This document shows, piece by piece, positions 1 through 64,000 of a stretch of DNA of 64,000 nucleotides (within the stretch, counting starts at the first letter, position 1; every line of letters starts with the position of its first letter). This stretch comes from Escherichia phage vB_EcoM_EP57. The position numbers and the translations under genes are program-made. The stretch is taken from sequence record OR544956; one strand, 5' to 3'. The notes below the pieces were generated by a model. It searched no databases and was not told the origin of the DNA. It saw only the letters and a program-made list of their open reading frames with translations.

Positions 1-55
1 ACCCAAAGCCATGCCGCGAAAAGAACAACAATAACAATTACCAAGAAACTAAACA

Positions 56-370
56 CTATTGGCATTGCACATCCTCCTGTGTAGCATGATCTTTTACCCA
101 TTTTATACGGGCAGCATTCAAATGCAATAGCCCGTTTCTTTGTGCAAAATCATATTTAAACCAGTCTCCGTCATCAAACGGGTATTCTTCAGACAACCCT
201 GCTTCTCGAAATTGCATTTGCATTTCATAATTTAGATCATCGTAACCACCAGTCCAAAGGTAGAGGCAACTACATAATCCTTTATCATGCCAGAAAGGAT
301 TATTATCTGGAGCACCAGCTAACAGCCAGTTATGATATGCTTGATAAAATTCTTTAAGTTCTTCTGACAT
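56..370 (-). CDS. hypothetical early protein (104 aa)
   Basis: ORF on block coding strand; GGAGG RBS; coupled to upstream small ORF. Confidence 0.6.
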   Translation of the reverse strand: MSEELKEFYQAYHNWLLAGAPDNNPFWHDKGLCSCLYLWTGGYDDLNYEMQMQFREAGLSEEYPFDDGDWFKYDFAQRNGLLHLNAARIKWVKDHATQEDVQCQ

Positions 371-547
371 TTAACCTCCTGTATGCAGTGTTGCAAGATA
401 CACAGCAAAAGCATTCTCGGCTGTTTTCACCTCCTCTTCAAGATCTTCACGCTCTGCTGGCGTTAATGCATTCCGCACAGCAGCGTCTGCTTCTCGGATT
501 TTTCTTACTAAACGTGAAACATCTTTCAGTTGTTGAAAAGTAGCCAT
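371..547 (-). CDS. small hypothetical protein (58 aa)
   Basis: hand-found ORF, ATG with GGAGAAAG RBS, stop abuts next gene. Confidence 0.35.
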   Translation of the reverse strand: MATFQQLKDVSRLVRKIREADAAVRNALTPAEREDLEEEVKTAENAFAVYLATLHTGG

Positions 548-561
548 AATCTTTCTCCTGT

Positions 562-798
562 TTAGTCAAACCAGTTGTATTCGGAAGGGTAACGAGCGTA
601 GTTTGGCTTATACCCCAGCCTTTTCATCTTAACAGACATACGAGTGAAGCCAAAGGTTGTTTTGCCCTTAGACATAAACTTCTTCCCACTCTTCATTGGC
701 TTCTTAGGGTCTTTGATCGTCTGGTGTAACGCTCGCGCAAGCCACAAAGTGTATGCGCTCGGCACTTGATTAACTTTCATCTTGTTACCTTTCATCAT
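562..798 (-). CDS. hypothetical basic protein (78 aa)
   Basis: ORF 562..813 trimmed to ATG with GAGGTGA RBS; ATGA overlap with upstream gene. Confidence 0.5.
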   Translation of the reverse strand: MMKGNKMKVNQVPSAYTLWLARALHQTIKDPKKPMKSGKKFMSKGKTTFGFTRMSVKMKRLGYKPNYARYPSEYNWFD

Positions 799-1094
799 TT
801 CACCTCGGACCAATCAATAGTGATCCACTCGTATGCCCCGTTCAGATCCATTTCTTTATAAACAATAAGCCCACGCTCACGAAGAATTGCTACTGCTTCA
901 TCCATCCACTTCACCTGATTGTAGATCGCCCCTGGGTGGGTGGGGGAATTATCCAGACCAAAATCAGATGGTGTGAAATTTCTTGAAGAATTCCCCGCTC
1001 GTGCTTCAGCAAAACATGTCTCGATCACTTCTTCAACAGGGAAGTTGAAGGAAGCTTCTTTTGCAATACGGCGTAACTGTTCGGTCAGATTCAT
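795..1094 (-). CDS. hypothetical protein (99 aa)
   Basis: ORF, strand-consistent. Confidence 0.55.
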   Translation of the reverse strand: MNLTEQLRRIAKEASFNFPVEEVIETCFAEARAGNSSRNFTPSDFGLDNSPTHPGAIYNQVKWMDEAVAILRERGLIVYKEMDLNGAYEWITIDWSEVK

Positions 1095-1121
1095 CTTATT
1101 CTCCTTTCGTTGTGCGAAACA

Positions 1122-1559
1122 TTATAACAGATCTAATGCTTTCAATTCTTCTTTCAATGATTCAGGCAGGTCACATTCAATGTCAATCAGAGATAACAAG
1201 TGACCAACAATGCCTTCCAGATGTTGATACTCACTATAACTTATAAATTCAGAATTGTAAACAGAAACATCCTTAGTTTCTTTCACAACTTCCCCCGCAG
1301 ACACGCACATAAAAAAGTTACGCTCTCCGCGAGCTAACAATATCTCCCAACTCCTGAACGGATACTGTCCAGCTTCAATAATATCCCCGCTGTCCAATAA
1401 AGTCAATGAGCAAACAGACCCTGATTCACTAACATCTTCGACGCGGAAACAAGACCCTTCAATCAAAGCTGCCATTTTGAAATTTTCATCAGAGATCATA
1501 GAGAAAGCTTCACGGGCAGCTTTAGTTTTGAAACAGTAAACAGCATTAACTTTAAACAT
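1122..1559 (-). CDS. hypothetical protein (145 aa)
   Basis: ORF, strand-consistent. Confidence 0.6.
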   Translation of the reverse strand: MFKVNAVYCFKTKAAREAFSMISDENFKMAALIEGSCFRVEDVSESGSVCSLTLLDSGDIIEAGQYPFRSWEILLARGERNFFMCVSAGEVVKETKDVSVYNSEFISYSEYQHLEGIVGHLLSLIDIECDLPESLKEELKALDLL

Positions 1560-1571
1560 AACATTCCCCTT

Positions 1572-1985
1572 TTAAACAAAAGATACGCCGATGGTAGCAA
1601 CAACCAAACGTTTATAAACTTCAACCTCTTCTGTAGGATTAGCCATTTTATGCTCTGCTGCTTCTTTCAAAGCTTCTTCATAACTTTCAAATCCAGAAAT
1701 ACAGGTGTCACCAGTCATTACAACATACCACTCTTCTTTTGTTGTATCAACAGGTTCTTCTTGGGGTTTTCCACGACCACCACGAACACCGCCGTCAACA
1801 AAATAATCTATATGAGCAGAATTGATTATGTAACGATCCCCATCGCCAGCAGTGATAATACCGTCTCTCATACCTATTACAACCATTGACAAGATATTAC
1901 CATTTGCATCAGTGCTCAACACCTCGAAAAAATTCTCTCCAATGATAGCCGCAATACTGTTATCAAAGGTAGAATATAGTCGCAT
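1572..1985 (-). CDS. hypothetical protein (137 aa)
   Basis: ORF, RBS AGGATGAGG. Confidence 0.6.
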   Translation of the reverse strand: MRLYSTFDNSIAAIIGENFFEVLSTDANGNILSMVVIGMRDGIITAGDGDRYIINSAHIDYFVDGGVRGGRGKPQEEPVDTTKEEWYVVMTGDTCISGFESYEEALKEAAEHKMANPTEEVEVYKRLVVATIGVSFV

Positions 1986-2104
1986 ATAATCCTCATCCTG
2001 GAAACGGTAGACATGTCTCCTCCTAGTTCATCATACCATTTCAAAGCGTCTTTTGGAAGCATACCAAAATCTTCTTTTAGTTCTTTTTCAATCTCTTCTT
2101 TGTC

Positions 2105-2344
2105 TCATTTTCTACCTCCCCATAATGCTAACATTTTATTGAAAATGGAAACGCGTCGTGCGCGAGATGCAACCGGATTCCCTCGGAAGTATTCGTTAAT
2201 GAAATCGATAACACACGTTTCACTGCCTGTCACAACGGACGGCTTAAAGTTTTGGAATTCTACAGCTACACGGCTGGCTTTAGCCAGTGCTTGCACACGT
2301 GTAGGATCAGTCAAGAACATTGTGACAGTTTTCAAATTCTTCAT
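2105..2344 (-). CDS. hypothetical protein (79 aa)
   Basis: ORF with GAGGAGATGAA RBS. Confidence 0.5.
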   Translation of the reverse strand: MKNLKTVTMFLTDPTRVQALAKASRVAVEFQNFKPSVVTGSETCVIDFINEYFRGNPVASRARRVSIFNKMLALWGGRK

Positions 2345-2569
2345 TTCATCTCCTCATTTATTCAATGCAAGCATTATTTGCATGACAATCTCCTCTCATC
2401 GTTAGCCATCTTTCATGGCAATCATCAATCACCAACATCATACGATCAATCTCAGGGAATTACAATCGAATTATCATAGGGGATTCCTATCAATTATCCC
2501 ATATATACCGATTATTTTTGACACCCCACTCTTGTATAAAAAGTAACCCAAAATATCTACGGGGAGAGA

Positions 2570-2764
2570 TTATTTCGACACACCCTGTTTCATGGCAATC
2601 ATGGCAAGAATATCTAATAGAATCAATATCATATGGCAAAAATCATGACGCATACGTAAGAAGTGCTTAACGCGAATTTTCGGGCCGTCAGGTCCACGCA
2701 GCGACAATTCCCAAATATCATGCGAATGAGAATAATTATCATTCGTATTCAATGACTTATGCAA
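2570..2764 (-). CDS. hypothetical protein (64 aa)
   Basis: ORF only; weak support. Confidence 0.3.
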   Translation of the reverse strand: MHKSLNTNDNYSHSHDIWELSLRGPDGPKIRVKHFLRMRHDFCHMILILLDILAMIAMKQGVSK

Positions 2765-3787
2765 GGCTCATGCCAACATAGCGACAAGGTGGGCCACCTG
2801 ATTATAAATCACACAAACACTTATTTATCAATGGCTTGGCAACTTCATCATATGACGGAACAATGTCAACTGATCCCGCTCATGACAAACGGACTATTAT
2901 TTATATGAGAATGATTATTATTTAAACGTTTATTAACATAAAAGCCAAAATAAATCAAGAATTTTCTGATTTTATTTACGTTTAAGAGAACTTGCTCAAC
3001 ATATCGCTACGCGATAGTATTCGCCCCCCATGCTAATGATCTCATCTTGTAATTACCACAATGATTATTGTTATTGCGCTAATGTTATGATCTTGGTAAT
3101 TACATATAATGCTAATAATAAGCCAGCGCAATAAGTGTAAGCGTCATTACGCTTGCAATTATTGCAAGCTACGCAGTAACAAGAAATAACCATCACCGAT
3201 GGTTATGATTGTTGGGGTGTAGTTGGCTTATTATTAGCTCGCTATGTGTCCGGCATAGCGTGCTAATGATGACTCTGTGAATGATTCGTTTTGTAATGAT
3301 TTCATTTAGGCACTATTATGGTAATAGTTATTATTTTAATGGTTTCGTTTGTTATTGTTCGTTAGTTGGTTGTTTTGTCGTGTTATCGTTATCTTGTTTA
3401 GTATTCATCATGGTTTGATTGTTTGTTGTTATCAATCATCTTGCTATTATTCCTTTGATTATGATTAGTTTGCTTATTGTTTTAGGTTGTTGGTTAGTTA
3501 GTTGTTGCGAACTATTATCAACATTATAGTTATGCACTTATATTGCATAGATAAACATGGATAGATGATAATGGTTATCATTGCACTAGAAAGGAGGTAA
3601 AAGGGTGTTTTTGATGGTTTGTTGTTGGTTGTTGATCGATTTTAACCGCTATAAATGGCTCTCTAACAGCCTGTTACCCTGGGAGGTATGGTTATTCGTT
3701 TAATGGTTGATTAGCTTGATACCGCTATTTATTCAGTTTTGTTCTGTGTCGGTTTTCCATAGGCGGAATCTATCAACATTATTCAGG

Positions 3788-3815
3788 CAAAAAGAAAGGG
3801 CGCTTGGTGCGCCCC
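3788..3815 (-). terminator. rho-independent terminator
   Basis: hairpin GGGCGC-TTGGT-GCGCCC followed on minus strand by CTTTCTTTTT; downstream of 3831..4250. Confidence 0.6.
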
Positions 3816-3830
3816 TTGTTTTGTTGTCAA

Positions 3831-4250
3831 TTATAACGCTTCATAGATTGAGTAGATCCGGTTTGCCAGGTCATTACGAAAGCGGAATTTTTCATCACGT
3901 TTGATCATCAGATCCTTAAAACCACATTCTTTCAAGGCTTCATTAACTTTATGGCGGCAAACGTTCATATTATCTTGCGCGTCACCAATAAACTTATTAC
4001 TGTGATGCATTGCTTTGATCTCTTCCTCTAATACCAGGGCAACTACACGGATCGGATCAAGCTGATATGCGGTAACATCCATGCGGCATTGTAAACGGCT
4101 TTTAACATCGTTTACCGGATATACTGCAACCTCTTCCCCGTCAACGTTCACGATAACCAATTTACCATCGATTTCGAAGCCTTTGGCGGCGCTACCGTGA
4201 CAAAAAGCATTATCGAAGGAGTAAGCTGGATTATTTGATTTAATGTTCAT
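3831..4250 (-). CDS. hypothetical protein (139 aa)
   Basis: ORF, strand-consistent. Confidence 0.6.
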   Translation of the reverse strand: MNIKSNNPAYSFDNAFCHGSAAKGFEIDGKLVIVNVDGEEVAVYPVNDVKSRLQCRMDVTAYQLDPIRVVALVLEEEIKAMHHSNKFIGDAQDNMNVCRHKVNEALKECGFKDLMIKRDEKFRFRNDLANRIYSIYEAL

Positions 4251-4359
4251 GGTGTTGTCCTTTGTTTCGTTTCGTTGTTTGCTGCCAGTGAGTTAAATAT
4301 AATATAACGCCGATCCCCTGTCAATAGGGGATAGCGCATTATTTACATTTCTTTACGTT

Positions 4360-4380
4360 AAAGGGCGCTTGGTGCGCCCC
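4360..4380 (-). terminator. hairpin, possible terminator
   Basis: same GGGCGC..GCGCCC hairpin as 3798-3815, weaker U-tract. Confidence 0.4.
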
Positions 4381-4390
4381 TTGTATAATC

Positions 4391-4759
4391 TTACTTTGTG
4401 CGGTTGTGAACGTTATCGCGTTCAACCATCAGGGCAAGGCGGATCAGTTGATCAGTTGTATCGCGTAAATTGTCGGGCCATGTTTTACTGTTCCAGCTAT
4501 CCATGTTTGATTGTATATAGGTTTCAATGGCTTGATCCATATTATCAAACAAGTTTTCCTCCAGGCTCTCGGCTGTTTCACACTGGAAAGCATTAGCGAC
4601 ACTATTAATCAATAAGCAAGCCAGTAAATCAGCATTACGCCAATTTTTACGGATAGTTTCATCTGTCAGATAACCAACGAGATTAACCTTTGCGCCAGTG
4701 GTTGACGTTGCGATAACTTCTTGTGCTTTTTCAAGTGCTTTAATTGCTGATTTGCTCAT
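4391..4759 (-). CDS. hypothetical protein (122 aa)
   Basis: ORF, strand-consistent. Confidence 0.6.
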   Translation of the reverse strand: MSKSAIKALEKAQEVIATSTTGAKVNLVGYLTDETIRKNWRNADLLACLLINSVANAFQCETAESLEENLFDNMDQAIETYIQSNMDSWNSKTWPDNLRDTTDQLIRLALMVERDNVHNRTK

Positions 4760-4837
4760 TTTATTTTCCTCTTTGTGGGCTTGCTGTATTGCTCGCCCTA
4801 CGCAATAACTATAAGTTAACAGGAGCTATAAAGCAAG

Positions 4838-5071
4838 TTATTTTTTATAAAATTTTTCTGCTGTGATATTCTTCCCAGTAGGCTTAACCACTTGCAAGAT
4901 CTTATCATGTGCCGAACGTCCAAAAGAGTAAGATCCGTACACGGTAAACCAATAATCCCCGTTCGGTTGAACGGTTACGGCGGCGTACGGTGTACCTCTT
5001 TCATTATCCCCGATAAAGTGAGAAACATTACCGTTAACATTTGGTTTAGTGCTTTTAATTTGTTCGATCAT
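4838..5071 (-). CDS. hypothetical protein (77 aa)
   Basis: ORF, strand-consistent. Confidence 0.55.
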   Translation of the reverse strand: MIEQIKSTKPNVNGNVSHFIGDNERGTPYAAVTVQPNGDYWFTVYGSYSFGRSAHDKILQVVKPTGKNITAEKFYKK

Positions 5072-5090
5072 GATATGACTCCTAAATCAG

Positions 5091-5148
5091 GCGGGAAACA
5101 TTCCCGCCCTACGTGATAAATAATAATGTAAGCGTGATCCGGTGTCAA
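5091..5148 (-). promoter_or_regulatory. early promoter + 5' hairpin cassette (PeSL-like)
   Basis: minus-strand TTGACA, -10, then hairpin gcgggaaacattcccgcc just upstream of next ORF. Confidence 0.55.
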
Positions 5149-5324
5149 TAGGTAGGATTGTAAAGATTTGATAGTTTATTCCTTTGATGTTTTGTTATTT
5201 GATAGGCGTTAGTTATCAATATATAGCGGGGTCTTCCGGTGATTATCTTCCCCTGTTTCCAGGTGCCGCCCGTTCAATAAGCATAACAAAAAACAGGACA
5301 AAAGCAAGCCCTGTTTTGTAAAGA

Positions 5325-5516
5325 TTAGATCTCGTCACCTATATAATCAGATCTGTTCTTCTCTGTCATACGCTTAAACAATTCTTGCATATGGCTTATA
5401 GCTTGCAATGTGTCTTCTTCCAGACTTGAATCAACATAATCAGGATCATTCTTTACCTTGCTATGGTTGTGATAGCGCAACGCTGCTAATACCTTTCTAA
5501 CTTGTTCTGTATTCAT
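5325..5516 (-). CDS. hypothetical protein (63 aa)
   Basis: ORF. Confidence 0.45.
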   Translation of the reverse strand: MNTEQVRKVLAALRYHNHSKVKNDPDYVDSSLEEDTLQAISHMQELFKRMTEKNRSDYIGDEI

Positions 5517-5664
5517 TTTATTATTCCTTAAAACCAGGTGCCAACCGTTTCCAATAGGTCACTGACTACCAGGACAACATTGATCAGCACATATTCAACC
5601 ATGAAAGGGATAAGCGCCAGTGTCACTACTATGATCCCCATTGTGATGATTACCTTTCTCATGG

Positions 5665-5949
5665 TTAGCGGTTTACGTGGGCTTTACCGTTTACGGTCAT
5701 CGGTATGGCCTCAAGGTCTGGATCTTCCTTAAGGTCGCGTGAAAGCTCACCGCAGCGGATACCCTCGAATCCGTAGTACTCTGTTGTGCCGTCCTGGAAA
5801 GTTTTAGCGGCAAGGCATAGGCGATAATTAACACCGATCCGGTTTACCGCGTTGATATCGGTTAACGTGATGGATTTAGGCAACTCCTTAGCCATTACAG
5901 GCGCGTTAATACCAACAACCAGGGCAACTACTGCGATCATCTTTTTCAT
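5665..5949 (-). CDS. secreted hypothetical protein (94 aa)
   Basis: N-terminal signal peptide MKKMIAVVALVVGINAPVMA. Confidence 0.55.
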   Translation of the reverse strand: MKKMIAVVALVVGINAPVMAKELPKSITLTDINAVNRIGVNYRLCLAAKTFQDGTTEYYGFEGIRCGELSRDLKEDPDLEAIPMTVNGKAHVNR

Positions 5950-6003
5950 GTGTCTATCCTCTTCCTATTGCGTTTAATAGGGCGTTACCGCCCTGCTTAA
6001 AGT

Positions 6004-6240
6004 TTATTGATTGATGTTATAATGAAAGTTATTTTCTTCAATAGCTTTTAAAATAAAAGCTGTGATCGCTTTCGTGTCTACTTGTTCGAACGTATCAGAA
6101 TAGCACCAATAATAATCATCCCCTACTTTCGGCGGGTAAACCTGGACAAGGAGATCGCCACCTGGTTGATCTATAAGCTCAACATGCAAGCCGGATGATT
6201 CAGCGGTTTTAACGGCGGTTAATACTGTTGCAATACTCAT
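6004..6240 (-). CDS. hypothetical protein (78 aa)
   Basis: ORF. Confidence 0.55.
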   Translation of the reverse strand: MSIATVLTAVKTAESSGLHVELIDQPGGDLLVQVYPPKVGDDYYWCYSDTFEQVDTKAITAFILKAIEENNFHYNINQ

Positions 6241-6284
6241 AATCTTTTCCTTTCTGATGTGGGGCGTTGCCGCCCCTTTGTTGA

Positions 6285-6584
6285 TTAGATCGCTGTTTCC
6301 AGTAGTTCGGCTAACGTCTTACCGCCTGATAGTTGGTCTAACGTTTGCTCTTCTGGCAAGAAATTAGCTGATATTAACCCGACTTGATTCCCTTTGTGCC
6401 AATTAGCTTGACGGATGATTCCATCCTTTAAGGATTTTACCGCCATTGTGCAACCGTCGCCAAATGATTCATTTTTATGATCCATCACTTCATAAGCGCC
6501 CAGTTTGCTGCTGTTAGGCACCATTAACGCGAATACATCACCAACAACCAGTTTTTCTACGGTAACAATAGCGATAGTTTCCAT
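6285..6584 (-). CDS. hypothetical protein (99 aa)
   Basis: ORF; RBS GAGGAAA after hairpin. Confidence 0.6.
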   Translation of the reverse strand: METIAIVTVEKLVVGDVFALMVPNSSKLGAYEVMDHKNESFGDGCTMAVKSLKDGIIRQANWHKGNQVGLISANFLPEEQTLDQLSGGKTLAELLETAI

Positions 6585-6602
6585 TTTGTTTTCCTCATTA
6601 TC

Positions 6603-6659
6603 GGCGGCACCATTGCCGCCCTACGTGGTAAATAATACCATATTGGGGATCGGTGTCAA
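6603..6659 (-). promoter_or_regulatory. early promoter + 5' hairpin cassette (PeSL-like)
   Basis: TTGACA-N17-TATTAT then hairpin ggcggcaccattgccgcc. Confidence 0.6.
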
Positions 6660-6665
6660 TACTTT

Positions 6666-7052
6666 TTATTCAATATAAATCAAATTATCTTCACCGATGT
6701 AAGCCGACACGTTCGGCATAAACTTAGCTGCATTGGTTAGGCGGTTGGCGGTGTTAGTGGTGTATATTTCAGTGCGATCCCAAAAGCCTACGCCGTGACC
6801 GTTACGGGTAAAATGTAAATCATTCCCGATCTGGTTGGCTGTAGCGCCGTCGCTCATCGCCTCAGAGATAGCGGCATCATTGGCATCACAAAACGCCGCA
6901 ACGTCACGAATGATCCGTTGATGGGCTTGATCTGAAAATTCATAATCAGTCATGTCATCTATAAAATTACCTTCATGATCCCTTGCTGATTCAGCAAAAA
7001 TAAAGGCTTCTTTATAGCCGTTGATGATTTCAATAATGATTTCTGTTTTCAT
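6666..7052 (-). CDS. hypothetical protein (128 aa)
   Basis: ORF. Confidence 0.6.
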   Translation of the reverse strand: MKTEIIIEIINGYKEAFIFAESARDHEGNFIDDMTDYEFSDQAHQRIIRDVAAFCDANDAAISEAMSDGATANQIGNDLHFTRNGHGVGFWDRTEIYTTNTANRLTNAAKFMPNVSAYIGEDNLIYIE

Positions 7053-7273
7053 GCTGTACGCTCGACAATAATAATAGTTTGCGGGATCTCGTTTTCTACT
7101 ACTAACAAGGCTTTTTTCTGTGTAATAGATATTTTAACACGTTGTAAAGTAGCGGTGAAATCTTTCATTTCATTATGCGCGGACTTCGTGCAATGCCAGA
7201 TCTCAGGCTTACCAACTTGTAAGCCGCGTAAAAATTCCGTTTTGCCTGTTTTGTTCGTGATCATTTGTTTCAC
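7049..7273 (-). CDS. hypothetical protein (74 aa)
   Basis: ORF, ATGA coupling. Confidence 0.5.
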   Translation of the reverse strand: MKQMITNKTGKTEFLRGLQVGKPEIWHCTKSAHNEMKDFTATLQRVKISITQKKALLVVENEIPQTIIIVERTA

Positions 7274-7274
7274 C

Positions 7275-7379
7275 TTAACCGATACCGTGGGAAGATAGGA
7301 TCATGTTAGCCATAGTTGCAACCACTCCAACCGATAACGCCAGGCCAACCACTGCAACCGTGAAAATTTTCTCTAACAT
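7275..7379 (-). CDS. small hydrophobic peptide (34 aa)
   Basis: table ORF 7275..7478 trimmed to ATG after GAGGG RBS; longer form would translate the hairpin. Confidence 0.3.
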   Translation of the reverse strand: MLEKIFTVAVVGLALSVGVVATMANMILSSHGIG

Positions 7380-7398
7380 GATTCTACCCTCATTAGTA

Positions 7399-7459
7399 GG
7401 CGTTGCACCATTGCCCCGCCCTACGTAATACACTTTACTAGATAACAAATTATTGTCAA
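7399..7459 (-). promoter_or_regulatory. early promoter + 5' hairpin cassette (PeSL-like)
   Basis: TTGACA and imperfect hairpin ggcgttgcaccattgccccgcc. Confidence 0.45.
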
Positions 7460-7462
7460 GCT

Positions 7463-7600
7463 TTATTTTACTTCCCAAACGGAAAATTCGCTGCCTGTTG
7501 GGATCATCTTTTTAATCTTGTTTGCTGCCGCTACCAGGTCAACGGCTTGCACTGTAATAATATAACCAATTGTCGAGGCTGTTGCGTTGAAAGTTTTCAT
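7463..7600 (-). CDS. small hypothetical protein (45 aa)
   Basis: hand-found ORF with AAGGGTAATATA RBS. Confidence 0.35.
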   Translation of the reverse strand: MKTFNATASTIGYIITVQAVDLVAAANKIKKMIPTGSEFSVWEVK

Positions 7601-7620
7601 TATATTACCCTTTAATACAG

Positions 7621-7637
7621 GCGGGATTAATCCCGCC
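7621..7637 (-). promoter_or_regulatory. GC hairpin of the same family, no promoter
   Basis: ggcgggattaatcccgcc between two small ORFs. Confidence 0.4.
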
Positions 7638-7644
7638 TTGTTGA

Positions 7645-7815
7645 TTACTCTTCATCGTCGCCGTTATAGTATTCAATGCCGTTTTCATCGGTTACGGTGA
7701 TGTTAACGCCACCGATAGCAACACGATCACGGGCAAACGTCATAGCTTCATTTAAATCTTCAGACCAAAAAATATTGTGACCTTTGCGCGATACATAAAA
7801 CATAGTCGGGATCAT
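7645..7815 (-). CDS. hypothetical protein (56 aa)
   Basis: table ORF 7645..7899 trimmed to internal ATG downstream of hairpin. Confidence 0.45.
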   Translation of the reverse strand: MIPTMFYVSRKGHNIFWSEDLNEAMTFARDRVAIGGVNITVTDENGIEYYNGDDEE

Positions 7816-7836
7816 GATTTGTTTCTCTTCTGTTGT

Positions 7837-7899
7837 GAGCGGTGGACCATTCCGCCGCTCTATGTAATAAACTTTACTACGTTGTTTGCCTACTGTCAA
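7837..7899 (-). promoter_or_regulatory. early promoter + 5' hairpin cassette (PeSL-like)
   Basis: TTGACA then hairpin gagcggtggaccattccgccgctc. Confidence 0.55.
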
Positions 7900-7900
7900 A

Positions 7901-8185
7901 TTATTTTTTAATGTTTTGCCCTACAAAATTGATCACTTCCTTAAGCTGTTTCTCAGTCATGATCGTGCCTGGTAGTTCCTCTTTGATTTCTTCTGGTAAA
8001 TAGATATTACCGCGCCAGGTTAACAAACAACCGTTTTGATCTTCGCAGATAGAATAAGAAAACATCCACTCGCAATCATTTTCAAGCTCCCAAAAACACA
8101 AAAAGTCTTCTTTCCCTAAGTTTTCAACGGTTAAACATAATCCGCGACGTGCTGCATAATTAGTTAGGCTTTTTGTTATTTTCAT
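7901..8185 (-). CDS. hypothetical protein (94 aa)
   Basis: ORF trimmed to ATG downstream of hairpin. Confidence 0.55.
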   Translation of the reverse strand: MKITKSLTNYAARRGLCLTVENLGKEDFLCFWELENDCEWMFSYSICEDQNGCLLTWRGNIYLPEEIKEELPGTIMTEKQLKEVINFVGQNIKK

Positions 8186-8204
8186 GATTTTTCTCTCTTC
8201 TTGT

Positions 8205-8262
8205 GAGCGGCACCATTGCCGCCCTACAAGATACATATTATCAGACTAGGCGGACTTGTCAA
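8205..8262 (-). promoter_or_regulatory. early promoter + 5' hairpin cassette (PeSL-like)
   Basis: TTGACA-N16-TAATAT then hairpin gagcggcaccattgccgcc. Confidence 0.6.
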
Positions 8263-8263
8263 A

Positions 8264-8548
8264 CTATTTTTTCTTTTTCTTTGCTTCCAACCGTCTAAGG
8301 TTACGGCTTGACTTATTGCGCAAGGCGCTTAGATCGTCGTACCCTTTCCATGCTTGCATATCTTTCGGATTCATGTTATCCCCCTTATATTTGTTAGCCG
8401 GATTATATACCAGGACCGCGCCGCTTGCTTTCACGCTTTCCGCTTCATAGTTGCGCAGATCGTTTTCTGTAAGATTGAGCGCGATCACTTCCTCGACTTC
8501 AACGCCAGCGGCAAGGGCGATCTCTTTGATAATGTCTGTTATTTTCAT
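8264..8548 (-). CDS. hypothetical protein (94 aa)
   Basis: ORF trimmed to ATG with AAGGTG RBS. Confidence 0.55.
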   Translation of the reverse strand: MKITDIIKEIALAAGVEVEEVIALNLTENDLRNYEAESVKASGAVLVYNPANKYKGDNMNPKDMQAWKGYDDLSALRNKSSRNLRRLEAKKKKK

Positions 8549-8679
8549 GGTGTGCACCTTATAAGATGATTGATAAGATAGTGACAACGAAAGCGATTAT
8601 ACTGATGGCAAATGTCATCTTTTTTACCTTCGGATACTGCCGGATTCTCTACCGTGTATTCTACTGTGTACTTGCTCAT
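8545..8679 (-). CDS. small hypothetical protein (44 aa)
   Basis: hand-found ORF, GAGAGGA RBS, ATGA overlap with next gene. Confidence 0.3.
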   Translation of the reverse strand: MSKYTVEYTVENPAVSEGKKDDICHQYNRFRCHYLINHLIRCTP

Positions 8680-8702
8680 CGTGTAATCCTCTCGTTTGCT
8701 TT

Positions 8703-8759
8703 GGGAACTATTCCCGCCGCCCTATGAATTAAATATACACTATCTCAAAATGATTGCAA
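8703..8759 (-). promoter_or_regulatory. early promoter + 5' hairpin cassette (PeSL-like)
   Basis: TTGCAA-N16-TATATT then hairpin gggaactattccc. Confidence 0.5.
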
Positions 8760-8776
8760 GCCTTTTTCTAAATTAT

Positions 8777-9061
8777 TTATGCAGTAAACAAACCATCATT
8801 TACAACGGCGGCGATGATCTCCCGTGCCATTGATTCAGGGAAAGGGGCGCTATAGTCCTGGCTTGTCTCATCGGTATCAGTGATCCAATGATAAGCTAAC
8901 GAGTAAAAGCCTTTACTAACTGTTTTCAGTGAGATGATGATCACTCGGTCAAGCTTATTGGTGAATGTTGCCGTTAATGTGTTACCCTCCTGCGTCATGT
9001 TGGACAAGTAAGCGGGATCATTAATCAGGGAAAACATTAGCACGGTGTTAGCTTTACTCAT
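8777..9061 (-). CDS. hypothetical protein (94 aa)
   Basis: ORF trimmed to ATG downstream of hairpin. Confidence 0.55.
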   Translation of the reverse strand: MSKANTVLMFSLINDPAYLSNMTQEGNTLTATFTNKLDRVIIISLKTVSKGFYSLAYHWITDTDETSQDYSAPFPESMAREIIAAVVNDGLFTA

Positions 9062-9079
9062 GATTGCATCCTCAAAGGG

Positions 9080-9138
9080 GGCGCGGCACCATTGCCGCCC
9101 TACACGATAACTATAACACAATATAAAACAGGATCAAC
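9080..9138 (-). promoter_or_regulatory. early promoter + 5' hairpin cassette (PeSL-like)
   Basis: hairpin gcgcggcaccattgccgcc; weak -35. Confidence 0.45.
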
Positions 9139-9340
9139 CTTTATTTTTCCACGGTGTCAGCTTGTTAATCATTGGTGATAAATAGCGTTTACCAACGTAA
9201 AACAGCACGCCAACTGATGCAACGGCGGCGATCTCATGTAAGGAGGAAGGACGCGCGGTGTCATAGTAGGTACCGATAATAGCAATAGCGGCAACGGCTG
9301 CAACGTCGATAATGATTTTTTCTTGTTTTGCGGTGATCAT
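9134..9340 (-). CDS. small membrane protein (68 aa)
   Basis: hydrophobic segments. Confidence 0.5.
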   Translation of the reverse strand: MITAKQEKIIIDVAAVAAIAIIGTYYDTARPSSLHEIAAVASVGVLFYVGKRYLSPMINKLTPWKNKG

Positions 9341-9362
9341 AATATTTACCTTTTTGTATGGT

Positions 9363-9419
9363 GGGGAACTATTCCCCGCCTGATGTAATACAGTTTAACA
9401 GGTCCGGTTATGGTGTCAA
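9363..9419 (-). promoter_or_regulatory. early promoter + 5' hairpin cassette (PeSL-like)
   Basis: TTGACA then hairpin ggggaactattcccc. Confidence 0.55.
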
Positions 9420-9425
9420 CCACTT

Positions 9426-9611
9426 TTAAAGATATTTTATACTGATAACGTTTTCCGGTTTAACCTTGTTGCGATGTGCATCAACATAGATCAAACCATC
9501 GTCAGAAAAGCCCAGGATCACGCCCTGCGCAATAAAACCGTATTCGTCACGGTAACGCACGGCTATTTTTAATGTTGCGTTGTAGGCTGTTTTAAGCTCG
9601 TTTAAAGTCAT
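9426..9611 (-). CDS. hypothetical protein (61 aa)
   Basis: ORF. Confidence 0.5.
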   Translation of the reverse strand: MTLNELKTAYNATLKIAVRYRDEYGFIAQGVILGFSDDGLIYVDAHRNKVKPENVISIKYL

Positions 9612-9631
9612 TTTTGTTTATCCTCTACATG

Positions 9632-9659
9632 TAAAAAGAAAGGGCGCTTGGTGCGCCCT
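9632..9659 (-). terminator. rho-independent terminator
   Basis: GGGCGC-ACCAA-GCGCCC hairpin plus U-tract on minus strand. Confidence 0.55.
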
Positions 9660-9666
9660 TGTTATG

Positions 9667-9813
9667 TTAATCCTCTAAATCCATCCAATTATATTTGTCA
9701 CTCTTCCCGCGCTTTGTTTTATTGCGCTTGTCGCCTTTGCGGATCACTTCCTCATTCCAGGCCTTGCGGATCTTGGAAGATTGAATTTTTTCTGCGCGAT
9801 TAGATGTATTCAT
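9667..9813 (-). CDS. small basic protein (48 aa)
   Basis: hand-found ORF, AAAGAGGAAACAAA RBS. Confidence 0.35.
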   Translation of the reverse strand: MNTSNRAEKIQSSKIRKAWNEEVIRKGDKRNKTKRGKSDKYNWMDLED

Positions 9814-9831
9814 TTTGTTTCCTCTTTATAT

Positions 9832-9886
9832 GAGCGGCACCATTGCCGCTATATTATTAATTTAAACTGTTTTGTAAAATTGTCAA
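9832..9886 (-). promoter_or_regulatory. early promoter + 5' hairpin cassette (PeSL-like)
   Basis: TTGACA then hairpin gagcggcaccattgccgc. Confidence 0.55.
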
Positions 9887-9892
9887 GGTTTA

Positions 9893-10246
9893 TCATTCAT
9901 AAGAGCAAGCAAGGATCACTCCTGCAATATAAAGCCAATAATTTTCCCTTTCTCGTTGGATTTTATCATCGCTGCTATTCTCTTTAATGTATCCCCAGGA
10001 TGTTAACAAGCGATCCACTTCCCAATATTCGAAAGCGATATTAATGTCTGATGGCAAACCTTGTAACCATGATGCAAGTGCTTTAACAATACTATAATTA
10101 AAACGTGATTGGTTATCAGGGTACCAGTACTCGGAATTAAAACGGCGCATCAATTCCGCGATCTTCTCTTTTTCGGTTGTAATACCATAATCATTAAAAT
10201 CGATAGCGGCAAGGATGTACTCTTTAATTGCATTTTGTGCTTTCAT
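9893..10246 (-). CDS. hypothetical protein (117 aa)
   Basis: ORF. Confidence 0.6.
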   Translation of the reverse strand: MKAQNAIKEYILAAIDFNDYGITTEKEKIAELMRRFNSEYWYPDNQSRFNYSIVKALASWLQGLPSDINIAFEYWEVDRLLTSWGYIKENSSDDKIQRERENYWLYIAGVILACSYE

Positions 10247-10264
10247 GGTCTTTCTCTCTTTTTA

Positions 10265-10321
10265 GCGGGAACTATTCCCGCCCTATGTGTAACAGTTTAC
10301 TGAAAATTAGATCCGTGTCAA
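10265..10321 (-). promoter_or_regulatory. early promoter + 5' hairpin cassette (PeSL-like)
   Basis: TTGACA then hairpin gcgggaactattcccgc. Confidence 0.55.
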
Positions 10322-10324
10322 GCT

Positions 10325-10546
10325 TTATTTTGTTACTACCATTTGGTACCCTGTTTCAATGTTAGTAAATACTGTTATCCCGTCCTGGCGTTCACTCATT
10401 AGCATACAAGGCGCTAACATCCTTTCTACTGCCTTGCACTCGTTGTAAACGGCGGTTATATCTCCTGCTGCCTTGTCTTCTGTAGTAAATGTCTCATTTA
10501 CGTAAACTTGACCAGCGACAACGGTGACAATAGCGAAAGTGATCAT
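10325..10546 (-). CDS. hypothetical protein (73 aa)
   Basis: ORF. Confidence 0.5.
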   Translation of the reverse strand: MITFAIVTVVAGQVYVNETFTTEDKAAGDITAVYNECKAVERMLAPCMLMSERQDGITVFTNIETGYQMVVTK

Positions 10547-10619
10547 GATGTTTTTCTCTTTATGTGTTTCGATTAGTTGATATTACAGCAATTCGCAGAT
10601 TAGTTTTCAGCAATTCGTG

Positions 10620-10838
10620 CTATTTACTCATAACAGTATCGAAAACAAATTTTTCTTTGTTGTCAAAGCTCACGTATCCGATTCGACCACGCAAGCCGCG
10701 AGTAGTGCCGTATTCGTAACCGTCAAGACCTTTAACCTTCCAATCCACGCCCATTAAAACCGCATTATATTTCTGACCAACTACAAACGCGCCACCAGTT
10801 GATTCAATGCAAACAACTTTAATTTTACGGATTGCCAT
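10620..10838 (-). CDS. hypothetical protein (72 aa)
   Basis: ORF. Confidence 0.55.
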   Translation of the reverse strand: MAIRKIKVVCIESTGGAFVVGQKYNAVLMGVDWKVKGLDGYEYGTTRGLRGRIGYVSFDNKEKFVFDTVMSK

Positions 10839-10916
10839 TTTCTTTCTCTCTTTCTGGTGATTGGTTTCTCTTCTCTATAGCGCCCATTATAAGGCGCTAT
10901 AACGAAAAGTCAACGA

Positions 10917-11084
10917 TTATTTTTTAAGGCTTAAAGTACCTAACTTGTCAGCGTGACGCAGACCAGGGAAGATCCATTTGCCTGATTCATCTTTTACAGG
11001 GGCTTTAAGTGTAGCGCCCAGGTTGGCGGCGTTAACTTTACGTGCAACGTTGCGAGCGGCTTCACGGGTAGTAAAAGTAATCAT
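10917..11084 (-). CDS. small hypothetical protein (55 aa)
   Basis: hand-found ORF, GAAGAGGAAAACATC RBS. Confidence 0.35.
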   Translation of the reverse strand: MITFTTREAARNVARKVNAANLGATLKAPVKDESGKWIFPGLRHADKLGTLSLKK

Positions 11085-11108
11085 GATGTTTTCCTCTTCT
11101 CTTTGTTA

Positions 11109-11169
11109 GGCGGCGGACCATTCCCCGCCTTGATGTAATACAGTTTACTTTATTTTTGCAGTATTGCAA
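11109..11169 (-). promoter_or_regulatory. early promoter + 5' hairpin cassette (PeSL-like)
   Basis: TTGCAA then hairpin ggcggcggaccattccccgcc. Confidence 0.5.
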
Positions 11170-11174
11170 GCGTT

Positions 11175-11387
11175 TTATGAAATAATCGTCAAAGTAAAAT
11201 TGTAATCACCTGATTGATACAATACCTTGTCACCGAACGTTCCAACACGTTTAACATTGCAATATATACCCATAACACTTTTTACATCTTTGATATTCTT
11301 CACGCCTGTAATATCTTTATTAAAATGATCGTGATCAGAAAATAAAACTTGTTTTGCATTTTTCAACAAGGTGCAGATATTAACCAT
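11175..11387 (-). CDS. hypothetical protein (70 aa)
   Basis: ORF. Confidence 0.5.
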   Translation of the reverse strand: MVNICTLLKNAKQVLFSDHDHFNKDITGVKNIKDVKSVMGIYCNVKRVGTFGDKVLYQSGDYNFTLTIIS

Positions 11388-11410
11388 CGTGATAATCTCT
11401 CTTCTGTTGT

Positions 11411-11468
11411 GAGCGGCACCATTGCCGCCCTACGTAATACAGTTTACTCTTTTTCTTTCCCGTGTCAA
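11411..11468 (-). promoter_or_regulatory. early promoter + 5' hairpin cassette (PeSL-like)
   Basis: TTGACA then hairpin gagcggcaccattgccgcc. Confidence 0.6.
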
Positions 11469-11477
11469 CAATCTTTT

Positions 11478-11705
11478 TCAGATTAATTCATCCAGGCATA
11501 ACAGGCGATCAACGTTGAGATCGGTTAGGCTGATGGTTGGCACCTGGTAGGATTCGATGTACTCGACGCTTGCATATTCCCCAAAATTAGCAATAGCCCA
11601 CTTATTCAAGATCTCACATACATCATTAATCTTTTTGTTTGTTACAACTGCAATAACCTGGGAAGTGCCAACGGTGCCGGATACGCGAACAATATTGATA
11701 GCCAT
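11478..11705 (-). CDS. hypothetical protein (75 aa)
   Basis: ORF. Confidence 0.55.
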   Translation of the reverse strand: MAINIVRVSGTVGTSQVIAVVTNKKINDVCEILNKWAIANFGEYASVEYIESYQVPTISLTDLNVDRLLCLDELI

Positions 11706-11726
11706 AATCTTTAATCTCTCTGTTGT

Positions 11727-11788
11727 GAGCGGGAAACCACTTCCCGCCCTATGTGATACATCTTACACTAATTTTAAACGTTGTCAAC
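11727..11788 (-). promoter_or_regulatory. early promoter + 5' hairpin cassette (PeSL-like)
   Basis: TTGACA then hairpin gcgggaaaccacttcccgc. Confidence 0.55.
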
Positions 11789-11796
11789 TGTTTTTA

Positions 11797-12036
11797 TTAC
11801 ATTCCAACCATCGCGGCGCGGATCGCTGTAGTGCTATACTTGAAACCGTCCGGTGTTTTATCTTGTCCAGTTTGTTCCAGAAAAAGCATCATATCACGGG
11901 CAGCATCATTACGATTAGTATTAGCGGCGATAAATTCTTTCGCCAATCGATATAATGATTCGTCGTTATTAATCCAAAGGCTTACATTCCAATGAGTTTT
12001 GTTTTTGTGACCTAAGAACATTTTTGATTTAGCCAT
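11797..12036 (-). CDS. hypothetical protein (79 aa)
   Basis: ORF. Confidence 0.55.
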   Translation of the reverse strand: MAKSKMFLGHKNKTHWNVSLWINNDESLYRLAKEFIAANTNRNDAARDMMLFLEQTGQDKTPDGFKYSTTAIRAAMVGM

Positions 12037-12060
12037 GATATTAATCTCTTTTTCAGTGAG

Positions 12061-12119
12061 GCGGGAACTATTCCCGCTCTCTATGTAATACAGTTTACTC
12101 TTTTTATTCGTGCTGTCAA
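12061..12119 (-). promoter_or_regulatory. early promoter + 5' hairpin cassette (PeSL-like)
   Basis: TTGACA then hairpin gcgggaactattcccgc. Confidence 0.55.
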
Positions 12120-12125
12120 TGCTTT

Positions 12126-12491
12126 TTATAAATCTTTTTTACGTTTAACATCGCTTGCATGACTGTATACAGCGATCCCATTATCACGGCAAAAACGGGA
12201 AAGGTAGGCATAATTTGAAAACTCTTTACCTTCCAGGTTGATAACCTTGCTAAACTCTTCTAGGGCAACGGTATCAAAATGATCCCCATAGCCATATTGA
12301 AACGGAACGTTAACTACTTCGATCAGTTTACCGCCGATCTCAACATCAACCATCAAAGAGAAATAAGTATTACCATAAGACTTTTGAAACCAGCGACGGG
12401 CGCTAATATGTACCGCTTCAATGCTGGATAGTTCAATTTTAGCAGTGTTAGCCAGGGTAGCATAAGCAGAAACATTGATATTTTTAGCCAT
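12126..12491 (-). CDS. hypothetical protein (121 aa)
   Basis: ORF with E. coli-like codon choice. Confidence 0.6.
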   Translation of the reverse strand: MAKNINVSAYATLANTAKIELSSIEAVHISARRWFQKSYGNTYFSLMVDVEIGGKLIEVVNVPFQYGYGDHFDTVALEEFSKVINLEGKEFSNYAYLSRFCRDNGIAVYSHASDVKRKKDL

Positions 12492-12586
12492 AGTCTTTAA
12501 TCTCTTTTGATTAGTTAGGAGTATTCCCGATAAAAGTTATTATGCTTATACTATCACTCATTGTCAATAGTATAAGACTAAAACTT

Positions 12587-12766
12587 TTAACGATAATCAT
12601 TATAGGCTTTATTGACCTGGCGAATGTAACATTCGAAAGCAAGATCAATGTATTCGTATTCACGCACATAATCACCATAGGTCACTACATACATTTTTAA
12701 AGTTTCCTCATAAGCCAGGAGGATCGAATCTAAACCTATAATCTCAGTTTTTGCAATGATAGCCAT
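12587..12766 (-). CDS. small hypothetical protein (59 aa)
   Basis: hand-found ORF with RBS. Confidence 0.35.
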   Translation of the reverse strand: MAIIAKTEIIGLDSILLAYEETLKMYVVTYGDYVREYEYIDLAFECYIRQVNKAYNDYR

Positions 12767-12786
12767 GATGTTAACCTTTTATTGTT

Positions 12787-12843
12787 GGCGGCACCATTGC
12801 CGCCCTACGTGATAAACTATACCAGAATTTTAAACAGTGTCAA
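12787..12843 (-). promoter_or_regulatory. early promoter + 5' hairpin cassette (PeSL-like)
   Basis: TTGACA then hairpin ggcggcaccattgccgcc. Confidence 0.6.
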
Positions 12844-12849
12844 CCGTTT

Positions 12850-13212
12850 TTATTCGTAAATTTTACCGCTTTCGGCCCATACCATAACGCGGCGCATACT
12901 ATCCCAAGTGTTCTGATCCAAGTTTAAGCCGTGCAACTCTTCGGTACTTCCCAGACCAGGTACCGCTTTGTTGTAAGTTGCATATAAGCGCCCTTGATAC
13001 TCATACGCCAGAGTAAGATCCGTTTGAATCATCTTTTTAAGCATAGCATTAAGCATCATATTAGCGGCATGTTGATCACGTTTTAGCGGTAACATATCAA
13101 TAAGGGCGCGATAAGCTGAAACATGAATATCAACCGTTTCACGTGGTAAATTTTTCATATCATCACGGAAAGATACCAGATTAAACATGATAGTATTGAT
13201 TTGCTTGCTCAT
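12850..13212 (-). CDS. hypothetical protein (120 aa)
   Basis: ORF trimmed to ATG downstream of hairpin. Confidence 0.55.
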   Translation of the reverse strand: MSKQINTIMFNLVSFRDDMKNLPRETVDIHVSAYRALIDMLPLKRDQHAANMMLNAMLKKMIQTDLTLAYEYQGRLYATYNKAVPGLGSTEELHGLNLDQNTWDSMRRVMVWAESGKIYE

Positions 13213-13234
13213 TGTGTTACCCTTTTTTTGTTTT

Positions 13235-13295
13235 GGCGGGGAAGTATTCCGCCGCCCTATGTGATACATCTTATCAGATTAAAAAACGTTGTCAA
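13235..13295 (-). promoter_or_regulatory. early promoter + 5' hairpin cassette (PeSL-like)
   Basis: TTGACA-N16-TAAGAT then hairpin ggcggggaagtattccgccgcc. Confidence 0.6.
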
Positions 13296-13429
13296 GAATA
13301 TTTTTTAGAAAATAATAACCGCTACTACAACCCAAAATGGAACGGCTAGAATGATAGCGTTAATCGTTCCAACCGTCAAGCTATTTTCTTTATTAATCAT
13401 TGTAAGCCTCTTGCATAATTTCACTATTA

Positions 13430-13486
13430 GCGGCACCATTGCCGCCCTACGTGGTAAATATTATGCCAGTGGCGGCGATATGTCAA
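13430..13486 (-). promoter_or_regulatory. early promoter + 5' hairpin cassette (PeSL-like)
   Basis: TTGACA then hairpin gcggcaccattgccgcc. Confidence 0.55.
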
Positions 13487-14049
13487 AGACTATTTTCAAA
13501 GTTTTCTAGTGCGATCCTTTTTTCTTCCTCTGTTGGCTGATAATCAGGAAAAGCATCAACACACAACAACGGCGGGATCTCTTCGTACTCTTCCTCTTCC
13601 GTTGTCTCCTCGTCTTCCTCCTGGGCTATGGCTGCAATTTTGGCTAATTTTCTTTCAGCTTGAATCAATTTACCATCAAGTACGTTTTTTGCCATGTTGT
13701 AAGCGGTCCAGGTGATGCGCTTACTTTCCAATGCTTCATCAAGCGCCGCTATCTTGCTGGGGTATTCATCCAGGACACGAAAAGCCGGATCAACTTTGTA
13801 CAAAGGATTATCTTTCGCGCCATCGCTCGCATCTTCCGCACTGGATAAATCAGCGTTACCATTTGCCAGCCAACCAGGGCGCACATAACGCGCTTTTACG
13901 TTGCCGTTACTACGTGCTAATCTGTTACCTATTTGCTCACCGCTATACCCCGTGGATTCATCGATAAGATGATCGGGAATGATGCGCGGATCATCTGCTT
14001 CATGTTTTACCCAAGACTGGATCACATATTCGCGGCCCATATTAACCAC
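13483..14049 (-). CDS. hypothetical protein with acidic tract (188 aa)
   Basis: ORF; EEDEETTEEEEYEE stretch. Confidence 0.6.
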   Translation of the reverse strand: MVNMGREYVIQSWVKHEADDPRIIPDHLIDESTGYSGEQIGNRLARSNGNVKARYVRPGWLANGNADLSSAEDASDGAKDNPLYKVDPAFRVLDEYPSKIAALDEALESKRITWTAYNMAKNVLDGKLIQAERKLAKIAAIAQEEDEETTEEEEYEEIPPLLCVDAFPDYQPTEEEKRIALENFENSL

Positions 14050-14299
14050 CTTTTTTCAACAATTGACATACTTTAAAAAGACTTGCTGAATCCTTGCAAG
14101 GGTAGAAAGATGTACGATAATCACGTACGCCAACCTTGCGGATCTCGATGTTTTCGCATGTTGTTTGATCAAAGATATTTATTTCATCACGCCCCCTTAT
14201 ATAAACATAGTGGGGATGTATTAACGCATATTTTGCTAATCTGTAAAAAGCGTTATCTTTGAACGCGATCACGTGACCTTTTAATTTGATGTAAAACAT
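14042..14299 (-). CDS. hypothetical protein (85 aa)
   Basis: ORF. Confidence 0.5.
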   Translation of the reverse strand: MFYIKLKGHVIAFKDNAFYRLAKYALIHPHYVYIRGRDEINIFDQTTCENIEIRKVGVRDYRTSFYPCKDSASLFKVCQLLKKGG

Positions 14300-14326
14300 T
14301 CTACCACCTTACAAATAGCGGGAACT

Positions 14327-14372
14327 ATTCCCGCTTTATGTAACATATTAACAAATTATTCGTTAATGTCAA
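14327..14372 (-). promoter_or_regulatory. early promoter + 5' hairpin cassette (PeSL-like)
   Basis: TTGACA then hairpin gcgggaactattcccgc. Confidence 0.55.
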
Positions 14373-14375
14373 GCC

Positions 14376-14648
14376 TTAAAGCAAAAACGCTACATCTTGC
14401 GCTTTTAGTGTAGTATCAACCATTTTCGGGCTTTTATAATCAACAAAGCGCGCGGTTTTTTCAATAGCGAAACCGAGATAATCTTGCTTGTTGAAATTAC
14501 ATTCTTTCTTAAATGTTTCCCGTGCAATAGCGATCGCTGCGTCCAGGGATAAACGCCCGTCAATATCGATATTAGCGAAAGATCCGCCACCGCTCATAGG
14601 TTTACCAGTTGTGCCAGCTACGATCATTGTTGCGCTATATGATGCCAT
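14376..14648 (-). CDS. hypothetical protein (90 aa)
   Basis: ORF; preferred over overlapping 14405..14590. Confidence 0.5.
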   Translation of the reverse strand: MASYSATMIVAGTTGKPMSGGGSFANIDIDGRLSLDAAIAIARETFKKECNFNKQDYLGFAIEKTARFVDYKSPKMVDTTLKAQDVAFLL

Positions 14649-14671
14649 GATGATAATCTCTCTTCTGTTAC

Positions 14672-14732
14672 GAGCGGGAAACCACTTCCCGCCCTATGTG
14701 ATACATCTTATCAGGTTGTTGTTTGTTGTCAA
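14672..14732 (-). promoter_or_regulatory. early promoter + 5' hairpin cassette (PeSL-like)
   Basis: TTGACA then hairpin gcgggaaaccacttcccgc. Confidence 0.55.
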
Positions 14733-14738
14733 TAGTTT

Positions 14739-14936
14739 TTATTCTATTCCTGCGATTTGATTAACGCGCTTGCATTTTGTAGCGTGCTGGTCTTCTGTAA
14801 TGACTCCCATTTCTAACAGGGAATCAATGAAAGATAAAACCGTTTCATGATCATCCTGGGGGTGACTGAACTCAGTAAAACCGTTTACCACTACGTTGAT
14901 TTGTCCAGCTTTCGCCACAATGTGCAATGTTGCCAT
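14739..14936 (-). CDS. hypothetical protein (65 aa)
   Basis: ORF trimmed to ATG downstream of hairpin. Confidence 0.5.
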   Translation of the reverse strand: MATLHIVAKAGQINVVVNGFTEFSHPQDDHETVLSFIDSLLEMGVITEDQHATKCKRVNQIAGIE

Positions 14937-14954
14937 GATCTTAACTCCAAATAG

Positions 14955-15013
14955 TGAGCGGCACCATTGCCGCGCTACGTGGTAAATATTATGCCGCCGC
15001 CTGGCGAACGTCA
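14955..15013 (-). promoter_or_regulatory. early promoter + 5' hairpin cassette (PeSL-like)
   Basis: -35-like TTGACG then hairpin gcggcaccattgccgcg. Confidence 0.5.
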
Positions 15014-15122
15014 ACCATTTTTCAATCTTTTTTATTTTCTTTTTGCTTGCTATATATAAAGAAAAGGGCTATTATCTTTCTACCGCGCCAACCAGGGCGC
15101 ACAACAAAGAAAGGGCGATACC

Positions 15123-15326
15123 ATGACAACTACATTACACCTTATGCACTCATTGGGCTGGCAAGGCGGCACGGTGCACCAGGTAGCAAGCGCAACGGGC
15201 TTAAAGGTTGAAACCGTTCTCAACCTGGGCGATCATAAAGTGGAAGAGATAGAACATTTTGATCCGTTGGCGGCGGGGAAAGCAAGATACCGCCAGGGGC
15301 GCGGGGCGATATGTATTTTTGGTTAG
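15123..15326 (+). CDS. hypothetical protein (67 aa)
   Basis: isolated plus-strand ORF in inter-block region. Confidence 0.3.
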   Translation: MTTTLHLMHSLGWQGGTVHQVASATGLKVETVLNLGDHKVEEIEHFDPLAAGKARYRQGRGAICIFG

Positions 15327-15360
15327 GTGTCCTATCCTGGCAAGAAAACAAAAAATAATC

Positions 15361-15389
15361 TTGACAAGCCCAGGGATCGGGCTTATACT
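15361..15389 (+). promoter_or_regulatory. sigma70-type promoter with no downstream ORF
   Basis: TTGACA-N17-TATACT; reads into ORF-free region. Confidence 0.5.
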
Positions 15390-15662
15390 GTTTTACATAC
15401 AGAAGAGGAAGCGCCACCCCACGGCGTAAAGGCGGGGCTAACATACCAGGGGCACTGGTTGGAAGGTTGATCGCCGGTAGCTCGTCTAAAATAAATTTGT
15501 AAAGAAATGTAAAGATAAAAATAATCGCTTGCTTTTTATTCTTATTGTATGGCGAGGGGACACGGGAGCGCGAGACAAACACCGCCCCTGCGCGTCATTC
15601 TCTAAATGAGATTGATTCTTATTTAATAAAGTAAATGATAATCATTCTCATTTAAAAATTTT

Positions 15663-15850
15663 TGTAAACTTTAAATTTTGCTTTTGTACTTTCATTTTTG
15701 TAAAAGCAAAAAAACTTTAAATACTGTGGGCGCGCAAAATTTTTAAAATTTTCCTTGACTTTTGAGTTTTGTTTTGTATCTAACATTTTAAGATAATTTT
15801 CCTAAACTTTAAATTTTGCTTTTCAACTTTCACTTTTGTAAATTCTTAAA
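15663..15850. repeat. two about 45-bp AT-rich direct repeats about 145 bp apart
   Basis: aaactttaaattttgcttttgtactttcatttttgtaaa vs aaactttaaattttgcttttcaactttcacttttgtaaa. Confidence 0.6.
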
Positions 15851-16188
15851 AAGTTTAAATAATTTGAGGAATTTTTGAGATACTCTCTACGGTGCTGTAG
15901 GAGCCTTATTTCTGTGCTACAAAGTGACACCTTTGTTCTAAAAATGAAAAAAGTTAAAATATCACAAATATCGTCTTTGCGGTATTTTGTCTGGGAAAAG
16001 TATTTCGATCAGTTTATTATGATATTTGCCTAAAAGATTCTGCCCTTTCCAGGTGGCAGGGTTTAGCACCCCTGGTTCATACATCCCCATTCCAATTCCG
16101 TAAACCTTATCGTAGGGGCTTGCTTCAACAAACGTTTTGTATTGGTAAAGGTGTAAGTCTGCATACAAATCTGGATTCTGTACATATT

Positions 16189-16305
16189 TCAAGGATTGAC
16201 TTCCAAACGTTCTTCATCCTCTTTATAACAATCCAACACTGCTTTAAGTTCATCATAGTGGTTCAGAATAGGTTTAAAGATTTCATGATCTGCTAAACGT
16301 GCCAT
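16189..16305 (-). CDS. small hypothetical protein (38 aa)
   Basis: hand-found ORF with AAGGAGAAACT RBS. Confidence 0.3.
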   Translation of the reverse strand: MARLADHEIFKPILNHYDELKAVLDCYKEDEERLEVNP

Positions 16306-16318
16306 AGTTTCTCCTTTG

Positions 16319-17824
16319 TTAATCCATCCACCAGTAGCCATAAACCGCGTCTGCGTCGATGAGTTTGTGTTTGTTGTTCCGCATGTAGTCTAAGATAAGT
16401 AGACGTTTATTGTATCTGGAGAGATTATGACCCTCTTTTCCGCCATAGTCAAAATATTTTGCAAGATCTTTACACTCAAACAAAATCAATTCGGGAGTTT
16501 CTTCATACTGGTCTGTCTGGTACACTTGACGAATGATCATGTATACATCATCGTCTTCCGCTAAATGCTCTACTGGTCCACATCCAGCAGGAACAAATTC
16601 ATAGTCCCATCGAATCAGATGTTTCTCTACTGCTTCAAAGAAGTCCATTCTTTCGTTGCGCATAATTTGAACGTCAACTAACATGTTTCCTCCTCTACCC
16701 AGGGTAGTGGAACGTTGTGTTACAGGTTCCAGCACCACTCGCAGAGTGTTTCCTGGTGTAGTGCTCATAACCAGAATCTTACCACCTTCAATCAGATCAC
16801 AAGTTAGACCATCAGCCGTTGCACATAGATCAATATGTGGATCACCATCTTCATCCAGGATAACATAACTGTTGGTTTCCATTGCTTCCACTTCATCATC
16901 TTTCAAACTTTGTAGATAGATGTTCAGGGAACAAGCACCCGACAAAAACTTAGTAGGGGTGAAGTCGTGCCAGTTATTGATCCAATTCACCTTCAAGGTT
17001 TTGCCATTAGCTACGATAGAAGCCACATTCCATTTAGCATCGTTCCCTAAAGAAATACCCATCATTTCAAGACATTCTTTAAAAGTCATTTTTGGATAGA
17101 AATTCAATTCTTCTACAATGCCTTGAATAACATCGAAAGACAACTCTGTGCTAACATCCCATAAACGTTGGAAGTTATCTACGTGCTTTTTATTTACCAA
17201 GTTCTTATCCAAGTAATCTAACATAGTTTCACTAGACAGTTTATCGTAATTGAAACTGTAGTAGATACGACTAGGACGGTTTACAAAATATTCCGAGATA
17301 TAACCACTATTTTTAGTGAGGATGTAAAGTTTATTCCCACTTCCTGTTCCATCCAACAAGGTCAACAGTGCTTCCTGATCTTCTTTCTTAGCGTACACTT
17401 TATCAAATTCGTCAAATAAAACAACAGCACGATCTGTAATTTTACTCATAAATTCTAAGAAGCCAGCATCTGTGTAAGGCTGTGTAACCAAAATGGTTGG
17501 AATACCTAAACCTTCTGTGGACATTAGGGACATGCTAATTAGTTTAGCTAACATCGTCTTACCACTGCCTTTTGTGCCTGTCAGTAACACCCCAGTATTT
17601 TTACCTTCTTTACTACGACGAGCAAATGTTTTAATAACATGTGCGGCGCGGTCTTTAGTTTCCCCATAAAGAGTGTTCGGAAGAGAGAAACTTTCGCCAC
17701 GCACTAAAGAGTAGTTACCGTGTGGATCGCAGTTGACAACCCAAACTCCAGCAGGAAGTTTATTAGCTTCAACACCATATTCCTTATTTACAACAGCCAC
17801 ATCTCCAAAAATAGTGTATTTCAT
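16319..17824 (-). CDS. AAA-type ATPase, unknown role (501 aa)
   Basis: Walker A GTKGSGKT, Walker B VVLFDEFD. Confidence 0.65.
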   Translation of the reverse strand: MKYTIFGDVAVVNKEYGVEANKLPAGVWVVNCDPHGNYSLVRGESFSLPNTLYGETKDRAAHVIKTFARRSKEGKNTGVLLTGTKGSGKTMLAKLISMSLMSTEGLGIPTILVTQPYTDAGFLEFMSKITDRAVVLFDEFDKVYAKKEDQEALLTLLDGTGSGNKLYILTKNSGYISEYFVNRPSRIYYSFNYDKLSSETMLDYLDKNLVNKKHVDNFQRLWDVSTELSFDVIQGIVEELNFYPKMTFKECLEMMGISLGNDAKWNVASIVANGKTLKVNWINNWHDFTPTKFLSGACSLNIYLQSLKDDEVEAMETNSYVILDEDGDPHIDLCATADGLTCDLIEGGKILVMSTTPGNTLRVVLEPVTQRSTTLGRGGNMLVDVQIMRNERMDFFEAVEKHLIRWDYEFVPAGCGPVEHLAEDDDVYMIIRQVYQTDQYEETPELILFECKDLAKYFDYGGKEGHNLSRYNKRLLILDYMRNNKHKLIDADAVYGYWWMD

Positions 17825-18180
17825 TAGAACGTTTCTCCTTTTAAAATAATTACTGTAAACTTTGCAGTTTTTTCACTCTTAATATTCTTGACTAATAAGT
17901 ATTCTCCTCCAGGGGCATCTTTATACTGTTTAATAGCTACTATTTCATTTTTGCAAGTGGCTATAATCGAATAAAAAGGACGTTCCGTGTTATCTTCTTT
18001 TCCTGTATATGCCTCAACATCTTGGCACTCTTCCAGAACACCATTTCCAGGTGTATAGTAAAATTTGTTGCCTGTGATTACAACATCTTTACCAATATCT
18101 GTTTTAACTGCTACAAATTTTTGAGCGTAAGTGGTGAAGCTTACGGTAGCCAGCAATGTGGCTAAGATTAATTTTTTCAT
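17824..18180 (-). CDS. secreted hypothetical protein (118 aa)
   Basis: signal peptide MKKLILATLLATVSFTTYA; overlaps ATPase start. Confidence 0.55.
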   Translation of the reverse strand: MKKLILATLLATVSFTTYAQKFVAVKTDIGKDVVITGNKFYYTPGNGVLEECQDVEAYTGKEDNTERPFYSIIATCKNEIVAIKQYKDAPGGEYLLVKNIKSEKTAKFTVIILKGETF

Positions 18181-18191
18181 AAACTTCCCTC

Positions 18192-18356
18192 CTATTCCCA
18201 CAACATACAAATCGCAGCGACAAACATATTAGCAATAGCCGCACCAAGAACTATAAACATCGCCAGTTCAGAACAATATTCACCAACCAGAGGGGATACT
18301 ATTGCACAAAGTAGTCCCAATGTCAAACACAAGTTGATGATGAAGTTTAAAATCAT
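18192..18356 (-). CDS. small membrane protein (54 aa)
   Basis: hand-found ORF, GTAAGGAGAGAAT RBS. Confidence 0.35.
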   Translation of the reverse strand: MILNFIINLCLTLGLLCAIVSPLVGEYCSELAMFIVLGAAIANMFVAAICMLWE

Positions 18357-18517
18357 ATTCTCTCCTTACAACCAACCCTTTGCCTGGTAGCCTTTAGAAA
18401 ATCCATCTTCCCATTCTTCGAATTCCTTTTTGTGTATGGATTTACTTTATTAAACATACCAAACTTGAACCCTGCGGTATACCCTTTCTTAAAAGCTATT
18501 GATTCTAAAGAGATCAT
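18353..18517 (-). CDS. hypothetical basic protein (54 aa)
   Basis: ORF trimmed to ATG with AAGAGGAGAAAG RBS. Confidence 0.4.
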   Translation of the reverse strand: MISLESIAFKKGYTAGFKFGMFNKVNPYTKRNSKNGKMDFLKATRQRVGCKERI

Positions 18518-18530
18518 ATTCTTTCTCCTC

Positions 18531-19014
18531 TTAGAACTCGACAATGATTTTGTCTAAGTGTTCTGCTTCAACTTGGGATAATGTTAACACCTGCACCAAA
18601 CCTCTGTCAATGCCTAATTTGATCACTTGCAAATAATCACCGAAAAGATCCTTAACATTACATACTCCCGTATTCTGGTTCAATATTATGTTTACGACAA
18701 ATGGTATCCCAACGTTCATTACCAAAACTTCTTCCATGTAGAGCGTTAAATGCGAAATGCTCTGCCAACCACAATACTACATCATCAGGATCTGTGTCAA
18801 GAGGAATTCTAAACTCTCGATCATAACGCATACGCAGAATAAAATCCTTATCATCTTCAAGGAGATACATGTGACTTTTAGCCCGTGATGCCAAATCAAA
18901 GAAAGGAGGCTCATCTTTCCAAACGTGACGCTCAACTTCAACACCATGATCAACTACCAGAGTAGCGATCACCTCTCTCATTTCTTTACTAAACATATTA
19001 CCTCCATTAACCAA
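18531..19014 (-). CDS. hypothetical protein, possibly frameshifted
   Basis: ORFs 18658..19014 and 18531..18737 overlap in different frames, both protein-like. Confidence 0.4.
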
Positions 19015-19195
19015 TTAGTTCAACCGATTTGCAAATGTAAATCCAAACTGGAGTGAGCATAAGAGCTATACCGAATACACAATTCCACTTAATTCCCATT
19101 TCCTCTATTAGAGACATGATTAAGCCAACAGCACTAATAATCAGATAGATCCCTAAGAAAGCCATTGTGAAGAATTCAGACATATTTAGCTCCAA
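19007..19195 (-). CDS. small membrane protein (62 aa)
   Basis: hydrophobic ORF. Confidence 0.45.
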   Translation of the reverse strand: MELNMSEFFTMAFLGIYLIISAVGLIMSLIEEMGIKWNCVFGIALMLTPVWIYICKSVELIG

Positions 19196-19542
19196 AGATT
19201 ATCAAAATAACTAGCGAATAAAAGACGGCCCTCTAATCGTGCCTTCCTTTGATCTTCAGCATACACGATTTCTGGATTACCACTATCAATAAAAGCATTC
19301 TCCATCTTTTCTAAAATATTTAACCACTCTCTTCTACCTGTCTCCTCTTCTTCATCTGTATACGGCGCACTTCTATTTGGATACAAAACACGCATCAGTT
19401 TAGTGGGGATCATGACAAACGTGCTATTGTTTGCCTTCTCACGGAAGGCTTTAATTCCTGCATAGATTACCTTCCCCAAAGCTGCATCCAAATCCATCAG
19501 GTCACTTTCTTCTATTTGAATTTCATCGTGTACAATTTTCAT
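19186..19542 (-). CDS. hypothetical protein (118 aa)
   Basis: ORF. Confidence 0.55.
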   Translation of the reverse strand: MKIVHDEIQIEESDLMDLDAALGKVIYAGIKAFREKANNSTFVMIPTKLMRVLYPNRSAPYTDEEEETGRREWLNILEKMENAFIDSGNPEIVYAEDQRKARLEGRLLFASYFDNLWS

Positions 19543-19826
19543 CGTGCCTTCTCCCGATCTGCATCTAATTTCAACAAGAAAGCTGTATACTCTTCCGAAC
19601 CTTGGTGTAAAAACATGCGATAAGAGCTTACCAGTTTCTTGGTCGTTGTATAACGTTCCATTTCCCCAACAACACCTCCACCTAGTGTGTAGAGCACAAT
19701 ACCTTCAACTCCAACATGGGTTACTACTTCAACCAAGTCTGTGTTATCCCAATGATAGTTAGGTGACACAATAAGATCGCCAACTGCCAGTTTAATGTTT
19801 GCTACTTCATTTTGTGAATAATACAT
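19539..19826 (-). CDS. hypothetical protein (95 aa)
   Basis: ORF trimmed to ATG with GAGAGGAGG RBS. Confidence 0.5.
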   Translation of the reverse strand: MYYSQNEVANIKLAVGDLIVSPNYHWDNTDLVEVVTHVGVEGIVLYTLGGGVVGEMERYTTTKKLVSSYRMFLHQGSEEYTAFLLKLDADREKAR

Positions 19827-19863
19827 TTGGTCCTCCTCTCTTAATTGATGGAAGTAGTATACC

Positions 19864-20355
19864 TTACCACATAATCTCGCGCAACTCTTTTTCTTCTTTA
19901 AAATTACGTAAGTTTTCCAGTGCACGATTTAGGTCTTCTTCCGTCTCTGCTTTCTGGACTTTTTCCATCATTTTCGCAACAATATTTTTCTTAACTTGCA
20001 AATCTGGAACAGGCATACGTTTTTCCATTTCATAAGCTTCTCGTTTATGACGTTCCTCCATCTCTGCTTTTTCTTTCACCCAATCCGCCTCGTCCATTGC
20101 ACCTTTGCAGACACAAGTGTAACCTTTAATAGTATAATCACCATGTTCAATACCAGGTTGAAGAGCTAAGGCTTCATTACCACAATACGCGCACAACGGA
20201 CGACCTGGCATTTTCAAAGTTTTGGTAGCCTTAGCGCCACATTGACTATCCCAGCTTGTTTTATAACTGGAACCGTTGTCTCCGTGAGAACGACCAACCA
20301 AGAAGTTACGGAAGAAACCCATAGCACGTTCGTCAATGTAATCAGGGTAAGCCAT
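19864..20355 (-). CDS. Cys-rich hypothetical protein (163 aa)
   Basis: CAYCG..C.C zinc-ribbon-like spacing. Confidence 0.6.
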   Translation of the reverse strand: MAYPDYIDERAMGFFRNFLVGRSHGDNGSSYKTSWDSQCGAKATKTLKMPGRPLCAYCGNEALALQPGIEHGDYTIKGYTCVCKGAMDEADWVKEKAEMEERHKREAYEMEKRMPVPDLQVKKNIVAKMMEKVQKAETEEDLNRALENLRNFKEEKELREIMW

Positions 20356-20367
20356 TATATTCTCCTT

Positions 20368-20661
20368 TCACATTAAGACACGTTTTGTGTCGATGGGTGC
20401 ATTATCAAACATGTTAAGAACATTGTCAAGCAGTTTTACTAATTCATTTGTAATTTGTTCTTTTGAACGGGAGGAAGTGAGCACTTTGCTTTCACCAACG
20501 ATATGCATAACTTTTATAGGAGCGTCTAAAATGATGTTGTGTTGACGATCCTCTTCAAAAGAAGCCAACCATTTCTCATTGTTACCGTGCAAGGCTACAA
20601 TCACACCAAAACCGTTAATTGTTTCAGAAATATTCTTAGTTGCTAAAGTAATGTTCATCAT
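20368..20661 (-). CDS. hypothetical protein (97 aa)
   Basis: ORF, first gene of leftward block. Confidence 0.55.
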   Translation of the reverse strand: MMNITLATKNISETINGFGVIVALHGNNEKWLASFEEDRQHNIILDAPIKVMHIVGESKVLTSSRSKEQITNELVKLLDNVLNMFDNAPIDTKRVLM

Positions 20662-20717
20662 CTACCTCTCTTGTTAATGTTCATACATGATACCTGAAAA
20701 TAATTTCAGATCAAGTG

Positions 20718-20745
20718 TTGACATGCTTTTTAGTCCTGTTAAGAT
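20718..20745 (+). promoter_or_regulatory. sigma70-type promoter for rightward block
   Basis: TTGACA-N16-TAAGAT then AAGAGGAG RBS. Confidence 0.55.
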
Positions 20746-20775
20746 CAACTCATACAAAACAAGAGGAGAAAACAA

Positions 20776-21204
20776 ATGCAAAACATGACTTGGACCGAAG
20801 CTAAAGAAGCGATGCAGAATGGCAAACGTGTGAAGCACGAATACTTCTGTAGTGATGAGTGGTTTGAGATGCAATACGGTGTTATTCTGGATGAGCATGG
20901 CTACAATATGTCAAACTGGTTCCGAGGGGAAGCTTGGCAAGAACAGGGTTGGTTTGTAATTGAAAAAGAAGACAGTAAGGAAGAAGGCGTGTTGTCTAAT
21001 GTAGAACGCGAGATGAGGGAAACAAAGATACCTGCTTTGGATTTTGTATACCTGGAAGAACTTGTGGCAGCATCTTTTGTAGCAGGAAACCTTTGGAATA
21101 CACCTGTTAGCCGACTGGAGAACCAAAATAACCCGTCTGCTCGTAATCACAAGCTTTATAAGGGTAAAGGTCACAACAAATTAAAGAAAGGAAAGAAGAA
21201 ATGA
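20776..21204 (+). CDS. hypothetical protein (142 aa)
   Basis: ORF. Confidence 0.6.
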   Translation: MQNMTWTEAKEAMQNGKRVKHEYFCSDEWFEMQYGVILDEHGYNMSNWFRGEAWQEQGWFVIEKEDSKEEGVLSNVEREMRETKIPALDFVYLEELVAASFVAGNLWNTPVSRLENQNNPSARNHKLYKGKGHNKLKKGKKK

Positions 21205-21350
21205 TCTACAAAAACAAGTTCACTGGTTGTCTCCGTAAATTTATCGATAAGAAAGGGTTTGTTTCTCTTGACAAGGGTGTTACGTGGGTGCAAAATGGCA
21301 CTTCAGAACAACTGATCAAGGCTTTACCTTACTATGAGGAGGTTTTATGA
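21201..21350 (+). CDS. small hypothetical protein (49 aa)
   Basis: hand-found ORF, ATGA coupling both ends. Confidence 0.4.
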   Translation: MIYKNKFTGCLRKFIDKKGFVSLDKGVTWVQNGTSEQLIKALPYYEEVL

Positions 21351-21607
21351 CACTTTATCACGTAACTACAGAAGGCGACTGTGAAGGCCGCACTACAAAA
21401 GATTTGGGGTATGTTGAAGCAGATTCACCTGAACATGCTATCAAATACCTGCATTCCATCGGGAAGTATGCGGGTTATGAGTATACTATCTACGAGGTTG
21501 AAATTATTAACCTTATACAAGTGGCAACTCCTATGGCAGAGTTGAAACATCTTAAGGCAAAAGTAAGACCTGGTGTAGTGTCCGATTACAAAGGGGAAGT
21601 AAAGTGA
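21347..21607 (+). CDS. hypothetical protein (86 aa)
   Basis: ORF. Confidence 0.55.
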   Translation: MTLYHVTTEGDCEGRTTKDLGYVEADSPEHAIKYLHSIGKYAGYEYTIYEVEIINLIQVATPMAELKHLKAKVRPGVVSDYKGEVK

Positions 21608-21816
21608 GTGGATGGATTAAAGTATCTGGTACCGAGAATGTTCCTATCGGAGAGTGGCTTGTAATCATGGCAAACGGCAAGAAGGGATTCTGTGAAGTTA
21701 ACAAAACACGCAATGGCACGATAGCTGTTATCAATGGTCATTTTTATTTTGACTTGGCACCTGTGATCGCATACCATGCACTACCAACATATGAAGAGGA
21801 GATTAACAATGGCTAA
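21604..21816 (+). CDS. hypothetical protein (70 aa)
   Basis: ORF, GTG start. Confidence 0.5.
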   Translation: MSGWIKVSGTENVPIGEWLVIMANGKKGFCEVNKTRNGTIAVINGHFYFDLAPVIAYHALPTYEEEINNG

Positions 21817-22132
21817 CAAAGAACCACACGTATATACTGCACTGGTAAAGCACTTGAACAAAGAACGTAACAGGATCATTGCAGATTATCGTAAATTTAA
21901 ACGTAGTAGTCTAAATCGTAAATACATGCCACATGCAGCTTTTGACGCTACACGTGCAGTATTTCGTGCAAAGATTGCGGAAATGGATAATCTGCTTAAG
22001 CTTGCACGATTATCTATTCAGGCATCCAAAGTAACAGGGGTCACTCACTTCTTTGACTTCGATACTAAAGCACTATATGCACCAGAAGCAGGTGAACAAT
22101 TGATTTATCTACTTACCAAAAATAAGTGTTGA
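21809..22132 (+). CDS. hypothetical protein (107 aa)
   Basis: ORF trimmed to ATG after GAGGAG. Confidence 0.55.
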   Translation: MANKEPHVYTALVKHLNKERNRIIADYRKFKRSSLNRKYMPHAAFDATRAVFRAKIAEMDNLLKLARLSIQASKVTGVTHFFDFDTKALYAPEAGEQLIYLLTKNKC

Positions 22133-22301
22133 CTTTTTTCAAAAAATATGCTACCCTAACCCCGAAGGGTCGAGCGATAGCGAGTATAGATTATGTAATA
22201 GATTAATCTCTATCGTTAGATGTTCGAAGAATAGAGATTTAAGTACTTGTTCTTATCGGTAGATGATCGTAAGATCAAGAACAATAATAGGAGAGTATGT
22301 T

Positions 22302-22499
22302 ATGTTAGTCAGTGAAATACTACCTGACTCTAATGGTAATCAGATCACTGTTGATTGGTTTCCTGGTACTGGTACACTAGATCTAACTGCTGAATGGTCT
22401 GGTGATATTTATGGAGAAGGTGTATTATCATTGTCTACAGAACAAATGATCATCCTTCGTGACTTCTTAATTAGTTTAGATCTAGGAGAAAACAAATGA
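22302..22499 (+). CDS. hypothetical protein (65 aa)
   Basis: ORF trimmed to ATG after AGGAGAG. Confidence 0.5.
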   Translation: MLVSEILPDSNGNQITVDWFPGTGTLDLTAEWSGDIYGEGVLSLSTEQMIILRDFLISLDLGENK

Positions 22500-22765
22500 G
22501 TAAAACTTCTGTTGAGTTTATCGAGAAATCCCCTGTTCCAAAGTTATACCGTTTATCTGAAATTGAACCTATGTCTGTTTTCTACTACTACGATTCAGAA
22601 GTAAGTGAACAAGAACGGGACTACTACTTAGCTACAGATACAGGTGCAGTGTGCTTAACAGGTTCTCGTGCAGGAGAATACATTGTGACTAGTCGTTTTA
22701 ATGAAGCAGATTACTGTTGGGCTAAGGTTGAAACTAAGATTGTCATCAACATCACTAATCATTAA
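22496..22765 (+). CDS. hypothetical protein (89 aa)
   Basis: ORF. Confidence 0.55.
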   Translation: MSKTSVEFIEKSPVPKLYRLSEIEPMSVFYYYDSEVSEQERDYYLATDTGAVCLTGSRAGEYIVTSRFNEADYCWAKVETKIVINITNH

Positions 22766-22787
22766 GACTAATCTGACAAAGAGTTAC

Positions 22788-22817
22788 TTGACATGTGCAA
22801 AGCTCTTTGTGTAGAAT
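22788..22817 (+). promoter_or_regulatory. sigma70-type promoter within inverted repeat
   Basis: TTGACA-N17-TAGAAT; caaagag..ctctttg dyad spans -35. Confidence 0.5.
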
Positions 22818-22847
22818 AAAGATTCACTTACTAAGGAGATTTTATAA

Positions 22848-23045
22848 ATGGCTACAAAGAAACAGAAAATGAAATGTCTTACTCTCACTGAACTGGGTCA
22901 AGCTTCCAACTGCGTTACTGTTGGTAAGATTTATTCTACAGTTCTTGATAAAGACAACAACAGTTTTACTTTCAAAGATGATAACGGAAACCCTCAAGTT
23001 GGAATCTACCCTTCCTGTGCTTTTGGTACTTGGGAAAAAGTGTAA
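22848..23045 (+). CDS. hypothetical protein (65 aa)
   Basis: ORF with AAGGAG RBS. Confidence 0.55.
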   Translation: MATKKQKMKCLTLTELGQASNCVTVGKIYSTVLDKDNNSFTFKDDNGNPQVGIYPSCAFGTWEKV

Positions 23046-23087
23046 CTAATTAGAGGGTATACTTGTAAACAAGATTAAGGAGGCATT

Positions 23088-23261
23088 TATGGGAGATAAA
23101 CAAAGTAACATCCGTTACGCGCTTTATGGAAGAATGGGTGCAGATTGTGAATGGATGCTTCTGTCGCAACGTATACCCTCTTACAAAGAGGCTCTTGAAA
23201 AAAGAGACTATTATAAACAAACATGGCGTTTTGTCATTTGTAAACACTATTTGGAGGCGTG
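23088..23261 (+). CDS. small hypothetical protein (57 aa)
   Basis: hand-found ORF with AAGGAGG RBS. Confidence 0.45.
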
Positions 23262-23413
23262 ATGAGTACATTATCATTAGCAGTTATGGTACATCAACAG
23301 TATGAAGAAGCTGTGAAAGATTCAGAAAACCCTTCTACATTGGTGTTTGAAGATCGGACTGGTCTTAAATGGGTAGAATCTGGGGATGAACTCTACTTTT
23401 GGTATCCACTCTG
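23261..23413 (+). CDS. small hypothetical protein (50 aa)
   Basis: hand-found ORF with GGAGG RBS. Confidence 0.4.
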
Positions 23414-23438
23414 ATCGCACGTATGTGTTTAGGTTAAT

Positions 23439-23807
23439 ATGAAGGTATTAAACTTTTACCATTTAGGCAAAACAATCCCAGAGGGTGCTGTTTATATTGG
23501 TAGAGCAATGCCACATATGGGACTAAAAGCCTCTAAGTTTGCAAATCCTTTTAAGTTAAAAGATGATGAACCACGAGGATCAACCATACAAAGGTATAAA
23601 GAGTGGTTGTGGGAGCAAATTCGTTGTGGTAAGATCACTCTTGAAGATTTATTAGAGTTAGAAGGGAAAGATTTAGTTTGCTTCTGCTCACCTCAACCTT
23701 GTCATGGAGATGTATTGGTAGCAGCCGTGGCTTGGGCTAGAAAAGAGTGGGACAAAAGGCATCCTACTTATGTAGACAATTATTGGATTTGGGAGGAGAA
23801 TTTTTGA
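23439..23807 (+). CDS. DUF4326-like protein (122 aa)
   Basis: YIGR, SKFANPF and C..C.P..CH signature recalled from DUF4326 family. Confidence 0.4.
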   Translation: MKVLNFYHLGKTIPEGAVYIGRAMPHMGLKASKFANPFKLKDDEPRGSTIQRYKEWLWEQIRCGKITLEDLLELEGKDLVCFCSPQPCHGDVLVAAVAWARKEWDKRHPTYVDNYWIWEENF

Positions 23808-24157
23808 AAAATATTATTGATGTAGATGTGTTTGGTATCACAACACTACAAGACAAACAAGCAACACTGTATTATCATAAAAAAGAGGACCAAGCTTACA
23901 TCTACATCGGGGCAGAAAAGTTTGGTGTCGGAGATATGGTTTTAAATGTTGAAGGAGATCTTCCTTTAGAACAAAAGTTGAAAGTTTTTCGTTTCACAGG
24001 AGATGTTAAACTAGATGGCGTTATCGCAATCCTACAAGAAGACCATTATTATATGGTAACTTTCGTTACTCCTGCTTTCTCTGGCCTTAATGGAGAAGAA
24101 GCTCTTAATGATGTTATTATCTTAAAGATTGGTAATGCTCTAAACGATGTAAACTAA
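23804..24157 (+). CDS. hypothetical protein (117 aa)
   Basis: ORF, likely TTG start after GGGAGGAG. Confidence 0.45.
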   Translation: MKNIIDVDVFGITTLQDKQATLYYHKKEDQAYIYIGAEKFGVGDMVLNVEGDLPLEQKLKVFRFTGDVKLDGVIAILQEDHYYMVTFVTPAFSGLNGEEALNDVIILKIGNALNDVN

Positions 24158-24170
24158 AGGGGGAGTGAGT

Positions 24171-24680
24171 ATGTTCTTTGATGCAAATTCTCTTTTTGTA
24201 TCTACAGCAGGGCAGTCTGCTGTTAATGCAGAATTTGAGGAAAGAGAAGAATGGATTGATAATCACAACTACGATCCAAGTAATTTAAACTGGTGCAGTT
24301 TGGATGTTGGTAATCTTAGTAGAGATAATGCACTTAGAGCATACTACTCTGTATATACTGTTGACAATCTTTATCAATACTACGTGTTTCGTAGTCTTAT
24401 TGTTAATCTTAATTTAGCTGGACGTTTAAAGAACAATAAGGCATTCACATTGGGACATTATATTCCCTTCCGTAAAGGTGGTGTGCATTTTCCATGTAAT
24501 TGGATTATTCAAACACGAAAAGAAAACAGTTTAGCAGGAGACACTATGCCAAGATTTAAAGATAAGTGGACATGGGAAAAACAAATGGGATACATTAATG
24601 CACATTTGCCACCTAATCTAAAAGAACCTTACGCCAGCAGAGCTAAGGAAATGATGAGGATTGTCAAGAGTTTTTATTAA
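24171..24680 (+). CDS. hypothetical protein (169 aa)
   Basis: ORF with AGGGGGAG RBS. Confidence 0.55.
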   Translation: MFFDANSLFVSTAGQSAVNAEFEEREEWIDNHNYDPSNLNWCSLDVGNLSRDNALRAYYSVYTVDNLYQYYVFRSLIVNLNLAGRLKNNKAFTLGHYIPFRKGGVHFPCNWIIQTRKENSLAGDTMPRFKDKWTWEKQMGYINAHLPPNLKEPYASRAKEMMRIVKSFY

Positions 24681-24694
24681 GAGAGGAGAAATAC

Positions 24695-26287
24695 GTGTCT
24701 ACACAATTGAGTTTTACACCTACCGATGAACAATACGCTATTGAAAGTGGGTATAAAGAAAATCGTTTCGTTACAATTCAAGCTAAATCTGGATCAGGTA
24801 AAACGTCAACACTATATATGTTGGCTAATGGCACAAATGATAGTATTCTATACTTGGCGTTTAACAAAAGTATGGCAGAGGAAGCTCGGCGTAAAATGCC
24901 GCCTAACGTTATGTGCCGAACGCTACATTCAATCTGTTACCAGCGTCTTCCACAAAACCTTCGACACAAATTATCTCGTCCAGAAGGTCAATATGTTAAC
25001 GTAGCTGGAACTGGTAGTGAGATTGCCAAAAAATTCAAGATTCAGAACTTGATTGATAAGAATGGTAAAGTGCTACTGACTCGTGCAATGATCGGGTTAA
25101 TGGTAAAACAAACTTTAGCTAAATATGAGTTTTCTGACGATGAACATATTGGACATAAACATTTTCCTAAAGTGCATATGTCAGATCTTAAACGTAAGAA
25201 TATCAACGAACAAAAACTTATTAACGAAGTTGTTAAATATGCGAAGCAACTTTGGCGTGAGCGTATTGATCCTAAATCAGAAACCATTATGACTCATGAC
25301 ACCTATGTGAAACTCTTTGAATTGAGCAAAGAAGATTTAGGATACGATATTATTTTTGGAGATGAATTCCAGGATGTTAACCCTGCATTCCTGTCTATCC
25401 TTCGCAATGCTAAATCGGCTAAACGTATTGTTGTTGTGGGTGATGAATTTCAGAGTATTTATCAGTTCCGTGGAAGCCAGAACATGATGAAGCAAACAGC
25501 TACATATGGGGTTGAGTTGCCTCTGACAGCTTGTTTTCGCTTTGGTCCTAAAGTTGCGGACATTGCTAATGCGATCCTTTCTGATCGTTCACCTCTGAAG
25601 CATCCGCTGGTAGGCAAAGGTTATGATACTGTCACTGGAAGTTTTCATTCTGATGTGGTAGATTATAGTAAACCTTACACCATTATTTTCCGTAAGAATT
25701 TGACTCTGTTGCTCGAAGCTATGGACCGAATCGCTAACGGAGAAGAGATTATTATTAACGTAGATACCAAAGATTTCATTTCTATGGTTGATAGTGTTAA
25801 TGCTTTACGTAGAGGCGATTTGGACAAAGTTAAGCATGAGACAGTTCTCCCTTACACCTCTTGGGAAGAATTTGTAGAGTGTGCAGAATCAGATCCTGAT
25901 GCAAAACGACTTTTAAACATTGTTGTTTCTGGTAAAGCTAATAATATTGCATACACTTTACGTATGCACCGTAACTCTCCAACGGCTAAAGTTACTTTAA
26001 CTACAGCCCACAAATCAAAAGGTTTGGAGTGGGATCAGGTTATTGTTGCAAATGACTTCCCTTCTAATTATGATAAGAAGGGTGAGTGGGTAGGTCTTGA
26101 AGAATCAGAACGAAACCTTCTGTATGTTGCACATACACGTTGTATTAAATGTCTACAATGGAACCAGACTGTTCAAGAGATTCTAGACATGCATCGTTTA
26201 GGTAAGAGCACGGCTCCTGTATCCGAAGAAGATAAGCTTATAGCTGCCCTTGCTCGTAAGATTAATCAAATCAGAGAGGATCGTTAA
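24695..26287 (+). CDS. UvrD/Rep-family SF1 DNA helicase
   Basis: Walker A SGSGKTS, DEFQD, GDEFQSIYQFRGS, TAHKSKGLEWD. Confidence 0.8.
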   Translation: MSTQLSFTPTDEQYAIESGYKENRFVTIQAKSGSGKTSTLYMLANGTNDSILYLAFNKSMAEEARRKMPPNVMCRTLHSICYQRLPQNLRHKLSRPEGQYVNVAGTGSEIAKKFKIQNLIDKNGKVLLTRAMIGLMVKQTLAKYEFSDDEHIGHKHFPKVHMSDLKRKNINEQKLINEVVKYAKQLWRERIDPKSETIMTHDTYVKLFELSKEDLGYDIIFGDEFQDVNPAFLSILRNAKSAKRIVVVGDEFQSIYQFRGSQNMMKQTATYGVELPLTACFRFGPKVADIANAILSDRSPLKHPLVGKGYDTVTGSFHSDVVDYSKPYTIIFRKNLTLLLEAMDRIANGEEIIINVDTKDFISMVDSVNALRRGDLDKVKHETVLPYTSWEEFVECAESDPDAKRLLNIVVSGKANNIAYTLRMHRNSPTAKVTLTTAHKSKGLEWDQVIVANDFPSNYDKKGEWVGLEESERNLLYVAHTRCIKCLQWNQTVQEILDMHRLGKSTAPVSEEDKLIAALARKINQIREDR

Positions 26288-26518
26288 ATGGCGGGGTATC
26301 ACATAACAGACATTAAGAAACAACCTTATGGCAGCATAGAAAAGATTAAAGAGGAAGTAGAAGAACTTTTTGATGCTGTTGAGCAGGATTGCAAAATAAT
26401 GCAACTTGTTGAATTGTCAGATATTATAGGTGCTGTCGAGGGAGTTTTAGAACAACAGTTCCCAGATATGACTTTACCCACGTTACCGCAAGCGTCGTCA
26501 GAAGCCGCCAGTAGGTAA
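26288..26518 (+). CDS. hypothetical protein (76 aa)
   Basis: ORF. Confidence 0.45.
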   Translation: MAGYHITDIKKQPYGSIEKIKEEVEELFDAVEQDCKIMQLVELSDIIGAVEGVLEQQFPDMTLPTLPQASSEAASR

Positions 26519-26573
26519 GAAGAGTGTCGTTCGTGTCCTTTACACTACACAGCAGACATACACATTTAAAAAT

Positions 26574-26846
26574 GTGGTAGACGTGCAAGTGACCGAGGAG
26601 CGAGTTTATATCCAATATGATCGTGAAGTTACAGAGGGTATTAAAGAATCGGTTACTACCGAAATTGAAAATAAGCTTGTTATGGCAATCATTGTAGAAG
26701 AAAGTAAAGTAGAGAACGGTAAAGCCTACACTGTTCGTGATAGTTTCTTGCGTAACATTGATGGAACTTGGGATTATAATGGACACGATGGGACCGCTGT
26801 AAAGAACGGTAAGATCATGGGAAGACAATTCCTCTCCAAACGATAA
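26574..26846 (+). CDS. hypothetical protein (90 aa)
   Basis: ORF, GTG start. Confidence 0.45.
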   Translation: MVDVQVTEERVYIQYDREVTEGIKESVTTEIENKLVMAIIVEESKVENGKAYTVRDSFLRNIDGTWDYNGHDGTAVKNGKIMGRQFLSKR

Positions 26847-26852
26847 AACTTA

Positions 26853-26877
26853 AAGGCGCACTTTGCGCCTTTTTTGA
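26853..26877 (+). terminator. rho-independent terminator
   Basis: AAGGCGCA-CTTT-GCGCCTT plus TTTTTTG. Confidence 0.65.
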
Positions 26878-26946
26878 TTTTCCTCAAAGCTTTTTTCGGT
26901 TGGAAGAGGTAGAATAATAGTTCTACTCACAAAATAAGGATTAATA

Positions 26947-28196
26947 ATGAAAGATTTGTACCAAGATGTTTTTTCTTTTTTAGATCGCACTTCAGAAACA
27001 TACACTAGAGAGAATGCAAACAAACCTTCCCACCTCGTTAACACACACAGGGATCTCTTGGCGGGGATTTTAAGCAAACATATGGCAATGACACAGATAC
27101 TGCCAAAAAACTTGTCAGAATGGCATACAGAAGGTTTTGGACATATTCACGACTTGGATTATCTGCTCTCTCCTCTTACAAACTGTTGTCTTGTTAATTA
27201 CCAAGATATGTTAGAAAATGGTTTTAAGATCGGTGCTGCACAGATAGAAAAACCAAAATCTATTGGAGTAGCTACCACAGTGCTAACTCAAATCATCCAA
27301 GCTGTAGCATCCAGTCAGTATGTCTGTTCCTTTGAACAAAGAAGTTACGGGATCAGCAGATGGTACTGTTACGAGTATGGGTTGTCGTTCCTTTTTGTCG
27401 TACTATGCCACCGAACAAGGAGAAAAATATGATGGACGATTCAACCTTGAGACATACCAAAGCATCTGAAAACCCTATTCTTTTCATGGAAGGGGCTTTA
27501 GCGCGTTTAAATGCCAATGATGAAATTGGTGTTTTGTTTGAAGATGGTTATGCTTCTATTAGTATTGGTTATGTAGGTCTTGCCGAAGCTTTGGAAATCC
27601 TTTATCCAGAAGAAAAAGATAAAAAGGAACTTGGTAAAAGCATTCTGCAACATATGAAAGATGTGTGTGCTGTGTTTAAAGAACGATCTAAGCTGGCGTT
27701 TAGTCTCTATGGAACTCCAGCAGAATCCTTGTGCTATAAGTTTGCAACAGCTTTAAATAAAAAATACCCAGGTTTGGTAGAAAGAGACTATCTTACTAAC
27801 TCTTTTCATCAACCTGTGTGGTTGGTAACAAATCCTTTTGAAAAATGGGATTATGAAGCAGGTTTTGCACAGATTAGTAATGGTGGTAACATAAGTTATG
27901 TCGAAACACCAAACTTAAAGAATAACTTAGAAGCTTTGGAGACTTTAGTAGACTACGCTTATGAACATATTCACTATTTTGGTATTAATCAGCCCGTGGA
28001 TCAATGCTTTAAGTGTGGTTTTCATGGGGAATTTAAGGCAACGGCTAAAGGGTTTGAGTGTCCTGATTGTGGCAACCATGAAGAAGAAACTATTTCTGTA
28101 GTTAGACGTGTATCAGGGTATCTTTCTGCCCCTAATTCACGGCCTTATAACAAAGGTAAAATGCAGGAAGTTTTGCAAAGGGAGAAACATCTTTGA
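26947..28196 (+). pseudogene. nrdD: anaerobic ribonucleotide reductase nrdD, disrupted
   Basis: RDLLAGI, HIHDLDY, MGCRSFL, glycine-radical RVSGY, C-terminal Zn ribbon; read across three frames and lacks central part. Confidence 0.75.
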
Positions 28197-28663
28197 ATTT
28201 TGCAGGATATGAACCTGTAGATCTTATTAATGGTGAGGGAGTTAGGTGCTCCCTCTGGGTTAGTGGTTGTAGCCACGGTTGTCGTGGCTGTTTTAACCAA
28301 AAAGCCTGGTCTTATTCTTATGGGAAACCGTTTACTCACGAAAATGTAGAGCAAGTTTTAAAAGATTTGTCAAGACCGTTTGTAAAAGGTTTAACAATTT
28401 TAGGAGGAGAGCCATTAGATCCGCAGAATATTTACAATGTTAAAAACCTTATAGAAAAGGTTAGAGATGTTTATGGGTCAAGCAAAGATATAATGGTGTA
28501 TACAGGATATACTTTTGAGGAAGTGCCTTTGTATATTAAAAATCTTGTTGACATTATTGTAGACGGAAAGTATGAAATAAACAATCCAACTACAAAACCT
28601 TTCAGAGGGTCAGATAATCAAAGATTATGGACCAAAACGGCAAGTGGTTGGCAATCAGATTAA
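28193..28663 (+). CDS. nrdG: anaerobic RNR activating enzyme (radical SAM)
   Basis: CSHGCRGC C-x3-C-x2-C motif; follows nrdD. Confidence 0.75.
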   Translation: MNFAGYEPVDLINGEGVRCSLWVSGCSHGCRGCFNQKAWSYSYGKPFTHENVEQVLKDLSRPFVKGLTILGGEPLDPQNIYNVKNLIEKVRDVYGSSKDIMVYTGYTFEEVPLYIKNLVDIIVDGKYEINNPTTKPFRGSDNQRLWTKTASGWQSD

Positions 28664-28676
28664 CTTAGGAGGTTTC

Positions 28677-28868
28677 ATGGTTACATATTTTGCTGTAGGA
28701 GATAGAGTAGGGACGGCAGGACAACTTTTGAAGAACAGTGATCGGGACGTTAAGGACATTCTTGCAACCCTTGTGGATATTTTACAAAGAAAAGAGTTGC
28801 TTTCTGATCGAGATGTTGCTAAATTACTTGATATCGGAGGAGATGAACTTCAAAGACTTCCATTTTAA
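28677..28868 (+). CDS. hypothetical protein (63 aa)
   Basis: ORF trimmed to ATG after AGGAGG. Confidence 0.45.
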   Translation: MVTYFAVGDRVGTAGQLLKNSDRDVKDILATLVDILQRKELLSDRDVAKLLDIGGDELQRLPF

Positions 28869-28883
28869 GTGAGGAGATAAGTA

Positions 28884-29489
28884 ATGCAACATAGTGTAGT
28901 AGTCAACATGCCGAATAGTGGGGATAAATCTTTTGGTGTCCCTGCTAAAAAAGTGTGGAAAGCCCATTTTCATCTTACTTTATCTAACGTTAGTTCTGAA
29001 GAGTTGATGAAAGCAGCTAAGATTATTGGTGCCAAATGCACAACAATTGATTTACATCGGGATACAAAGTCTCAACGTGATCGTATGTTAACAAAGTATC
29101 AAAGCGATCTCGACACTACTTTAATGTTGCAGTGTGTAGAAAAACTTGAGAATGCAGGTTTCAATGTTGTTCGTTACAAACTGGAACGAATGTTTAAACA
29201 TGTTGCCTGTGTTCTTTTCATGGATCTAAGTAAAGAAAATTACGGAGAAGTTCACATTAAGACTTCAGCAAGTGATCCCGAAGTAGAAACAAACTTCTTC
29301 CGTATTTCTTCTAATGCTGAAGAAATTGATTACCGATTTTATAATGCTCGCTTATATTCCGCAGAAGATAAGTTGCGTTTCAATGAAGCGTATGATATGC
29401 TCTTGAACAGTGGGATACAGATAAAAGGCTACCACATAGAACAAGTGGTAGTGGACAGTAATCTTAACTTAGACGCATGGTGGGCTTAA
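28884..29489 (+). CDS. hypothetical protein (201 aa)
   Basis: ORF; one HLTL (HxTx-like) motif only. Confidence 0.55.
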   Translation: MQHSVVVNMPNSGDKSFGVPAKKVWKAHFHLTLSNVSSEELMKAAKIIGAKCTTIDLHRDTKSQRDRMLTKYQSDLDTTLMLQCVEKLENAGFNVVRYKLERMFKHVACVLFMDLSKENYGEVHIKTSASDPEVETNFFRISSNAEEIDYRFYNARLYSAEDKLRFNEAYDMLLNSGIQIKGYHIEQVVVDSNLNLDAWWA

Positions 29490-29490
29490 T

Positions 29491-30147
29491 ATGACCATTA
29501 AACATATCTCTTTTGATGTATGGAACACACTGATCACAGCAAACTCCAATTACGCAGACATGCGAGCCTGGACTATCGCAAAATATGGAGATATTACGGA
29601 AGTGGAAGCAAGAGCAACTTATAAGAAGATCAAAAAGGAACTGGATAATGCAGCACTTCAAGGCAAAGCCGAGTGTGCAGCATACGCCTGGGAAAGACTT
29701 GGTTCTGAATTTGGGATAACGCCTTGGAAGTCTGCAAAGCTTCGTTTCGAGTGTGAACAGTGGTTCCTTAAGTTTCCACCACACGTAGCCGTAGATCTGC
29801 CGATGTACTTGCTGTATCTTTCTGGGCGTTATGATTTGAGTATTAAGAGCAATACCAACTTCATATCAGGGGATATTCTGCGTCGTGCTTGTAAGTTTGA
29901 TAGTTGGAATTGTTTTGAGTTCACCCATTTCTCGGATGAAGCTTTACTTTGTAAACCAGATCCGCGATTCTTTGCTCGCACGCTCACGTATTCTCCGATC
30001 CCTCTGTTAGGGCACGAAGTGTTGCACGTAGGCGATAGTGAAGAATATGATGGAAAATGTGTTGACTTAGGGTTTAACTTCTGTCATATTAAGAACCCTA
30101 ACGACTTACTAGAGAAACTTAAAAGAGGAGAAATTGTAAATGCGTAA
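29491..30147 (+). CDS. HAD-superfamily phosphatase
   Basis: FDVWNTL, KPDP, GDSEEYD motifs. Confidence 0.6.
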   Translation: MTIKHISFDVWNTLITANSNYADMRAWTIAKYGDITEVEARATYKKIKKELDNAALQGKAECAAYAWERLGSEFGITPWKSAKLRFECEQWFLKFPPHVAVDLPMYLLYLSGRYDLSIKSNTNFISGDILRRACKFDSWNCFEFTHFSDEALLCKPDPRFFARTLTYSPIPLLGHEVLHVGDSEEYDGKCVDLGFNFCHIKNPNDLLEKLKRGEIVNA

Positions 30148-30967
30148 TCAAACTCAAATTTTTGCAAATAAATTTGATGACCTGGAAACTGCTACTTTTG
30201 ATATCCAAGATTATTCAAAATTGAAATTTGGTAGTAACCAAGCTGCGCGTCGTATGGGTAAAGAATTGGCACTTCAGTTTTTTGCTCAAGTGGCAATGAA
30301 ACATATTGGGGAACAATTTGTTATCATTCCTTCTCCTTACAACCATGTGTATAATGCTGCAACAATGATGACAGATCATTTTATTAATTACTTCAATATG
30401 TTGCAAGCACAATATGATCAAGGTCGTTCAGCAGAACTGGACATTATTCATCGTAAAGTTAGCTATATCAACGATTATGGTTTCTTGGATAAAGCTAGTC
30501 GTAAGAAACTTATTGATGGGGATACATTCTACTGTAACAAAGAATTCTGGGGGGATAAGAAGCTTGTATTCATTGATGATGTAAATATCACTGGAACGCA
30601 TGAAGACAAACTGATTGAGATCCTTAATGAAAATCAAGTTAAAAATGATGTTTACTTCCTGTATTTTGCAAAATATGAAGGTAATCAAGCAGATACCGAA
30701 GCTAAACTGAATTTTAACTACATTAATACACCGGAAGCGTTTGTTAAAATGATTAATGAAGAACGTGATGCACAGTGTCTTGTTCGTCCTATTAAGTATC
30801 TTATGGGCCAAAATCATGAAGACTTCAAAATCATTCTTAGCCAATTGCCACATTACTATGTAGAGCAACTTTTCTTTGGATGCTTGGGAGAAGGTTACAA
30901 CCGAATTTCAAAGTATGCTGAAAACTTTGAATTCTTGGATCGTTACACAAAACAACACATTCTGTAA
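30140..30967 (+). CDS. type-I phosphoribosyltransferase-like protein
   Basis: PRPP-binding motif LVFIDDVNITGTHE. Confidence 0.6.
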   Translation: MRNQTQIFANKFDDLETATFDIQDYSKLKFGSNQAARRMGKELALQFFAQVAMKHIGEQFVIIPSPYNHVYNAATMMTDHFINYFNMLQAQYDQGRSAELDIIHRKVSYINDYGFLDKASRKKLIDGDTFYCNKEFWGDKKLVFIDDVNITGTHEDKLIEILNENQVKNDVYFLYFAKYEGNQADTEAKLNFNYINTPEAFVKMINEERDAQCLVRPIKYLMGQNHEDFKIILSQLPHYYVEQLFFGCLGEGYNRISKYAENFEFLDRYTKQHIL

Positions 30968-30980
30968 TAAGGAGCTAAAA

Positions 30981-31454
30981 ATGCTTAAAATGAAAACAGG
31001 TAATCTTATTGATGCCGCTAAAGCAGGTGAAGTAACTGTTATTGCTCATTGTTGCAACTGTATGTGTAATATGGGGGCAGGTATTGCCCCACAAATCAAA
31101 CGAGCATTTCCTTACGCATATGCAGCAGACTTAGGCACAATGGCTGGTGATCAAAGTAAACTAGGTTGTTTTAGTTTAGGGGTGCCAGACGAACAATCAG
31201 ACCCTTTGGTATATAATCTATACGGGCAATACCGTTACGGATACAATGCTAAAGGTCGTCAGTTGGACTATGATGCACTTTACGATGCACTAATAGCTAT
31301 GGCTAACGATTTGCTTCTCCGTGACCAAAAATGTAAGATCGGCTTACCTATGATTGGCGCTGGATATGCTGGAGGTAATTGGGCTATCATCCAAGTGATG
31401 ATTGAAGAAACTTTAGTAAAAACAGGTTACGATGTGACTATTTATAAACTTTAA
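30981..31454 (+). CDS. macrodomain protein, TARG1/DarG-like
   Basis: IAHCCNCMCNMGAGIA and GLPMIGAGY..VTIYKL resemble TARG1. Confidence 0.65.
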   Translation: MLKMKTGNLIDAAKAGEVTVIAHCCNCMCNMGAGIAPQIKRAFPYAYAADLGTMAGDQSKLGCFSLGVPDEQSDPLVYNLYGQYRYGYNAKGRQLDYDALYDALIAMANDLLLRDQKCKIGLPMIGAGYAGGNWAIIQVMIEETLVKTGYDVTIYKL

Positions 31455-31466
31455 GAGGAGATTAGT

Positions 31467-31688
31467 ATGGGTGTTTTTGCAGGTATTGTTGCAGTGGTAA
31501 GCTTTTTTGTTATTGCTTTTATGCTTAGTTTGATTCCAGCTTGGTTATTGTTGCTGGCTTACAACTATGTTGCTGAGGTTATGGGTCATGCAGATATCAC
31601 TGTCCCAGTAACCTTCTGGACCGTGGTTTGTGTTTCGTTTATTCTGGCTGTATTACGAGGAATCTTTTCCTCTCATTCAACAAAATAA
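31467..31688 (+). CDS. small membrane protein (73 aa)
   Basis: two hydrophobic helices. Confidence 0.5.
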   Translation: MGVFAGIVAVVSFFVIAFMLSLIPAWLLLLAYNYVAEVMGHADITVPVTFWTVVCVSFILAVLRGIFSSHSTK

Positions 31689-31691
31689 GTG

Positions 31692-31750
31692 TTGACATAG
31701 TTCTTAAAAAGAGTAAGATGTATCACATGAAGCGGGGAATAGTTCCCCGC
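31692..31750 (+). promoter_or_regulatory. early promoter + 5' hairpin cassette (PeSL-like), plus strand
   Basis: TTGACA-N17-TAAGAT, gtatcacat, hairpin gcggggaatagttccccgc. Confidence 0.6.
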
Positions 31751-31767
31751 AAAGAGAGGAGAAAAGA

Positions 31768-32686
31768 ATGCAACTTGGTTTCCCAATTATTGATGTAGTT
31801 GTTTTAGTTGGTATTTTAGCATTGTCTATTGGTATTGATTTCTTTGGTCACAAAGAAAATAAAGAAATTTCATTCAAATCCGCAGTTGGTTGGTCGATCT
31901 TTTGGATTGGTGTATCATTAGCTTATTATGGTTTTGTATACTTCCAACATGGTGCCGATTTTGCTAACTTGTTTTTAAGTGGATATGTGTTGGAAAAATC
32001 TTTGTCGGTAGATAACTTGGTAGTATTTGTAGCAGTATTCGCAAGTTTTGGTATTAAAAGCACACACTTGCAGCACAATAGGCACTTACTTGTTAAGTTT
32101 GGGCTGGTATGTTAATATCTTCTTCGGTGCGGTCATCCTTTTCTGTGCAGCTAAAATGGTATTTGCTGGAGATAATGACGCAGAAGTTGATTACTCTAAA
32201 CACTGGGCTACCCGTATTGTTCGTAAACTGTTCCCTGTATCTAATAAAATGGATGGGGAGAAGTTCTTCACAATCGAAAATGGTGTTCGTGTAGCAACTC
32301 CAGCTTTGGTTTGCGTATTCGTGATGGAAATGGTGGATGTAATCTTTGCAGTAGATTCGGTTCCAGCGGTGATCGCAGTGACACAAGAACCCCTGCTTGT
32401 ATTCTCTTCGATGTTATGTGCAATCTTAGGTCTACGTGCTCTGTTCTTTGTTCTTAGTGTCGCACTGAAGTATCTGGTTCACTTGGAGAAAGCAGTTATT
32501 GTGGTTCTGGTGTTTGTAGGCGTTAAACTGATGTATCACCCGTTTGCAGAAACATTGCATGAGAAAATGAGTTTCCTGCCAGCACATATTGATCCAACTA
32601 TTAGTATGTATATCGTGCTTGGTACTTTGGCCCTTGGTGTTATTGCAAGCTTTATCTTCCCTGAAAAAGAAGAAGCTACTGTTTAA
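31768..32686 (+). CDS. terC: TerC-family membrane protein, frameshifted
   Basis: LSVDNLVVF and QH motifs; ORFs 31768..32115 and 32048..32686. Confidence 0.65.
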
Positions 32687-32691
32687 TAAAT

Positions 32692-32717
32692 GAGCCTCCT
32701 TCGGGAGGCTATTTTAT
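32692..32717 (+). terminator. rho-independent terminator
   Basis: GAGCCTCC-TTCG-GGAGGCT plus ATTTTAT. Confidence 0.6.
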
Positions 32718-32728
32718 AGGAGAGACTT

Positions 32729-33079
32729 ATGAGTAATTTTGATGAAATTCAAGAACTTGTTTGGGATTTATCTGGTGATGTGGATTACATTTCAGATTAT
32801 CTTTCAAAAGTTTACCCTGGGGTAAGCGTTATGATTGTGACCAAAGATCCAATTAATTTGCCTCCTAATGTTGTAGCTTGTTGTGGAAGTGGTTCAGGAG
32901 AAGTAGAGCCTGTATCTCGTTGGGAATTAACTAAAGCTGTTTCAAAACGAAACGGTGAAGTTTTGAATATTGATATTGAGCAAATATGGACTTCTCCAGC
33001 AGCCAAATGGAATGATCCAAATGGTTGGGATTTGTTCTTCTGGGATAATGAGACTGATGATGAGGTGTTTTTAAAATGA
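32729..33079 (+). CDS. hypothetical protein (116 aa)
   Basis: ORF. Confidence 0.55.
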   Translation: MSNFDEIQELVWDLSGDVDYISDYLSKVYPGVSVMIVTKDPINLPPNVVACCGSGSGEVEPVSRWELTKAVSKRNGEVLNIDIEQIWTSPAAKWNDPNGWDLFFWDNETDDEVFLK

Positions 33080-33321
33080 AATACTTGTTGGTTGTGTTTG
33101 AAAATATCTGTTTTGCAATAGGGTTGTTTGTTGTAATTTTTGTATTGACAAGCGTAATCAACGGCAGTAAAGTGAGTTTATACCGAGATGGAGAGCAACT
33201 TTATTGCTTCTCTGGAGATTTCAAACACAGATGTATTAATAGCCAAAACGAGGAAAGCAAATATGAAAAAACTAGCCCTGATTTTAATTGGTTGTATCTT
33301 TTTAACAGCTTGCGAGGATGA
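33076..33321 (+). CDS. small membrane protein (81 aa)
   Basis: N-terminal TM helix; overlaps next start. Confidence 0.4.
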   Translation: MKYLLVVFENICFAIGLFVVIFVLTSVINGSKVSLYRDGEQLYCFSGDFKHRCINSQNEESKYEKTSPDFNWLYLFNSLRG

Positions 33322-33700
33322 AACAAATCCTGCACAATACCAACAACCTCCTCAACAATACGCTCAACAAGGATCTGACGGAGATACAACTATTATCAAC
33401 AATGGTGGCGGTTCTAGTAGTAGCGGTGTTGGTGAGTTTGCTACAGGTATGTTGTTAGGGCATATGATGAGTGGCGGTAGTAATCGTAGCAGTGGGGATT
33501 ATAACGATAACAGAACGATTATTAATAAGCATTATAATACACCTAAACCGAAAACTAATTTTTATGGTAAGCCTAAACAAGAGATAAAAACTTATGAAAA
33601 GCCGAGACAAACTTTTAAAACAAATAGTAGCTATACAACTCGTAAATCTTACAATAGCCCTTTAAGTAAAAAGAGTTCATCTCGTAGCAAGCGACGTTAA
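33263..33700 (+). CDS. lipoprotein (145 aa)
   Basis: signal peptide and lipobox LTAC; Gly/Ser-rich. Confidence 0.6.
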   Translation: MKKLALILIGCIFLTACEDETNPAQYQQPPQQYAQQGSDGDTTIINNGGGSSSSGVGEFATGMLLGHMMSGGSNRSSGDYNDNRTIINKHYNTPKPKTNFYGKPKQEIKTYEKPRQTFKTNSSYTTRKSYNSPLSKKSSSRSKRR

Positions 33701-33714
33701 TAAGGAGAAAAACA

Positions 33715-34308
33715 ATGACAATTTCTATTCGTACTTCCATCGTAGGTGTTAAAAGGTTGCCTAATGCTTTGCAAATCACACGCGCTTTGAGGGATACATT
33801 CTCTGCTGTGGACGAGCATAAGATGCTTGATAATCTTTCAAATTGGCCCTATTTCCATTATTTTAAAAATGAAGATGACGAGTTTATAGACGCTGTTTCT
33901 TATGGTTATGATTTCGGTAAGGAGGTTTCTGCTGAAGAATTTGTAGCTATGGTGTTCCCAAACGGTTTGCCTACTCGCAGTAAACGTAAAAAAGGACCAA
34001 AAAACAAGAAACGTGCTACTAATAAAGCTACCATTTTCTTTACTGATGGCACACAATATACGATTAAAGATTTTGAAGAGGTATCTTATACAGCAGGTGG
34101 GAATCTTTCTTTCTACACCATCAAAAAACAAAACTCTACGTTCAGCCATGTTTCTAACATGATTGAAATGTTAGTAGAAGATATTGAAAGCGTAGCTGTG
34201 TTAGGTATGCATAAAAGCTTTTTAATTACAAATATTTCAGATTTCAGTGCAAGTTTATCTGGCCCTGATTTTGAAGCCACGACCACGCATTTCGCTTTTA
34301 AGGTGTAA
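33715..34308 (+). CDS. hypothetical protein (197 aa)
   Basis: ORF with AAGGAG RBS. Confidence 0.55.
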   Translation: MTISIRTSIVGVKRLPNALQITRALRDTFSAVDEHKMLDNLSNWPYFHYFKNEDDEFIDAVSYGYDFGKEVSAEEFVAMVFPNGLPTRSKRKKGPKNKKRATNKATIFFTDGTQYTIKDFEEVSYTAGGNLSFYTIKKQNSTFSHVSNMIEMLVEDIESVAVLGMHKSFLITNISDFSASLSGPDFEATTTHFAFKV

Positions 34309-34311
34309 GTT

Positions 34312-34902
34312 ATGCATACCGAGAGAGACTTGCAACTCTTGTGGTGGGAAGTGATGCAGGAAATAAAAGAAGATTTTCCTGTTTACTACAACATGTTACG
34401 TGAAGCAGGATATAAAGCTTGTGTTAGAAACAAAGTGAATAACTCTTTCGGTTGGTGCAACTACCGAGATAAAATTGTTGTTGTAAATTGGCACTTGCAT
34501 AAGAACTCCACAAGAGATATGATCGTGGATACAATGAAGCACGAAATTGCTCATGCTATTGATGGTTGTATGGGTAAGTTTAGTAGGCACGGTGCTCATT
34601 GGCAAAAACTGGCAGCAGAATTAGGGGCTAATCCTAAAGCCACTTCCAAAGAGCCGTTGAACCACGAATATAAATATGTTCTTGTTCTGGTAGATAGGTT
34701 TGCGACAAGATGTGTTAGAGGTTATAATCGTAAACCTAATCGCATGTACCCAGGTAAGCAACCTAATATGTGGTTGAAATCAGATAAAGAAGGGACCGAA
34801 GGAAAATTATGGTTGTATAAATGGGACGATTGGGTTAAAGTAGCTAAAGAGTACGGTGTTTCACCATATATAAGAGATGCAGAAGAGGAGAATGAAGAAT
34901 GA
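34312..34902 (+). CDS. SprT-like zinc metalloprotease
   Basis: HEIAHAI with downstream HG.HW. Confidence 0.55.
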   Translation: MHTERDLQLLWWEVMQEIKEDFPVYYNMLREAGYKACVRNKVNNSFGWCNYRDKIVVVNWHLHKNSTRDMIVDTMKHEIAHAIDGCMGKFSRHGAHWQKLAAELGANPKATSKEPLNHEYKYVLVLVDRFATRCVRGYNRKPNRMYPGKQPNMWLKSDKEGTEGKLWLYKWDDWVKVAKEYGVSPYIRDAEEENEE

Positions 34903-36011
34903 CAAGTCCATTTTTAAAAGCAGCTACTGGTGGTCAGAAGAAGCCTGAAATGAGCGTATTTGCTGCAACAACAGATGCAAGTAAATCTGTATTCGCTCCA
35001 AGCGTGTTAGATGCCAGTCCTGTTTATGCACCAGCGGCACCGCAAGAAGTTCCAGTTTTGCCTTCTATGACCCGACAAGAGATCGAAGAGATTGGGGCAG
35101 AGGCAGGAACAACCTTGCGTTCCTTGAATGCCGAGGTATTAAAACATCAACGTAGTAATCAAGGCGATCAGATGAGTGAACGACTCACAGCTTTGATTAA
35201 ACAGGCAAAACAACTTGATCCAAACTCTATTAAACAAAGCAAGGGTATTACTAAACTCATTAAAAAAGTTATGGGTATGAAAGAAGACCTGTTTGGGGAG
35301 TTTGATAATGTTAATAACCGTATTGAAGAGTTGGTAAAGAACCTTCAAATGGATATTCGCAAAGAAGAAGATTCCTTGGTATATCTTGAAAAGCTACATC
35401 AAGCTATTGGACAATATGCTGCAAGTTTGAACCGAGATATGCAGCTTCTAACAGCAACCTATGAAAAAGAAGAACAAGCTTTGGCTGCTCTTCCAGAAGA
35501 TGCAGTAGAACAGCGACAAGTGATCCGAGATACTTTGGATCTTCTGGAGATTCGTATTGCAGATTTAAAAGCATTGCGCCTACTGTGTGTCCAAATGGGA
35601 CCGCGTGTACAAGGTATGCAAAAAGTTTCTGCAAGCTTAATGCGATCTGCGCGTAACATAGTAAATAATGTTATTCCTGCTTACTCTGCTAACTTCTCAA
35701 TGTATATAGAGAGCTTACGTCAAATGAAAGCAGCAGAGACGCAGAATAACGTTCTTGATGAATTTAACCTGGCAATTAAACTGGGTAGCGATCTTGCCAC
35801 ACAGAATCAGATCGAAGCAGCAGCACTGGCTAACCGTCAAGTGTTGGATATTGAAACTCTGCGTCACGATCAGGAAAACTTGGTTAAGATGTTGGAAGAA
35901 ACTAACCGCATCAATACGGAAGCCCGTGCTGCTCGTGTTGATTATATTAATGAAGTTCAATCTCTGGAAGACGGGATGGTAGCTGCTGTGAAACGAGGGC
36001 TTGGTAAATGA
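34899..36011 (+). CDS. coiled-coil protein, possible TelA-like
   Basis: 370 aa helical protein in Ter context; assignment by size and composition. Confidence 0.35.
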   Translation: MTSPFLKAATGGQKKPEMSVFAATTDASKSVFAPSVLDASPVYAPAAPQEVPVLPSMTRQEIEEIGAEAGTTLRSLNAEVLKHQRSNQGDQMSERLTALIKQAKQLDPNSIKQSKGITKLIKKVMGMKEDLFGEFDNVNNRIEELVKNLQMDIRKEEDSLVYLEKLHQAIGQYAASLNRDMQLLTATYEKEEQALAALPEDAVEQRQVIRDTLDLLEIRIADLKALRLLCVQMGPRVQGMQKVSASLMRSARNIVNNVIPAYSANFSMYIESLRQMKAAETQNNVLDEFNLAIKLGSDLATQNQIEAAALANRQVLDIETLRHDQENLVKMLEETNRINTEARAARVDYINEVQSLEDGMVAAVKRGLGK

Positions 36012-36205
36012 GAATCCGTATCTATATAATTGATGAAGACATTGGTGTCCGTTATGATGACGAAAAACGATTCGCACCGATGGGAGGTATATATCCCCCA
36101 AGTGTTCTAGCAGTTTGTCGTGATTGTTATATTTATGAAGGTTGTCGTAACTTCCGTAAATTCGAACTCCTTGCAGATATTGACTTCAATGAGGAGGAGG
36201 AGTAA
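36008..36205 (+). CDS. hypothetical protein (65 aa)
   Basis: ORF. Confidence 0.45.
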   Translation: MRIRIYIIDEDIGVRYDDEKRFAPMGGIYPPSVLAVCRDCYIYEGCRNFRKFELLADIDFNEEEE

Positions 36206-36378
36206 TGAAAATATTACGAGTGAATATTGAAACTGCTTGGTGTGGATGCAATGAGGTTGTGGATATCGAAATTGAAGATGATATGTCTCAAGAGGATATA
36301 GAAGATCTTGCGCACGAAACCTTTCAGGATTATTGTAATTACGGGTTCCATATTTTAGAGGAGGAAGAAGATGTTTAA
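36205..36378 (+). CDS. small acidic protein (57 aa)
   Basis: hand-found ORF, GAGGAGGAGG RBS. Confidence 0.4.
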   Translation: MKILRVNIETAWCGCNEVVDIEIEDDMSQEDIEDLAHETFQDYCNYGFHILEEEEDV

Positions 36379-36546
36379 TTGACTCGACAGGAACTGATCA
36401 CAATCATTGAAGATGCTTTTATTGATGGCTGGAATACACAAGATAATGACTGGGGTGGACCCGAAGCTTTTCTGGAACATCATAAAACTTATGGAGACTC
36501 TTGTGAAACCACTGTAGCTCTTGATAATCTGAAGGAGGGTTTGTAA
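36379..36546 (+). CDS. small hypothetical protein (55 aa)
   Basis: hand-found ORF, TTG start. Confidence 0.3.
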   Translation: MTRQELITIIEDAFIDGWNTQDNDWGGPEAFLEHHKTYGDSCETTVALDNLKEGL

Positions 36547-37109
36547 TGGGTTGTTTTAGCTTTTTGTGCAAAGAATCGGGCAAAGCTGCCCTTTCTACTT
36601 CTTTCGACGGATCACCTTGCTACCTCTTTCTTTTGAAGGACGGTGTTGTTATTGAAGAGATGTATGGCAACTATGATAGTTATGGTTGTGTTTTCTCTGG
36701 AAAGGAGGATGAAAACGGCGTTCGTGAACGATTTGAATGGGCTATGGATTGGGGTAAGGTTTGTGATTTGATGCATTCCTCAAATCCAAGGGACGGTATC
36801 GCTATGGTGCTGGAAGAGTACTTTACAGGTGAAATCCCTACAGAACAATCTGACGGAGATCCTAACCAAGGTTGGGGTGATGGTGAAGAAGATCCAGATT
36901 GTTTTTTCAGCACAGAAAAGAATAAGTTTAAACGTGTTGACAACCCTTATCACAAAGTGCATAATACTCTCATTGAAACAGAAGATGACAAGATGGAAAT
37001 TGAAGAAGATGATCCTCTTGTAACACTTCCTGTAAGTGAGTTACAAAAGATCACTAAGGAAGCTTACGATTTGGGCTTCAAAATTGGTAGAGGAGGTATG
37101 CGTGTTTAG
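36546..37109 (+). CDS. acidic hypothetical protein (187 aa)
   Basis: ORF. Confidence 0.55.
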   Translation: MGCFSFLCKESGKAALSTSFDGSPCYLFLLKDGVVIEEMYGNYDSYGCVFSGKEDENGVRERFEWAMDWGKVCDLMHSSNPRDGIAMVLEEYFTGEIPTEQSDGDPNQGWGDGEEDPDCFFSTEKNKFKRVDNPYHKVHNTLIETEDDKMEIEEDDPLVTLPVSELQKITKEAYDLGFKIGRGGMRV

Positions 37110-37380
37110 ATTCAATATTCAAGAAGAAAAAAGTCAGGATTTACCTATTGCTTTCGAAGATCTTGACGTAGGGGCCACATTCATGTATTATGATGCCTAT
37201 GAAGACGCAGGGTTGGATACCTACCGTAACTTGGTGTTCATTAAAAATTCCACAAACAGTGCGATCTGTATTAATGGATCACTAGCACAACGAGGCTATA
37301 CTCATTGCATCCCACCAGATACAAATATGGTGGAAGTAGATTTAGAAGTTACCAATATTACACTTAAGAAGGAGAAATAA
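37102..37380 (+). CDS. small protein, paralog family member A (92 aa)
   Basis: GTG after GAGGAGG; paralog of 38402..38671. Confidence 0.5.
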   Translation: MFRFNIQEEKSQDLPIAFEDLDVGATFMYYDAYEDAGLDTYRNLVFIKNSTNSAICINGSLAQRGYTHCIPPDTNMVEVDLEVTNITLKKEK

Positions 37381-37381
37381 T

Positions 37382-38176
37382 ATGTCCGAGAAAATCAGCC
37401 TGAAAAAACGTCAAGAAAACCTTGCTTTCTCTCTGAAAAAGAATAAGAACCTGAATGAAGGTAAGATTGTTCTTCGTGTAGCATGTGCTCTAGATATTTC
37501 TGGTAGTATGCATGGTCTATATTCTAGTGGGGTAGTGAGTGATTTTGTAGGTAAACTGCTTCCTTTTGGTATGCTGTTCGACGATAATCAACAAATTGAT
37601 ATGTGGGCCTTCAATACGAGTTCCCAAGAGCTTACTCCAGCAACAGCAGATGTTTACGATGACTATGTTGGTAAATGTATGCGTAATGTTCGTATCGGAG
37701 GTGGAACAAATTACGCCCCTGTAATGGCGGATATCTACGATGAGTATTTTGGCACTGTTACTAAATATATTACCACTAAACAAGTGGTACAAGAGGAGGC
37801 TCCAAAGAAAGGTTTCTTTAATCGTCTACTTGGTAAAACTGAAACAGTATCTGTAGAGCGTGAAAAGGTCGTAGCTGTATCTGAACCAGGTGCTGACGTT
37901 ACCCCTGGTGTTGTATTCTTCCAGACAGACGGTGAGAATGGTGATCCTAGTGCTGTTCGTCGTCTTATCGAAGAGAATAAGAATAAACCTATTTATTGGT
38001 TCATGGTTGGCGTTGGTAATGAGAAGTTTGGCTTCCTGAAAGAACTGGCAAATGCTTATGATAATGTTGGTTTTATTGGCATTAAAGATTTAGACTTGAC
38101 AGATTCAGAGCTTTATGACAAACTCTTATCTGAAGAGTTCGGAGAGTGGGTTGTTAAAGTAGGTGCTAAAAAATGA
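37382..38176 (+). CDS. vWA-domain protein, TerY-like
   Basis: MIDAS motif DISGSM; TerD-like N-terminus ISLKK. Confidence 0.65.
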   Translation: MSEKISLKKRQENLAFSLKKNKNLNEGKIVLRVACALDISGSMHGLYSSGVVSDFVGKLLPFGMLFDDNQQIDMWAFNTSSQELTPATADVYDDYVGKCMRNVRIGGGTNYAPVMADIYDEYFGTVTKYITTKQVVQEEAPKKGFFNRLLGKTETVSVEREKVVAVSEPGADVTPGVVFFQTDGENGDPSAVRRLIEENKNKPIYWFMVGVGNEKFGFLKELANAYDNVGFIGIKDLDLTDSELYDKLLSEEFGEWVVKVGAKK

Positions 38177-38421
38177 TCGACGAGCTTGCCTCTCAAGTCA
38201 TAGAAAATTATTGGCGCGAGAGAGAAGCTTTCATTATGCGCAGTCTCAAAGAGTATTTCATTGGGACTGTGCGAATGGAAGATATTGTAAGTAGAGTAGA
38301 GATTCATGTATGGCCCGATTATGAAGAATGGGTTGACAAAGAAAATGAAAATGCTATAATTCTTCGTATATACAAACCGGAGATAACATTAGGAGGAAGA
38401 AGTGTTAAACTTCGAAATTGA
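38173..38421 (+). CDS. hypothetical protein (82 aa)
   Basis: ORF. Confidence 0.5.
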   Translation: MIDELASQVIENYWREREAFIMRSLKEYFIGTVRMEDIVSRVEIHVWPDYEEWVDKENENAIILRIYKPEITLGGRSVKLRN

Positions 38422-38671
38422 TGAGCAAAAAGTAAATAAACGATGCCTTACCATTAAAGATTTGGATGTAGGAGATACTTTCGTCTATGAAAATGCATTT
38501 GACGAAAATGGTTTAGACCTTAGTGAAATCATTGTTTATTTAAAAGTAGATGATGGGGAAAATGATTATTCTGCTGTAGAACTAAACCATCATGCACAAT
38601 TAGTATCAATCCAAAACACATCTAAGCTTTTGGAAGTAGAATTGACTGTAACTGGTATTACACTTAAATAA
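38402..38671 (+). CDS. small protein, paralog family member B (89 aa)
   Basis: GTG after AGGAGGAAG; shares DLDVG.TF.Y..A.D..GLD and EV.L.VT.ITLK. Confidence 0.5.
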   Translation: MLNFEIDEQKVNKRCLTIKDLDVGDTFVYENAFDENGLDLSEIIVYLKVDDGENDYSAVELNHHAQLVSIQNTSKLLEVELTVTGITLK

Positions 38672-38686
38672 TAGAGGAGACAAAAG

Positions 38687-39289
38687 ATGACTGATAAAAT
38701 TTCCCTGAAAAAAGGCTCTAGCGAAAAAATTTCCCTGAAGAAAGTTGCTCCGGCTCTGAAAGAACTACGCCTGGAATTCTCTTGGAAATCTGATTCTAAA
38801 CTAGATCTGGATGTAAGTGCACTGGTTTGTCGTCACAATGCCGCTGGCAATCCTGAAATGCTGTCTGCACGTCATCTGGTTTGCTATGCTAACAAGTTTG
38901 ATCCTGAACGTTCTACCTTCGCTGGTGACGATGTTCGTGATGGAACTGGCAGCATGGAGCAGATTGATATTACTCTGGCTAAAATCTCTCCTGATGCACA
39001 AGAGATTGCCTTTGTTCTGACCATTGATGATGATACAGGTCTGAAACGTTTTGGTCATGCTTCTGAAGGTATGCTTAAAATCTTCGACTCCGAGCGCAAT
39101 GTGGAAATTCTGGATTTTGACTTCCTGGCTCCTGAAGTAGCTGGCAACACAATCTGCCACGTGGCTTCCTTGGTTCGTGAAGATGGGGAATGGAAGCTGA
39201 AAGCATATGGTGTAGGTAAAGCTGGTCTGGATATTTGTGATGTGGTGATGGCCTTCGGTGGTAAAAAAGAATGGTATGAATGTCCGTAA
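38687..39289 (+). CDS. terD: TerD-family stress protein
   Basis: ISLKKG repeats, LDLDVSAL, GDDVRDGTG, GEWKLKAYGVG; highly optimised codons. Confidence 0.8.
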   Translation: MTDKISLKKGSSEKISLKKVAPALKELRLEFSWKSDSKLDLDVSALVCRHNAAGNPEMLSARHLVCYANKFDPERSTFAGDDVRDGTGSMEQIDITLAKISPDAQEIAFVLTIDDDTGLKRFGHASEGMLKIFDSERNVEILDFDFLAPEVAGNTICHVASLVREDGEWKLKAYGVGKAGLDICDVVMAFGGKKEWYECP

Positions 39290-39307
39290 TAATTAACAAA
39301 TGATTTT

Positions 39308-39330
39308 GAGGGGGAGAAATCCCCCTCTTG
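39308..39330 (+). terminator. hairpin, possible weak terminator
   Basis: GAGGGGG-AGAAAT-CCCCCTC, short U-tract. Confidence 0.35.
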
Positions 39331-39356
39331 CAATAAAGCCTCTATCGTGTTATACT
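39328..39356 (+). promoter_or_regulatory. sigma70-type promoter
   Basis: TTGCAA-N17-TATACT upstream of 39389. Confidence 0.5.
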
Positions 39357-39388
39357 AGAAATTCGTTAACTTAAAAAGGAGGCAAAAT

Positions 39389-39910
39389 TTGCTGATAAAA
39401 AACTTTGTAACAGTTGCGTTACTATCCTTAACTGCTTTTACATTTACACCTGTTGTGGCGAAAGCCGAAGCTGCAAACGTAAAAACCGCTAAAGTAGTTC
39501 ACAAATGTACAAAGCAATATAATGATAAAATTCTATTAGCTTGTGCAATTTACGCAGAAGGTCGCGGTCTGGGTAAAAAAGGAATGAATGCCGTTGGGAA
39601 TGTGGTAATCAACAGAAGAAATGATACCTACTTCCCTAACACAGTCAGAGGAGTCTTGTTCCAGAAAGGGCAATTCTCATATGCGAAAACTTTTAACGTA
39701 ACAGAGAAAGATAAGTGGCAGGAAGCAAAAGCAATAGCGGAGCGTTTACTTTATTTAGAGAAACATTTTCCTGAATTGCGGTCTGTTTTAGATGTTACTA
39801 AAGGTGCTCTATACTTCAAGAAACGGAATATAAGAACACACTGGGAACGTGATATGCGTCTTGTTTATCGAGATAAAGTGCATGGTTTCTATCTACCAAA
39901 GGGGAGTTAA
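39389..39910 (+). CDS. secreted SleB/CwlJ-like cell-wall hydrolase
   Basis: signal peptide; AIYAEGRG..VGNVVINR. Confidence 0.6.
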   Translation: MLIKNFVTVALLSLTAFTFTPVVAKAEAANVKTAKVVHKCTKQYNDKILLACAIYAEGRGLGKKGMNAVGNVVINRRNDTYFPNTVRGVLFQKGQFSYAKTFNVTEKDKWQEAKAIAERLLYLEKHFPELRSVLDVTKGALYFKKRNIRTHWERDMRLVYRDKVHGFYLPKGS

Positions 39911-39911
39911 A

Positions 39912-40196
39912 ATGCAAGAAGATAATACTGTTGTTGTAGCAAGTTACCTGGTTGTCGGTCTTACTGAAGAGGATGTATACTACACCCGTAAGCATTTAGA
40001 AGCATACGCTACTTTGTTTATGGAAGATGAAAAGGATGTAGATAAATATAGCATTGACATGATCAACGACAGTATTTATCCTTGTATGGTTCTTAAAGTA
40101 GATGCTGTGTTGTGGGAGCGTTTTGCAAGGACTCATGATGCTGTAGAATGCTCCGCAGTAATGTCTCAAAACAACATTTTAGGGGAGATTCACTGA
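39912..40196 (+). CDS. hypothetical protein (94 aa)
   Basis: ORF trimmed to ATG. Confidence 0.5.
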   Translation: MQEDNTVVVASYLVVGLTEEDVYYTRKHLEAYATLFMEDEKDVDKYSIDMINDSIYPCMVLKVDAVLWERFARTHDAVECSAVMSQNNILGEIH

Positions 40197-40420
40197 TGGG
40201 AGAAGTCATTGAAGTCAATTTTCGCACTAAACAGAAAGTGCAAAAATATGTCGTTATTAAAAACATTTGCGTTGTCTGCTTCAATACAGTAATATACGAC
40301 TCACGACGCGGAGAAAACGAACCTTACATTGAAATTTCTAAGAACAAAGGTCAATGTATTTGTAAGAACTGTGCAGTAGCTATTAAGGAGGTTGTAAATG
40401 AAAACGCTTGGGACCAATGA
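40196..40420 (+). CDS. Cys-rich small protein (74 aa)
   Basis: C..C ... C..C spacing. Confidence 0.5.
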   Translation: MGEVIEVNFRTKQKVQKYVVIKNICVVCFNTVIYDSRRGENEPYIEISKNKGQCICKNCAVAIKEVVNENAWDQ

Positions 40421-40589
40421 AACTGGCGAGATCTCTCTTCAAGAAGTGACAAACGACAAACTGATTAAACTACGGGACGTAGCCCGTGACCATCTCCAAG
40501 AATCTTTTAAAGAATATATGGAAGCACGAGATCGTGTGATCCAAATCCAACAAGAAATGATTAAACGTGGGATTGTAGCCGACAGTTAA
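40398..40589 (+). CDS. hypothetical protein (63 aa)
   Basis: ORF with AAGGAGG RBS. Confidence 0.5.
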   Translation: MKTLGTNETGEISLQEVTNDKLIKLRDVARDHLQESFKEYMEARDRVIQIQQEMIKRGIVADS

Positions 40590-40605
40590 TATAACGGAGG
40601 GGAGA

Positions 40606-41169
40606 ATGATTTATTATATTACTCCCTATCTGACAGGAAATATCGGCAAGGCTATCAATGAAGCCATTGCCGTTCTTCCAGATGATAGTTGGGTGTGTTT
40701 AAGAGATACCGATACAATGTTCCTCCTACCTGATCAACCATCTATGCTTGAAGAGCTTGTTATGTCAAACCCGCCTTTTGATGTAATAGGTGCAACTTGT
40801 AACAGGTTAGGCAGTGGTTATCAGCTTTTCTCTAACCAAATTAACGATGATCCAGATATTCTAAACCATATAGAATATGCTAAGATTGCAAGAGAATATC
40901 ATAAAGTAAATGTTGAAGAAGTTCCTTTCGGAACACCTCTGGCAGGTTTCTTTTTGCTTTTTAGAAAATCATTGTGGAATGAAATTCCTTTTGAAGAAAA
41001 ATCTATCCAATTCGACTTAATTTTCTCTCGCACTTTACATGAAAAAGGAAAGAGGTTAGGATTGATGCGGGGAATGTATCTGTTTCACATTTACAGATTA
41101 GGTCAAACAAATCCTCAACGGTCTATACATCATTTATTACACTGTCATGATCACAGTAAAACTATTTAG
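40606..41169 (+). CDS. putative GT-A-like glycosyltransferase
   Basis: DTD (DxD) after N-terminal beta-alpha-beta. Confidence 0.4.
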   Translation: MIYYITPYLTGNIGKAINEAIAVLPDDSWVCLRDTDTMFLLPDQPSMLEELVMSNPPFDVIGATCNRLGSGYQLFSNQINDDPDILNHIEYAKIAREYHKVNVEEVPFGTPLAGFFLLFRKSLWNEIPFEEKSIQFDLIFSRTLHEKGKRLGLMRGMYLFHIYRLGQTNPQRSIHHLLHCHDHSKTI

Positions 41170-41177
41170 GAGAGAAA

Positions 41178-41861
41178 ATGGAAAATATTAAAATCGGAGT
41201 GGGTGTTATCACTGTAGGTGTCCGTCCGCTTAAAGACTACCTTGTAACAGATCCACGTGCAGATTTTCGAGTATTCAACGATCCAGATCGTAAAGGTGTA
41301 GCTTATGCCAGGAATGAACTTATGCACCAGTTTTATGAAGAAGGTTATGATTATTGGTTTATTTTTGACGACGATTGCTACCCAGTCATGGAGGGATGGG
41401 AAACATATTTTGTAGATCAAGCTGTCTCTGGAGGATGGGATTTCTTTGGTATGCCGGAGTACTTCAAAGATAAAGTTGTTGGAAGCAAAGGAGAAGTTAT
41501 TCTCTGGGAACTTGCAATGTGTCAATTTGCAATGTATTCTCGTGCCGTTGTTGAGAAGATGGGTTATTTCCGTCCTTACACTCACGGTTATGGTTTTGAA
41601 GATGCTGAATGGGGACACCGTTTGCAAGCTGCTGGTTTGAATCATGGTATTCAGGCAACACCTTGTCCACTTCGTATCATGGCTTATATCCACCCAGACG
41701 ATGTTTTTGGAAACAATCCTATGCCTTTTGCTAATCTGACAAAAGAAGAGAAAGAAGCTGCTATTGGGATTAACTGGGAAGAATATAAAGCATCTTTAGA
41801 GGATATTAAAAATGGGAAAATCCGAATTTCCTATGAGGAGGCACTAGCACATGTCAAATAA
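41178..41861 (+). CDS. GT-A (family 2-like) glycosyltransferase
   Basis: FDDDCYP DxD and GFEDAEWG. Confidence 0.55.
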   Translation: MENIKIGVGVITVGVRPLKDYLVTDPRADFRVFNDPDRKGVAYARNELMHQFYEEGYDYWFIFDDDCYPVMEGWETYFVDQAVSGGWDFFGMPEYFKDKVVGSKGEVILWELAMCQFAMYSRAVVEKMGYFRPYTHGYGFEDAEWGHRLQAAGLNHGIQATPCPLRIMAYIHPDDVFGNNPMPFANLTKEEKEAAIGINWEEYKASLEDIKNGKIRISYEEALAHVK

Positions 41862-42798
41862 AAAATGGTCTAAACTAAAAATTGATGCAAAACCTCACAG
41901 CGGTTGTGACTATCATCGTATTGTTATGCCATTTAACAACAATAATATTCAACCTAAGAAAGATGCTGTTGTGTTTAACCGTATCCACTCTAAAGGTGCA
42001 GAATACGTTTTATCTTTGAAACGTCAAGGTGTTAAGATTGTTGTAGATTTAGATGATTTCTACCAACTTAATCCAGAACATTATTTAGCAAGTCTATACG
42101 AGTCAAACACTCATGCTATTGTAGCTATGGTTAAGCTTGCGGATGTGGTTATTGTGACTACGGAATATTTGGCATATAAGATCCGTCACTTAAATAGGAA
42201 TGTTGTTGTGATCCGAAATGCACTTCCTTTTGATAGTGGACAATTCACTTTGTCAAATGATCGTTCATCCGGTACCCCTGTTGTATGGGCTGGCGGTGCT
42301 AGTCACGAACCAGACTTACGACTAGTCTCTAATACTTTCGATGATGAACTTCTTACTATTGCGGGATATGAAACATCACAAAGCATCACGGGACAAGAGT
42401 GGATTAAGATTCGCAGAAATTTACCAAATGCTAAATATAAAGCCGCTGTAAAAGATTTAGATAATTACATGAGTGTTTACGAAAGTCATGCTATTGCTAT
42501 AGCTCCTTTGGTAGATAACGATTTTAATAATTGTAAAAGTAATCTCAAAATCCTGGAAGCTGGAGCAAAAGGTATTCCAATTGTTTGTTCTAAGGTATTA
42601 CCTTATTTTAACCCTGTAGATGCTCGCGCTGTTGCTTACGCAGAGAATAAAGCAGAATGGCATTACGAAATTGTTAAGCTTCTTCGCAATCCAAACTATC
42701 GGGAAGATCGTGGCTTGTTCTTGGCTGAACATGTTCGAACACATTATAATCTGGCAGATGCAAACGAGTTGCGACGCCAGGTTATTGAAAGTTTGTAG
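41851..42798 (+). CDS. GT-B-fold glycosyltransferase
   Basis: KSNLKILEAGAKGIPIV donor-binding motif. Confidence 0.6.
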   Translation: MSNKKWSKLKIDAKPHSGCDYHRIVMPFNNNNIQPKKDAVVFNRIHSKGAEYVLSLKRQGVKIVVDLDDFYQLNPEHYLASLYESNTHAIVAMVKLADVVIVTTEYLAYKIRHLNRNVVVIRNALPFDSGQFTLSNDRSSGTPVVWAGGASHEPDLRLVSNTFDDELLTIAGYETSQSITGQEWIKIRRNLPNAKYKAAVKDLDNYMSVYESHAIAIAPLVDNDFNNCKSNLKILEAGAKGIPIVCSKVLPYFNPVDARAVAYAENKAEWHYEIVKLLRNPNYREDRGLFLAEHVRTHYNLADANELRRQVIESL

Positions 42799-42805
42799 GT
42801 GAAGT

Positions 42806-43750
42806 ATGGGACAAATAATTCTTGACAATCGTAACGGAATCAATTATAGTGTCTGCGATTTCCATAGGGTAGTGCTGCCTTACTCAAGGCAGTTCTCTTC
42901 ACAACCTAAACACAACGTTTTCGTTTTTAACGGGGTGCCAACAAAAGGTAAAGAGGGCTTTTTAGCCCTTAAAAACCTAGGCTTTAAAATGGTTATGGAT
43001 TTGGATGACTCTTTAGTTATTCCAAAAGGACACATGTTAGAAGGTATTTTTGAATCAGGTATTCGTGAACATTTAAAATGGTTTTTAGAGCACAGCGATC
43101 TTGTTACAACTACGACACCTGCTTTGCAAGTTGAACTTTCACAATACAATGATAATGTGCACATAATCCCTAATGGACTTCCTTACGATGAAGGTCAATT
43201 TGTGTTGACCCGTGATCGCTACTCCAAAACTCCATTAGTCTGGGCTGGAAGTGAAACACATAAACAAGATTTGGCTATCTTGCCCGATTTTGGTAAAGAT
43301 CTTACAATATGTGGTTTTCGTAGGGATTCTGAAGTTTTAAGTAGTCGTGAATGGTCTGTGATCAGAGAAAATGTAGCACCAACTTGTGTTTATGAAGGTG
43401 TAAGACCATATGCCAACTACATGGAATCTTACGATGGTCATCAAATCAGTCTTGCGCCATTGATTGATAACGTGTTTAATAATGCAAAAAGCAATCTTAA
43501 AATTCTTGAGGCAGGTGCTAAGGGTTTACCTTTGATTTGTTCTCCTCGTGAGAATTATCATACACAAGAGTTTAAAGATTTGTTATTCTTTGCTGAAACA
43601 CCTTCCGAGTGGAAAGATATTACGGAATACTTATTAAGTGCTCCCGATGTTTGCATGGAGAAAGGATTAGCATTAGCTAAGTATGTCAGGACTCATTATC
43701 ACATTGATGTGTTGAATGAGCGTCGTAGACTTTTATTTGAGGAGCTATAA
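42806..43750 (+). CDS. GT-B-fold glycosyltransferase, tandem paralog
   Basis: KSNLKILEAGAKGLPLI; colinear with previous gene. Confidence 0.6.
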   Translation: MGQIILDNRNGINYSVCDFHRVVLPYSRQFSSQPKHNVFVFNGVPTKGKEGFLALKNLGFKMVMDLDDSLVIPKGHMLEGIFESGIREHLKWFLEHSDLVTTTTPALQVELSQYNDNVHIIPNGLPYDEGQFVLTRDRYSKTPLVWAGSETHKQDLAILPDFGKDLTICGFRRDSEVLSSREWSVIRENVAPTCVYEGVRPYANYMESYDGHQISLAPLIDNVFNNAKSNLKILEAGAKGLPLICSPRENYHTQEFKDLLFFAETPSEWKDITEYLLSAPDVCMEKGLALAKYVRTHYHIDVLNERRRLLFEEL

Positions 43751-44028
43751 TGATTAACACTTTTGATTTTGAATACACCACTCGTAACGGGAAAGCTTTA
43801 GTCGTGGAGGTGGATTACTATTATGAAGAGCCTAACCCGCTTTCTCGTGAAAGTGATTGGGATTACCACGGAGGGCTTTTAATCGACGGTATTCGTTTTT
43901 ATGAAGGCTCTACAGAAGTTTTTGAAAAAGATTTAAATGTAACTGTAGCAGAAATTGCTTTCCAATTTAGAAAGCACATGGAAGAACTAGAAGCAGAATA
44001 TATGATGGAGACTAACGAACCATTTTAA
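43750..44028 (+). CDS. hypothetical protein (92 aa)
   Basis: ORF. Confidence 0.5.
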   Translation: MINTFDFEYTTRNGKALVVEVDYYYEEPNPLSRESDWDYHGGLLIDGIRFYEGSTEVFEKDLNVTVAEIAFQFRKHMEELEAEYMMETNEPF

Positions 44029-44040
44029 CAGGAGAACAAA

Positions 44041-45812
44041 GTGTCGCACATTATAACTAAATATGGATTTGATGTTGATCTTAGCAAGGAAGGGCATACA
44101 GGTTGTCCGCGCTGCATGAAAAATGGCAAGGATCGCTCTCGTAATAACCTGATGGTTTATGGATTAGATTCTAATGGAGAGCATAAAGGTGCTAAGTGCT
44201 TTGCGTGTGAATACACTATTCCTAGCGTAGAATGGTTACGAGAAAATGGTGAAGTTTTAGAAGAAGAGGAGGAGATTGTGGGTTCGGAATTTAATAAACA
44301 GATTCATCGTAAAATTGTTCAAGAAACATCAACCAACCCACGTGGTTATCGAGGCATTAAAGAAAAAGTTTCATCTTTCTATGGCGTTCGTTATGAATAC
44401 CGTCAGGAAGGGGATCAGATGGTAGTAGAAAGTTGTTTATATCCGACTACCATCGGTAAAGAGTTGGTTGGTTTTAAGCGTCGTATTCATCCTAAAGATT
44501 TCAGTAAACCTATTGGTCAAGTAGGTAAAGATGTAGATCTTTTTGGACAAATTCGTTTTGCAGACCGTTCTCATACTGTGGTAATTACAGGTGGTGAACA
44601 CGATGCTCTGGCAGCTTATCAAATGCTGTCTGAAAACTTGGACAACAAATATGAACTTCCAGCAGTAGTTAGTGGCACAACTGGTGAAACCAGTATGTAT
44701 AAACAAGTTCAGGCACAATATCCTTTCTTTGAAAAATTTAAGAAGATTATTGTTTGCATGGATAATGACAAAGCAGGTAATGAGGCATTTGAAAATATTG
44801 TTAAGGTGCTGCCTCGTAACAAAGTCTACCGTATGCAGATGGATCTAAAGGATGCCAATCAGTATCTGGAAGAAGGCCGTGCAAAAGATTTCGTAAAAGC
44901 TTTTTGGAGTGCTCGTCTATACACCCCAGCAGGTGTTTATGCTTCTAATGTCTTGTATGAAGCTGCATTAGAATGCTTGGAATCCAAGATGATTACCTTG
45001 CCTCCTTTTATGCGTGTTGCTGCAAACATGCTGGGTGGTGGTTTAGTAGAGGAAGAGATTACCGTCATCCTGGCAAAGACCAGTATCGGTAAAACTTTGA
45101 TGGTGAACGAGATCACCAAACATATTATTGTTGCGCACCCAGAACATACCCTAGGTATTCTGTCCTTGGAAGCAACTTATAAGAAATATTCTCGTAACCT
45201 GTTGTCCTCGTTCCTGCATATTCCTCTACACAGGAAAACACCGGAAGAGAAATTTCAAATCTTGGAAGAGAATAAAGAAAAAATCCTAGATTTTTACGAA
45301 AGAGAAGATGGATCACCACGTTTTTATGTGTGTGATGATCGTGGAGCAGATGTGGAGTCTATCAAAGAAAAAGTTTTGGAGATGATCATCTATTTTGGAG
45401 TAACAATTCTTGTTATCGACCCTTATTCTGATTTGCTTTCTGGTATGGATGTTCAAGCCCAGGAAGAGTTAGCAACATGGTTGAAGCGCATCATGAAAGA
45501 GTATGCTATAACCATTATCCACACGTTAAGAAGTCGGCTAATGGTGGCAATGAACACTTAACAGAGGACGATGCAATGGGTAGTAGTTTCTTGGCTAAAG
45601 GTGCTGGTATTACCTTGGCTTTGGAACGAGATAAAGCCGCTGAAGACCCTGTAGAACGCAATACGACTCATTGCTTTATCCTAAAAAACCGTGAGTTCTC
45701 GGAAACTGGTCCGGCAGGGCAGTTTTACTATGACATTAGAACTGCAACTCTGCATGACAAAGAGCAGTATTTCAACAATCCTGCTAATTTGCCTACGGAT
45801 AGCAACTATTAA
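44041..45812 (+). CDS. T7 gp4-like primase-helicase, frameshifted
   Basis: Zn ribbon, TOPRIM, Walker A/B, C-terminal HVKK..GG..ALER in next frame; ORFs 44041..45561 and 45477..45812. Confidence 0.75.
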
Positions 45813-45832
45813 GGGCTTCGGCCCTTTTATTA
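45813..45832 (+). terminator. rho-independent terminator
   Basis: GGGCTTCGGCCC plus TTTTATT. Confidence 0.65.
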
Positions 45833-45842
45833 AAAATACCTG

Positions 45843-45871
45843 TTGACAACTTTACGGAAGAGATTTATACT
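45843..45871 (+). promoter_or_regulatory. sigma70-type promoter
   Basis: TTGACA-N17-TATACT then AAGAGGAG RBS. Confidence 0.6.
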
Positions 45872-45904
45872 TGTCTCATCAACCAAACAAGAGGAGAAGT
45901 AAAA

Positions 45905-46336
45905 ATGCGTATGACAATCGATCTGAATGCAAAAGTTAAAGCTGCTGGTGCTCTGGGTGCTGGTGTTATTAAACACAAACAAGCGTTGGCATTTGCCATC
46001 CCACATATGATTGTTGAGGATCATCCTGAAGAGTTTGCTGTAAAAGTTGTTGAGAACAATGTCTCTGTTATTGAACATCTTCCAACTGGACGTTCTTACC
46101 GTGTTGTTTCTTCTAAAGGTTTTCGTTTCGATGTAAGCCCTTCTTTCACAAAAGGTGCTGGTCGTAGTAAAGTGGGTATTCTTTCTTACAAATATTATAT
46201 CGATAAAGTTGCAGATGGTGTCGCATTCTGTCGTGTAAGTGAAGGTAAAGTAGATATCATCTTTAAAAATACCAAAAACATGGTTATTTCTGACGATGGT
46301 AAAGTTGACCTCACTATTGAGTTCGCTAACAACTAA
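45905..46336 (+). CDS. hypothetical protein (143 aa)
   Basis: ORF. Confidence 0.6.
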   Translation: MRMTIDLNAKVKAAGALGAGVIKHKQALAFAIPHMIVEDHPEEFAVKVVENNVSVIEHLPTGRSYRVVSSKGFRFDVSPSFTKGAGRSKVGILSYKYYIDKVADGVAFCRVSEGKVDIIFKNTKNMVISDDGKVDLTIEFANN

Positions 46337-46345
46337 GGAGGACTA

Positions 46346-47140
46346 TTGAGCAAGTTGAATACACTTGATCAATATTACACTAACCCCGCTTATGCGGGGT
46401 TCTTATGTGATAAGATCAAAGAAATTTTTGGAGAGGAAGCTAACTACGTAGAACCATCTGCGGGAGAAGGAGCTTTCTCTTTTTGTTTTAAAAACATAAC
46501 TTCTTTTGATATTGATCCTAAGTTTGAAGATTGTATTGAGGCAGATTTTTTAGCTCAATCTGTTGAGTCTGTTGGTAGTGTAACTGCTTTTGTCGGTAAT
46601 CCTCCGTTTGGAAAAAATGCCAGTCTTGCCATTAAGTTCTTTAACCATTGTGCTGAAATGTTGGATAACGAAGGTGGTATTTGTTTTATCTTGCCTCGCA
46701 CATTTCAAAAAATCTTTTTTGCACACAAACTAAATCCCCACATGCATCTTCTTTACGAAGAAGAATGTCCAAAAGGATCTTTTATTCTTCATGGAGAACC
46801 TTGGGATGTTCCTTGTGTATTCCAGATATGGATTAAACGCAACGAGAAGCGTTCTCCCGTTGTTTTAGGAGAAAATCGACTGTTCGTATTAGGTAACAGT
46901 AAAGACTACGACATAGCCGTTAGGAGAGCGGGAGCAAGTGCAGGTAAAGTGTTATCAGAAGAAGATTCTTTATCTGAAGCATCTACCTACTTTTTAAAAG
47001 CCTTGACTTCTGATCTTAAAACACGTATCATTGAGGCTTACCCGTTACTTAAAGCTGAAGCTAGTAAAACTGCGGGAGTAAGAAGTTTAAGTTTAAAAGA
47101 ACTTCAGTGGGTTCTGGAGAACATTAGAAAGGAGGAATAG
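46346..47140 (+). CDS. DNA N6-adenine methyltransferase
   Basis: SAM motif EPSAGEGAF and catalytic GNPPFG. Confidence 0.65.
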   Translation: MSKLNTLDQYYTNPAYAGFLCDKIKEIFGEEANYVEPSAGEGAFSFCFKNITSFDIDPKFEDCIEADFLAQSVESVGSVTAFVGNPPFGKNASLAIKFFNHCAEMLDNEGGICFILPRTFQKIFFAHKLNPHMHLLYEEECPKGSFILHGEPWDVPCVFQIWIKRNEKRSPVVLGENRLFVLGNSKDYDIAVRRAGASAGKVLSEEDSLSEASTYFLKALTSDLKTRIIEAYPLLKAEASKTAGVRSLSLKELQWVLENIRKEE

Positions 47141-49737
47141 TGAGTAAGTTTACATGGGATATTGAAGCAAACGGATTGTTGAATAATGACACTATTGATT
47201 ATTTAGCTAGTCCTTATCGTCTCAAAGACACATTTCAAATGCACTGTATTGTCTTAGAGAACCATGAAACAGGAGAAATAGTAGCTTTCCACGATGGCCC
47301 TAAATACATCTTTGATGGGCGTCCTTATGAAGAGTCAGATGGTAAATACACATATGTTCTTAAAGAGTATGTGGCGCAAGATTACACACATTTTCAACTA
47401 AAAGATTTCCCAGATTTTATTAATCATGAAGGTTATTTTAAAGATAAGCCTGAATATCTGGTTGAAATGGCTGTGGCTCACAACGGTATCAACTACGACT
47501 GGTTGGCTACAAAACTGTTTTATGGATTAGATTACAGTGTTAAATATAATACGTGGGGCAAAAATAAGGTAAAACTTATTGACTCCTTGATTTTGAGTAA
47601 AGTGTTAAACCCAGATCGAAAGATTGAGGGCAAATCAGGACATAGCTTGGCAGCACTTTCTCGAAAAGCAGGTGGTGATGTAAAAATAGATTTCCGTAAA
47701 GAGATTCCAGAAGAAGATCGATTTAAGACTTTTGCTGCGGATATGCTTTATTACTGTATCTATGACAACAAAGCCAATACGAGCGTATATAATTACCTTA
47801 TGGAAGAATGGGGTGATTATGATAAATGGGAAGGTCCATTTGAACTTGAACAACGTGTAGCAGACATTATTACACGTCAGGAACACCGTGGATTTGCTTT
47901 TAACATGAAACAAGCAGAAGAGAACCTTGCTTTTTTGGATGCAGAAATGGAGCGTCTTCGTTTACTCGTTGAGCCTATTTTGCCACCTAAACCAGCAACA
48001 AAAGGTTATCTTAAGGCTTTTATTCCACCTAAGTTGCAAATTAAAAAGAACTTAGAGCCAACTAACCATATGATCAATTTTGCTAAGAAACATGATGGTC
48101 ATTTGGAAGAGAGGGATGGCGATTGGTGGTTAGTTATGTTGGGGAAAGAGTGGAAACTGCCAGTTGCAGCAGATGAGCCTCTATGTGATCCTAACATCCC
48201 TGCAACATTGAACGATACAACCCATATTAAAAACTGGCTTGTAGGATTAGGTTGGGTACCGTCTGAATATAAAGATAAAGACTTGACGCTTAAATCTGGC
48301 ACCAAAATTAAAAAGAGCGAGGAAGAACTTCAGAAAGGTATTCGAGCTTACGTTGAGCAAACTCTATCTTCTAATTTTTGTCAGGATCGTTGTGATCATC
48401 TGGAGTGCACACCGGAAACCTTGGAAAGGAAGATTCAAGAGCGTATAGCAAAAGGTAAAGGTCGCGGTCTTAAAGTATTGACTAACCCGTGTTTTACCAA
48501 AGGTCAGGAAAAAGAAATTTGTCCTAACCTGCAAGCTTTGGGTGAGAAGTTTCCTTATGCTACACAGATTGTAGAATACTTAACGTATAAGCATCGTAGG
48601 AACTCTATTTTAGGTGGCGGTGCTGATTGGGAAGAAGATGAAGAAGATCAAGAATACGATAAAGGTTTCTTAGCCGCAGTAAGGGCGGATGGTCGTATTC
48701 CTACCCCAGCAGCTACATGTGATGCTGCAACCTCTCGTATGAAGCATAGGTCTGTAGCTAATATTCCTCGTGTCACATCTTTGTTTGGATGGGAGATGCG
48801 TAACTTGTTTGGTGTAGAGGTTCCTAAATACTTCCAGATTGGCTACGACTTCGACTCTTTGGAAGCAAAAATTGAATCACACTACTGTTGGCGGTACGAG
48901 CCGGAGCCACACGAATATTGTAACGCTCTGTTATTAGAGAAACCTAATGATGTTCACACAATGATGGCAAAACGTATCACTGAAACTATCGGACGTAAAT
49001 TTGAACGTAGTCCTGCTAAATCTGTTAAGTATGGTATTACCTATGGTGCACAAGCCGACAAGGTTGCTAAAACAATTGGTAGCGATAAGTTTACAGGTCA
49101 ATTGGTGTTCGATGCTTTCTGGGAAGCTGCATTCCCATTGGCGCGTCTTAAAGAACGTTTAAACGATTTCTGGGTTAAGACTGGTAAACAATATGTTTTG
49201 GGTATTGACGGTCGTAAGGTTCCTACTCGTTCTGCTCACGCGATTCTTAACTCTCTGTTCCAAAGCGGCGGGGTTATCTGTGCTAAACGTGCAATGGTTA
49301 TTTATGACGACATGATCGAAGAAGAAGGGCTAAGTGTTGACTTCTTTAAAGATGACTGGAAGAATAAAGATTTCGTGCAACAAATGATTGCATATCACGA
49401 TGAAGCCCAGCTTGAAGTTTCTCGTAACCTTGTAGAATTTAAATGGTTTTCACCTGAATCATTAGGTTGGAAGAAAGTAGACGATCCTGAAGAACAAAAG
49501 AAAATTGATAAAGAATGCCTTGCTAAAGTTGAAGAATGGAAGCATAATAAGGAAAAAGAGACGGGACAAATTTGGGCTAACATTCATGAATCTCCCAAAG
49601 GTGGATGGTTTACAGCCTATAGTCGGGCAGGTGAACTTGCTGCTTTAGCTGTTACTAAGGCTGGAGAATTTTACAATCTTAACGTTCAGCTTACTGCCGG
49701 ATATGATGTGGGTAACTCTTGGGCGTCCTGTCACTAG
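47140..49737 (+). CDS. family-A DNA polymerase with 3'-5' exonuclease domain
   Basis: DIEANGL exo motif, K..YGITYG motif B, YHDE motif C. Confidence 0.85.
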   Translation: MSKFTWDIEANGLLNNDTIDYLASPYRLKDTFQMHCIVLENHETGEIVAFHDGPKYIFDGRPYEESDGKYTYVLKEYVAQDYTHFQLKDFPDFINHEGYFKDKPEYLVEMAVAHNGINYDWLATKLFYGLDYSVKYNTWGKNKVKLIDSLILSKVLNPDRKIEGKSGHSLAALSRKAGGDVKIDFRKEIPEEDRFKTFAADMLYYCIYDNKANTSVYNYLMEEWGDYDKWEGPFELEQRVADIITRQEHRGFAFNMKQAEENLAFLDAEMERLRLLVEPILPPKPATKGYLKAFIPPKLQIKKNLEPTNHMINFAKKHDGHLEERDGDWWLVMLGKEWKLPVAADEPLCDPNIPATLNDTTHIKNWLVGLGWVPSEYKDKDLTLKSGTKIKKSEEELQKGIRAYVEQTLSSNFCQDRCDHLECTPETLERKIQERIAKGKGRGLKVLTNPCFTKGQEKEICPNLQALGEKFPYATQIVEYLTYKHRRNSILGGGADWEEDEEDQEYDKGFLAAVRADGRIPTPAATCDAATSRMKHRSVANIPRVTSLFGWEMRNLFGVEVPKYFQIGYDFDSLEAKIESHYCWRYEPEPHEYCNALLLEKPNDVHTMMAKRITETIGRKFERSPAKSVKYGITYGAQADKVAKTIGSDKFTGQLVFDAFWEAAFPLARLKERLNDFWVKTGKQYVLGIDGRKVPTRSAHAILNSLFQSGGVICAKRAMVIYDDMIEEEGLSVDFFKDDWKNKDFVQQMIAYHDEAQLEVSRNLVEFKWFSPESLGWKKVDDPEEQKKIDKECLAKVEEWKHNKEKETGQIWANIHESPKGGWFTAYSRAGELAALAVTKAGEFYNLNVQLTAGYDVGNSWASCH

Positions 49738-49755
49738 TTAACATATTGTTTTATA

Positions 49756-49775
49756 AGGGGCTTCTGCCCCTTTAT
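49756..49775 (+). terminator. rho-independent terminator
   Basis: AAGGGGC-TTCT-GCCCCTT plus TAT. Confidence 0.55.
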
Positions 49776-49785
49776 AGGAGGAAAT

Positions 49786-49977
49786 ATGCATTACGATTTA
49801 GATTGTCTTGGTATGCCTTACCTACCAGATGAATTTGAAGGCGAAGAAGAACGTGAATGGGACGATGGGGATATCCGTTGTTGGTCTTGTGGTAAAGATA
49901 TGTCTTATGAACAACATATGCACAATGATGGTTTCTGTATACATTGTTATAATGAAATTGATCTGGAGGAAGATTAA
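49786..49977 (+). CDS. Cys/His-rich small protein (63 aa)
   Basis: CWSCG ... CIHCY. Confidence 0.5.
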   Translation: MHYDLDCLGMPYLPDEFEGEEEREWDDGDIRCWSCGKDMSYEQHMHNDGFCIHCYNEIDLEED

Positions 49978-50144
49978 TGGGAAATGGTATCATGATTTGC
50001 TATAAAATTGTGCGTATTGTCGGAGACGAAGTTACCACTCGGTATTTTATGATAGAGTCTCAAGCCGATGAGGTTTACAATGACTGGCTTGAAAAAGGTG
50101 GATACGATTTTGTATCTAAAGAAACTTTCCGTTTAGAAGTATAA
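49977..50144 (+). CDS. small hypothetical protein (55 aa)
   Basis: hand-found ORF after GGAGGAAG. Confidence 0.4.
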   Translation: MGNGIMICYKIVRIVGDEVTTRYFMIESQADEVYNDWLEKGGYDFVSKETFRLEV

Positions 50145-50154
50145 GGAGAAAACA

Positions 50155-50373
50155 ATGCGTAAACTAGTGAGCTTTAATGTTTCAATTCTTATTGATGAAC
50201 AAAATGAAGATGTTATTAAAGGTCTTGCAAATAAGATTGCAGGTGGAATGACGGAAGCTGAAGTGTGGGAAGAATGTGCTCGACTTTATGAGGAAGGTGT
50301 TATTGAGGTCTTGGGAGATGAGATTAATATGGACGATATTGTTAAAGTAACTGTGGAGCGTATCAATGACTAA
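50155..50373 (+). CDS. hypothetical protein (72 aa)
   Basis: ORF with AAGGAG RBS. Confidence 0.55.
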   Translation: MRKLVSFNVSILIDEQNEDVIKGLANKIAGGMTEAEVWEECARLYEEGVIEVLGDEINMDDIVKVTVERIND

Positions 50374-50868
50374 ATCAAAACAAATCAATATTGCCAAAGA
50401 AATTCTTACCGTATTAAAGATCGCTGATCCTAATTCTGTCTTGGCTGGCGGTGCTGTTCGTGATTGGCGTATTCTTGATATTGCTGGACGTGATCTGGAT
50501 TTTTACACATCTCTTCCTGCACATCGGAAGGTGTTACTGGTCTTAAACACGTTTTTGAGTTTGAACGTGATGGTCAGCTTTGCAACCTTATGATTATGGA
50601 ACCAAGCGTAATGACAACCTTTCTAAATGAGTTTGATCTGTCCATCTGTCAAGCTGCATTTGATGGGAAGGATTGTTATTATTCTAAAGATTTTGAAACA
50701 ACCTTGGAAACAGGGATCTGCTTCTTGCACAAAGATGTTAGAGAAGATGCCAAACACGTTATTAAAATTGCTACACGTTTCCCATATCTTCGTTTTGTGA
50801 AAGAGGTTAAGGTTCCACGTCCACCTCAAGTAGATACCAGATTGGAAGAAGATGATATTCCTTGGTAA
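50366..50868 (+). CDS. Pol-beta-superfamily nucleotidyltransferase, frameshifted
   Basis: GGAVRD and DLD motifs; C-terminal part continues in another frame. Confidence 0.45.
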
Positions 50869-50875
50869 TTAAAGC

Positions 50876-50905
50876 TTGACAATATTAAACATTTTATGAT
50901 AGGAT
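50876..50905 (+). promoter_or_regulatory. sigma70-type promoter
   Basis: TTGACA-N18-TAGGAT. Confidence 0.5.
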
Positions 50906-50913
50906 AGCATTCA

Positions 50914-51306
50914 ATGACTGAACGTTCTAAGATAGCTGTTGAAACTGTTTATGGAAACTATACCAGTTTGACACTAGTTGAGAAAAATGTTGTAGGTCTT
51001 GACAACTCTTTTTATTTTCAAATTTTGGTTATTCAAGGTGGAAACAAGAAGCTAACTGCTCGTGTTGAAACATCTGAAATAATTGAAACCACTGTTACAA
51101 ACAAAGAATTCATTTCACTGCAAGATACAATCCGAAACGTTATAGACGAAGAAGGCAAAGCTGCCACAATTAAACTCGGAGGTTTCCCAGTGCAAATAGT
51201 TCATTTTCCTAATGGTGAAATTGGAGTTGGAATAGGTAAAGGTAAATACCTGTTAGAGCAAGATGATATGGAAAGACTCCGCTCTTTCTGTGCAAAATTA
51301 ATGTAA
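50914..51306 (+). CDS. hypothetical protein (130 aa)
   Basis: ORF. Confidence 0.55.
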   Translation: MTERSKIAVETVYGNYTSLTLVEKNVVGLDNSFYFQILVIQGGNKKLTARVETSEIIETTVTNKEFISLQDTIRNVIDEEGKAATIKLGGFPVQIVHFPNGEIGVGIGKGKYLLEQDDMERLRSFCAKLM

Positions 51307-51322
51307 TGTAGAGGAGATAATA

Positions 51323-52210
51323 ATGTCCGTAATTAATACTGAAACTGATCGTAAAGGCAAAACCGTAACTTATGCAACTGGTATCGTAGACTACGTTAAA
51401 CTGGATAAATTCGCTGAACCTAAAACTTTCCATTGGGAAGGAAAAACGATTGTTTCAACTCACCGAGCTTCTCTTGTTCTGAAAGAGAAAGGTGCTAAAC
51501 CAGATGAGAAAGGTGTTTGGATTTCTCTTGGTGACATTGAACTGAAAGAAGGTTATGAAAACCTGCAAGTCAAAGAAGGTGATAACTGGATCACTATTGA
51601 AAAAGGTGTAGAAGTAAGTATTGATATTGATCGCGTTGATAATAAAGGCGGTAAAACTTACTACAATACTAAAAAATCTCGTATTACAGTATTGTCTACC
51701 GAGGGTGTTCAGAAGTCTAACAAATCTTCTGGCAATAAGGGGTCCAACGATGCGGCTCCTAAACAATCCTATAAAAAACGTGATACTGTAGGTCTGGAAA
51801 CTGGTCACGCAGTAAATGGTGCACTGGAACTGATTCGTAATGGTGTTAAAGGCGATGCTTTCGATATTGCTGGGGTTGTTCAATCTGCAACTGTCACGCT
51901 GAAATCTGAAATTGCTGAATCTCGTGGCGTTGATATTAATGATTATGATCTTGGGGCATCTGTTGGTCACGCTATTCTCAATGCTTGTAAAGACCATACT
52001 ATTAAGACTGTCTCTGTAGAAGATCTGATTGATTCTGCTCGTAAAGTTCTGGCTCTGTCTGATAAAGTTGCTGCTGCCATTCGTGGTTCAGCAGAACAGC
52101 CTAAGAAAGAAGAGAAGAAAGAAGTTAAGAAACCTGAACCACAACCAGAACCAACTCCAAGTAATCAAGAAGAACCTCCAATGGACTTCGACGATGATAT
52201 TCCATTCTGA
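51323..52210 (+). CDS. putative ssDNA-binding protein
   Basis: acidic C-terminus MDFDDDIPF as in E. coli SSB; optimised codons. Confidence 0.5.
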   Translation: MSVINTETDRKGKTVTYATGIVDYVKLDKFAEPKTFHWEGKTIVSTHRASLVLKEKGAKPDEKGVWISLGDIELKEGYENLQVKEGDNWITIEKGVEVSIDIDRVDNKGGKTYYNTKKSRITVLSTEGVQKSNKSSGNKGSNDAAPKQSYKKRDTVGLETGHAVNGALELIRNGVKGDAFDIAGVVQSATVTLKSEIAESRGVDINDYDLGASVGHAILNACKDHTIKTVSVEDLIDSARKVLALSDKVAAAIRGSAEQPKKEEKKEVKKPEPQPEPTPSNQEEPPMDFDDDIPF

Positions 52211-52220
52211 TCTTATTGAT

Positions 52221-53849
52221 TTATAAAGAGTTTTTATAAAAGAAAAGATACTCAACAACCATACCAGGTAAGCTTGCTGCCCCTGTTGGCGTTATTTCTG
52301 CTACCATTGTTTGTGTTGTTCCTACATCCATCGCAGATAAGCTAGGAGTGTAAACGCTCAATGTTGAAGCATATCCTCCAGAGGTATCTGATAAAGTTGT
52401 TCCTTCAGCGTTTAAGGCTGTCATACCTGCATCAAAACCACCTTCTGCATGGAAAGTCATTAAACCAGTAGATGATATTGTCATGTTTGCAGGGGCAGAA
52501 GAAGTGTATTTAATATTGAAAAGTTTACCTCCTTCTGGGCTAACAGAATGTGTCAACTGTTTAGTTCCACCTACAATACAAATTCCTAAAGAATCTGTAG
52601 TTAAGCCAGTTGCCAGAATATCACCCGTAATCACGGAGCTTGCTATTGGTGTGAATTTATTATAGTTTAGACCGCTATTGAACAGATACGAGGCTTTCCC
52701 ATCTTTCCAAATACCGGAATAATACATATCTCCATTATAAACGAAAAAGGTTCCTTGATAACCTAATTGGTTAGTAACATCCATATTCAGCGTATGAACG
52801 CTTGTGAGCTTGTTTATATCCCAAGAACCCACTCCTTCAGGTTTAACTGGTTTTCCCACTTGGAGTGGATCTCCGCTCGCAGAATCATACCCCAAACCTA
52901 AGTTTGCAGTGTAGTTCTTACCAATAGCCCACAAGGAATTATTGATCCCAACGAAAAAAGAGTGGCGGCTTGGTGGAAACTTCCATGTTGAGAAACCTGC
53001 TGCAAAGGTATCCAGTTTAGTGTAGGTTGTTTCTGTATTAGACCTAACATATAAGTAGTTTACTGTACCCGAGCCACCGGAGGTATCTCCTACAACTATT
53101 GTCTGGGAAACTGTATTGATGTAATCTTTGACATACACTGTTTCAGTAGCGGATATCTTAGCATTGACAAAAGCTGTTGTTGTGTTATTATTACCTGCTA
53201 AACCTTTACTAGCTCCACAAACACGCAAGGTTCCCACATTGTTGACATAAGAGCATTGGTTGTAACCTGCATCAAAAGCAACTGCTGCACTTGTTATCTG
53301 ACGAGGAGTAGAAACTTCGTTAGTAGTACTTGCACCTAAACTACCTACTGTGTTTTGACCTGATCCATAAAGAACACCACTATTCATTAACCAGAGAGTG
53401 TTGTTATATCCTCCCTTAACCTCTTTAAGATTGGCTAAAGAGATAGTCCCTGTTATTACAGATGGAAAGCTGGTCCAAGTAGTTACACATGCGTCCGTAC
53501 CACCTGCCGCTATAGATCCTACCAATCCTGCTGTCAATCCTGAATATTGCCATCCCCCACTGTTAGTTTTAATAACAAAACAACGATCTGCGGTAAACAC
53601 ATCCGCTACTACAGTAGAAGCTAAGTGGAAATTATTGAATCGTGCACTACGAGTTCCATCTGCAATCTCACCAAAAAGGTTTGCGCCTTGAGTAAACAAT
53701 CTACCATCATTAAGCAAAATTGCTAAACTGCTATTAGAATTACCAGCATTATCTGGGTAATCTAAAGTGATTACTTTTTTAACAATACCTGCTGGCAGAG
53801 GAACGACACCAGTGCTGGTCATAATAGTAAATATTGGAATTGGAAACAT
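52221..53849 (-). CDS. tail fibre / receptor-binding protein (542 aa)
   Basis: G/T/S/N-rich beta protein next to fibre genes. Confidence 0.5.
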   Translation of the reverse strand: MFPIPIFTIMTSTGVVPLPAGIVKKVITLDYPDNAGNSNSSLAILLNDGRLFTQGANLFGEIADGTRSARFNNFHLASTVVADVFTADRCFVIKTNSGGWQYSGLTAGLVGSIAAGGTDACVTTWTSFPSVITGTISLANLKEVKGGYNNTLWLMNSGVLYGSGQNTVGSLGASTTNEVSTPRQITSAAVAFDAGYNQCSYVNNVGTLRVCGASKGLAGNNNTTTAFVNAKISATETVYVKDYINTVSQTIVVGDTSGGSGTVNYLYVRSNTETTYTKLDTFAAGFSTWKFPPSRHSFFVGINNSLWAIGKNYTANLGLGYDSASGDPLQVGKPVKPEGVGSWDINKLTSVHTLNMDVTNQLGYQGTFFVYNGDMYYSGIWKDGKASYLFNSGLNYNKFTPIASSVITGDILATGLTTDSLGICIVGGTKQLTHSVSPEGGKLFNIKYTSSAPANMTISSTGLMTFHAEGGFDAGMTALNAEGTTLSDTSGGYASTLSVYTPSLSAMDVGTTQTMVAEITPTGAASLPGMVVEYLFFYKNSL

Positions 53850-53860
53850 TTAAACCCTCC

Positions 53861-53886
53861 ATAAAAAGAAAGCCCCTTTCGGGGCT
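53861..53886 (-). terminator. rho-independent terminator between fibre genes
   Basis: AGCCCC-GAAA-GGGGCT plus TTCTTTTTAT on minus strand. Confidence 0.6.
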
Positions 53887-53890
53887 TCTG

Positions 53891-55429
53891 TTATCGTGTT
53901 ACAACAACCATGTCCACGATATCACCCACACCAGGATACGTTAATTGCAAAATTGTTACTGCGTTAGCAGTAGTTGCTATTTCTGTATCATTTAGTGCTC
54001 CATAAGACGCATCTAGTGTAACCGTGTGTCCCGTTGTATCTTGAATCAAATAAATCATTGCTGAAAACGCTTTAGGTTTTGTAGAGCCAGTGACACCAGG
54101 CCATGCTCCAACTGTCAGAGCGTCAGTTACTGTAACAACATACATATTGGAAGTTCCAGAAGGAGTCCAAGATGCTCCAGAGTTGGCAGTAGTTGTTTCA
54201 AGTTCCATGAAACCTGCTGTAACTCTAGTTGGTGTTATAGCTTCCGTAGGATCTGATCCTGATATTTCGATCCAGTTTCCATCAGAACGACCATACGTCA
54301 AGCCGTCTTGAGGGGCTTCTGGTATACTAGGAAGAGTTCCTATAAGTGTCCACGTAGAAGAATCTGTTTTCTTAAACACTGCTCCAGTGGTAGTATTGAA
54401 GGCGTAATCATTGATAACACCGTCTCCTGCGACTGGATTAGTTGTTGCTACAAACCATTGTGCGCCGTCCTTACCGACAAAATCTACTTCTGTCCCTTCA
54501 TTACCAGCATCCAGCCAACTTTGATATGCAGATTTCCCTTCGTCTCCATCTGTTCCATCTAGACCGTCTTTACCTGCCTCACCTTGTGGACCTTGAGGAC
54601 CAACAATATTACCCATGTTGACCCAAGCTGTCCCATTAGAGACATAAAGATTACCACTGATAGAATAAGCTTGGCTTACGTTTTCAGAGTTAGGTTGTGG
54701 TAAGTTACTTGTAGAAGGCAAATCTCCACGATAATCAAAACCGTTGGCGTTAACACCAGGTGCTCCCTGTGGCCCTGTAGGACCAACATCGCCTTTATCA
54801 CCTTTTATAGAGGTAAGAAAATCATAAACAGACCCTGTATTACCATCTGCCAACCATACCTCGTAAGCTGATTTACCTTCTGGCCCAAGAGAAGAAATAA
54901 GTTTCCAAACAGAACCATCCCAAGCGTAAATCACATCACCTACAATATAACCGTCCCCTGCAACGTTACCTGTGGATGGTAGTTCACTAGTGCTTGCTAA
55001 TGATCCTTTAATATTAAGTTGAGCACCAGTATCCCCTTTCAAAGAGGCAAGCCATTGTGCTTCTGTTCCAACAAAACCATTATCAAGTGCGATCTGATAA
55101 GCCGATTTACCAGCTTCAGGTATTGTTTCCGACAGATCATCAATTTGTTGCTGCACTGCCGTAAACTTGGCATTGATAATTGCTATATCATCAGCGGTCC
55201 CAACACTTTGCCATGCAAGGGAAGAAATACCACCTGTGGTGGCTGGCGTAGAGTTTGCTGGAACTACTTTAGGAAAAGTTCCTTTCCATTGGTAATAATT
55301 CCCTTCTGCTGCTAACAGCAAAACTTCACGGGAATTACGTAATGTAAAACCTGCCTCAAAGCTGCGACGTTTTCGATAAGTAGCTTCTACCAGATCGGCT
55401 ATCGCACTATTAGGTCTTGTTAAATTCAT
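53891..55429 (-). CDS. tail fibre protein with collagen-like repeats (512 aa)
   Basis: Gly-X-Y runs such as GPQGPQGEAGKDGLDGTDGDEGK. Confidence 0.6.
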   Translation of the reverse strand: MNLTRPNSAIADLVEATYRKRRSFEAGFTLRNSREVLLLAAEGNYYQWKGTFPKVVPANSTPATTGGISSLAWQSVGTADDIAIINAKFTAVQQQIDDLSETIPEAGKSAYQIALDNGFVGTEAQWLASLKGDTGAQLNIKGSLASTSELPSTGNVAGDGYIVGDVIYAWDGSVWKLISSLGPEGKSAYEVWLADGNTGSVYDFLTSIKGDKGDVGPTGPQGAPGVNANGFDYRGDLPSTSNLPQPNSENVSQAYSISGNLYVSNGTAWVNMGNIVGPQGPQGEAGKDGLDGTDGDEGKSAYQSWLDAGNEGTEVDFVGKDGAQWFVATTNPVAGDGVINDYAFNTTTGAVFKKTDSSTWTLIGTLPSIPEAPQDGLTYGRSDGNWIEISGSDPTEAITPTRVTAGFMELETTTANSGASWTPSGTSNMYVVTVTDALTVGAWPGVTGSTKPKAFSAMIYLIQDTTGHTVTLDASYGALNDTEIATTANAVTILQLTYPGVGDIVDMVVVTR

Positions 55430-55491
55430 TTATCTCTCCTATCATTAGACCATTCTATTGGAAGAAGAGGGGGGAATCCCCCTCTATTCCA

Positions 55492-57704
55492 TTAGGTTGT
55501 TGGCACATCTACTACTGGCGTTGGGCGAATAACCGCAGTATTACCTACAGAAACATTACTGGAATCATTAGGTATGGTTTTAATTCTAACTCCAGCACTT
55601 GTAGGCGTTACAATTGGATCTGCAATGTCTATTTTAACTGGGTTAGTCCACGTATCATTATCTTGATAAGGTGCACGAGTAATAACTGTGTCCAAATCTG
55701 CTCCACCTACGCCAGCACCAGGAATACGGATACGTGTCCCTGCTGACAGAGGGTAATGATACAACCAAGAAGCATTTGTTGCTGTCCCGTTAGGAGTCAA
55801 GTTCTGTGTCAGGAAGGTATCTCCTGCCTGTGTAGCTCGAATACCGAAAGCTGGGATATCTGGAATATATGCCCCACTTGTTGTTACAAGGAAGAACGTA
55901 TTATCCGCCTTGACTATCATATCACCTTTGTCAAACTCTTTCCCTGTTGGGAAATGCATTCCATCAATGTTTCGACTAGGATTAGGCTCTAAGTAATAAA
56001 CTTTGCCCGTTGTCCCTACAATAGCTCCAATACCACCTGCGATATTGGTATACATATTAGCTTCAACATTACAGTTGACACGATGAATATCCGAGTAACG
56101 GCAACGGCTCCACTGTGGACGACCAGTAACCATCGTCTTGCCATCTGGGTAACAGTTTACGTTAACCATTTCAAGAACAGATTTTTCTCTACGGAAGAAT
56201 CCATCATAAAATGTTCCTGGACCAGATTCAGGTTGACCAACACAATCGAAGATATTACAGGTGATGTTAGACATTGAAAGCCAAGAAGCTATACCGAACA
56301 ACTGCAATGCAGCGCAACGAATATTTTCAAAGCTAACTCTGTTTTCATAACCTGGCCCAGCGGAAACTCCCGCAAAAACACGCCCAGTTTTGGTGTGAAT
56401 GTTACGAACAGAATAGTTAAAGCATGGGTTTGAAGGTCTACCCTGTGCCGGAACTACCGGATTACCCTCTTCGTCCAGAACTGCGTTAGTTCCCCACTCC
56501 AAATAAATCATACGGATATTACTTGCAAGTGTGCTACCGTCTGTTTTAGGCTCCCCATAAACACCGTCAATCGTAAAATCTTTACTTCCATACATTACAA
56601 CTGCGCCAGTTGCCAAACCTGTCCCAACAGATACGGTTTGATCTGGATCGCCATGAATGTTTTCGATAGAAATATTACGACCAACTTCTACGTGGACAAT
56701 CTGACGGCAACGTTTTGCAAAAACGTTACGAATTGTAATATTCTTGCAATATTGATCATCAGGGATTCCGTAACCATATGGTCCTTTACCAGCTACACCG
56801 ATACCGATACCCCAGTTGGACAGAGGAATAGGAGCGTTAGTCCCATCGATATTAGACAGGTAAATATTCTCAATCACACAACCATCATCATAATGTTTAT
56901 TGATGACGTTCAGTTCTATCGCATCACCTTGCATGTCCATGAAGGTAAGGTTACGGAAGACACCACGTGTTACTGGTTCCCCTGTCCCTTGTTGAAGCCA
57001 TATAACCCGTTTTTAAAAGTACAGTTATCAATTTCAAAAGTACCTGATATTGGGTTGCCTTGGAATACCAAGCTACCAACTTGACCTGCGCGAGGAGCAC
57101 CGTCCCACAAACAATCGAACATGCGCACAGCACCACCCCAATACATAACACGAGAGTTACGGAAAGTTGTGCCTTCTACTGTAGCATTTTGCACACGATA
57201 GTCGCGTTGACCACGGAACACACCCCCACGCAAAGTGATATCTTGAATATCAAAAGAGCTTGTCGTGAAAGTCATATCGCAACCGTAAGCATCGAGAATC
57301 TTGCTTTTCGAAGCTTTTGCTGCTAACAGTGCCGCCTGGAAAGCTGCTTCTGGTGTGGTATAGGTAGTTGTATTGTTAGCAAATTCTGACAAGTAGACAA
57401 CATCGAATAAATCGTTGTATGTTCCACCACGAGGGGTTAACAGTCCTTCCGTATTAGTTAGAACCCATGCGTTTGGACCTAATCCACCGCTTGTCTCTAA
57501 TGTGTCAGAGGCCAAAATACTTTTTGGTAAACTTCCAGCCCAACGATAACGACCAGCACCACGTCCAATCGTCTGATTTTTAGCTGTCAGGGTTACGTTA
57601 TTACCAAAGCTTGTAGGCAAATGGACAAATTGTCCACGTTCAACAGCCAGTGCAGAAAGATCTACAGATCCCCCAGAATAAGTCATTACTCCAGAAACAG
57701 ACAA
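55492..57704 (-). CDS. tailspike-like beta-helix protein, frameshifted
   Basis: ORFs 56970..57704 and 55492..56940, contiguous in different frames. Confidence 0.45.
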
Positions 57705-57709
57705 AGATG

Positions 57710-58261
57710 TTAAAGTTCCTGTAATGTTAGGAGGTAGTGTGTAGGAAGACTGTGACTATCTTCTATGCGGAAAGCTTCCCCCAGAACCTGAATAACACCA
57801 TTGATCGTAACAATAGCACTATCAAAGATGTAAGGAGGACTAATTACTGTTTCATAACCAGTTGCACCAGAATATACCCAAGGGGTGACTTCTGTTGCCA
57901 ATTGTTCTGTCTTCAGTCCCCACAATACCCAGTTGTTATCTCCTACTGGAGTCCCTTGCATAGGGATAGGGTTAACCAATGTAGCGTTAGGAGCATAGTA
58001 ATAACCGCTCAATACTCCATTCTGGAAATAACGAAGTTGGTTAAAAACTGTTTCGTTTGTGCCTTGCGCCCAATCCAATGGGCTTTTAAAGAAAAAGTTG
58101 TCAACAAGGGCTTTTCTCAGGGTTGGTATCAACCCTGATTCTGTTTCAATACTCTCTGTAGCACTTCCATTAATAACATCATGGAGTTGGTTAGATGAGA
58201 AAATAACCAGGTCTACGCCCTGTTCGAGAGACGTTGCTGGATATGTTGGGAATGTTGCCAT
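57710..58261 (-). CDS. tail/baseplate-associated protein (183 aa)
   Basis: ORF in structural operon. Confidence 0.5.
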   Translation of the reverse strand: MATFPTYPATSLEQGVDLVIFSSNQLHDVINGSATESIETESGLIPTLRKALVDNFFFKSPLDWAQGTNETVFNQLRYFQNGVLSGYYYAPNATLVNPIPMQGTPVGDNNWVLWGLKTEQLATEVTPWVYSGATGYETVISPPYIFDSAIVTINGVIQVLGEAFRIEDSHSLPTHYLLTLQEL

Positions 58262-58264
58262 TAA

Positions 58265-58516
58265 TTACCCCTTATTCTGTGTACGTTTAACTATGTCATC
58301 TAGCATCATTTGGATAGTCGCATTCTTGAGGTCCATAATCTTTTCAATTTTTTGCTCAAGGGTGTTGTTATTTGCCATTAATGTAGAGTTAATTTGATTT
58401 AGCATCTGGGTAAGTTCGGCTTTAGTTGCGTAAGTTGATTCAACAAAGACCAACTTCTTCTCTAGCTCTCGACTTTTCTCCTCCATTTCCTCAAGATCAG
58501 AGCCGAATTTATCCAT
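58265..58516 (-). CDS. coiled-coil structural or chaperone protein (83 aa)
   Basis: helical, charged. Confidence 0.45.
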   Translation of the reverse strand: MDKFGSDLEEMEEKSRELEKKLVFVESTYATKAELTQMLNQINSTLMANNNTLEQKIEKIMDLKNATIQMMLDDIVKRTQNKG

Positions 58517-58557
58517 TTTTTGTTTGAAAAAGAACCAGATGACTCCGATTAAAGGGA

Positions 58558-58950
58558 TTATTGCATCCTTTGCAAGTCCCCATGCGTAGCATCTGTAATA
58601 TTTGCCGACAAGTGATTATGACTGTTATCTAGAACTTGAATAGATAAAGTAACTTCTTTATTACCATTCCAAGTAGCCTCACCAGTAGCATCACCTGCCA
58701 TTGTAATCTTAGTTCCAACTAAAGGCAAGTAAGTATCAGGTAAAGTTGGAAGAAAGTCATCCACCAAATAGCGAATCCATAAACCGATATTATTAAGAAT
58801 CCAGTTCATTTCTTCGCAAGTCATGATTTGACCATAATCCATACCAACTGTGCGGATGGTTTCTTTAGGTCTAATTTTGTTTGTGTTTAAAGTTCCTGGG
58901 AGCGTTACAGTTTGTGTAGCCCAGTCAGGATAATATATTGGCTTCGCCAT
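58558..58950 (-). CDS. baseplate-associated protein (130 aa)
   Basis: position after baseplate genes. Confidence 0.45.
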   Translation of the reverse strand: MAKPIYYPDWATQTVTLPGTLNTNKIRPKETIRTVGMDYGQIMTCEEMNWILNNIGLWIRYLVDDFLPTLPDTYLPLVGTKITMAGDATGEATWNGNKEVTLSIQVLDNSHNHLSANITDATHGDLQRMQ

Positions 58951-58959
58951 TTAAACTCC

Positions 58960-59589
58960 TTAATCTATTTGCTTGAGAAGCGTACACATGCGTCCTGTTT
59001 CATCCCCAGTAGATTCCATGTACAGGGAACCTAAACCACCAATACCATGAGGCGGTTTGGTAGCATAATAAGAACTAAAACCAAAAGCTGATCCTGCTTT
59101 TGCTCCAAGACGGTAGCTACTAATGATAGGGAAAACACTTAGCAACTGTTCTAAAGCTTGATCAGATTGAAGACACAGGTTGTAGAAAAACACATCAAAG
59201 GTTTTATTCAAACCTACGTAAGTATTAAGCGTTTCACGCTCTGTTCCTGTGAAACGGGCGAAGATATCAATTATGTCACCACGAGTCCCCGATGAGGCTA
59301 CGCGGTAAGCCCTGATTTTTAATATTGTTCTATACTCTTCATCATCAGAGCCATTACGTTCGATCCCCATTTCTTCTCCTAAGATATCTAGGTATTTGCC
59401 TGTGGCTGTGGAGATCAAGCGGTGTTTAGCAAGATAGATCATTGCCTGATCTATCTTTTGCTTTTCACTGGATACGATGTAGAGGAGCTTGACAATGTTA
59501 GGAGAAGATTTAAAATCTTCAATCAGAAGGTTTTTAACGTCTTCATTGATACTGGCCCAAGTTGTTACATGGTCAACACTCACTGCCAT
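58960..59589 (-). CDS. baseplate protein, gpI-like (209 aa)
   Basis: immediately downstream of J-like gene. Confidence 0.4.
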   Translation of the reverse strand: MAVSVDHVTTWASINEDVKNLLIEDFKSSPNIVKLLYIVSSEKQKIDQAMIYLAKHRLISTATGKYLDILGEEMGIERNGSDDEEYRTILKIRAYRVASSGTRGDIIDIFARFTGTERETLNTYVGLNKTFDVFFYNLCLQSDQALEQLLSVFPIISSYRLGAKAGSAFGFSSYYATKPPHGIGGLGSLYMESTGDETGRMCTLLKQID

Positions 59590-59591
59590 TT

Positions 59592-60969
59592 TTACACTCC
59601 ATACTCGTAAGAAATGTTATCAAGGTCAAAAGAAGGGACAACATTATAAGCAGGAACTATATTATTCTCTGTATATTTACTGTCATCCTCAGTATTAAGT
59701 TTAACATAAACACGAAGAGAAGTCAAGCGTCCAAAAGCAAGTGCTGCATAAATAACCCCTTTGATTTGATCGTTCGTTACTGAAGAACCTAATTCAAAGT
59801 AAGCTTGCAGGTTTTGTAAAGCTTCTACGATGTTTTGTTTTTCTGTTCCACTTAAAGTTGTTCCGTTGACAGTTTGATAAACAAGTTTTACAGAATACAT
59901 AGCAGAAGCACCTTTCTTCAGCACTCCCTCCATAAACTATAGTCTGGAAAGTCATAGCTGGAGCATGTTCTTGATCATGTAACGTAGGGTTATCATAAAT
60001 CTTCACCTTAGTAACACCATCTGTAAGTAACAGAGCTTTCACAATAGCTGCTCGTGTCCCTGCGTTAGCTTCGTCAACGTTGTCATTGAAACGAGAGCGG
60101 AATTCTGCGTCTGTCTCAACATCTCGACCAGGGGAAAATGAATAGAAGTTACCACTATCAAGATAACCTGTAAAGGTAGAAGATATCCCTGTAATAGACT
60201 CCACACCAACAGGATTGTATCCTTTCTCTGCTGCAACTACCGGAATCTCACTCCACTTGGTTCCAACCGGAACACTAGCATAAAATTTAATAGGAGTTAC
60301 CAGTCCCACTGGAGTATCACTGGTTAAAGAAGTAAAACCAATTGATAAGTTACCTGAATCAGAAAATACAAGACTACGATCAGCTTCTGTTAAATTTGCC
60401 TTGATAAAAGTTTCAAGATCGGTTATAAATGTAGAAGAACCAGGTGCAAGTGTTTTACTGTTTAGTCCTCCATCGACCGCACTTTGTGCATAAAAAGTAA
60501 TATTTGGAACACCTGTAGCAGTTGCATTAGCACGAGAGATTTGATAAGCTGCAATCTTAGCATTCAACATGGTTGGTGTGCTAACATAATAGTTCATATC
60601 ACTATCAGAGTTGAAGTAAATATCCGTGCCTAACTCATAAGTCCAAGCTGCTTTGTTATTACTCTTAACATATGCATAACCTGTACTTGCTGCTGCCCCT
60701 GCTCGATAGAAACCGCGTTTAGAAAAAATTTCGTCAAGATAAATACCTTCTGCGCCATCTAGTGTTTGAGTATTATAAACACCTTGCATACCTTCCCACA
60801 ATGTGTAATCTGTGTATGCAATTATTCTAAACAGTTGTCCGATCACAGTATCTTCAGAAGTGGCTGCATCTGCACCAAATGTGTTTTTTACTGCTGTCAT
60901 ATAATTGTTTAGAACATCGTCAAAAGTCGGGATTACAAATCCCGCATCTGTTAAACCATATTCGTCCAT
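59592..60969 (-). CDS. baseplate J-like protein, frameshifted
   Basis: ORFs 59794..60969 and 59592..59933; shift at an A-run. Confidence 0.45.
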
Positions 60970-61151
60970 TAGTCATCCTCTTTGGTAGATTGTGATCTGC
61001 CCCAACGTAAATCAATAAGATTTTTCATGAGGCGAGAAGGGGTTATCATGAAAACAAAAGCCCAACCCATCCATTCAGGAATTTCTTTTTCTATTCCTAA
61101 AAAGATAAACATGCCTGTCATAACAGACATGCCTACAGCGTTCCAGACCAT
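60969..61151 (-). CDS. small membrane protein (60 aa)
   Basis: two TM segments. Confidence 0.45.
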   Translation of the reverse strand: MVWNAVGMSVMTGMFIFLGIEKEIPEWMGWAFVFMITPSRLMKNLIDLRWGRSQSTKEDD

Positions 61152-61202
61152 TAACTTTTGATGTTTCGGGTAAATTAGTAATTGTAGTTGACATTTTTAC
61201 TC

Positions 61203-63283
61203 CTATATATAAAATTTTTGTGTTGTTACTAAATCTTCTCCAGATTTAGTGGCTAATGTAATTCCACTTATGGTGGCAATCTCAACATTTACCTGTTTAA
61301 GAGTGATATCCTGTAAATAAACGTTCAAAGGCACGTTACCCATATAGAAAACTTGGGATTGAGAATTAACTACCGTGATAGAATCGTGCATTATTTGAGG
61401 ATAGGCCCATATATATTGTGTAAGTCCGTCAAACTTATTGGCGTTCAACACTATGTTACCTATAATCATCTTCCAAAGATACGTGCGGTAGTTTGATTTA
61501 GGATCAAAGCCATACAAAGGTGCAAGAGTAGCATCTGGAACAAAACCTGCATCTTACCTTCCAACAACCAGTCATAACACTCTGAACAGTAAAAATCAAA
61601 AGCTTCAGGAATGTAGTAATCAGACGGGAAGTTAACTTTCTCCATCAAACCGTTGCCGATAATTGATGGCAAGAACGGAAGCAATGTTACCTTGGCTCCT
61701 GGGTAAGTTGCTCTAGTATCTGTTGCAAACTTTGTAACTCTTAATCCTAGTTTACGAGACAAAAATGCATAGTATTCGTCAAACGGCGTTCCTGTTTTAT
61801 AATTATCTATTGTTCCTGCATCTTGTGCAAATAAACCTGTTTCTGTGTTGAATGCCAGTTTGGTAGTGTAATCATATATGCAAGGCATTTTACTTGCTGT
61901 ATTATACCACCACCAAGGCTCACCAATTTGAATGACAACTGGAATATTATTAGCTTGCGAAATAGATGCTATTTTATTAATAACATTTTGCAAATATTCC
62001 ATACCTTCGTCAATAGTTGGAGACAACACATAACTAGGAGGTTTATACCCTGTTGCTGCAAGAGCATCGTTCCAATCATGCTGGACCCATTCTACAGGAC
62101 AAACTGTGCTCATCAATTCAAAACTTAAAGAGTTCATTATTGTGTAGCCCTTCTCGTTTGCTATAGAATGGAAGCTGTTAAGCCAAGCTTCTGTAGCCGG
62201 ATTCAGGAAAACAGATTTATTTAAAGCCCAAGATGTTCCATTCCATGAGAACTCATAATAGTGAGACATTCCGTTATAATGGTTAATCATCCCACGATAA
62301 CCTAGTGCATATGTATTATAAATAACTCTCTCTGGAGTCAGGTTATACATATCATCATAAGATGTGCACATGCGAATATCATGTTCAGGCTGGACAAGGT
62401 TGCTGACTTTCATCATACTGTAACCAGAAGTAGGTTCAAGAAGAGTGAAAGTAAACCAAGCCTCTTGACTGGCAATAGGTACAATCTCTTCTATTTCTTC
62501 GTACCTTGCTGTAATCAAAGAGAAGAAAATATTATCTACAGCACTCATATCCAAAGGAATATCATTATTAGGGCCAGAAAAGATATTACCAAAATCTAAC
62601 TTGATTGTAGCTGTTTTACCATCTTCTGAAATATCTAAAGCGTAGAATCCTAAACTGACATAATGAACACTTTTATCCAGGAGAGTTACAGTCAAAGTCG
62701 GCACCAAAGGTTCTTCTTTAAAACCTGGCATGTTTTGACTAATTTCCATTTTAAACCAAAGTTTCTCTGAACTTAAATCTGTGTGGGGTAAATACCCAAC
62801 ACCTTTATGGTCATATTTGTCAACTGTGCTCCAGATAACCCCTGCCAAACCTGCTGTTGTTCTGTTTACAAATCTTGCAGTAAAAGAGTCTCCATGAGAT
62901 ACAATAGAACAACTTTCCGTTGCTTGAGAATCTATTGTCCAATACATAGGAGAGAACATTTTAACGTCTTTTGTAGTCCAAGTTATTGGAGTAGTATTTT
63001 CTTGGATAGTAGTTATAATACAATTGATGGTTGTTTCAACCATCATATTATTTTGACTAATCCCTGAAACTTGGAGGGAGAAGTTAAGATCTATTGAGTT
63101 CTTTGGTCGTTCAAATACTTCAACCACAATAGTAGCAGAATCAGCATCATCAGGGAACACAAGTGTTCCCGATTTTGCAATATAATCTCTACCAGCGACT
63201 GCTGTTCCGTCAACAGTCGTGTAGTTAAATGAACTCGCATTTACTCTCTTGTCTCGCGTGACAGTAAATATAGCTTGTTTCAT
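61203..63283 (-). CDS. large tail/baseplate structural protein, frameshifted
   Basis: ORFs 61466..63283 and 61203..61517. Confidence 0.45.
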
Positions 63284-63291
63284 TTTACCCC

Positions 63292-63885
63292 TTACTCAGT
63301 AACGTCCACACTAATGTTTGCCATTGTCAAAACAGTAAGTGCAGGAATATTGCTCGAATCCAAAACAGGTAATGCATTTTGGGGATTAAGTTTTTTGTAT
63401 AAGGCATACAACCCAAAACCACGTAACAACTCTCCAGCGTGGAAGCCAAAGAAAACTCCGTTATCACTGTCTGGTCTAGGGGCAGCACTCCAACAACCAT
63501 TCATAACGTGATTAGGACCAAGAACAATATAATTTTCCTGAATAAGTTCAAAACAGCGGTCTGCTACTATTTTAATGTTAGGAATTTCTGAATCATATCC
63601 AGCCATCCCCATTATAGCACATCCCGCCATAAAGAGCGCAGACATGTGACTTGTAAAGTCATCTACAGGCGCAGCCACTTCTCCGTTGGGATAAAATATT
63701 GTTGGTGTTCTTCCTTCGTTGTTATCTTGGAACCACTTCAGATAGTTGATCCAGTTTTTACAAACTGTTAAAAGTTTTTCAGGAACTTCTGCTCCTCGTC
63801 GCTTTAGTTCGTATACCGTATGACACGCACAGAAGAATGCTCGTGCTTCATAACCATCCCAAGCTTTATCGTTCCAATGATACAT
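63292..63885 (-). CDS. structural-module protein, 5' end may lie beyond annotated start
   Basis: frame stays open upstream of first ATG. Confidence 0.45.
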   Translation of the reverse strand: MYHWNDKAWDGYEARAFFCACHTVYELKRRGAEVPEKLLTVCKNWINYLKWFQDNNEGRTPTIFYPNGEVAAPVDDFTSHMSALFMAGCAIMGMAGYDSEIPNIKIVADRCFELIQENYIVLGPNHVMNGCWSAAPRPDSDNGVFFGFHAGELLRGFGLYALYKKLNPQNALPVLDSSNIPALTVLTMANISVDVTE

Positions 63886-64000
63886 TGTGAACTCATTTTT
63901 GTTTCCATAACATAAGCTTGTGCCATTGGCCCAGGCATTACAGGGGCAAACTTATTATAAAACCACATTTGTGAATCATATAAAAAGTCTATACTGTTGT

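Follow-up and report, generated by a model that had tools for sequence, protein, structure and literature searches.

A stretch of 64,000 nucleotides of OR544956 (the window), which belongs to a Phapecoctavirus (a phAPEC8-like E. coli myophage), carries four consecutive glycosyltransferase genes between positions 40,606 and 43,750. On the evidence of sequence and genomic context, we think it somewhat probable that these genes serve to glycosylate structural proteins of the phage and thereby to place a glycan coat on the virion, and that they are an expanded copy of a cassette found in many unrelated phages and prophages. All four genes are already annotated as "glycosyltransferase" in RefSeq, and what is new here is the likely substrate of the array. 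Two observations, the position of the cassette beside capsid genes and its co-occurrence with proteins ending in PTT, make virion coating the most likely role, and not DNA modification. A literature search on Phapecoctavirus/phi92 and capsid glycosylation yielded no experimental work on these genes, and in the literature searched virion glycosylation was not established outside mycobacteriophages.

The four genes lie tightly packed on the + strand, with gaps of 8 and 7 nt or an 11-nt overlap between open reading frames, and each is preceded by a Shine-Dalgarno-like sequence. GT1 (40606..41169, 187 aa) is a minimal GT-A glycosyltransferase consisting of a single Rossmann-like alpha/beta/alpha domain like that of solved GT-A enzymes, and its DxD metal/nucleotide-sugar motif, D34-T-D36, does not vary among 23 homologues. 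GT2 (41178..41861, 227 aa) is a GT2-like enzyme in which F-D64-D65-D66-C-Y-P and Y-G-x-E141-D142 are invariant across 18 homologues. GT3 (41851..42798, 315 aa; GT4-like) and its diverged tandem paralogue GT4 (42806..43750, 314 aa) have the two Rossmann domains of a GT-B enzyme, the C-terminal one of which holds the nucleotide-sugar site. The motif K-S-N-L-K-x-L-E-A-G is invariant in 40 homologues of the pair, and GT4 retains all family-invariant residues. GT3 is the canonical member of the pair and corresponds to the one copy present in small phages; it is 41% identical to GT4 over 303 aa (E 3e-77). An earlier note, made from the sequence of the window, had described four consecutive genes here, two GT-A enzymes and a tandem duplication of a GT-B enzyme; the open reading frames, the motifs it quoted, the fold comparisons of GT1 and of the GT-B pair, and the GT3/GT4 alignment all agree with that description.

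Profile matches to the GT-B pair are close to the Pfam cut-offs: GT4 scores 25.2 on Glyco_trans_1_2 against a cut-off of 25, and GT3 has scores of 22.8 and 20.2, below cut-offs of 27 and 25, in the comparison with Glyco_trans_1_2 and Glyco_trans_1_4, while many GT3/GT4 homologues have precomputed PF13524 or PF13692 matches. The Pfam matches of GT2 (TAGT, GT2 and Glyco_transf_7C) are all under the gathering score, with 13.3 bits on Glycos_transf_2 (PF00535; E 0.08, threshold 23.3), although a score of 23.9 bits on that family is attained by two relatives, at L047:9210-9962 and L197:10017-11522. We assign GT2 to GT-A, as judged from its DDD and ED motifs, these sub-threshold matches, its membership in PHROG 2456 (phrog_2456, E 1e-78) and its profile homology to a Pfam-GT2-positive enzyme of mycobacteriophages described below. 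Sequence and profile searches of the PDB with all four families gave nothing meaningful, and a search of NCBIfam gave no match. All four proteins look soluble, since a crude hydropathy scan detected no clear transmembrane segment in any of them (maximum 19-residue Kyte-Doolittle mean 0.8 to 1.65).

Scanning prophage loci and 79 loci of IMG/VR with HMMs showed that GT1, GT2 and GT3 form a co-travelling cassette in numerous phages and prophages that are unrelated to one another. GT2 adjoins GT3 in most loci with a GT3 at least 37% identical and is its constant partner in other phages; in the HMM scan it lies directly upstream of GT3 in all loci but one, frequently overlapping it, and GT1 immediately precedes or follows the pair. 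The cassette occurs at ~40-50% identity in phages of E. coli, Klebsiella, Enterobacter, Serratia and Pseudomonas. A chromosomal, non-prophage homologue is present in Trinickia. The duplication that produced GT4 was seen only in Stephanstirmvirinae-like large myophages; records of Phapecoctavirus and Justusliebigvirus each have two GT3-family copies, and some Klebsiella phages have one.

In about 10 of 14 distinct lineages the cassette lies inside or beside the head module. It is found, for example, between the capsid gene and a head-tail connector (L034, L038, L044, L046; L009, L028), between lysis genes and an HNH-terminase-capsid segment (L006, L010), between holin and terminase (L005, L011), and next to the portal gene (L043). 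The cassette occupies 7797-10921 in L006 (Enterobacter huaxiensis) and 8819-10942 in L009 (Pseudomonas alliivorans). Four prophage loci have it in or beside late or structural genes, and in none of these four is it on the integrase side.

The structural proteins of the small phages that carry the cassette share a C-terminal tag. (P)TT-COOH ends occur on major capsid and tail-tube proteins of cassette phages in three independent capsid lineages, and in none of the close relatives that lack the cassette, which number more than 180. In lineage A the capsid proteins of eight cassette loci end in ...APTT, ...TQAT or ...TAAT, as compared to ...ATP, ...PTP and similar ends in ~65 without the cassette. 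Lineage B capsids are at least 86% identical to one another; the two with a cassette end in ...SSSTT or ...VAPTT, and the 79 without it in ...TPAA, ...TPATP, ...PPAGG and similar sequences. The lineage C capsids end in ...ANTTT and ...ANPTT, while 0/42 relatives lacking GT1-GT2-GT3 have a TT end. The tail tubes carry the same tag: ...GGPTT or ...WTTT in lineage A, ...EPTT in both cassette loci of lineage B (0/67 relatives), and ...ANPTT in lineage C, where the identity of the tube protein was checked. Tagged cassette phages may form one clade per lineage, so that these observations represent some 3 or 4 independent events, not dozens. Several small-phage lineages with GT2 and GT3 only (L011, L036, L048) have capsid proteins without a terminal Thr.

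These patterns suggest how the cassette might act. GT1, GT2 and GT3 would constitute a portable set of enzymes that glycosylates structural proteins in the host cytoplasm, before or during assembly, leaving the virion coated with glycan. The acceptor in small phages would most likely be the C-terminal Thr-Thr of the (P)TT-COOH tag on the major capsid and tail-tube proteins. One enzyme would act as an O-glycosyltransferase that adds the first sugar to threonine, and the remaining enzymes would extend it to a short oligosaccharide; the Phapecoctavirus version would differ in having GT3 duplicated as GT4. The genome also encodes a complete rml pathway, rmlBADC, located outside the window, so that dTDP-L-rhamnose could plausibly serve as the donor in one step or more. 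In this phage group the rml genes and the cassette each occur in ~150 phage records, two separately counted sets of similar size and composition.

A comparable system is known from mycobacteriophages, whose own glycosyltransferases add sugars to capsid and tail-tube subunits at their C-termini, according to the passages of PMC12619734 and PMC12363180 that cite Freeman 2023. The systems named in such passages (Freeman et al. 2023, Cell Host Microbe 31:1216, via PMC12619734, PMC12363180, PMC11256854) are Che8 gp108-110, Corndog gp38 and Myrna. The GT2 profile aligns with mycobacteriophage Ramsey gp106 over 194 columns (hhalign probability 99.4%, E 1.4e-21). This glycosyltransferase, to which GT2 is homologous at the level of profile comparison, belongs to the locus for virion glycosylation in cluster F1 mycobacteriophages. 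Its counterpart is the N-terminal domain of the gp106-type enzyme (phrog_1579); Ramsey gp106 itself scores 23.2 bits on PF00535. A tblastn search with GT2 recovered 327 Mycobacterium phage records plus 2 from Mycolicibacterium. The cassette enzymes had no significant similarity to Che8 gp108-110 themselves, including in the homology comparison with gp108 and gp110. A relationship of GT1 to Che8 gp110 (GT25) or to GT2 was considered and rejected, as nothing was detectable.

The two systems agree in employing phage-encoded enzymes that are soluble, or look so, and in a short C-terminal tag common to both proteins: the capsid and major tail proteins of Che8 and Ramsey all end in GS, where the cassette phages have PTT. 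The order glycosyltransferases-HNH-terminase, which in Che8 and Ramsey runs across the genome ends, is the same in the Enterobacter and Serratia prophages. They differ in the tag itself, in the Gram-negative hosts of the cassette phages, and in the presence of a GT-B enzyme (GT3) in the cassette, whereas the Che8 and Ramsey right-end loci that we scanned contain GT2-like and GT25-like enzymes and a methyltransferase fusion, and none of GT-B type. The Phapecoctavirus genes differ further in their duplicated GT3 and in their location in the replication module.

This location, adjoining primase/helicase and DNA polymerase and not beside the head genes, speaks for a reading in which the enzymes instead add sugars to a modified base in the phage DNA, in the manner of T4 or of TET-associated systems, and so block host nucleases. 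The earlier note had offered this option, which we now consider quite improbable. T4 glucosyltransferases and TAGT enzymes (PF20691; Pyle et al., bioRxiv 10.1101/2023.12.21.572611) likewise occur as arrays of GT-A and GT-B genes near replication genes, and clusters of DNA-modifying glycosyltransferases may also sit near structural genes (bioRxiv 10.1101/2023.12.21.572611). GT2 and the DNA-modifying TAGT enzymes share the active-site pattern R...DDD...ED (bioRxiv 10.1101/2023.12.21.572611), and GT2 weakly matches the T2/T6 beta-glucosyl-HMC-alpha-glucosyltransferase PHROG (E 8e-6); the TAGT match itself covers 37 residues around DDD and, at 19.5 bits (E 1e-3), falls short of the cut-off of 27.5. 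Rhamnosylation of hydroxymethylated nucleotides has been proposed by Olsen et al. (PMC7552041).

However, the partners of such systems are missing from the proteins examined. The earlier note had seen no hydroxymethylase in the window and had called for a search of the rest of the genome. In the RefSeq annotation of phage tuntematon (99.4% identical), there is likewise no dCMP/dUMP hydroxymethylase and no TET enzyme, and the sole thymidylate synthase is ThyX. No C5-cytosine methyltransferase or TET/JBP dioxygenase adjoins the array, ten scanned proteins contain neither domain and include no hydroxymethylase, and in a subset of ~280 proteins the RefSeq "Dcm"/"DNA methyltransferase" proteins and their neighbours had no PF00145 or PF12851 match. 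The small prophages with the cassette have no base-modification genes in their 10 kb flanks. Published restriction data also argue against modified DNA: Bas60-62 (Justusliebigvirus), which have the same four genes and rml, were "exceptionally susceptible" to restriction-modification systems (PMC8594841), and HincII cuts Phapecoctavirus DNA in a study where only three T-even-like phages resisted (PMC10269720). Finally, DNA modification leaves unexplained why capsid and tube proteins carry PTT tags.

A second option in the earlier note, remodelling of host surface polysaccharide, found no positive support, and we regard it as unlikely. The enzymes would in that case use phage-made dTDP-rhamnose to assemble or change a glycan on the host surface (LPS, O-antigen or ECA), blocking superinfection or the sticking of progeny to debris. 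Surface glycans (ECA/NGR, LPS core) are receptors of these phages, the phage encodes the complete rml pathway that such a route would draw on, and the structural neighbours of GT3 include enzymes of lipid-linked glycans (PglA/PglH-like, WaaG, WbnH, PimA). A related case is GtrABC seroconversion, in which phage glycosyltransferases also alter a glycan relevant to phage-host recognition. Gtr systems, however, are expressed by the lysogen and consist of membrane proteins whose substrates are Und-P-linked sugars in the periplasm, whereas the cassette encodes soluble-looking proteins among the late or structural genes of prophages, away from the integrase-proximal position typical for seroconversion genes. 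The four proteins have no membrane-embedded GtrA/GtrB/GtrC features and no Gtr-like Pfam match, nor is there a flippase, a polymerase, a ligase or a GtrA/B/C-like membrane partner in the set. In addition, essentially one cassette serves phages of five host genera whose surface glycans differ, and envelope remodelling does not account for the C-terminal tags.

It had also been suggested that the array acts on a product of the neighbouring Ter/PRTase enzymes, and glycosylation of a nucleoside-like metabolite made by the Ter/vWA/PRTase genes would be such a small-molecule pathway. TerD-like, vWA, TerC and tellurite-resistance-like genes do lie 1.3 to ~10 kb upstream on the same strand, but in the window the Ter group is set apart from the array by an endolysin gene and several small, unrelated genes. 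We rejected this link on the distribution of the cassette, which moves between phages without Ter/PRTase genes (dozens of cassette phages have no Ter or PRTase neighbour), and consider it highly improbable. The earlier note was right to leave the substrate open, while neither of the two substrates that it offered fits as well as virion proteins do.

For virion glycosylation in Phapecoctavirus itself, candidate acceptors are the tailspike with its PTT end, the capsid protein, which ends in TTA, and the decoration protein, which ends in FTS (...VVFTS). A capsid and tube tag that tracks the enzymes was seen in the small phages of three lineages, while in Phapecoctavirus the capsid ends in TTA and the tail tube in ...LTIQ, and PTT is on the tailspike only. 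This colanidase-type tailspike (55492..56940, - strand, 482 aa) may be an acceptor, as hinted by a C-terminal extension that ends in ...IRPTPVVDVPTT-COOH. No other open reading frame of at least 60 aa ends in PTT, either in the window or elsewhere in the genome of tuntematon. Because phrog_6117 spans residues 1-462 only, the last 20 residues constitute an extension, and tblastn alignments with colanidases of other phage groups stop ~26 residues before the end. PsgM04F, a diverged sister phage, retains the PTT end (...PVIDTPTT); the corresponding ends are ...VTVNNA in phage alia and ...VYSERT in PVP-SE1. A PTT tailspike tag in the sister genus Justusliebigvirus, which has the same four genes, was rejected, as alia ends in ...VNNA. 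The capsid C-terminus was likewise rejected as a marker of the cassette: it is ...KLTTA in cassette-bearing Stephanstirmvirinae as compared to ...KATLKGE, ...STGTFA or ...STGKFTA in cassette-less Vequintavirinae, a real difference that is not diagnostic and involves a single clade.

We tentatively propose a fuller account, to which we give rather less than even credence. A portable tag-and-glycosylate system, with a PTT tag and an O-linked oligosaccharide, would be widespread in phages of Gram-negative bacteria; in Stephanstirmvirinae the cassette would have been enlarged by GT4, fed with phage dTDP-rhamnose and retargeted, for example to the PTT tailspike and/or the capsid and decoration proteins, giving a rhamnose-containing glycan shield. 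If true, this would account for the long-puzzling dTDP-rhamnose operon of phi92-like and phAPEC8-like phages, and would provide a short genetically encodable tag and three enzymes with which phage particles or other proteins could be glycoengineered in E. coli. Virion glycosylation in mycobacteriophages hinders antibody binding and fewer neutralising antibodies are produced. Were the strategy, with another enzyme set and another C-terminal tag, also widespread among phages that infect Enterobacterales and Pseudomonas, it would bear on how immunogenic and how stable therapy-candidate phages are and on their pharmacokinetics; some E. coli phages of the Stephanstirmvirinae have been characterised as candidates for therapy, and several phapecoctavirus papers are therapy or biocontrol studies.

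Host-independent decoration of a virion is also known from Chlorovirus PBCV-1, a eukaryotic giant virus in which A064R and its partners, a set of cytoplasmic multi-step glycosyltransferases and sugar-nucleotide enzymes that includes rhamnosyltransferases and a methyltransferase domain, decorate the major capsid protein with N-linked glycans on internal Asn. GT1-like domains elsewhere are fused to further glycosyltransferase and methyltransferase domains, a likeness to the PBCV-1 set in domain architecture and not by demonstrated sequence homology.

The four glycosyltransferase ORFs lie on the + strand of the window, exactly where the earlier note had placed them: GT1 at 40606-41169 (187 aa), GT2 at 41178-41861 (227 aa), GT3 at 41851-42798 (315 aa) and GT4 at 42806-43750 (314 aa). 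Neighbouring ORFs are joined by gaps or overlaps of 7-11 nt, and each is preceded by a Shine-Dalgarno-like sequence. The description of the enzymes as a minimal GT-A (GT1), a GT2-like GT-A (GT2) and two GT-B paralogues (GT3 and GT4) held as well: the GT2 DDD (64-66) and E141-D142 motifs are invariant, and a crude hydropathy scan detected no clear transmembrane segment in the four proteins (the GT3 maximum, 1.65, is borderline). All matches of GT2 to the Pfam families TAGT, GT2 and Glyco_transf_7C were sub-threshold. The region 40606-43750 is 98-99.8% identical in ∼64 Phapecoctavirus genomes (phAPEC8-like E. coli myophages, Stephanstirmvirinae) and 60-80% identical in a few sister phages. The bare annotation is already known, because RefSeq labels all four genes "glycosyltransferase" in phage tuntematon, phAPEC8 and others.

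GT3 homologues with 40-50% identity are present in bacterial genomes, and four of the five genome-derived contexts examined are prophages. All four prophages carry a GT2 homologue (36-43% identity) immediately upstream of GT3, and three have a GT1 homologue (41-44% identity) just before this pair. HMMs of the three families were run on 79 IMG/VR loci retrieved with a GT3 alignment. Where GT3 identity reaches 37% or more, most loci have an adjoining GT2, directly upstream of GT3 except in one locus and frequently overlapping it, while GT1 is either upstream (GT1-GT2-GT3) or downstream (GT2-GT3-GT1). A duplicated GT3 was confined to Stephanstirmvirinae-like contigs among these loci. Because three unrelated families persist together across phage lineages despite rearrangement, a single pathway is the simplest reading of GT1, GT2 and GT3. 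This cassette travels without the Ter/PRTase genes that lie near it in the window, so that the functional link to them raised in the earlier note is disfavoured.

Several variants were observed. Three Justusliebigvirus-like IMG/VR loci (L020-L022, GT3 ∼73% identical) have the order GT1-GT3-GT3 with no GT2 in between, an arrangement not shared by L019 and the Justusliebigvirus phage alia; some members may not require GT2 or may have lost it. The fifth genome-derived GT3 homologue (41% identical; L008:10001-11026, Trinickia symbiotica chromosome) lies outside any prophage, beside a giant invasin/intimin-like adhesin, with neither GT1 nor GT2 as a neighbour, and may represent bacterial use of the family in protein glycosylation. 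In metagenomic proteins P0171-P0316, the GT1-like domain frequently occupies the C-terminal half of a longer protein (370-660 aa), fused to TOD1/MUCI70 glycosyltransferase-like, GT2 and/or methyltransferase domains. The methyltransferase fusions suggest glycan methylation in some versions of the pathway.

Using precomputed Pfam labels, neighbour-protein clustering and Pfam scans of representatives, we found the cassette within or against the head morphogenesis module in ∼10 of 14 lineages. The order in capsid lineage A (L034, L038, L044, L046) is TerL, portal, protease, capsid (PF05065), GT2-GT3-GT1, head-tail connector and, further on, tape measure. In lineage B (L009, L028) GT1-GT2-GT3 separates the capsid gene (PF20036) from the tail terminator and tail tube genes. 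Lineage C (L006, L010) has lysis genes, GT1, an NDP-sugar epimerase/dehydratase, GT2-GT3, HNH, TerS, TerL and capsid, and lineage D (L005, L011, L030, L031) has holin, GT2-GT3, TerS, TerL, portal and, further on, capsid. Elsewhere the cassette follows a portal gene (L043), precedes an SPP1-type portal gene (L048), is flanked by tail-fibre genes and TerL (L036) or lies ∼3 kb from TerL (L039, L040, L045). A location among replication genes is restricted to L041, L042, L014 in part, and the Stephanstirmvirinae-like myophages (the window and L017-L026). In L014 (Logan contigs, myophage-like; 8973-13346), GT2-GT3 is followed by four genes without a Pfam match (328, ∼356-372, 359 and 279 aa) and then by a cytidylyltransferase-like gene, immediately after which come the baseplate genes; a CMP-sugar pathway may be linked to GT2-GT3 there. 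Remodelling of host surface polysaccharide, a substrate option in the earlier note, is disfavoured by the late-operon position of the prophage cassette genes, the absence of a membrane component, and a host range that covers genera differing in surface glycans.

Prompted by Thr-Thr ends on capsid proteins adjoining the cassette, we took three unrelated capsid proteins, retrieved their close relatives and scored the C-terminus against cassette presence. Eight lineage A loci with the cassette have capsids ending ...PFAAPTT, ...PFTQAT or ...PFTAAT, whereas ∼65 relatives without it (55-60% identical) end ...EATP, ...DPTP, ...AP or ...GAF, none with a terminal T. Lineage B capsids end ...ELTSSSTT or ...ELTVAPTT with the cassette; the 79 relatives without it (86-93% identical) end ...ELTPAA, ...TPATP, ...TTTPPAGG or similar, none with TT. 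In lineage C the ends are ...GANTTT and ...SANPTT, as compared to 0/42 TT ends in relatives lacking GT1-GT2-GT3. The tail tube proteins of cassette phages end ...GGPTT, ...GAPTT or ...WTTT (lineage A), ...TSEPTT or ...LLEPTT (lineage B) and ...TANPTT (lineage C, L006). The 67 lineage B tail tube relatives without the cassette end ...SAVVA, ...AGA, ...GGGA or similar; no lineage A homologue was detected among relatives without it. In a fourth lineage (L047, GT1-GT2-GT3) the probable capsid protein ends ...QLNPTT. With typical residue frequencies, the chance of a given protein ending PTT is ∼1e-4, and a chance origin of PTT on both abundant virion proteins of three independent lineages, in cassette-bearers only, is very unlikely. 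Tagged phages within one lineage may share ancestry, so the independent events number ∼3 or 4. Comparative genomics and predicted structures together indicate that in the small phages the genes very probably form a cassette for glycosylating virion proteins that carry a C-terminal (P)TT tag; for the Phapecoctavirus array, virion-protein glycosylation is the reading we lean towards. At the gene-family level this putative substrate assignment is new and well supported.

Virions of the mycobacteriophages Che8, Corndog and Myrna are glycosylated by phage-encoded glycosyltransferases, at the C-termini of capsid and tail-tube subunits (Freeman 2023, as summarised in PMC12619734, PMC12363180 and PMC11256854); Che8 gp110 is one of the enzymes reported to be indispensable for glycosylating the capsid. 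In both Che8 and Ramsey, GS forms the C-terminus of the capsid protein and of the major tail protein (...NKTGS, ...YSDGS, ...VPDGS, ...YSDGS), the same logic of one tag on two proteins as PTT in the cassette phages. A GT2 tblastn search matched 327 mycobacteriophage records, and the GT2 profile aligned with Ramsey gp106 (hhalign probability 99.4%, E 1.4e-21, 194 columns) across the FLFDDDCYP and ED motifs. Ramsey gp106 adjoins gp108, a Pfam GT25 protein like Che8 gp110; for Che8 gp108, gp109 and gp110 themselves no significant similarity emerged. The lineage C gene order is that of Che8 (glycosyltransferase genes, then HNH, at the right genome end) and Ramsey (HNH, then terminase, at the left end) read across the genome ends. 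At the gene-family level we read the cassette as a variant of the mycobacteriophage system and its counterpart in phages of Gram-negative hosts, an interpretation that is well supported. Two IMG/VR loci related to lineage C encode 486-501-aa glycosyltransferases (L178:3288-4748, L197:10017-11522) of phrog_1579, the Ramsey gp106 family (E 1e-236 and 1e-208), directly after the capsid gene in L197. Their capsid proteins end ...GQGS and ...AIGS, the Che8/Ramsey GS tag, and the mycobacteriophage-type pair of tag and enzyme may also occur outside actinobacteriophages.

GT2 shares an R...DDD...ED pattern with DNA-modifying GT-A enzymes, and phage DNA bases were the other substrate proposed in the earlier note. 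That note saw no hydroxymethylase in the window; the tuntematon genome annotation likewise contains none and lists ThyX. No C5-methyltransferase or TET/JBP domain emerged from a Pfam scan of the proteins that carry Dcm or DNA methyltransferase labels and of the proteins next to them. The BASEL study describes Vequintavirinae and the phi92-like group as "exceptionally susceptible" to restriction-modification systems "despite ... a putative dTDP glycosylation machinery" (PMC8594841), and the phi92-like phages possess the same four genes plus rml. HincII cut every isolate but three Tevenvirinae, and the isolates that were cut include Phapecoctavirus and Justusliebigvirus phages (PMC10269720). Glycosylation of DNA is therefore disfavoured relative to glycosylation of virion proteins, although a rare or sequence-specific form may occur. 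The tuntematon regions scanned include RefSeq "DNA methyltransferase" or "Dcm" labels without Pfam support (L004:13892-14575, L004:6972-7481, L003:22004-22483). A tuntematon "methyltransferase" between the portal and scaffold genes instead matches the XkdF-type prohead protease family, and the NPPF-motif "N6-adenine methyltransferase" at window 46346-47140 has no Pfam match.

The array in the window is not in the head-module position: it is flanked by a SleB-type endolysin and its small neighbouring genes on one side and by a primase/helicase gene on the other. Because an rmlBADC operon is encoded beyond the window (at 121282-124560 in tuntematon) and RmlD and GT3 have similar record counts, dTDP-L-rhamnose is a plausible donor. 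Phage-collection totals are 155 RmlD and 145 GT3 records with similar host-name breakdowns, and the two lists have phages in common, among them Klebsiella phage phi1_175008 with a single GT3. Three proteins are candidate acceptors, none decisive. The colanidase-type tailspike (55492-56940, - strand) is the sole protein ending PTT, on a ∼20-26-residue extension lacking from colanidase homologues elsewhere; the tag is retained in the diverged sister phage PsgM04F (...VIDTPTT) and absent from Justusliebigvirus. Capsid proteins from all three of the cassette-bearing Stephanstirmvirinae groups that were sampled (Phapecoctavirus, Justusliebigvirus and phi1_175008) share the end ...VVKLTTA, and the decoration protein ends ...VVFTS.

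A 92-aa ORF of phrog_4240 (function unknown; 43750-44028, +) overlaps the GT4 stop codon by 1 base. Tuntematon and alia have an annotated ORF of ∼90 aa likewise downstream of the array, and the small phages examined have no comparable counterpart after the cassette. In the array region, 98-99.8% identity to E. coli Phapecoctavirus or Justusliebigvirus was seen in records named for Campylobacter phages (A145, B15, others), Acinetobacter phage ABPW7, Klebsiella phage ZCKP1 and Dompiswa phage TSP7_1, reflecting either a very broad host range or wrong host labels. The primase/helicase gene consists of two overlapping ORFs (44041-45561 and 45477-45812, +) split by an apparent frameshift near 45530-45560, where tuntematon has a single 592-aa CDS; the split could reflect an indel from sequencing, decay to a pseudogene or programmed frameshifting.

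Follow-up and report, generated by a model that had tools for sequence, protein, structure and literature searches.

A nucleotidyltransferase gene broken, probably by assembly, in the record of Escherichia phage vB_EcoM_EP57, and the predicted class II head-plus-neck core of its intact homologs

The stretch of DNA analyzed here, 64,000 nucleotides from the deposited genome of Escherichia phage vB_EcoM_EP57 (record OR544956; "the window" in what follows), carries what we are confident is a broken copy of a conserved Phapecoctavirus nucleotidyltransferase gene; the break is probably an artifact, and the intact protein appears to be the head-plus-neck core of a class II nucleotidyltransferase. 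The genome is a Phapecoctavirus of the phAPEC8 type, and sequence comparison identifies the gene as a homolog of an already known protein of 197 aa, gp083 of phAPEC8 and gp125 of tuntematon (YP_007348551.1, YP_009986501.1; PHROG 10174, PHROG 1614 "nucleotidyltransferase"). It is the same gene in the same place: the DNA polymerase and three small ORFs precede it, gp126 and gp127 follow, and the flanks are 98-99% identical. Unlike phAPEC8 gp083, which reads through its 197 codons uninterrupted, the window copy is short of 91 bp and falls into two ORFs, one of 75 aa and one of 92 aa. Relatives annotate the gene either as "nucleotidyltransferase" or as "putative tRNA nucleotidyl transferase / poly(A) polymerase". 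The sequence-only reading had proposed a minimal Pol-beta-type nucleotidyltransferase at this locus, a description that holds for the intact homolog, on fold and motifs, but not for the window copy, from which codons 55-84 are gone.

The first of the two ORFs runs on the plus strand from 50366 to 50593 and reads MTKSKQINIAKEILTVLKIADPNSVLAGGAVRDWRILDIAGRDLDFYTSLPAHR, native residues 1-54, and then 21 residues from the wrong frame before it ends at a TGA (50591-50593); its product is identical to WPK29285.1 of vB_EcoM_EP57. The two motifs on which the sequence-only reading relied are where it saw them: GGAVRD, motif A of class II nucleotidyltransferases and identical in E. coli Cca, at 50447-50464 (plus strand), and DLD, which supplies the metal-binding carboxylates D43 and D45, at 50492-50500 (plus strand). 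Its claim that the C-terminal half continues in a shifted frame is likewise correct. The frame departs from the native protein after R54, and the remainder lies in a second frame, in register with 50368 rather than 50366, which encodes EGVTGLKHVFEFERDGQLCNLMIMEPS and continues to DDIPW before stopping at 50866-50868. The second ORF, of 92 aa (50590-50868, plus strand), begins at 50590 with an ATG that shares bases with the preceding TGA (ATGA); it corresponds to native M106-W197, contains none of the catalytic residues, and is identical to WPK29286.1 of the same phage. The native-frame codons for E85-L105 occupy 50527-50589 on the plus strand, a stretch that the N-terminal ORF reads in a different frame and that precedes the second ATG; neither ORF translates them. 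The candidate third carboxylate, E95 (50557-50559), falls in this stretch, 3′ of the junction. The 75-aa product thus keeps helix 1, GG/RD and DxD, and is without the helix at 56-66, the strand at 70-74 and the helix at 77-84; lost with them are G69 and Y84, the latter 97% conserved. Since 30 codons are missing, Y84 among them, and E95 is translated in neither ORF, the nucleotidyltransferase as written in the window encodes, to judge from its codons, no active enzyme.

A three-way alignment of the window with tuntematon and phAPEC8 accounts for the shifted frame. The sequences are nearly identical throughout the gene except for one clean 91-bp gap after gene base 161, with the junction at 50526-50529 (not assigned to a strand) and 2 nt (GA) of ambiguity in its placement. 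The missing stretch is 58393-58481 of tuntematon (NC_052660.1), that is, codons 55-84 (TEEQIQGLIASALMGTNIRKLGNKEASDNY) plus one base, and the loss of whole codons plus one base therefore shifts the frame. Every relative examined lacks this lesion. Sixty-four phage records cover 80% or more of 49700-51400 at identities of 90-99% (95-99% in 60 of them), always in two pieces and with a reference span longer by 91-92 bp; the corresponding span measures 271-272 bp in all 60 listed records of the 64 matching, versus 181 bp in the window. The intact gene is annotated as a 594-bp CDS in many of the matching records. Moreover, a 25-mer across the window junction had no match in IMG/VR, a metagenome collection or a genome collection; the intact junction, used as a positive control, was found. 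No further contigs encoding the 75-aa product are on record.

Three other accounts of the split gene were considered and set aside. A single-base slip or a programmed event as the cause of the frame shift is ruled out by the 91-bp gap against every relative examined. For programmed -1 frameshifting specifically, the 100-nt zone in which both frames are open contains no X_XXY_YYZ slippery heptamer; its only homopolymeric features are two T5 runs, both of which also occur in the intact relatives. Finally, an enzyme assembled from two separately translated pieces is rejected, since neither ORF supplies E95 or residues 55-105.

Two further family members are shorter than expected. One, P0019 (105 aa, from a Logan assembly), is another allele of this Phapecoctavirus gene with a frameshift, which lies elsewhere, after residue ~75, and leads into the same out-of-frame tail; it could reflect a sequencing error or an occasional natural gene loss. 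The other is the ICP1 ORF223 homolog (L008, 3977-4580), which is annotated as 137 aa and has stop codons where its relatives read on, and which may be another truncated or split copy.

The simplest notion is that the 91-bp gap is an artifact of assembly or of joining in the source record, and this is also the most likely one. The gap is not alone. Against tuntematon (NC_052660.1, 53-77497, ~99% identity) the window shows 26 gaps, each between 28 and 2227 bp long and together amounting to 13,382 bp; 22 of the 26 have a length that is not a multiple of 3. Many of the gaps put essential genes out of frame or delete them. They fall inside or across genes for NrdD (twice), TerC, a tail protein, a tail fiber and a colanic-acid-degrading tail protein, among others; the tail-fiber assembly gene and the baseplate wedge gene are also gapped, the latter being broken into ORFs of 391 and 113 aa. 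Apart from the one at 50526-50529, junctions include those at 2015/2016, 16694/16695, 23409/23410, 26477/26478, 52245-52248, 58585/58586, 59912/59913 and 61147/61148, and the shortest aligned blocks between gaps are 71 and 86 bp. The vB_EcoM_EP57 record as a whole is 130,723 bp, versus ~150 kb in its relatives. According to its publication the phage is a myovirus that forms plaques, and its genome was assembled from Illumina reads by SPAdes (PMC11657129). An assembly artifact is the likeliest cause because several of the gaps throw tail, baseplate and NrdD genes out of frame in a phage that nevertheless makes plaques; a viable phage with all these lesions is not plausible. In such a record, fragmented contigs or uncovered regions would have been joined without gap markers (Ns), and the real phage probably carries the intact gene.

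From the opposite perspective, the deletion would be real and the isolate would carry a pseudogenized, dispensable nucleotidyltransferase gene. The deposited record and its protein entries do contain the deletion, the microhomology of only 2 nt at the junction is what illegitimate recombination would be expected to leave, a frameshifted allele is seen once more in P0019, and the ICP1 homolog likewise stops early. Against this stand the 25 further gaps in the same record, several of them frameshifting or deleting structural or nucleotide-metabolism genes of a plaque-former, and the presence of the deletion junction in 0 of the 60 listed relatives and 0 of the 3 large collections. We consider a real deletion improbable, and return to the assembly artifact as the working explanation. 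The source record thus looks gapped, and this is a quality warning for any split, frameshifted or "minimal" gene read from the window; frameshifts and split genes from it should therefore first be checked against intact relatives. A sibling record from the same study, vB_EcoM_EP32a, was also inspected over 24 kb (OR544954.1, 20001-44000), which map to ~26.1 kb in the nearest Mosigvirus relatives. The stretch is ~2.1 kb shorter than in all of these nearest relatives, and its distal tail-fiber region is in short CDSs. The shortfall is consistent with the same assembly problem, though as support it is weaker, since the region includes the variable tail fiber.

What the intact gene encodes can be approached through its homologs, and here structure is considerably more telling than sequence. 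An AlphaFold2 model of the intact 197-aa homolog, built on a 102-sequence alignment, has a mean pLDDT of 91.6 and a pTM of 0.84. (An earlier model from a shallow alignment, with a pLDDT of 65 and Foldseek E values of at least 2.7e-3, was not used for conclusions.) Searched against the PDB with Foldseek, the model's best 24 matches consist entirely of class II tRNA nucleotidyltransferases, with E values from 3e-5 to 5e-3 and probabilities of 0.99-1.00, including the A- and CC-adding enzymes of A. aeolicus and the CCA-adding enzymes of T. maritima and Arabidopsis. The matches span 177-208 aligned columns and cover only the first ~190 residues of targets that are 350-517 aa long; the protein is therefore modeled as a head and neck with nothing else attached. 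On this model we assign the intact protein to the Pol-beta superfamily of nucleotidyltransferases, class II CCA-adding/poly(A) polymerase type. Structure prediction thus returned the nucleotidyltransferase fold whose absence, under the sequence-only reading, would have counted against it. Such an enzyme would transfer a nucleotide to a 3′-OH using two metal ions.

Sequence comparison backs the class II assignment only weakly. The match to PHROG 10174 is strong (E 6.5e-63 for the intact protein, 4.8e-27 for the N-terminal fragment and 1.4e-5 for the C-terminal fragment). Profile searches against nucleotidyltransferase families, which the sequence-only reading had suggested, did find PolyA_pol and CCA profiles over motif A, but all below their cut-offs. 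PF01743 (PolyA_pol) scores 13.9 bits (E 0.07) with the intact homolog and 12.6 with the window's N-terminal fragment, against a gathering cut-off of 23; the best score among relatives scanned singly is 21.3 bits, and 14 of 102 relatives match at E < 0.01. NCBIfam TIGR02692 reaches 12.6 bits against a cut-off of 438.8, and the Pfam and NCBIfam scans yielded nothing beyond such sub-threshold matches, confined to motif A. Searches of PDB sequences gave marginal CCA-enzyme matches, again over motif A only, with a 102-sequence profile (E 0.007) and spurious matches only with an 11-sequence profile, while hhalign against E. coli Cca aligned 24 columns at a probability of 25%. A reading as a MenT or MNT (minimal nucleotidyltransferase) toxin was also tried and rejected, on weaker structural scores and with the gene context against it.

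The family to which the protein belongs is large. A family profile search collected 1041 cluster representatives (at 50% identity), mostly of 180-220 aa. In the 102-sequence alignment G28, G29, W34, D43 and D45 are invariant; Q6, A10, A27, A30, R32, D33, Y84, K164 and F169 are at least 90% conserved, R32 at 97% and D33 at 92%; and 73% of the 102 members have E or D at the position of E95. GGAVRD and DxD are shared with the class II enzymes (PF01743; E. coli Cca and PAP I, and the enzymes of T. maritima, B. stearothermophilus and A. aeolicus). By eye, the likeness extends further: motif B of E. coli Cca, RRDLTINA, resembles Phapecoctavirus DLSICQA, and its motif D, EDPLRVLRVARF, resembles EDAKHVIKIATRF. 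The differences from these enzymes are equally clear. They are 350-520 aa long with a body and a tail, whereas the present protein has 197 aa and neither; W34 is invariant in the gp083 family; and the templating Arg is here His or Tyr and the templating Asp is not conserved. No conserved nucleotide-templating EDxxR motif was found across the 102 members: 14 of 102 have D at the Asp position (158), and at the Arg position (161) 61 have H (60%) and 37 have Y (36%). The Phapecoctavirus protein itself has EDAKH at the motif D site, with R changed to H. Among the stand-alone proteins of similar size is PDB 2LA3 (S. pneumoniae NP_344798.1), a bacterial protein of 191 aa described as a "CCA-adding enzyme head domain" protein, which gave no match in the family profile search of PDB sequences.

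These features bear directly on the function proposed in the sequence-only reading, in which a functional minimal nucleotidyltransferase, expressed by way of the frame shift, repairs tRNA 3′ ends cut by host nucleases. The proposal has points in its favor: the GGAVRD...DLD pair is identical to that of CCA-adding enzymes, relatives carry the tRNA nucleotidyl transferase / poly(A) polymerase annotation, the best fold match is to class II tRNA nucleotidyltransferases, and the EDAKH...RF stretch of the Phapecoctavirus protein resembles EDPLR...RF of motif D. However, the frame shift is of no help to it, given the absence of a slippery heptamer in the overlap zone, relatives that need no frameshift, and a fusion product that would still be without residues 55-84. 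The repair activity fares no better. The fold matches reach no further than the first ~190 residues of their targets, so that the body and tail needed to bind tRNA have no counterpart here; family members do not preserve the Asp and Arg with which EDxxR acts as a template; the protein passes neither the Pfam nor the NCBIfam cut-off; and tRNA genes are absent from the window and rare near relatives, only 2 of the 80 related IMG/VR loci having any within 6 kb. Because body and tail are absent, EDxxR is not conserved, and tRNA genes are absent or rare nearby, tRNA 3′-end repair is unsupported, and we give the proposal as a whole almost no credence. The usual label of the gp083 family, tRNA CCA or poly(A) enzyme, is poorly supported. 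A literature search found nothing on the function of the phAPEC8 or ICP1 nucleotidyltransferase.

Consideration of the gene neighborhood points elsewhere. In the window the order is DNA methyltransferase (46346-47140), family A DNA polymerase (865 aa, 47140-49737, plus strand), three small ORFs, the nucleotidyltransferase, gp126 and gp127, so that the polymerase is upstream on the same strand, and it is a conserved neighbor of the family: a homolog of the window's polymerase lies 0.1-4.2 kb away in 39 of the 80 IMG/VR loci, on the same strand in 39 of 39, and the linkage holds even at 24-30% polymerase identity. In a Vibrio podovirus the nucleotidyltransferase gene is directly 3′ of a 5′-3′ exonuclease gene, and in ICP1 it comes a few genes after the DNA ligase gene. 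The 64-kb window has no tRNA genes, and neither do the first 40 kb of tuntematon. The frequency of polymerase linkage (39/80), set against the rarity of nearby tRNA genes (2/80), favors DNA replication or metabolism over tRNA repair as the role of the protein, the basis for this being gene linkage only.

The C-terminus of the protein offers a second hint. The last residues of the C-terminal fragment form an acidic tip, EEDDIPW (50845-50865, plus strand), that is like the C-terminal tip of single-stranded DNA-binding protein (SSB). Two genes on, the gp127 homolog (295 aa, 51323-52210, plus strand) ends in PPMDFDDDIPF, with the tip at 52184-52207; E. coli SSB has DFDDDIPF as its C-terminal tip. 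Gene gp127 is annotated as SSB in some relatives, and its PHROG SSB matches cover the tail only. The EEDDIPW tip is in the lower-confidence tail of the model, and a DDIPW tip, which the protein has in rV5-like phages, is found in only 9 of 102 family members; its resemblance suggests docking on the proteins that bind SSB tips. The intact protein may thus act on DNA or on replication intermediates at the replisome.

An intriguing possibility is that this replisome connection intersects with phage defense. The sequence-only reading had offered the gene as a counter-defense candidate, an idea for which we find an independent if weak lead, although by a mechanism different from the tRNA repair it proposed. 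Gad2 is a phage protein of ~400 aa with a predicted nucleotidyltransferase domain, and deletion of Gad2 renders SPbetaL7 sensitive to Gabija (bioRxiv 10.1101/2023.05.01.538930). We took the verified Brevibacillus laterosporus Gad2 sequence from the supplement of the same preprint (bioRxiv 10.1101/2023.05.01.538930). With hhalign, the gp083 family matches a 40-sequence Gad2 alignment at a probability of 95.5% (E 1.5e-8, 119 columns) and B. laterosporus Gad2 alone at 92.9%. The shared region is the N-terminal catalytic core, only Gad2 residues ~16-142 being aligned. Both are phage-encoded nucleotidyltransferase domains, with the conserved blocks in the same order and a common signature, AGG...DhDhY...Q-h-h...FDxS/T-h-C. 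A precomputed PF26128 (Gad2) tag is attached to two family members, P0009 and P0014, on the latter marked as weak, and our local Pfam copy gave no PF26128 match. The differences are considerable: ~400 aa with a large C-terminal region in Gad2 versus ~180-220 aa in the gp083 family, and a Gad2 glycine motif, AGGTITSLF, that is without the R-D-W of the family's GGAVRDW. Because the extra ~250 residues of Gad2 are absent from the gp083 family and R-D-W is missing in Gad2, the profiles place the family as a remote relative of Gad2 and not as a member.

Whether kinship extends to function can be put in either of two ways. In the first, the intact family would be a Gad2-like counter-defense enzyme whose nucleotidyl transfer neutralizes a DNA-targeting system such as Gabija. 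The profile matches, to the N-terminal nucleotidyltransferase domain of the Gad2 family and to the experimentally verified B. laterosporus protein by itself, speak for this, as do the common signature, the Pfam tags on two members and the Gabija sensitivity of the SPbetaL7 knockout. On the other side, only ~120 residues are in common and the C-terminal ~250 aa of Gad2 have no counterpart; in place of R32, D33 and W34, which never or hardly vary in this family, Gad2 has T/S/L; and the local Pfam copy does not reproduce the tag. Gad2 (SPbetaL7 ORF_159) has a demonstrated anti-Gabija phenotype and none is known for gp083, while the mechanism of Gad2 itself was still unknown in 2026 (PMC12904381). 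Moreover, conserved synteny with the DNA polymerase across distant phages resembles the pattern of a replication-module gene more than that of a variable accessory anti-defense gene. Taken together, this makes a Gad2-like enzyme an unlikely reading of the family.

The second way joins the two lines of evidence: the gp083 family would be a replisome-linked modifier of DNA ends, nicks or nucleotides that lets the phage escape DNA-targeting immunity as Gad2 does, a long shot of about the same order. Any counter-defense action might then resemble that of the remote relative Gad2 instead of tRNA repair. Neighborhood, tail motif and remote homology are what replisome and Gad2-like roles rest on, and they suggest them weakly; the window adds nothing to this second reading, because its copy is broken. 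In any case, the linkage to the polymerase and the kinship to Gad2 make a role in DNA metabolism or counter-defense worth an experiment on an intact homolog.

One further element of this neighborhood deserves mention. Between the DNA polymerase and the nucleotidyltransferase, at 49786-49977, lies a conserved ORF of 63 aa (PHROG 25582) with two CxxC pairs (CWSCGK...CIHCYN) that give it a zinc-ribbon-like appearance.

Follow-up and report, generated by a model that had tools for sequence, protein, structure and literature searches.

The SSB-like gene analyzed here lies in a window of 64,000 nucleotides, the whole stretch of DNA studied, from Escherichia phage vB_EcoM_EP57 (sequence record OR544956). 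The C-terminus of the encoded protein reads ...QEEPPMDFDDDIPF (also written ...SNQEEPPMDFDDDIPF), and the features of the gene and of the sequence directly upstream are as follows:

50876–50905, + strand: match to a sigma-70-like promoter, TTGACA-18-TAGGAT with an extended -10 TG (10/12 matches), 5' of the ORF pair
50914–51306, + strand: conserved 130-aa ORF directly 5' of the SSB-like gene, phrog_16560 ("unknown function", E 1e-76)
51311–51316, + strand: Shine-Dalgarno sequence GAGGAG, 6 nt 5' of the ATG, read directly from the sequence
51323–52210, + strand: complete coding sequence of the SSB-like protein, ATG start, TGA stop, 295 aa
51323–51712, + strand: predicted OB-fold domain (residues 1–130), the presumed ssDNA-binding module, from structure models
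51713–51781, + strand: disordered basic linker (residues 131–153), net charge +6, pLDDT <50 at residues 131–149
51782–52081, + strand: four-helix domain (residues 154–253) of two homologous helical hairpins, pLDDT ~91–97
52082–52171, + strand: low-complexity disordered spacer rich in P/E/K/Q (residues 254–283), low pLDDT
52172–52207, + strand: SSB-Ct acidic tip (residues 284–295), EPPMDFDDDIPF, identical to that of E. coli SSB

At the DNA level, the gene shares 98–99% identity with 64 Phapecoctavirus records (phAPEC8-like, Stephanstirmvirinae; ~150-kb myoviruses). These near-identical phages came from E. coli, Shigella and Klebsiella, which confirms the enterobacterial host that an earlier note on this sequence had proposed. 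In an annotated relative with 98.6% identity, the order on the + strand is primase/helicase, methyltransferase, DNA polymerase, four small ORFs, a nucleotidyltransferase-like gene, the 130-aa ORF and the SSB-like gene, so that the gene indeed follows replication genes on the same strand, as had been stated. It is the last gene of this + strand replication cluster and is convergent with tail-fibre genes; in the window, its stop codon and that of the convergent gene are 10 nt apart. The description of its codons as highly optimized for E. coli is true in a relative sense: with E. coli-optimal codons making up a fraction (Fop) of 0.652, the gene ranks first among the 62 window ORFs of at least 99 aa.

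The 130-aa ORF showed no match in Pfam, NCBIfam or PADLOC. It occupies the same slot in phAPEC8_ev052, ESCO5, ZCKP1 and nieznany, while in rV5-type phages this slot is filled by a different ORF of 121 aa (phrog_7310). An operon with the SSB-like gene or a functional partnership is possible. The promoter match upstream of both genes provides only a weak lead as to what drives their expression, with four promoter-like sites observed in the region, not above the 4.3 expected from shuffled sequences.

The SSB-like protein belongs to phrog_4477, a family of "unknown function" (E 2.4e-97). A word-indexed search returned 136 homologues with full-length coverage down to ~31% identity, and tblastn placed the gene in 337 phage records, ranging over phi92-like, rV5-like (Vequintavirinae) and PVP-SE1-like phages as well as phages of Pectobacterium, Cronobacter, Serratia, Pantoea and Proteus. 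When 1.84 billion cluster representatives were searched exhaustively with an HMM, 320 clusters were recovered at E ≤1e-3 and 219 at E ≤1e-10. In GenBank, the gene is mostly labelled "hypothetical protein", with a few entries as "SSB" or "single-stranded DNA-binding protein". The analysis proposes a function for a gene that occurs in over 300 large myoviruses of enterobacteria (phAPEC8-, phi92-, rV5- and PVP-SE1-like), several of which are used in phage therapy. The family is un-named, yet it has already been flagged as SSB-like by databases and by a 2026 preprint; the present work contributes a map of the domains that includes the duplication in the helical region, locates the DRT10 escape sites, and provides evidence for a sole SSB and for conservation of the tip across the family.

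About 20 records labelled "Campylobacter phage" (MG0656xx, e.g. MG065645.1 and MG065635.1; host C. jejuni) also carry phi92- or rV5-like versions of the gene. These versions show either 97–98% DNA identity to rV5-type E. coli phages or ~62% protein identity to the window gene, the latter resembling phi92-type E. coli phages. The C. jejuni host labels of these records look doubtful.

Structure prediction, which the earlier note had asked for as a check on an OB fold, gave an OB-type beta domain at residues 1–130 in two independent models, and the best structural neighbors of this predicted region are ssDNA-binding OB folds. The domain contains conserved aromatic (H47, W66, W89, Y114) and basic (K34, K41, K84, K111) residues. 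In the four-helix domain, each hairpin opens with a GxxxG-H-A motif (G157..G161-H162-A163 and G211..G215-H216-A217), and G211 and G215 are invariant in the family. The domain arose by an internal duplication: hhalign paired residues 150–205 with residues 206–256 at a probability of 91% (E 1e-6), compared to a probability below 1% in control comparisons with the OB domain. The four-helix domain is presumed to serve as an oligomerization or partner-binding module. The spacer that follows has pLDDT values <50 at residues 261–285 in one model and of ~54–63 over residues 261–290 in the other. Analogous to the intrinsically disordered linker of E. coli SSB, it is where conservation of the protein is lowest (mean top-residue frequency 0.33).

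Outside the tail, sequence comparison did not connect the protein to known SSBs. The Pfam search returned no family, PF00436 included, and the NCBIfam SSB model NF006533 matched only the tail, with 22.8 bits against a cut-off of 260. Similarly, only the last 14 residues aligned when the family profile was compared with E. coli SSB by hhalign, and sequence and profile searches of the PDB matched SSB chains at the tail only. The view that the N-terminal 200 residues are unlike canonical SSB stands with regard to sequence; their description as one unrecognized body can be refined to two domains, a predicted OB fold and the duplicated helical domain. It is highly improbable that the protein does not bind nucleic acid at all, with the OB-like barrel accommodating a protein or other ligand and the tail tethering an adaptor or regulator to host SSB partners. 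For such a role in transcription regulation, the SSB of phage N4, which acts on RNA polymerase, would be a model.

The comparison with other SSBs places the protein in a family of its own. While the body of E. coli SSB (PF00436; PDB 1eqq, 1kaw) is without sequence homology to that of the window protein and tetramerizes via its OB, the window protein has the extra duplicated four-helix domain between OB and linker, and its linker is P/E/K-rich instead of G/Q/P-rich. Canonical-type phage SSBs, such as those of the drexlerviruses ACG-M12 and morffagbaw and of HK620 (PMC5928155), share the DDIPF or DDDIPF end with the window protein. However, they are ~150–165 aa long, annotated as SSB and Q-rich in the tail, and they lack a helical domain, whereas the window protein belongs to the separate family phrog_4477. 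No sequence or fold similarity was found to the prototypes T7 gp2.5, T4 gp32 and the PC4-like SSB of T5. These three nevertheless set a precedent, being phage-specific SSBs whose C-terminal tail is acidic, and all of them trigger ssDNA-sensing defence; T7 gp2.5 requires its terminal Phe to contact the polymerase and helicase of the phage.

The match of the C-terminus to the tip of E. coli SSB, the central claim of the earlier note, proved to be exact. The last 12 residues are identical (12/12) to those of K-12 SSB (NC_000913.3) and also to those of the PDB SSB chains 1eqq and 7f2n; from amino-acid composition alone, the chance probability of this 12-mer is ~1e-16. As in the host protein, a disordered linker leads to a DDDIPF tip with Phe as the last residue. 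Seven of the 11 synonymously variable tip codons differ from those of the host ssb gene, which indicates that it is the protein sequence whose identity is maintained, and that the match does not stem from recently copied host DNA.

Conservation within the family peaks at the tip, where the mean top-residue frequency is 0.82 and P294 and F295 are invariant, compared to means of 0.56 in each of the two folded domains and 0.33–0.38 in the linkers. All 120 first-round representatives keep xPF, 103 of them at the very C-terminus and 17 with an extension after it. A further 138 more distant representatives include 96 with an [ILVMC]PF end, 5 with xP[WY] and 12 with another acidic tail and a terminal aromatic residue. 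Judged by this conservation among first-round and distant representatives, the tail is an ancient and integral module of the family. Several distant members (P0141, P0149, P0166, P0167, P0186 and P0204) end in ...IPFN, ...VPFN or ...IPFS, and the one extra residue after Phe would mean that the free Phe carboxylate is lost.

An exact host copy that is also the most conserved part of the protein would suit a different main function, namely that of a host-takeover or anti-nuclease factor which acts through its copy of the SSB-Ct as a decoy for the host hub. Such a factor would titrate or redirect SSB partners (ExoI/SbcB, RecQ, RecJ, Ung), with ssDNA coating as a secondary activity, and the high codon adaptation would fit an abundant competitor. 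This main rival explanation is nonetheless unlikely. It would leave the phage without an SSB of its own, and it would make both the OB fold and the position in the replication cluster needless. Moreover, the OB domain contains conserved aromatic and basic residues and is on a par with the helical domain in its degree of conservation. The two roles are compatible, and the same SSB protein probably acts as a decoy in addition.

We consider it likely that the gene encodes the replicative or recombinational ssDNA-binding protein of this phAPEC8-like phage. The complete ESCO5 genome, in which the gene is 97.9% identical at the DNA level, contains no other gene annotated as SSB. When E. coli SSB, T4 gp32 and T7 gp2.5 were compared with all stop-to-stop segments of ESCO5 and the window, the only match was that of the tail to the SSB-like gene, and no other ORF among these segments combines an acidic tip with a terminal Phe. 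The proposal of a phage SSB made in the earlier note is accordingly reinforced by the predicted OB domain, by the lack of a second SSB candidate in this phage type and by the strongest codon adaptation of all window genes. With a sole SSB candidate, its position in the replication cluster and its top codon adaptation, the replicative SSB is the best reading.

A role as an accessory of recombination or repair, for example as a mediator or annealing helper, while the host SSB serves the phage forks, is decidedly improbable. It would be in line with the observation that unrelated drexlerviruses have tip-bearing ssb genes adjoining genes for Erf-like annealing proteins, that phages of this size often rely on recombination-dependent replication, and that RdgC-like and exonuclease genes are found elsewhere in ESCO5. 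However, the protein has no similarity to Erf, RecT, Rad52, Sak or UvsY in Pfam and PHROG, and no recombinase gene adjoins it, its neighbors being the polymerase, the primase/helicase and small ORFs. The top codon adaptation likewise fits a stoichiometric coat protein.

For the replicative SSB, we infer ssDNA binding, oligomerization through the helical domain and the use of host partners. The N-terminal OB domain would coat ssDNA at the phage forks via its conserved aromatic and basic residues, and the duplicated four-helix domain would provide self-association and possibly contacts to phage replisome proteins. The disordered spacer would present the C-terminal tip, which, being identical to that of the host, could dock into the same pockets of host SSB partners, including ExoI, RecQ, PriA, RecG, the chi subunit and others, and possibly into phage proteins as well. 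Partners bound in this way might either be recruited to phage ssDNA or be competed away from it. The family can now be described as combining a predicted OB fold with a duplicated domain of GxxxG-H-A helical hairpins, followed by a disordered spacer and an SSB-Ct identical to that of the host. It is a tractable system for studying the way in which the interactome of the host SSB is shared or captured by a phage SSB whose tip is a perfect copy. It also suits the question of how ssDNA-sensing defences distinguish phage from host SSB.

A link to such a defence is provided by the BASEL phage Bas52. Both escape mutants of this phage against the reverse-transcriptase defence DRT10 (UG17) map to Bas52_0087 (D252V and Y351C), a protein called SSB-like via Phold and AlphaFold2 and described as containing a pair of OB folds, a disordered C-terminus and the tip FDDDIPF (bioRxiv 10.64898/2026.04.29.721553). 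Expression of Bas52_0087 alone was non-toxic in the presence of DRT10, while overexpression of the SSB partner ExoI/SbcB attenuated the DRT10 defence that this protein triggers (bioRxiv 10.64898/2026.04.29.721553). This attenuation lends indirect support to the hijacking of host SSB-interacting proteins that the earlier note had suggested, which is plausible. DRT10 protects against Stephanstirmvirinae too, the escape mutants having been mapped in Bas52, and the region of the escape sites was described as a putative oligomerization interface (bioRxiv 10.64898/2026.04.29.721553).

We found bas52_0087 (QXV84166.1, Escherichia phage RudolfGeigy/Bas52, Vequintavirinae) and the near-identical bas55_0086 to be rV5-type homologues of the window gene. 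BLASTP aligned bas55_0086 in two HSPs, one in the OB region (E 8e-13, 35% identity) and one spanning the helical region and the tail (E 7e-16, 33%). The Bas52_0087-type protein belongs to the same PHROG-level family, has the same FDDDIPF tip and is encoded at the same position, downstream of the DNA polymerase after a small ORF. However, it comprises 408 aa compared to 295 aa in the window protein. Where the latter has its 23-residue linker, the rV5-type carries ~110 aa extra, consisting of a Q-rich stretch and a small beta domain (about residues 137–247 of bas55_0086), which are absent from the window protein. Without this segment, the window protein represents a single-OB minimal form; the "second OB" of the preprint is not part of it, and it is an architectural variant that is still a member of the family.

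The escape residue D252 aligns with D154 of the window protein, a residue shared by at least 90% of sequences and located immediately ahead of helix 1, and Y351 aligns with A250 in the last helix. According to this alignment, both DRT10 escape sites fall within the helical domain. The two published substitutions thereby obtain a structural frame, which is extended to the Stephanstirmvirinae.

In 17 of the 120 family representatives, 15–17 residues follow IPF, for example ...DDDIPF-APIGLQYGRNFLHCF; the capped form of the tip peptide PPMDFDDDIPF reads ...IPFAPIGLQYGRNFLHCF. Where it occurs, a free-standing HNH cassette sits exactly after the Phe codon of the tip, and the stop codon is replaced by 15–17 codons. 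The window is cassette-free at this site (52205–52220), with the 3' end of the ssb gene reading ...GATATTCCATTCTGA..., while the 99%-identical contig L002 matches the window DNA up to the Phe codon and then enters the cassette (L002:3886-4399). There, an ORF of 164 aa with Cys-pair and HNH motifs (phrog_2340 "endonuclease", E 1.5e-48) is followed by a terminator hairpin. All six cassette-bearing alleles encode this Phe by TTT, and the window by TTC. The 15-residue-extended form is also carried by the cultured phages ZCKP1 (L010) and nieznany (L011:2386-2899).

Further HNH cassettes are located in morffagbaw (L012:1182-1641), in ACG-M12 (L013:1155-1611) and on contigs L014–L016. The same HNH family is found with the same junction after the short annotated ssb genes of unrelated drexlerviruses (ACG-M12, ...EDDIPF-APIGLQYGMSNIYVL; morffagbaw, ...DDDIPF-ASVGLQYGKHRIYAL). 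The cassette targets the tip-coding end of canonical-type phage SSB genes just as it does in relatives of the window gene, and thus occurs in two unrelated SSB gene families, the phrog_4477-type and the short drexlervirus ssb. Over the first seven appended codons ([AS][PS][IVL]GLQY), 50 synonymous and 21 conservative non-synonymous differences were counted at six junctions, summed over 15 pairwise comparisons, which suggests selection on the appended peptide itself. On L014, the HNH-type ORF after the extended SSB-like gene P0099 (L014:3674-4216) ends in ...VIPEIKIPF, an IPF end that is non-acidic.

The pockets of SSB partners bury the terminal Phe and anchor its alpha-carboxylate, and deletion of this Phe abolishes binding (PMC10164576). 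Given this need for a terminal Phe with a free carboxylate, a capped tip should bind poorly. AlphaFold2 gave no confident structure for the cap extension. Since cultured relatives carry the capped tip, the data suggest that a free tip is advantageous, yet not strictly essential for growth or plaque formation in culture. One explanation, which we regard as a long shot, is that the SSB tip is a contested interface. The phage tip would compete for ExoI-type partners, an activity sensed indirectly by DRT10-like defences, while the tip-coding end of at least two unrelated ssb families would serve as a homing site for HNH elements and a selected peptide would cap the Phe. Should the tip be inactivated or retuned by this cap, whether for evading SSB-sensing immunity or for a new choice of partners, this would amount to a mobile element editing the interaction hub of a phage SSB.

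Upstream in the replication cluster, the nucleotidyltransferase-like gene ("tRNA nucleotidyltransferase/poly(A) polymerase") is a single ORF of 197 aa in phAPEC8_ev052 and ESCO5. In the window (50366–50868), a frame-breaking deletion of 91 nt splits it into ORFs of 75 and 92 aa, which reflects either a pseudogene or an assembly error. The encoded end reads ...RLEEDDIPW in the window (50821–50865) and ...KLEEEDIPW in ESCO5 (L007:49452-50000), which makes it a second acidic tip similar to SSB-Ct. In a set of 2105 stop-to-stop segments from the window and the ESCO5 genome, an acidic ...IP[F/W] end is found only in this gene and in the SSB-like gene. The nucleotidyltransferase-like protein may dock onto the same partner pockets as the SSB tip.

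The DNA polymerase ORF also varies among the relatives. It encodes 865 aa in the window (47140–49737) and in phAPEC8_ev052, 1110 aa in ESCO5 (L008:672-4004) and 1189 aa on contig L002, where an extra ORF of 198 aa follows right after the polymerase (L002:1-740 and 768-1364). These length differences suggest an insertion, a fusion or another mobile element in some of the relatives.
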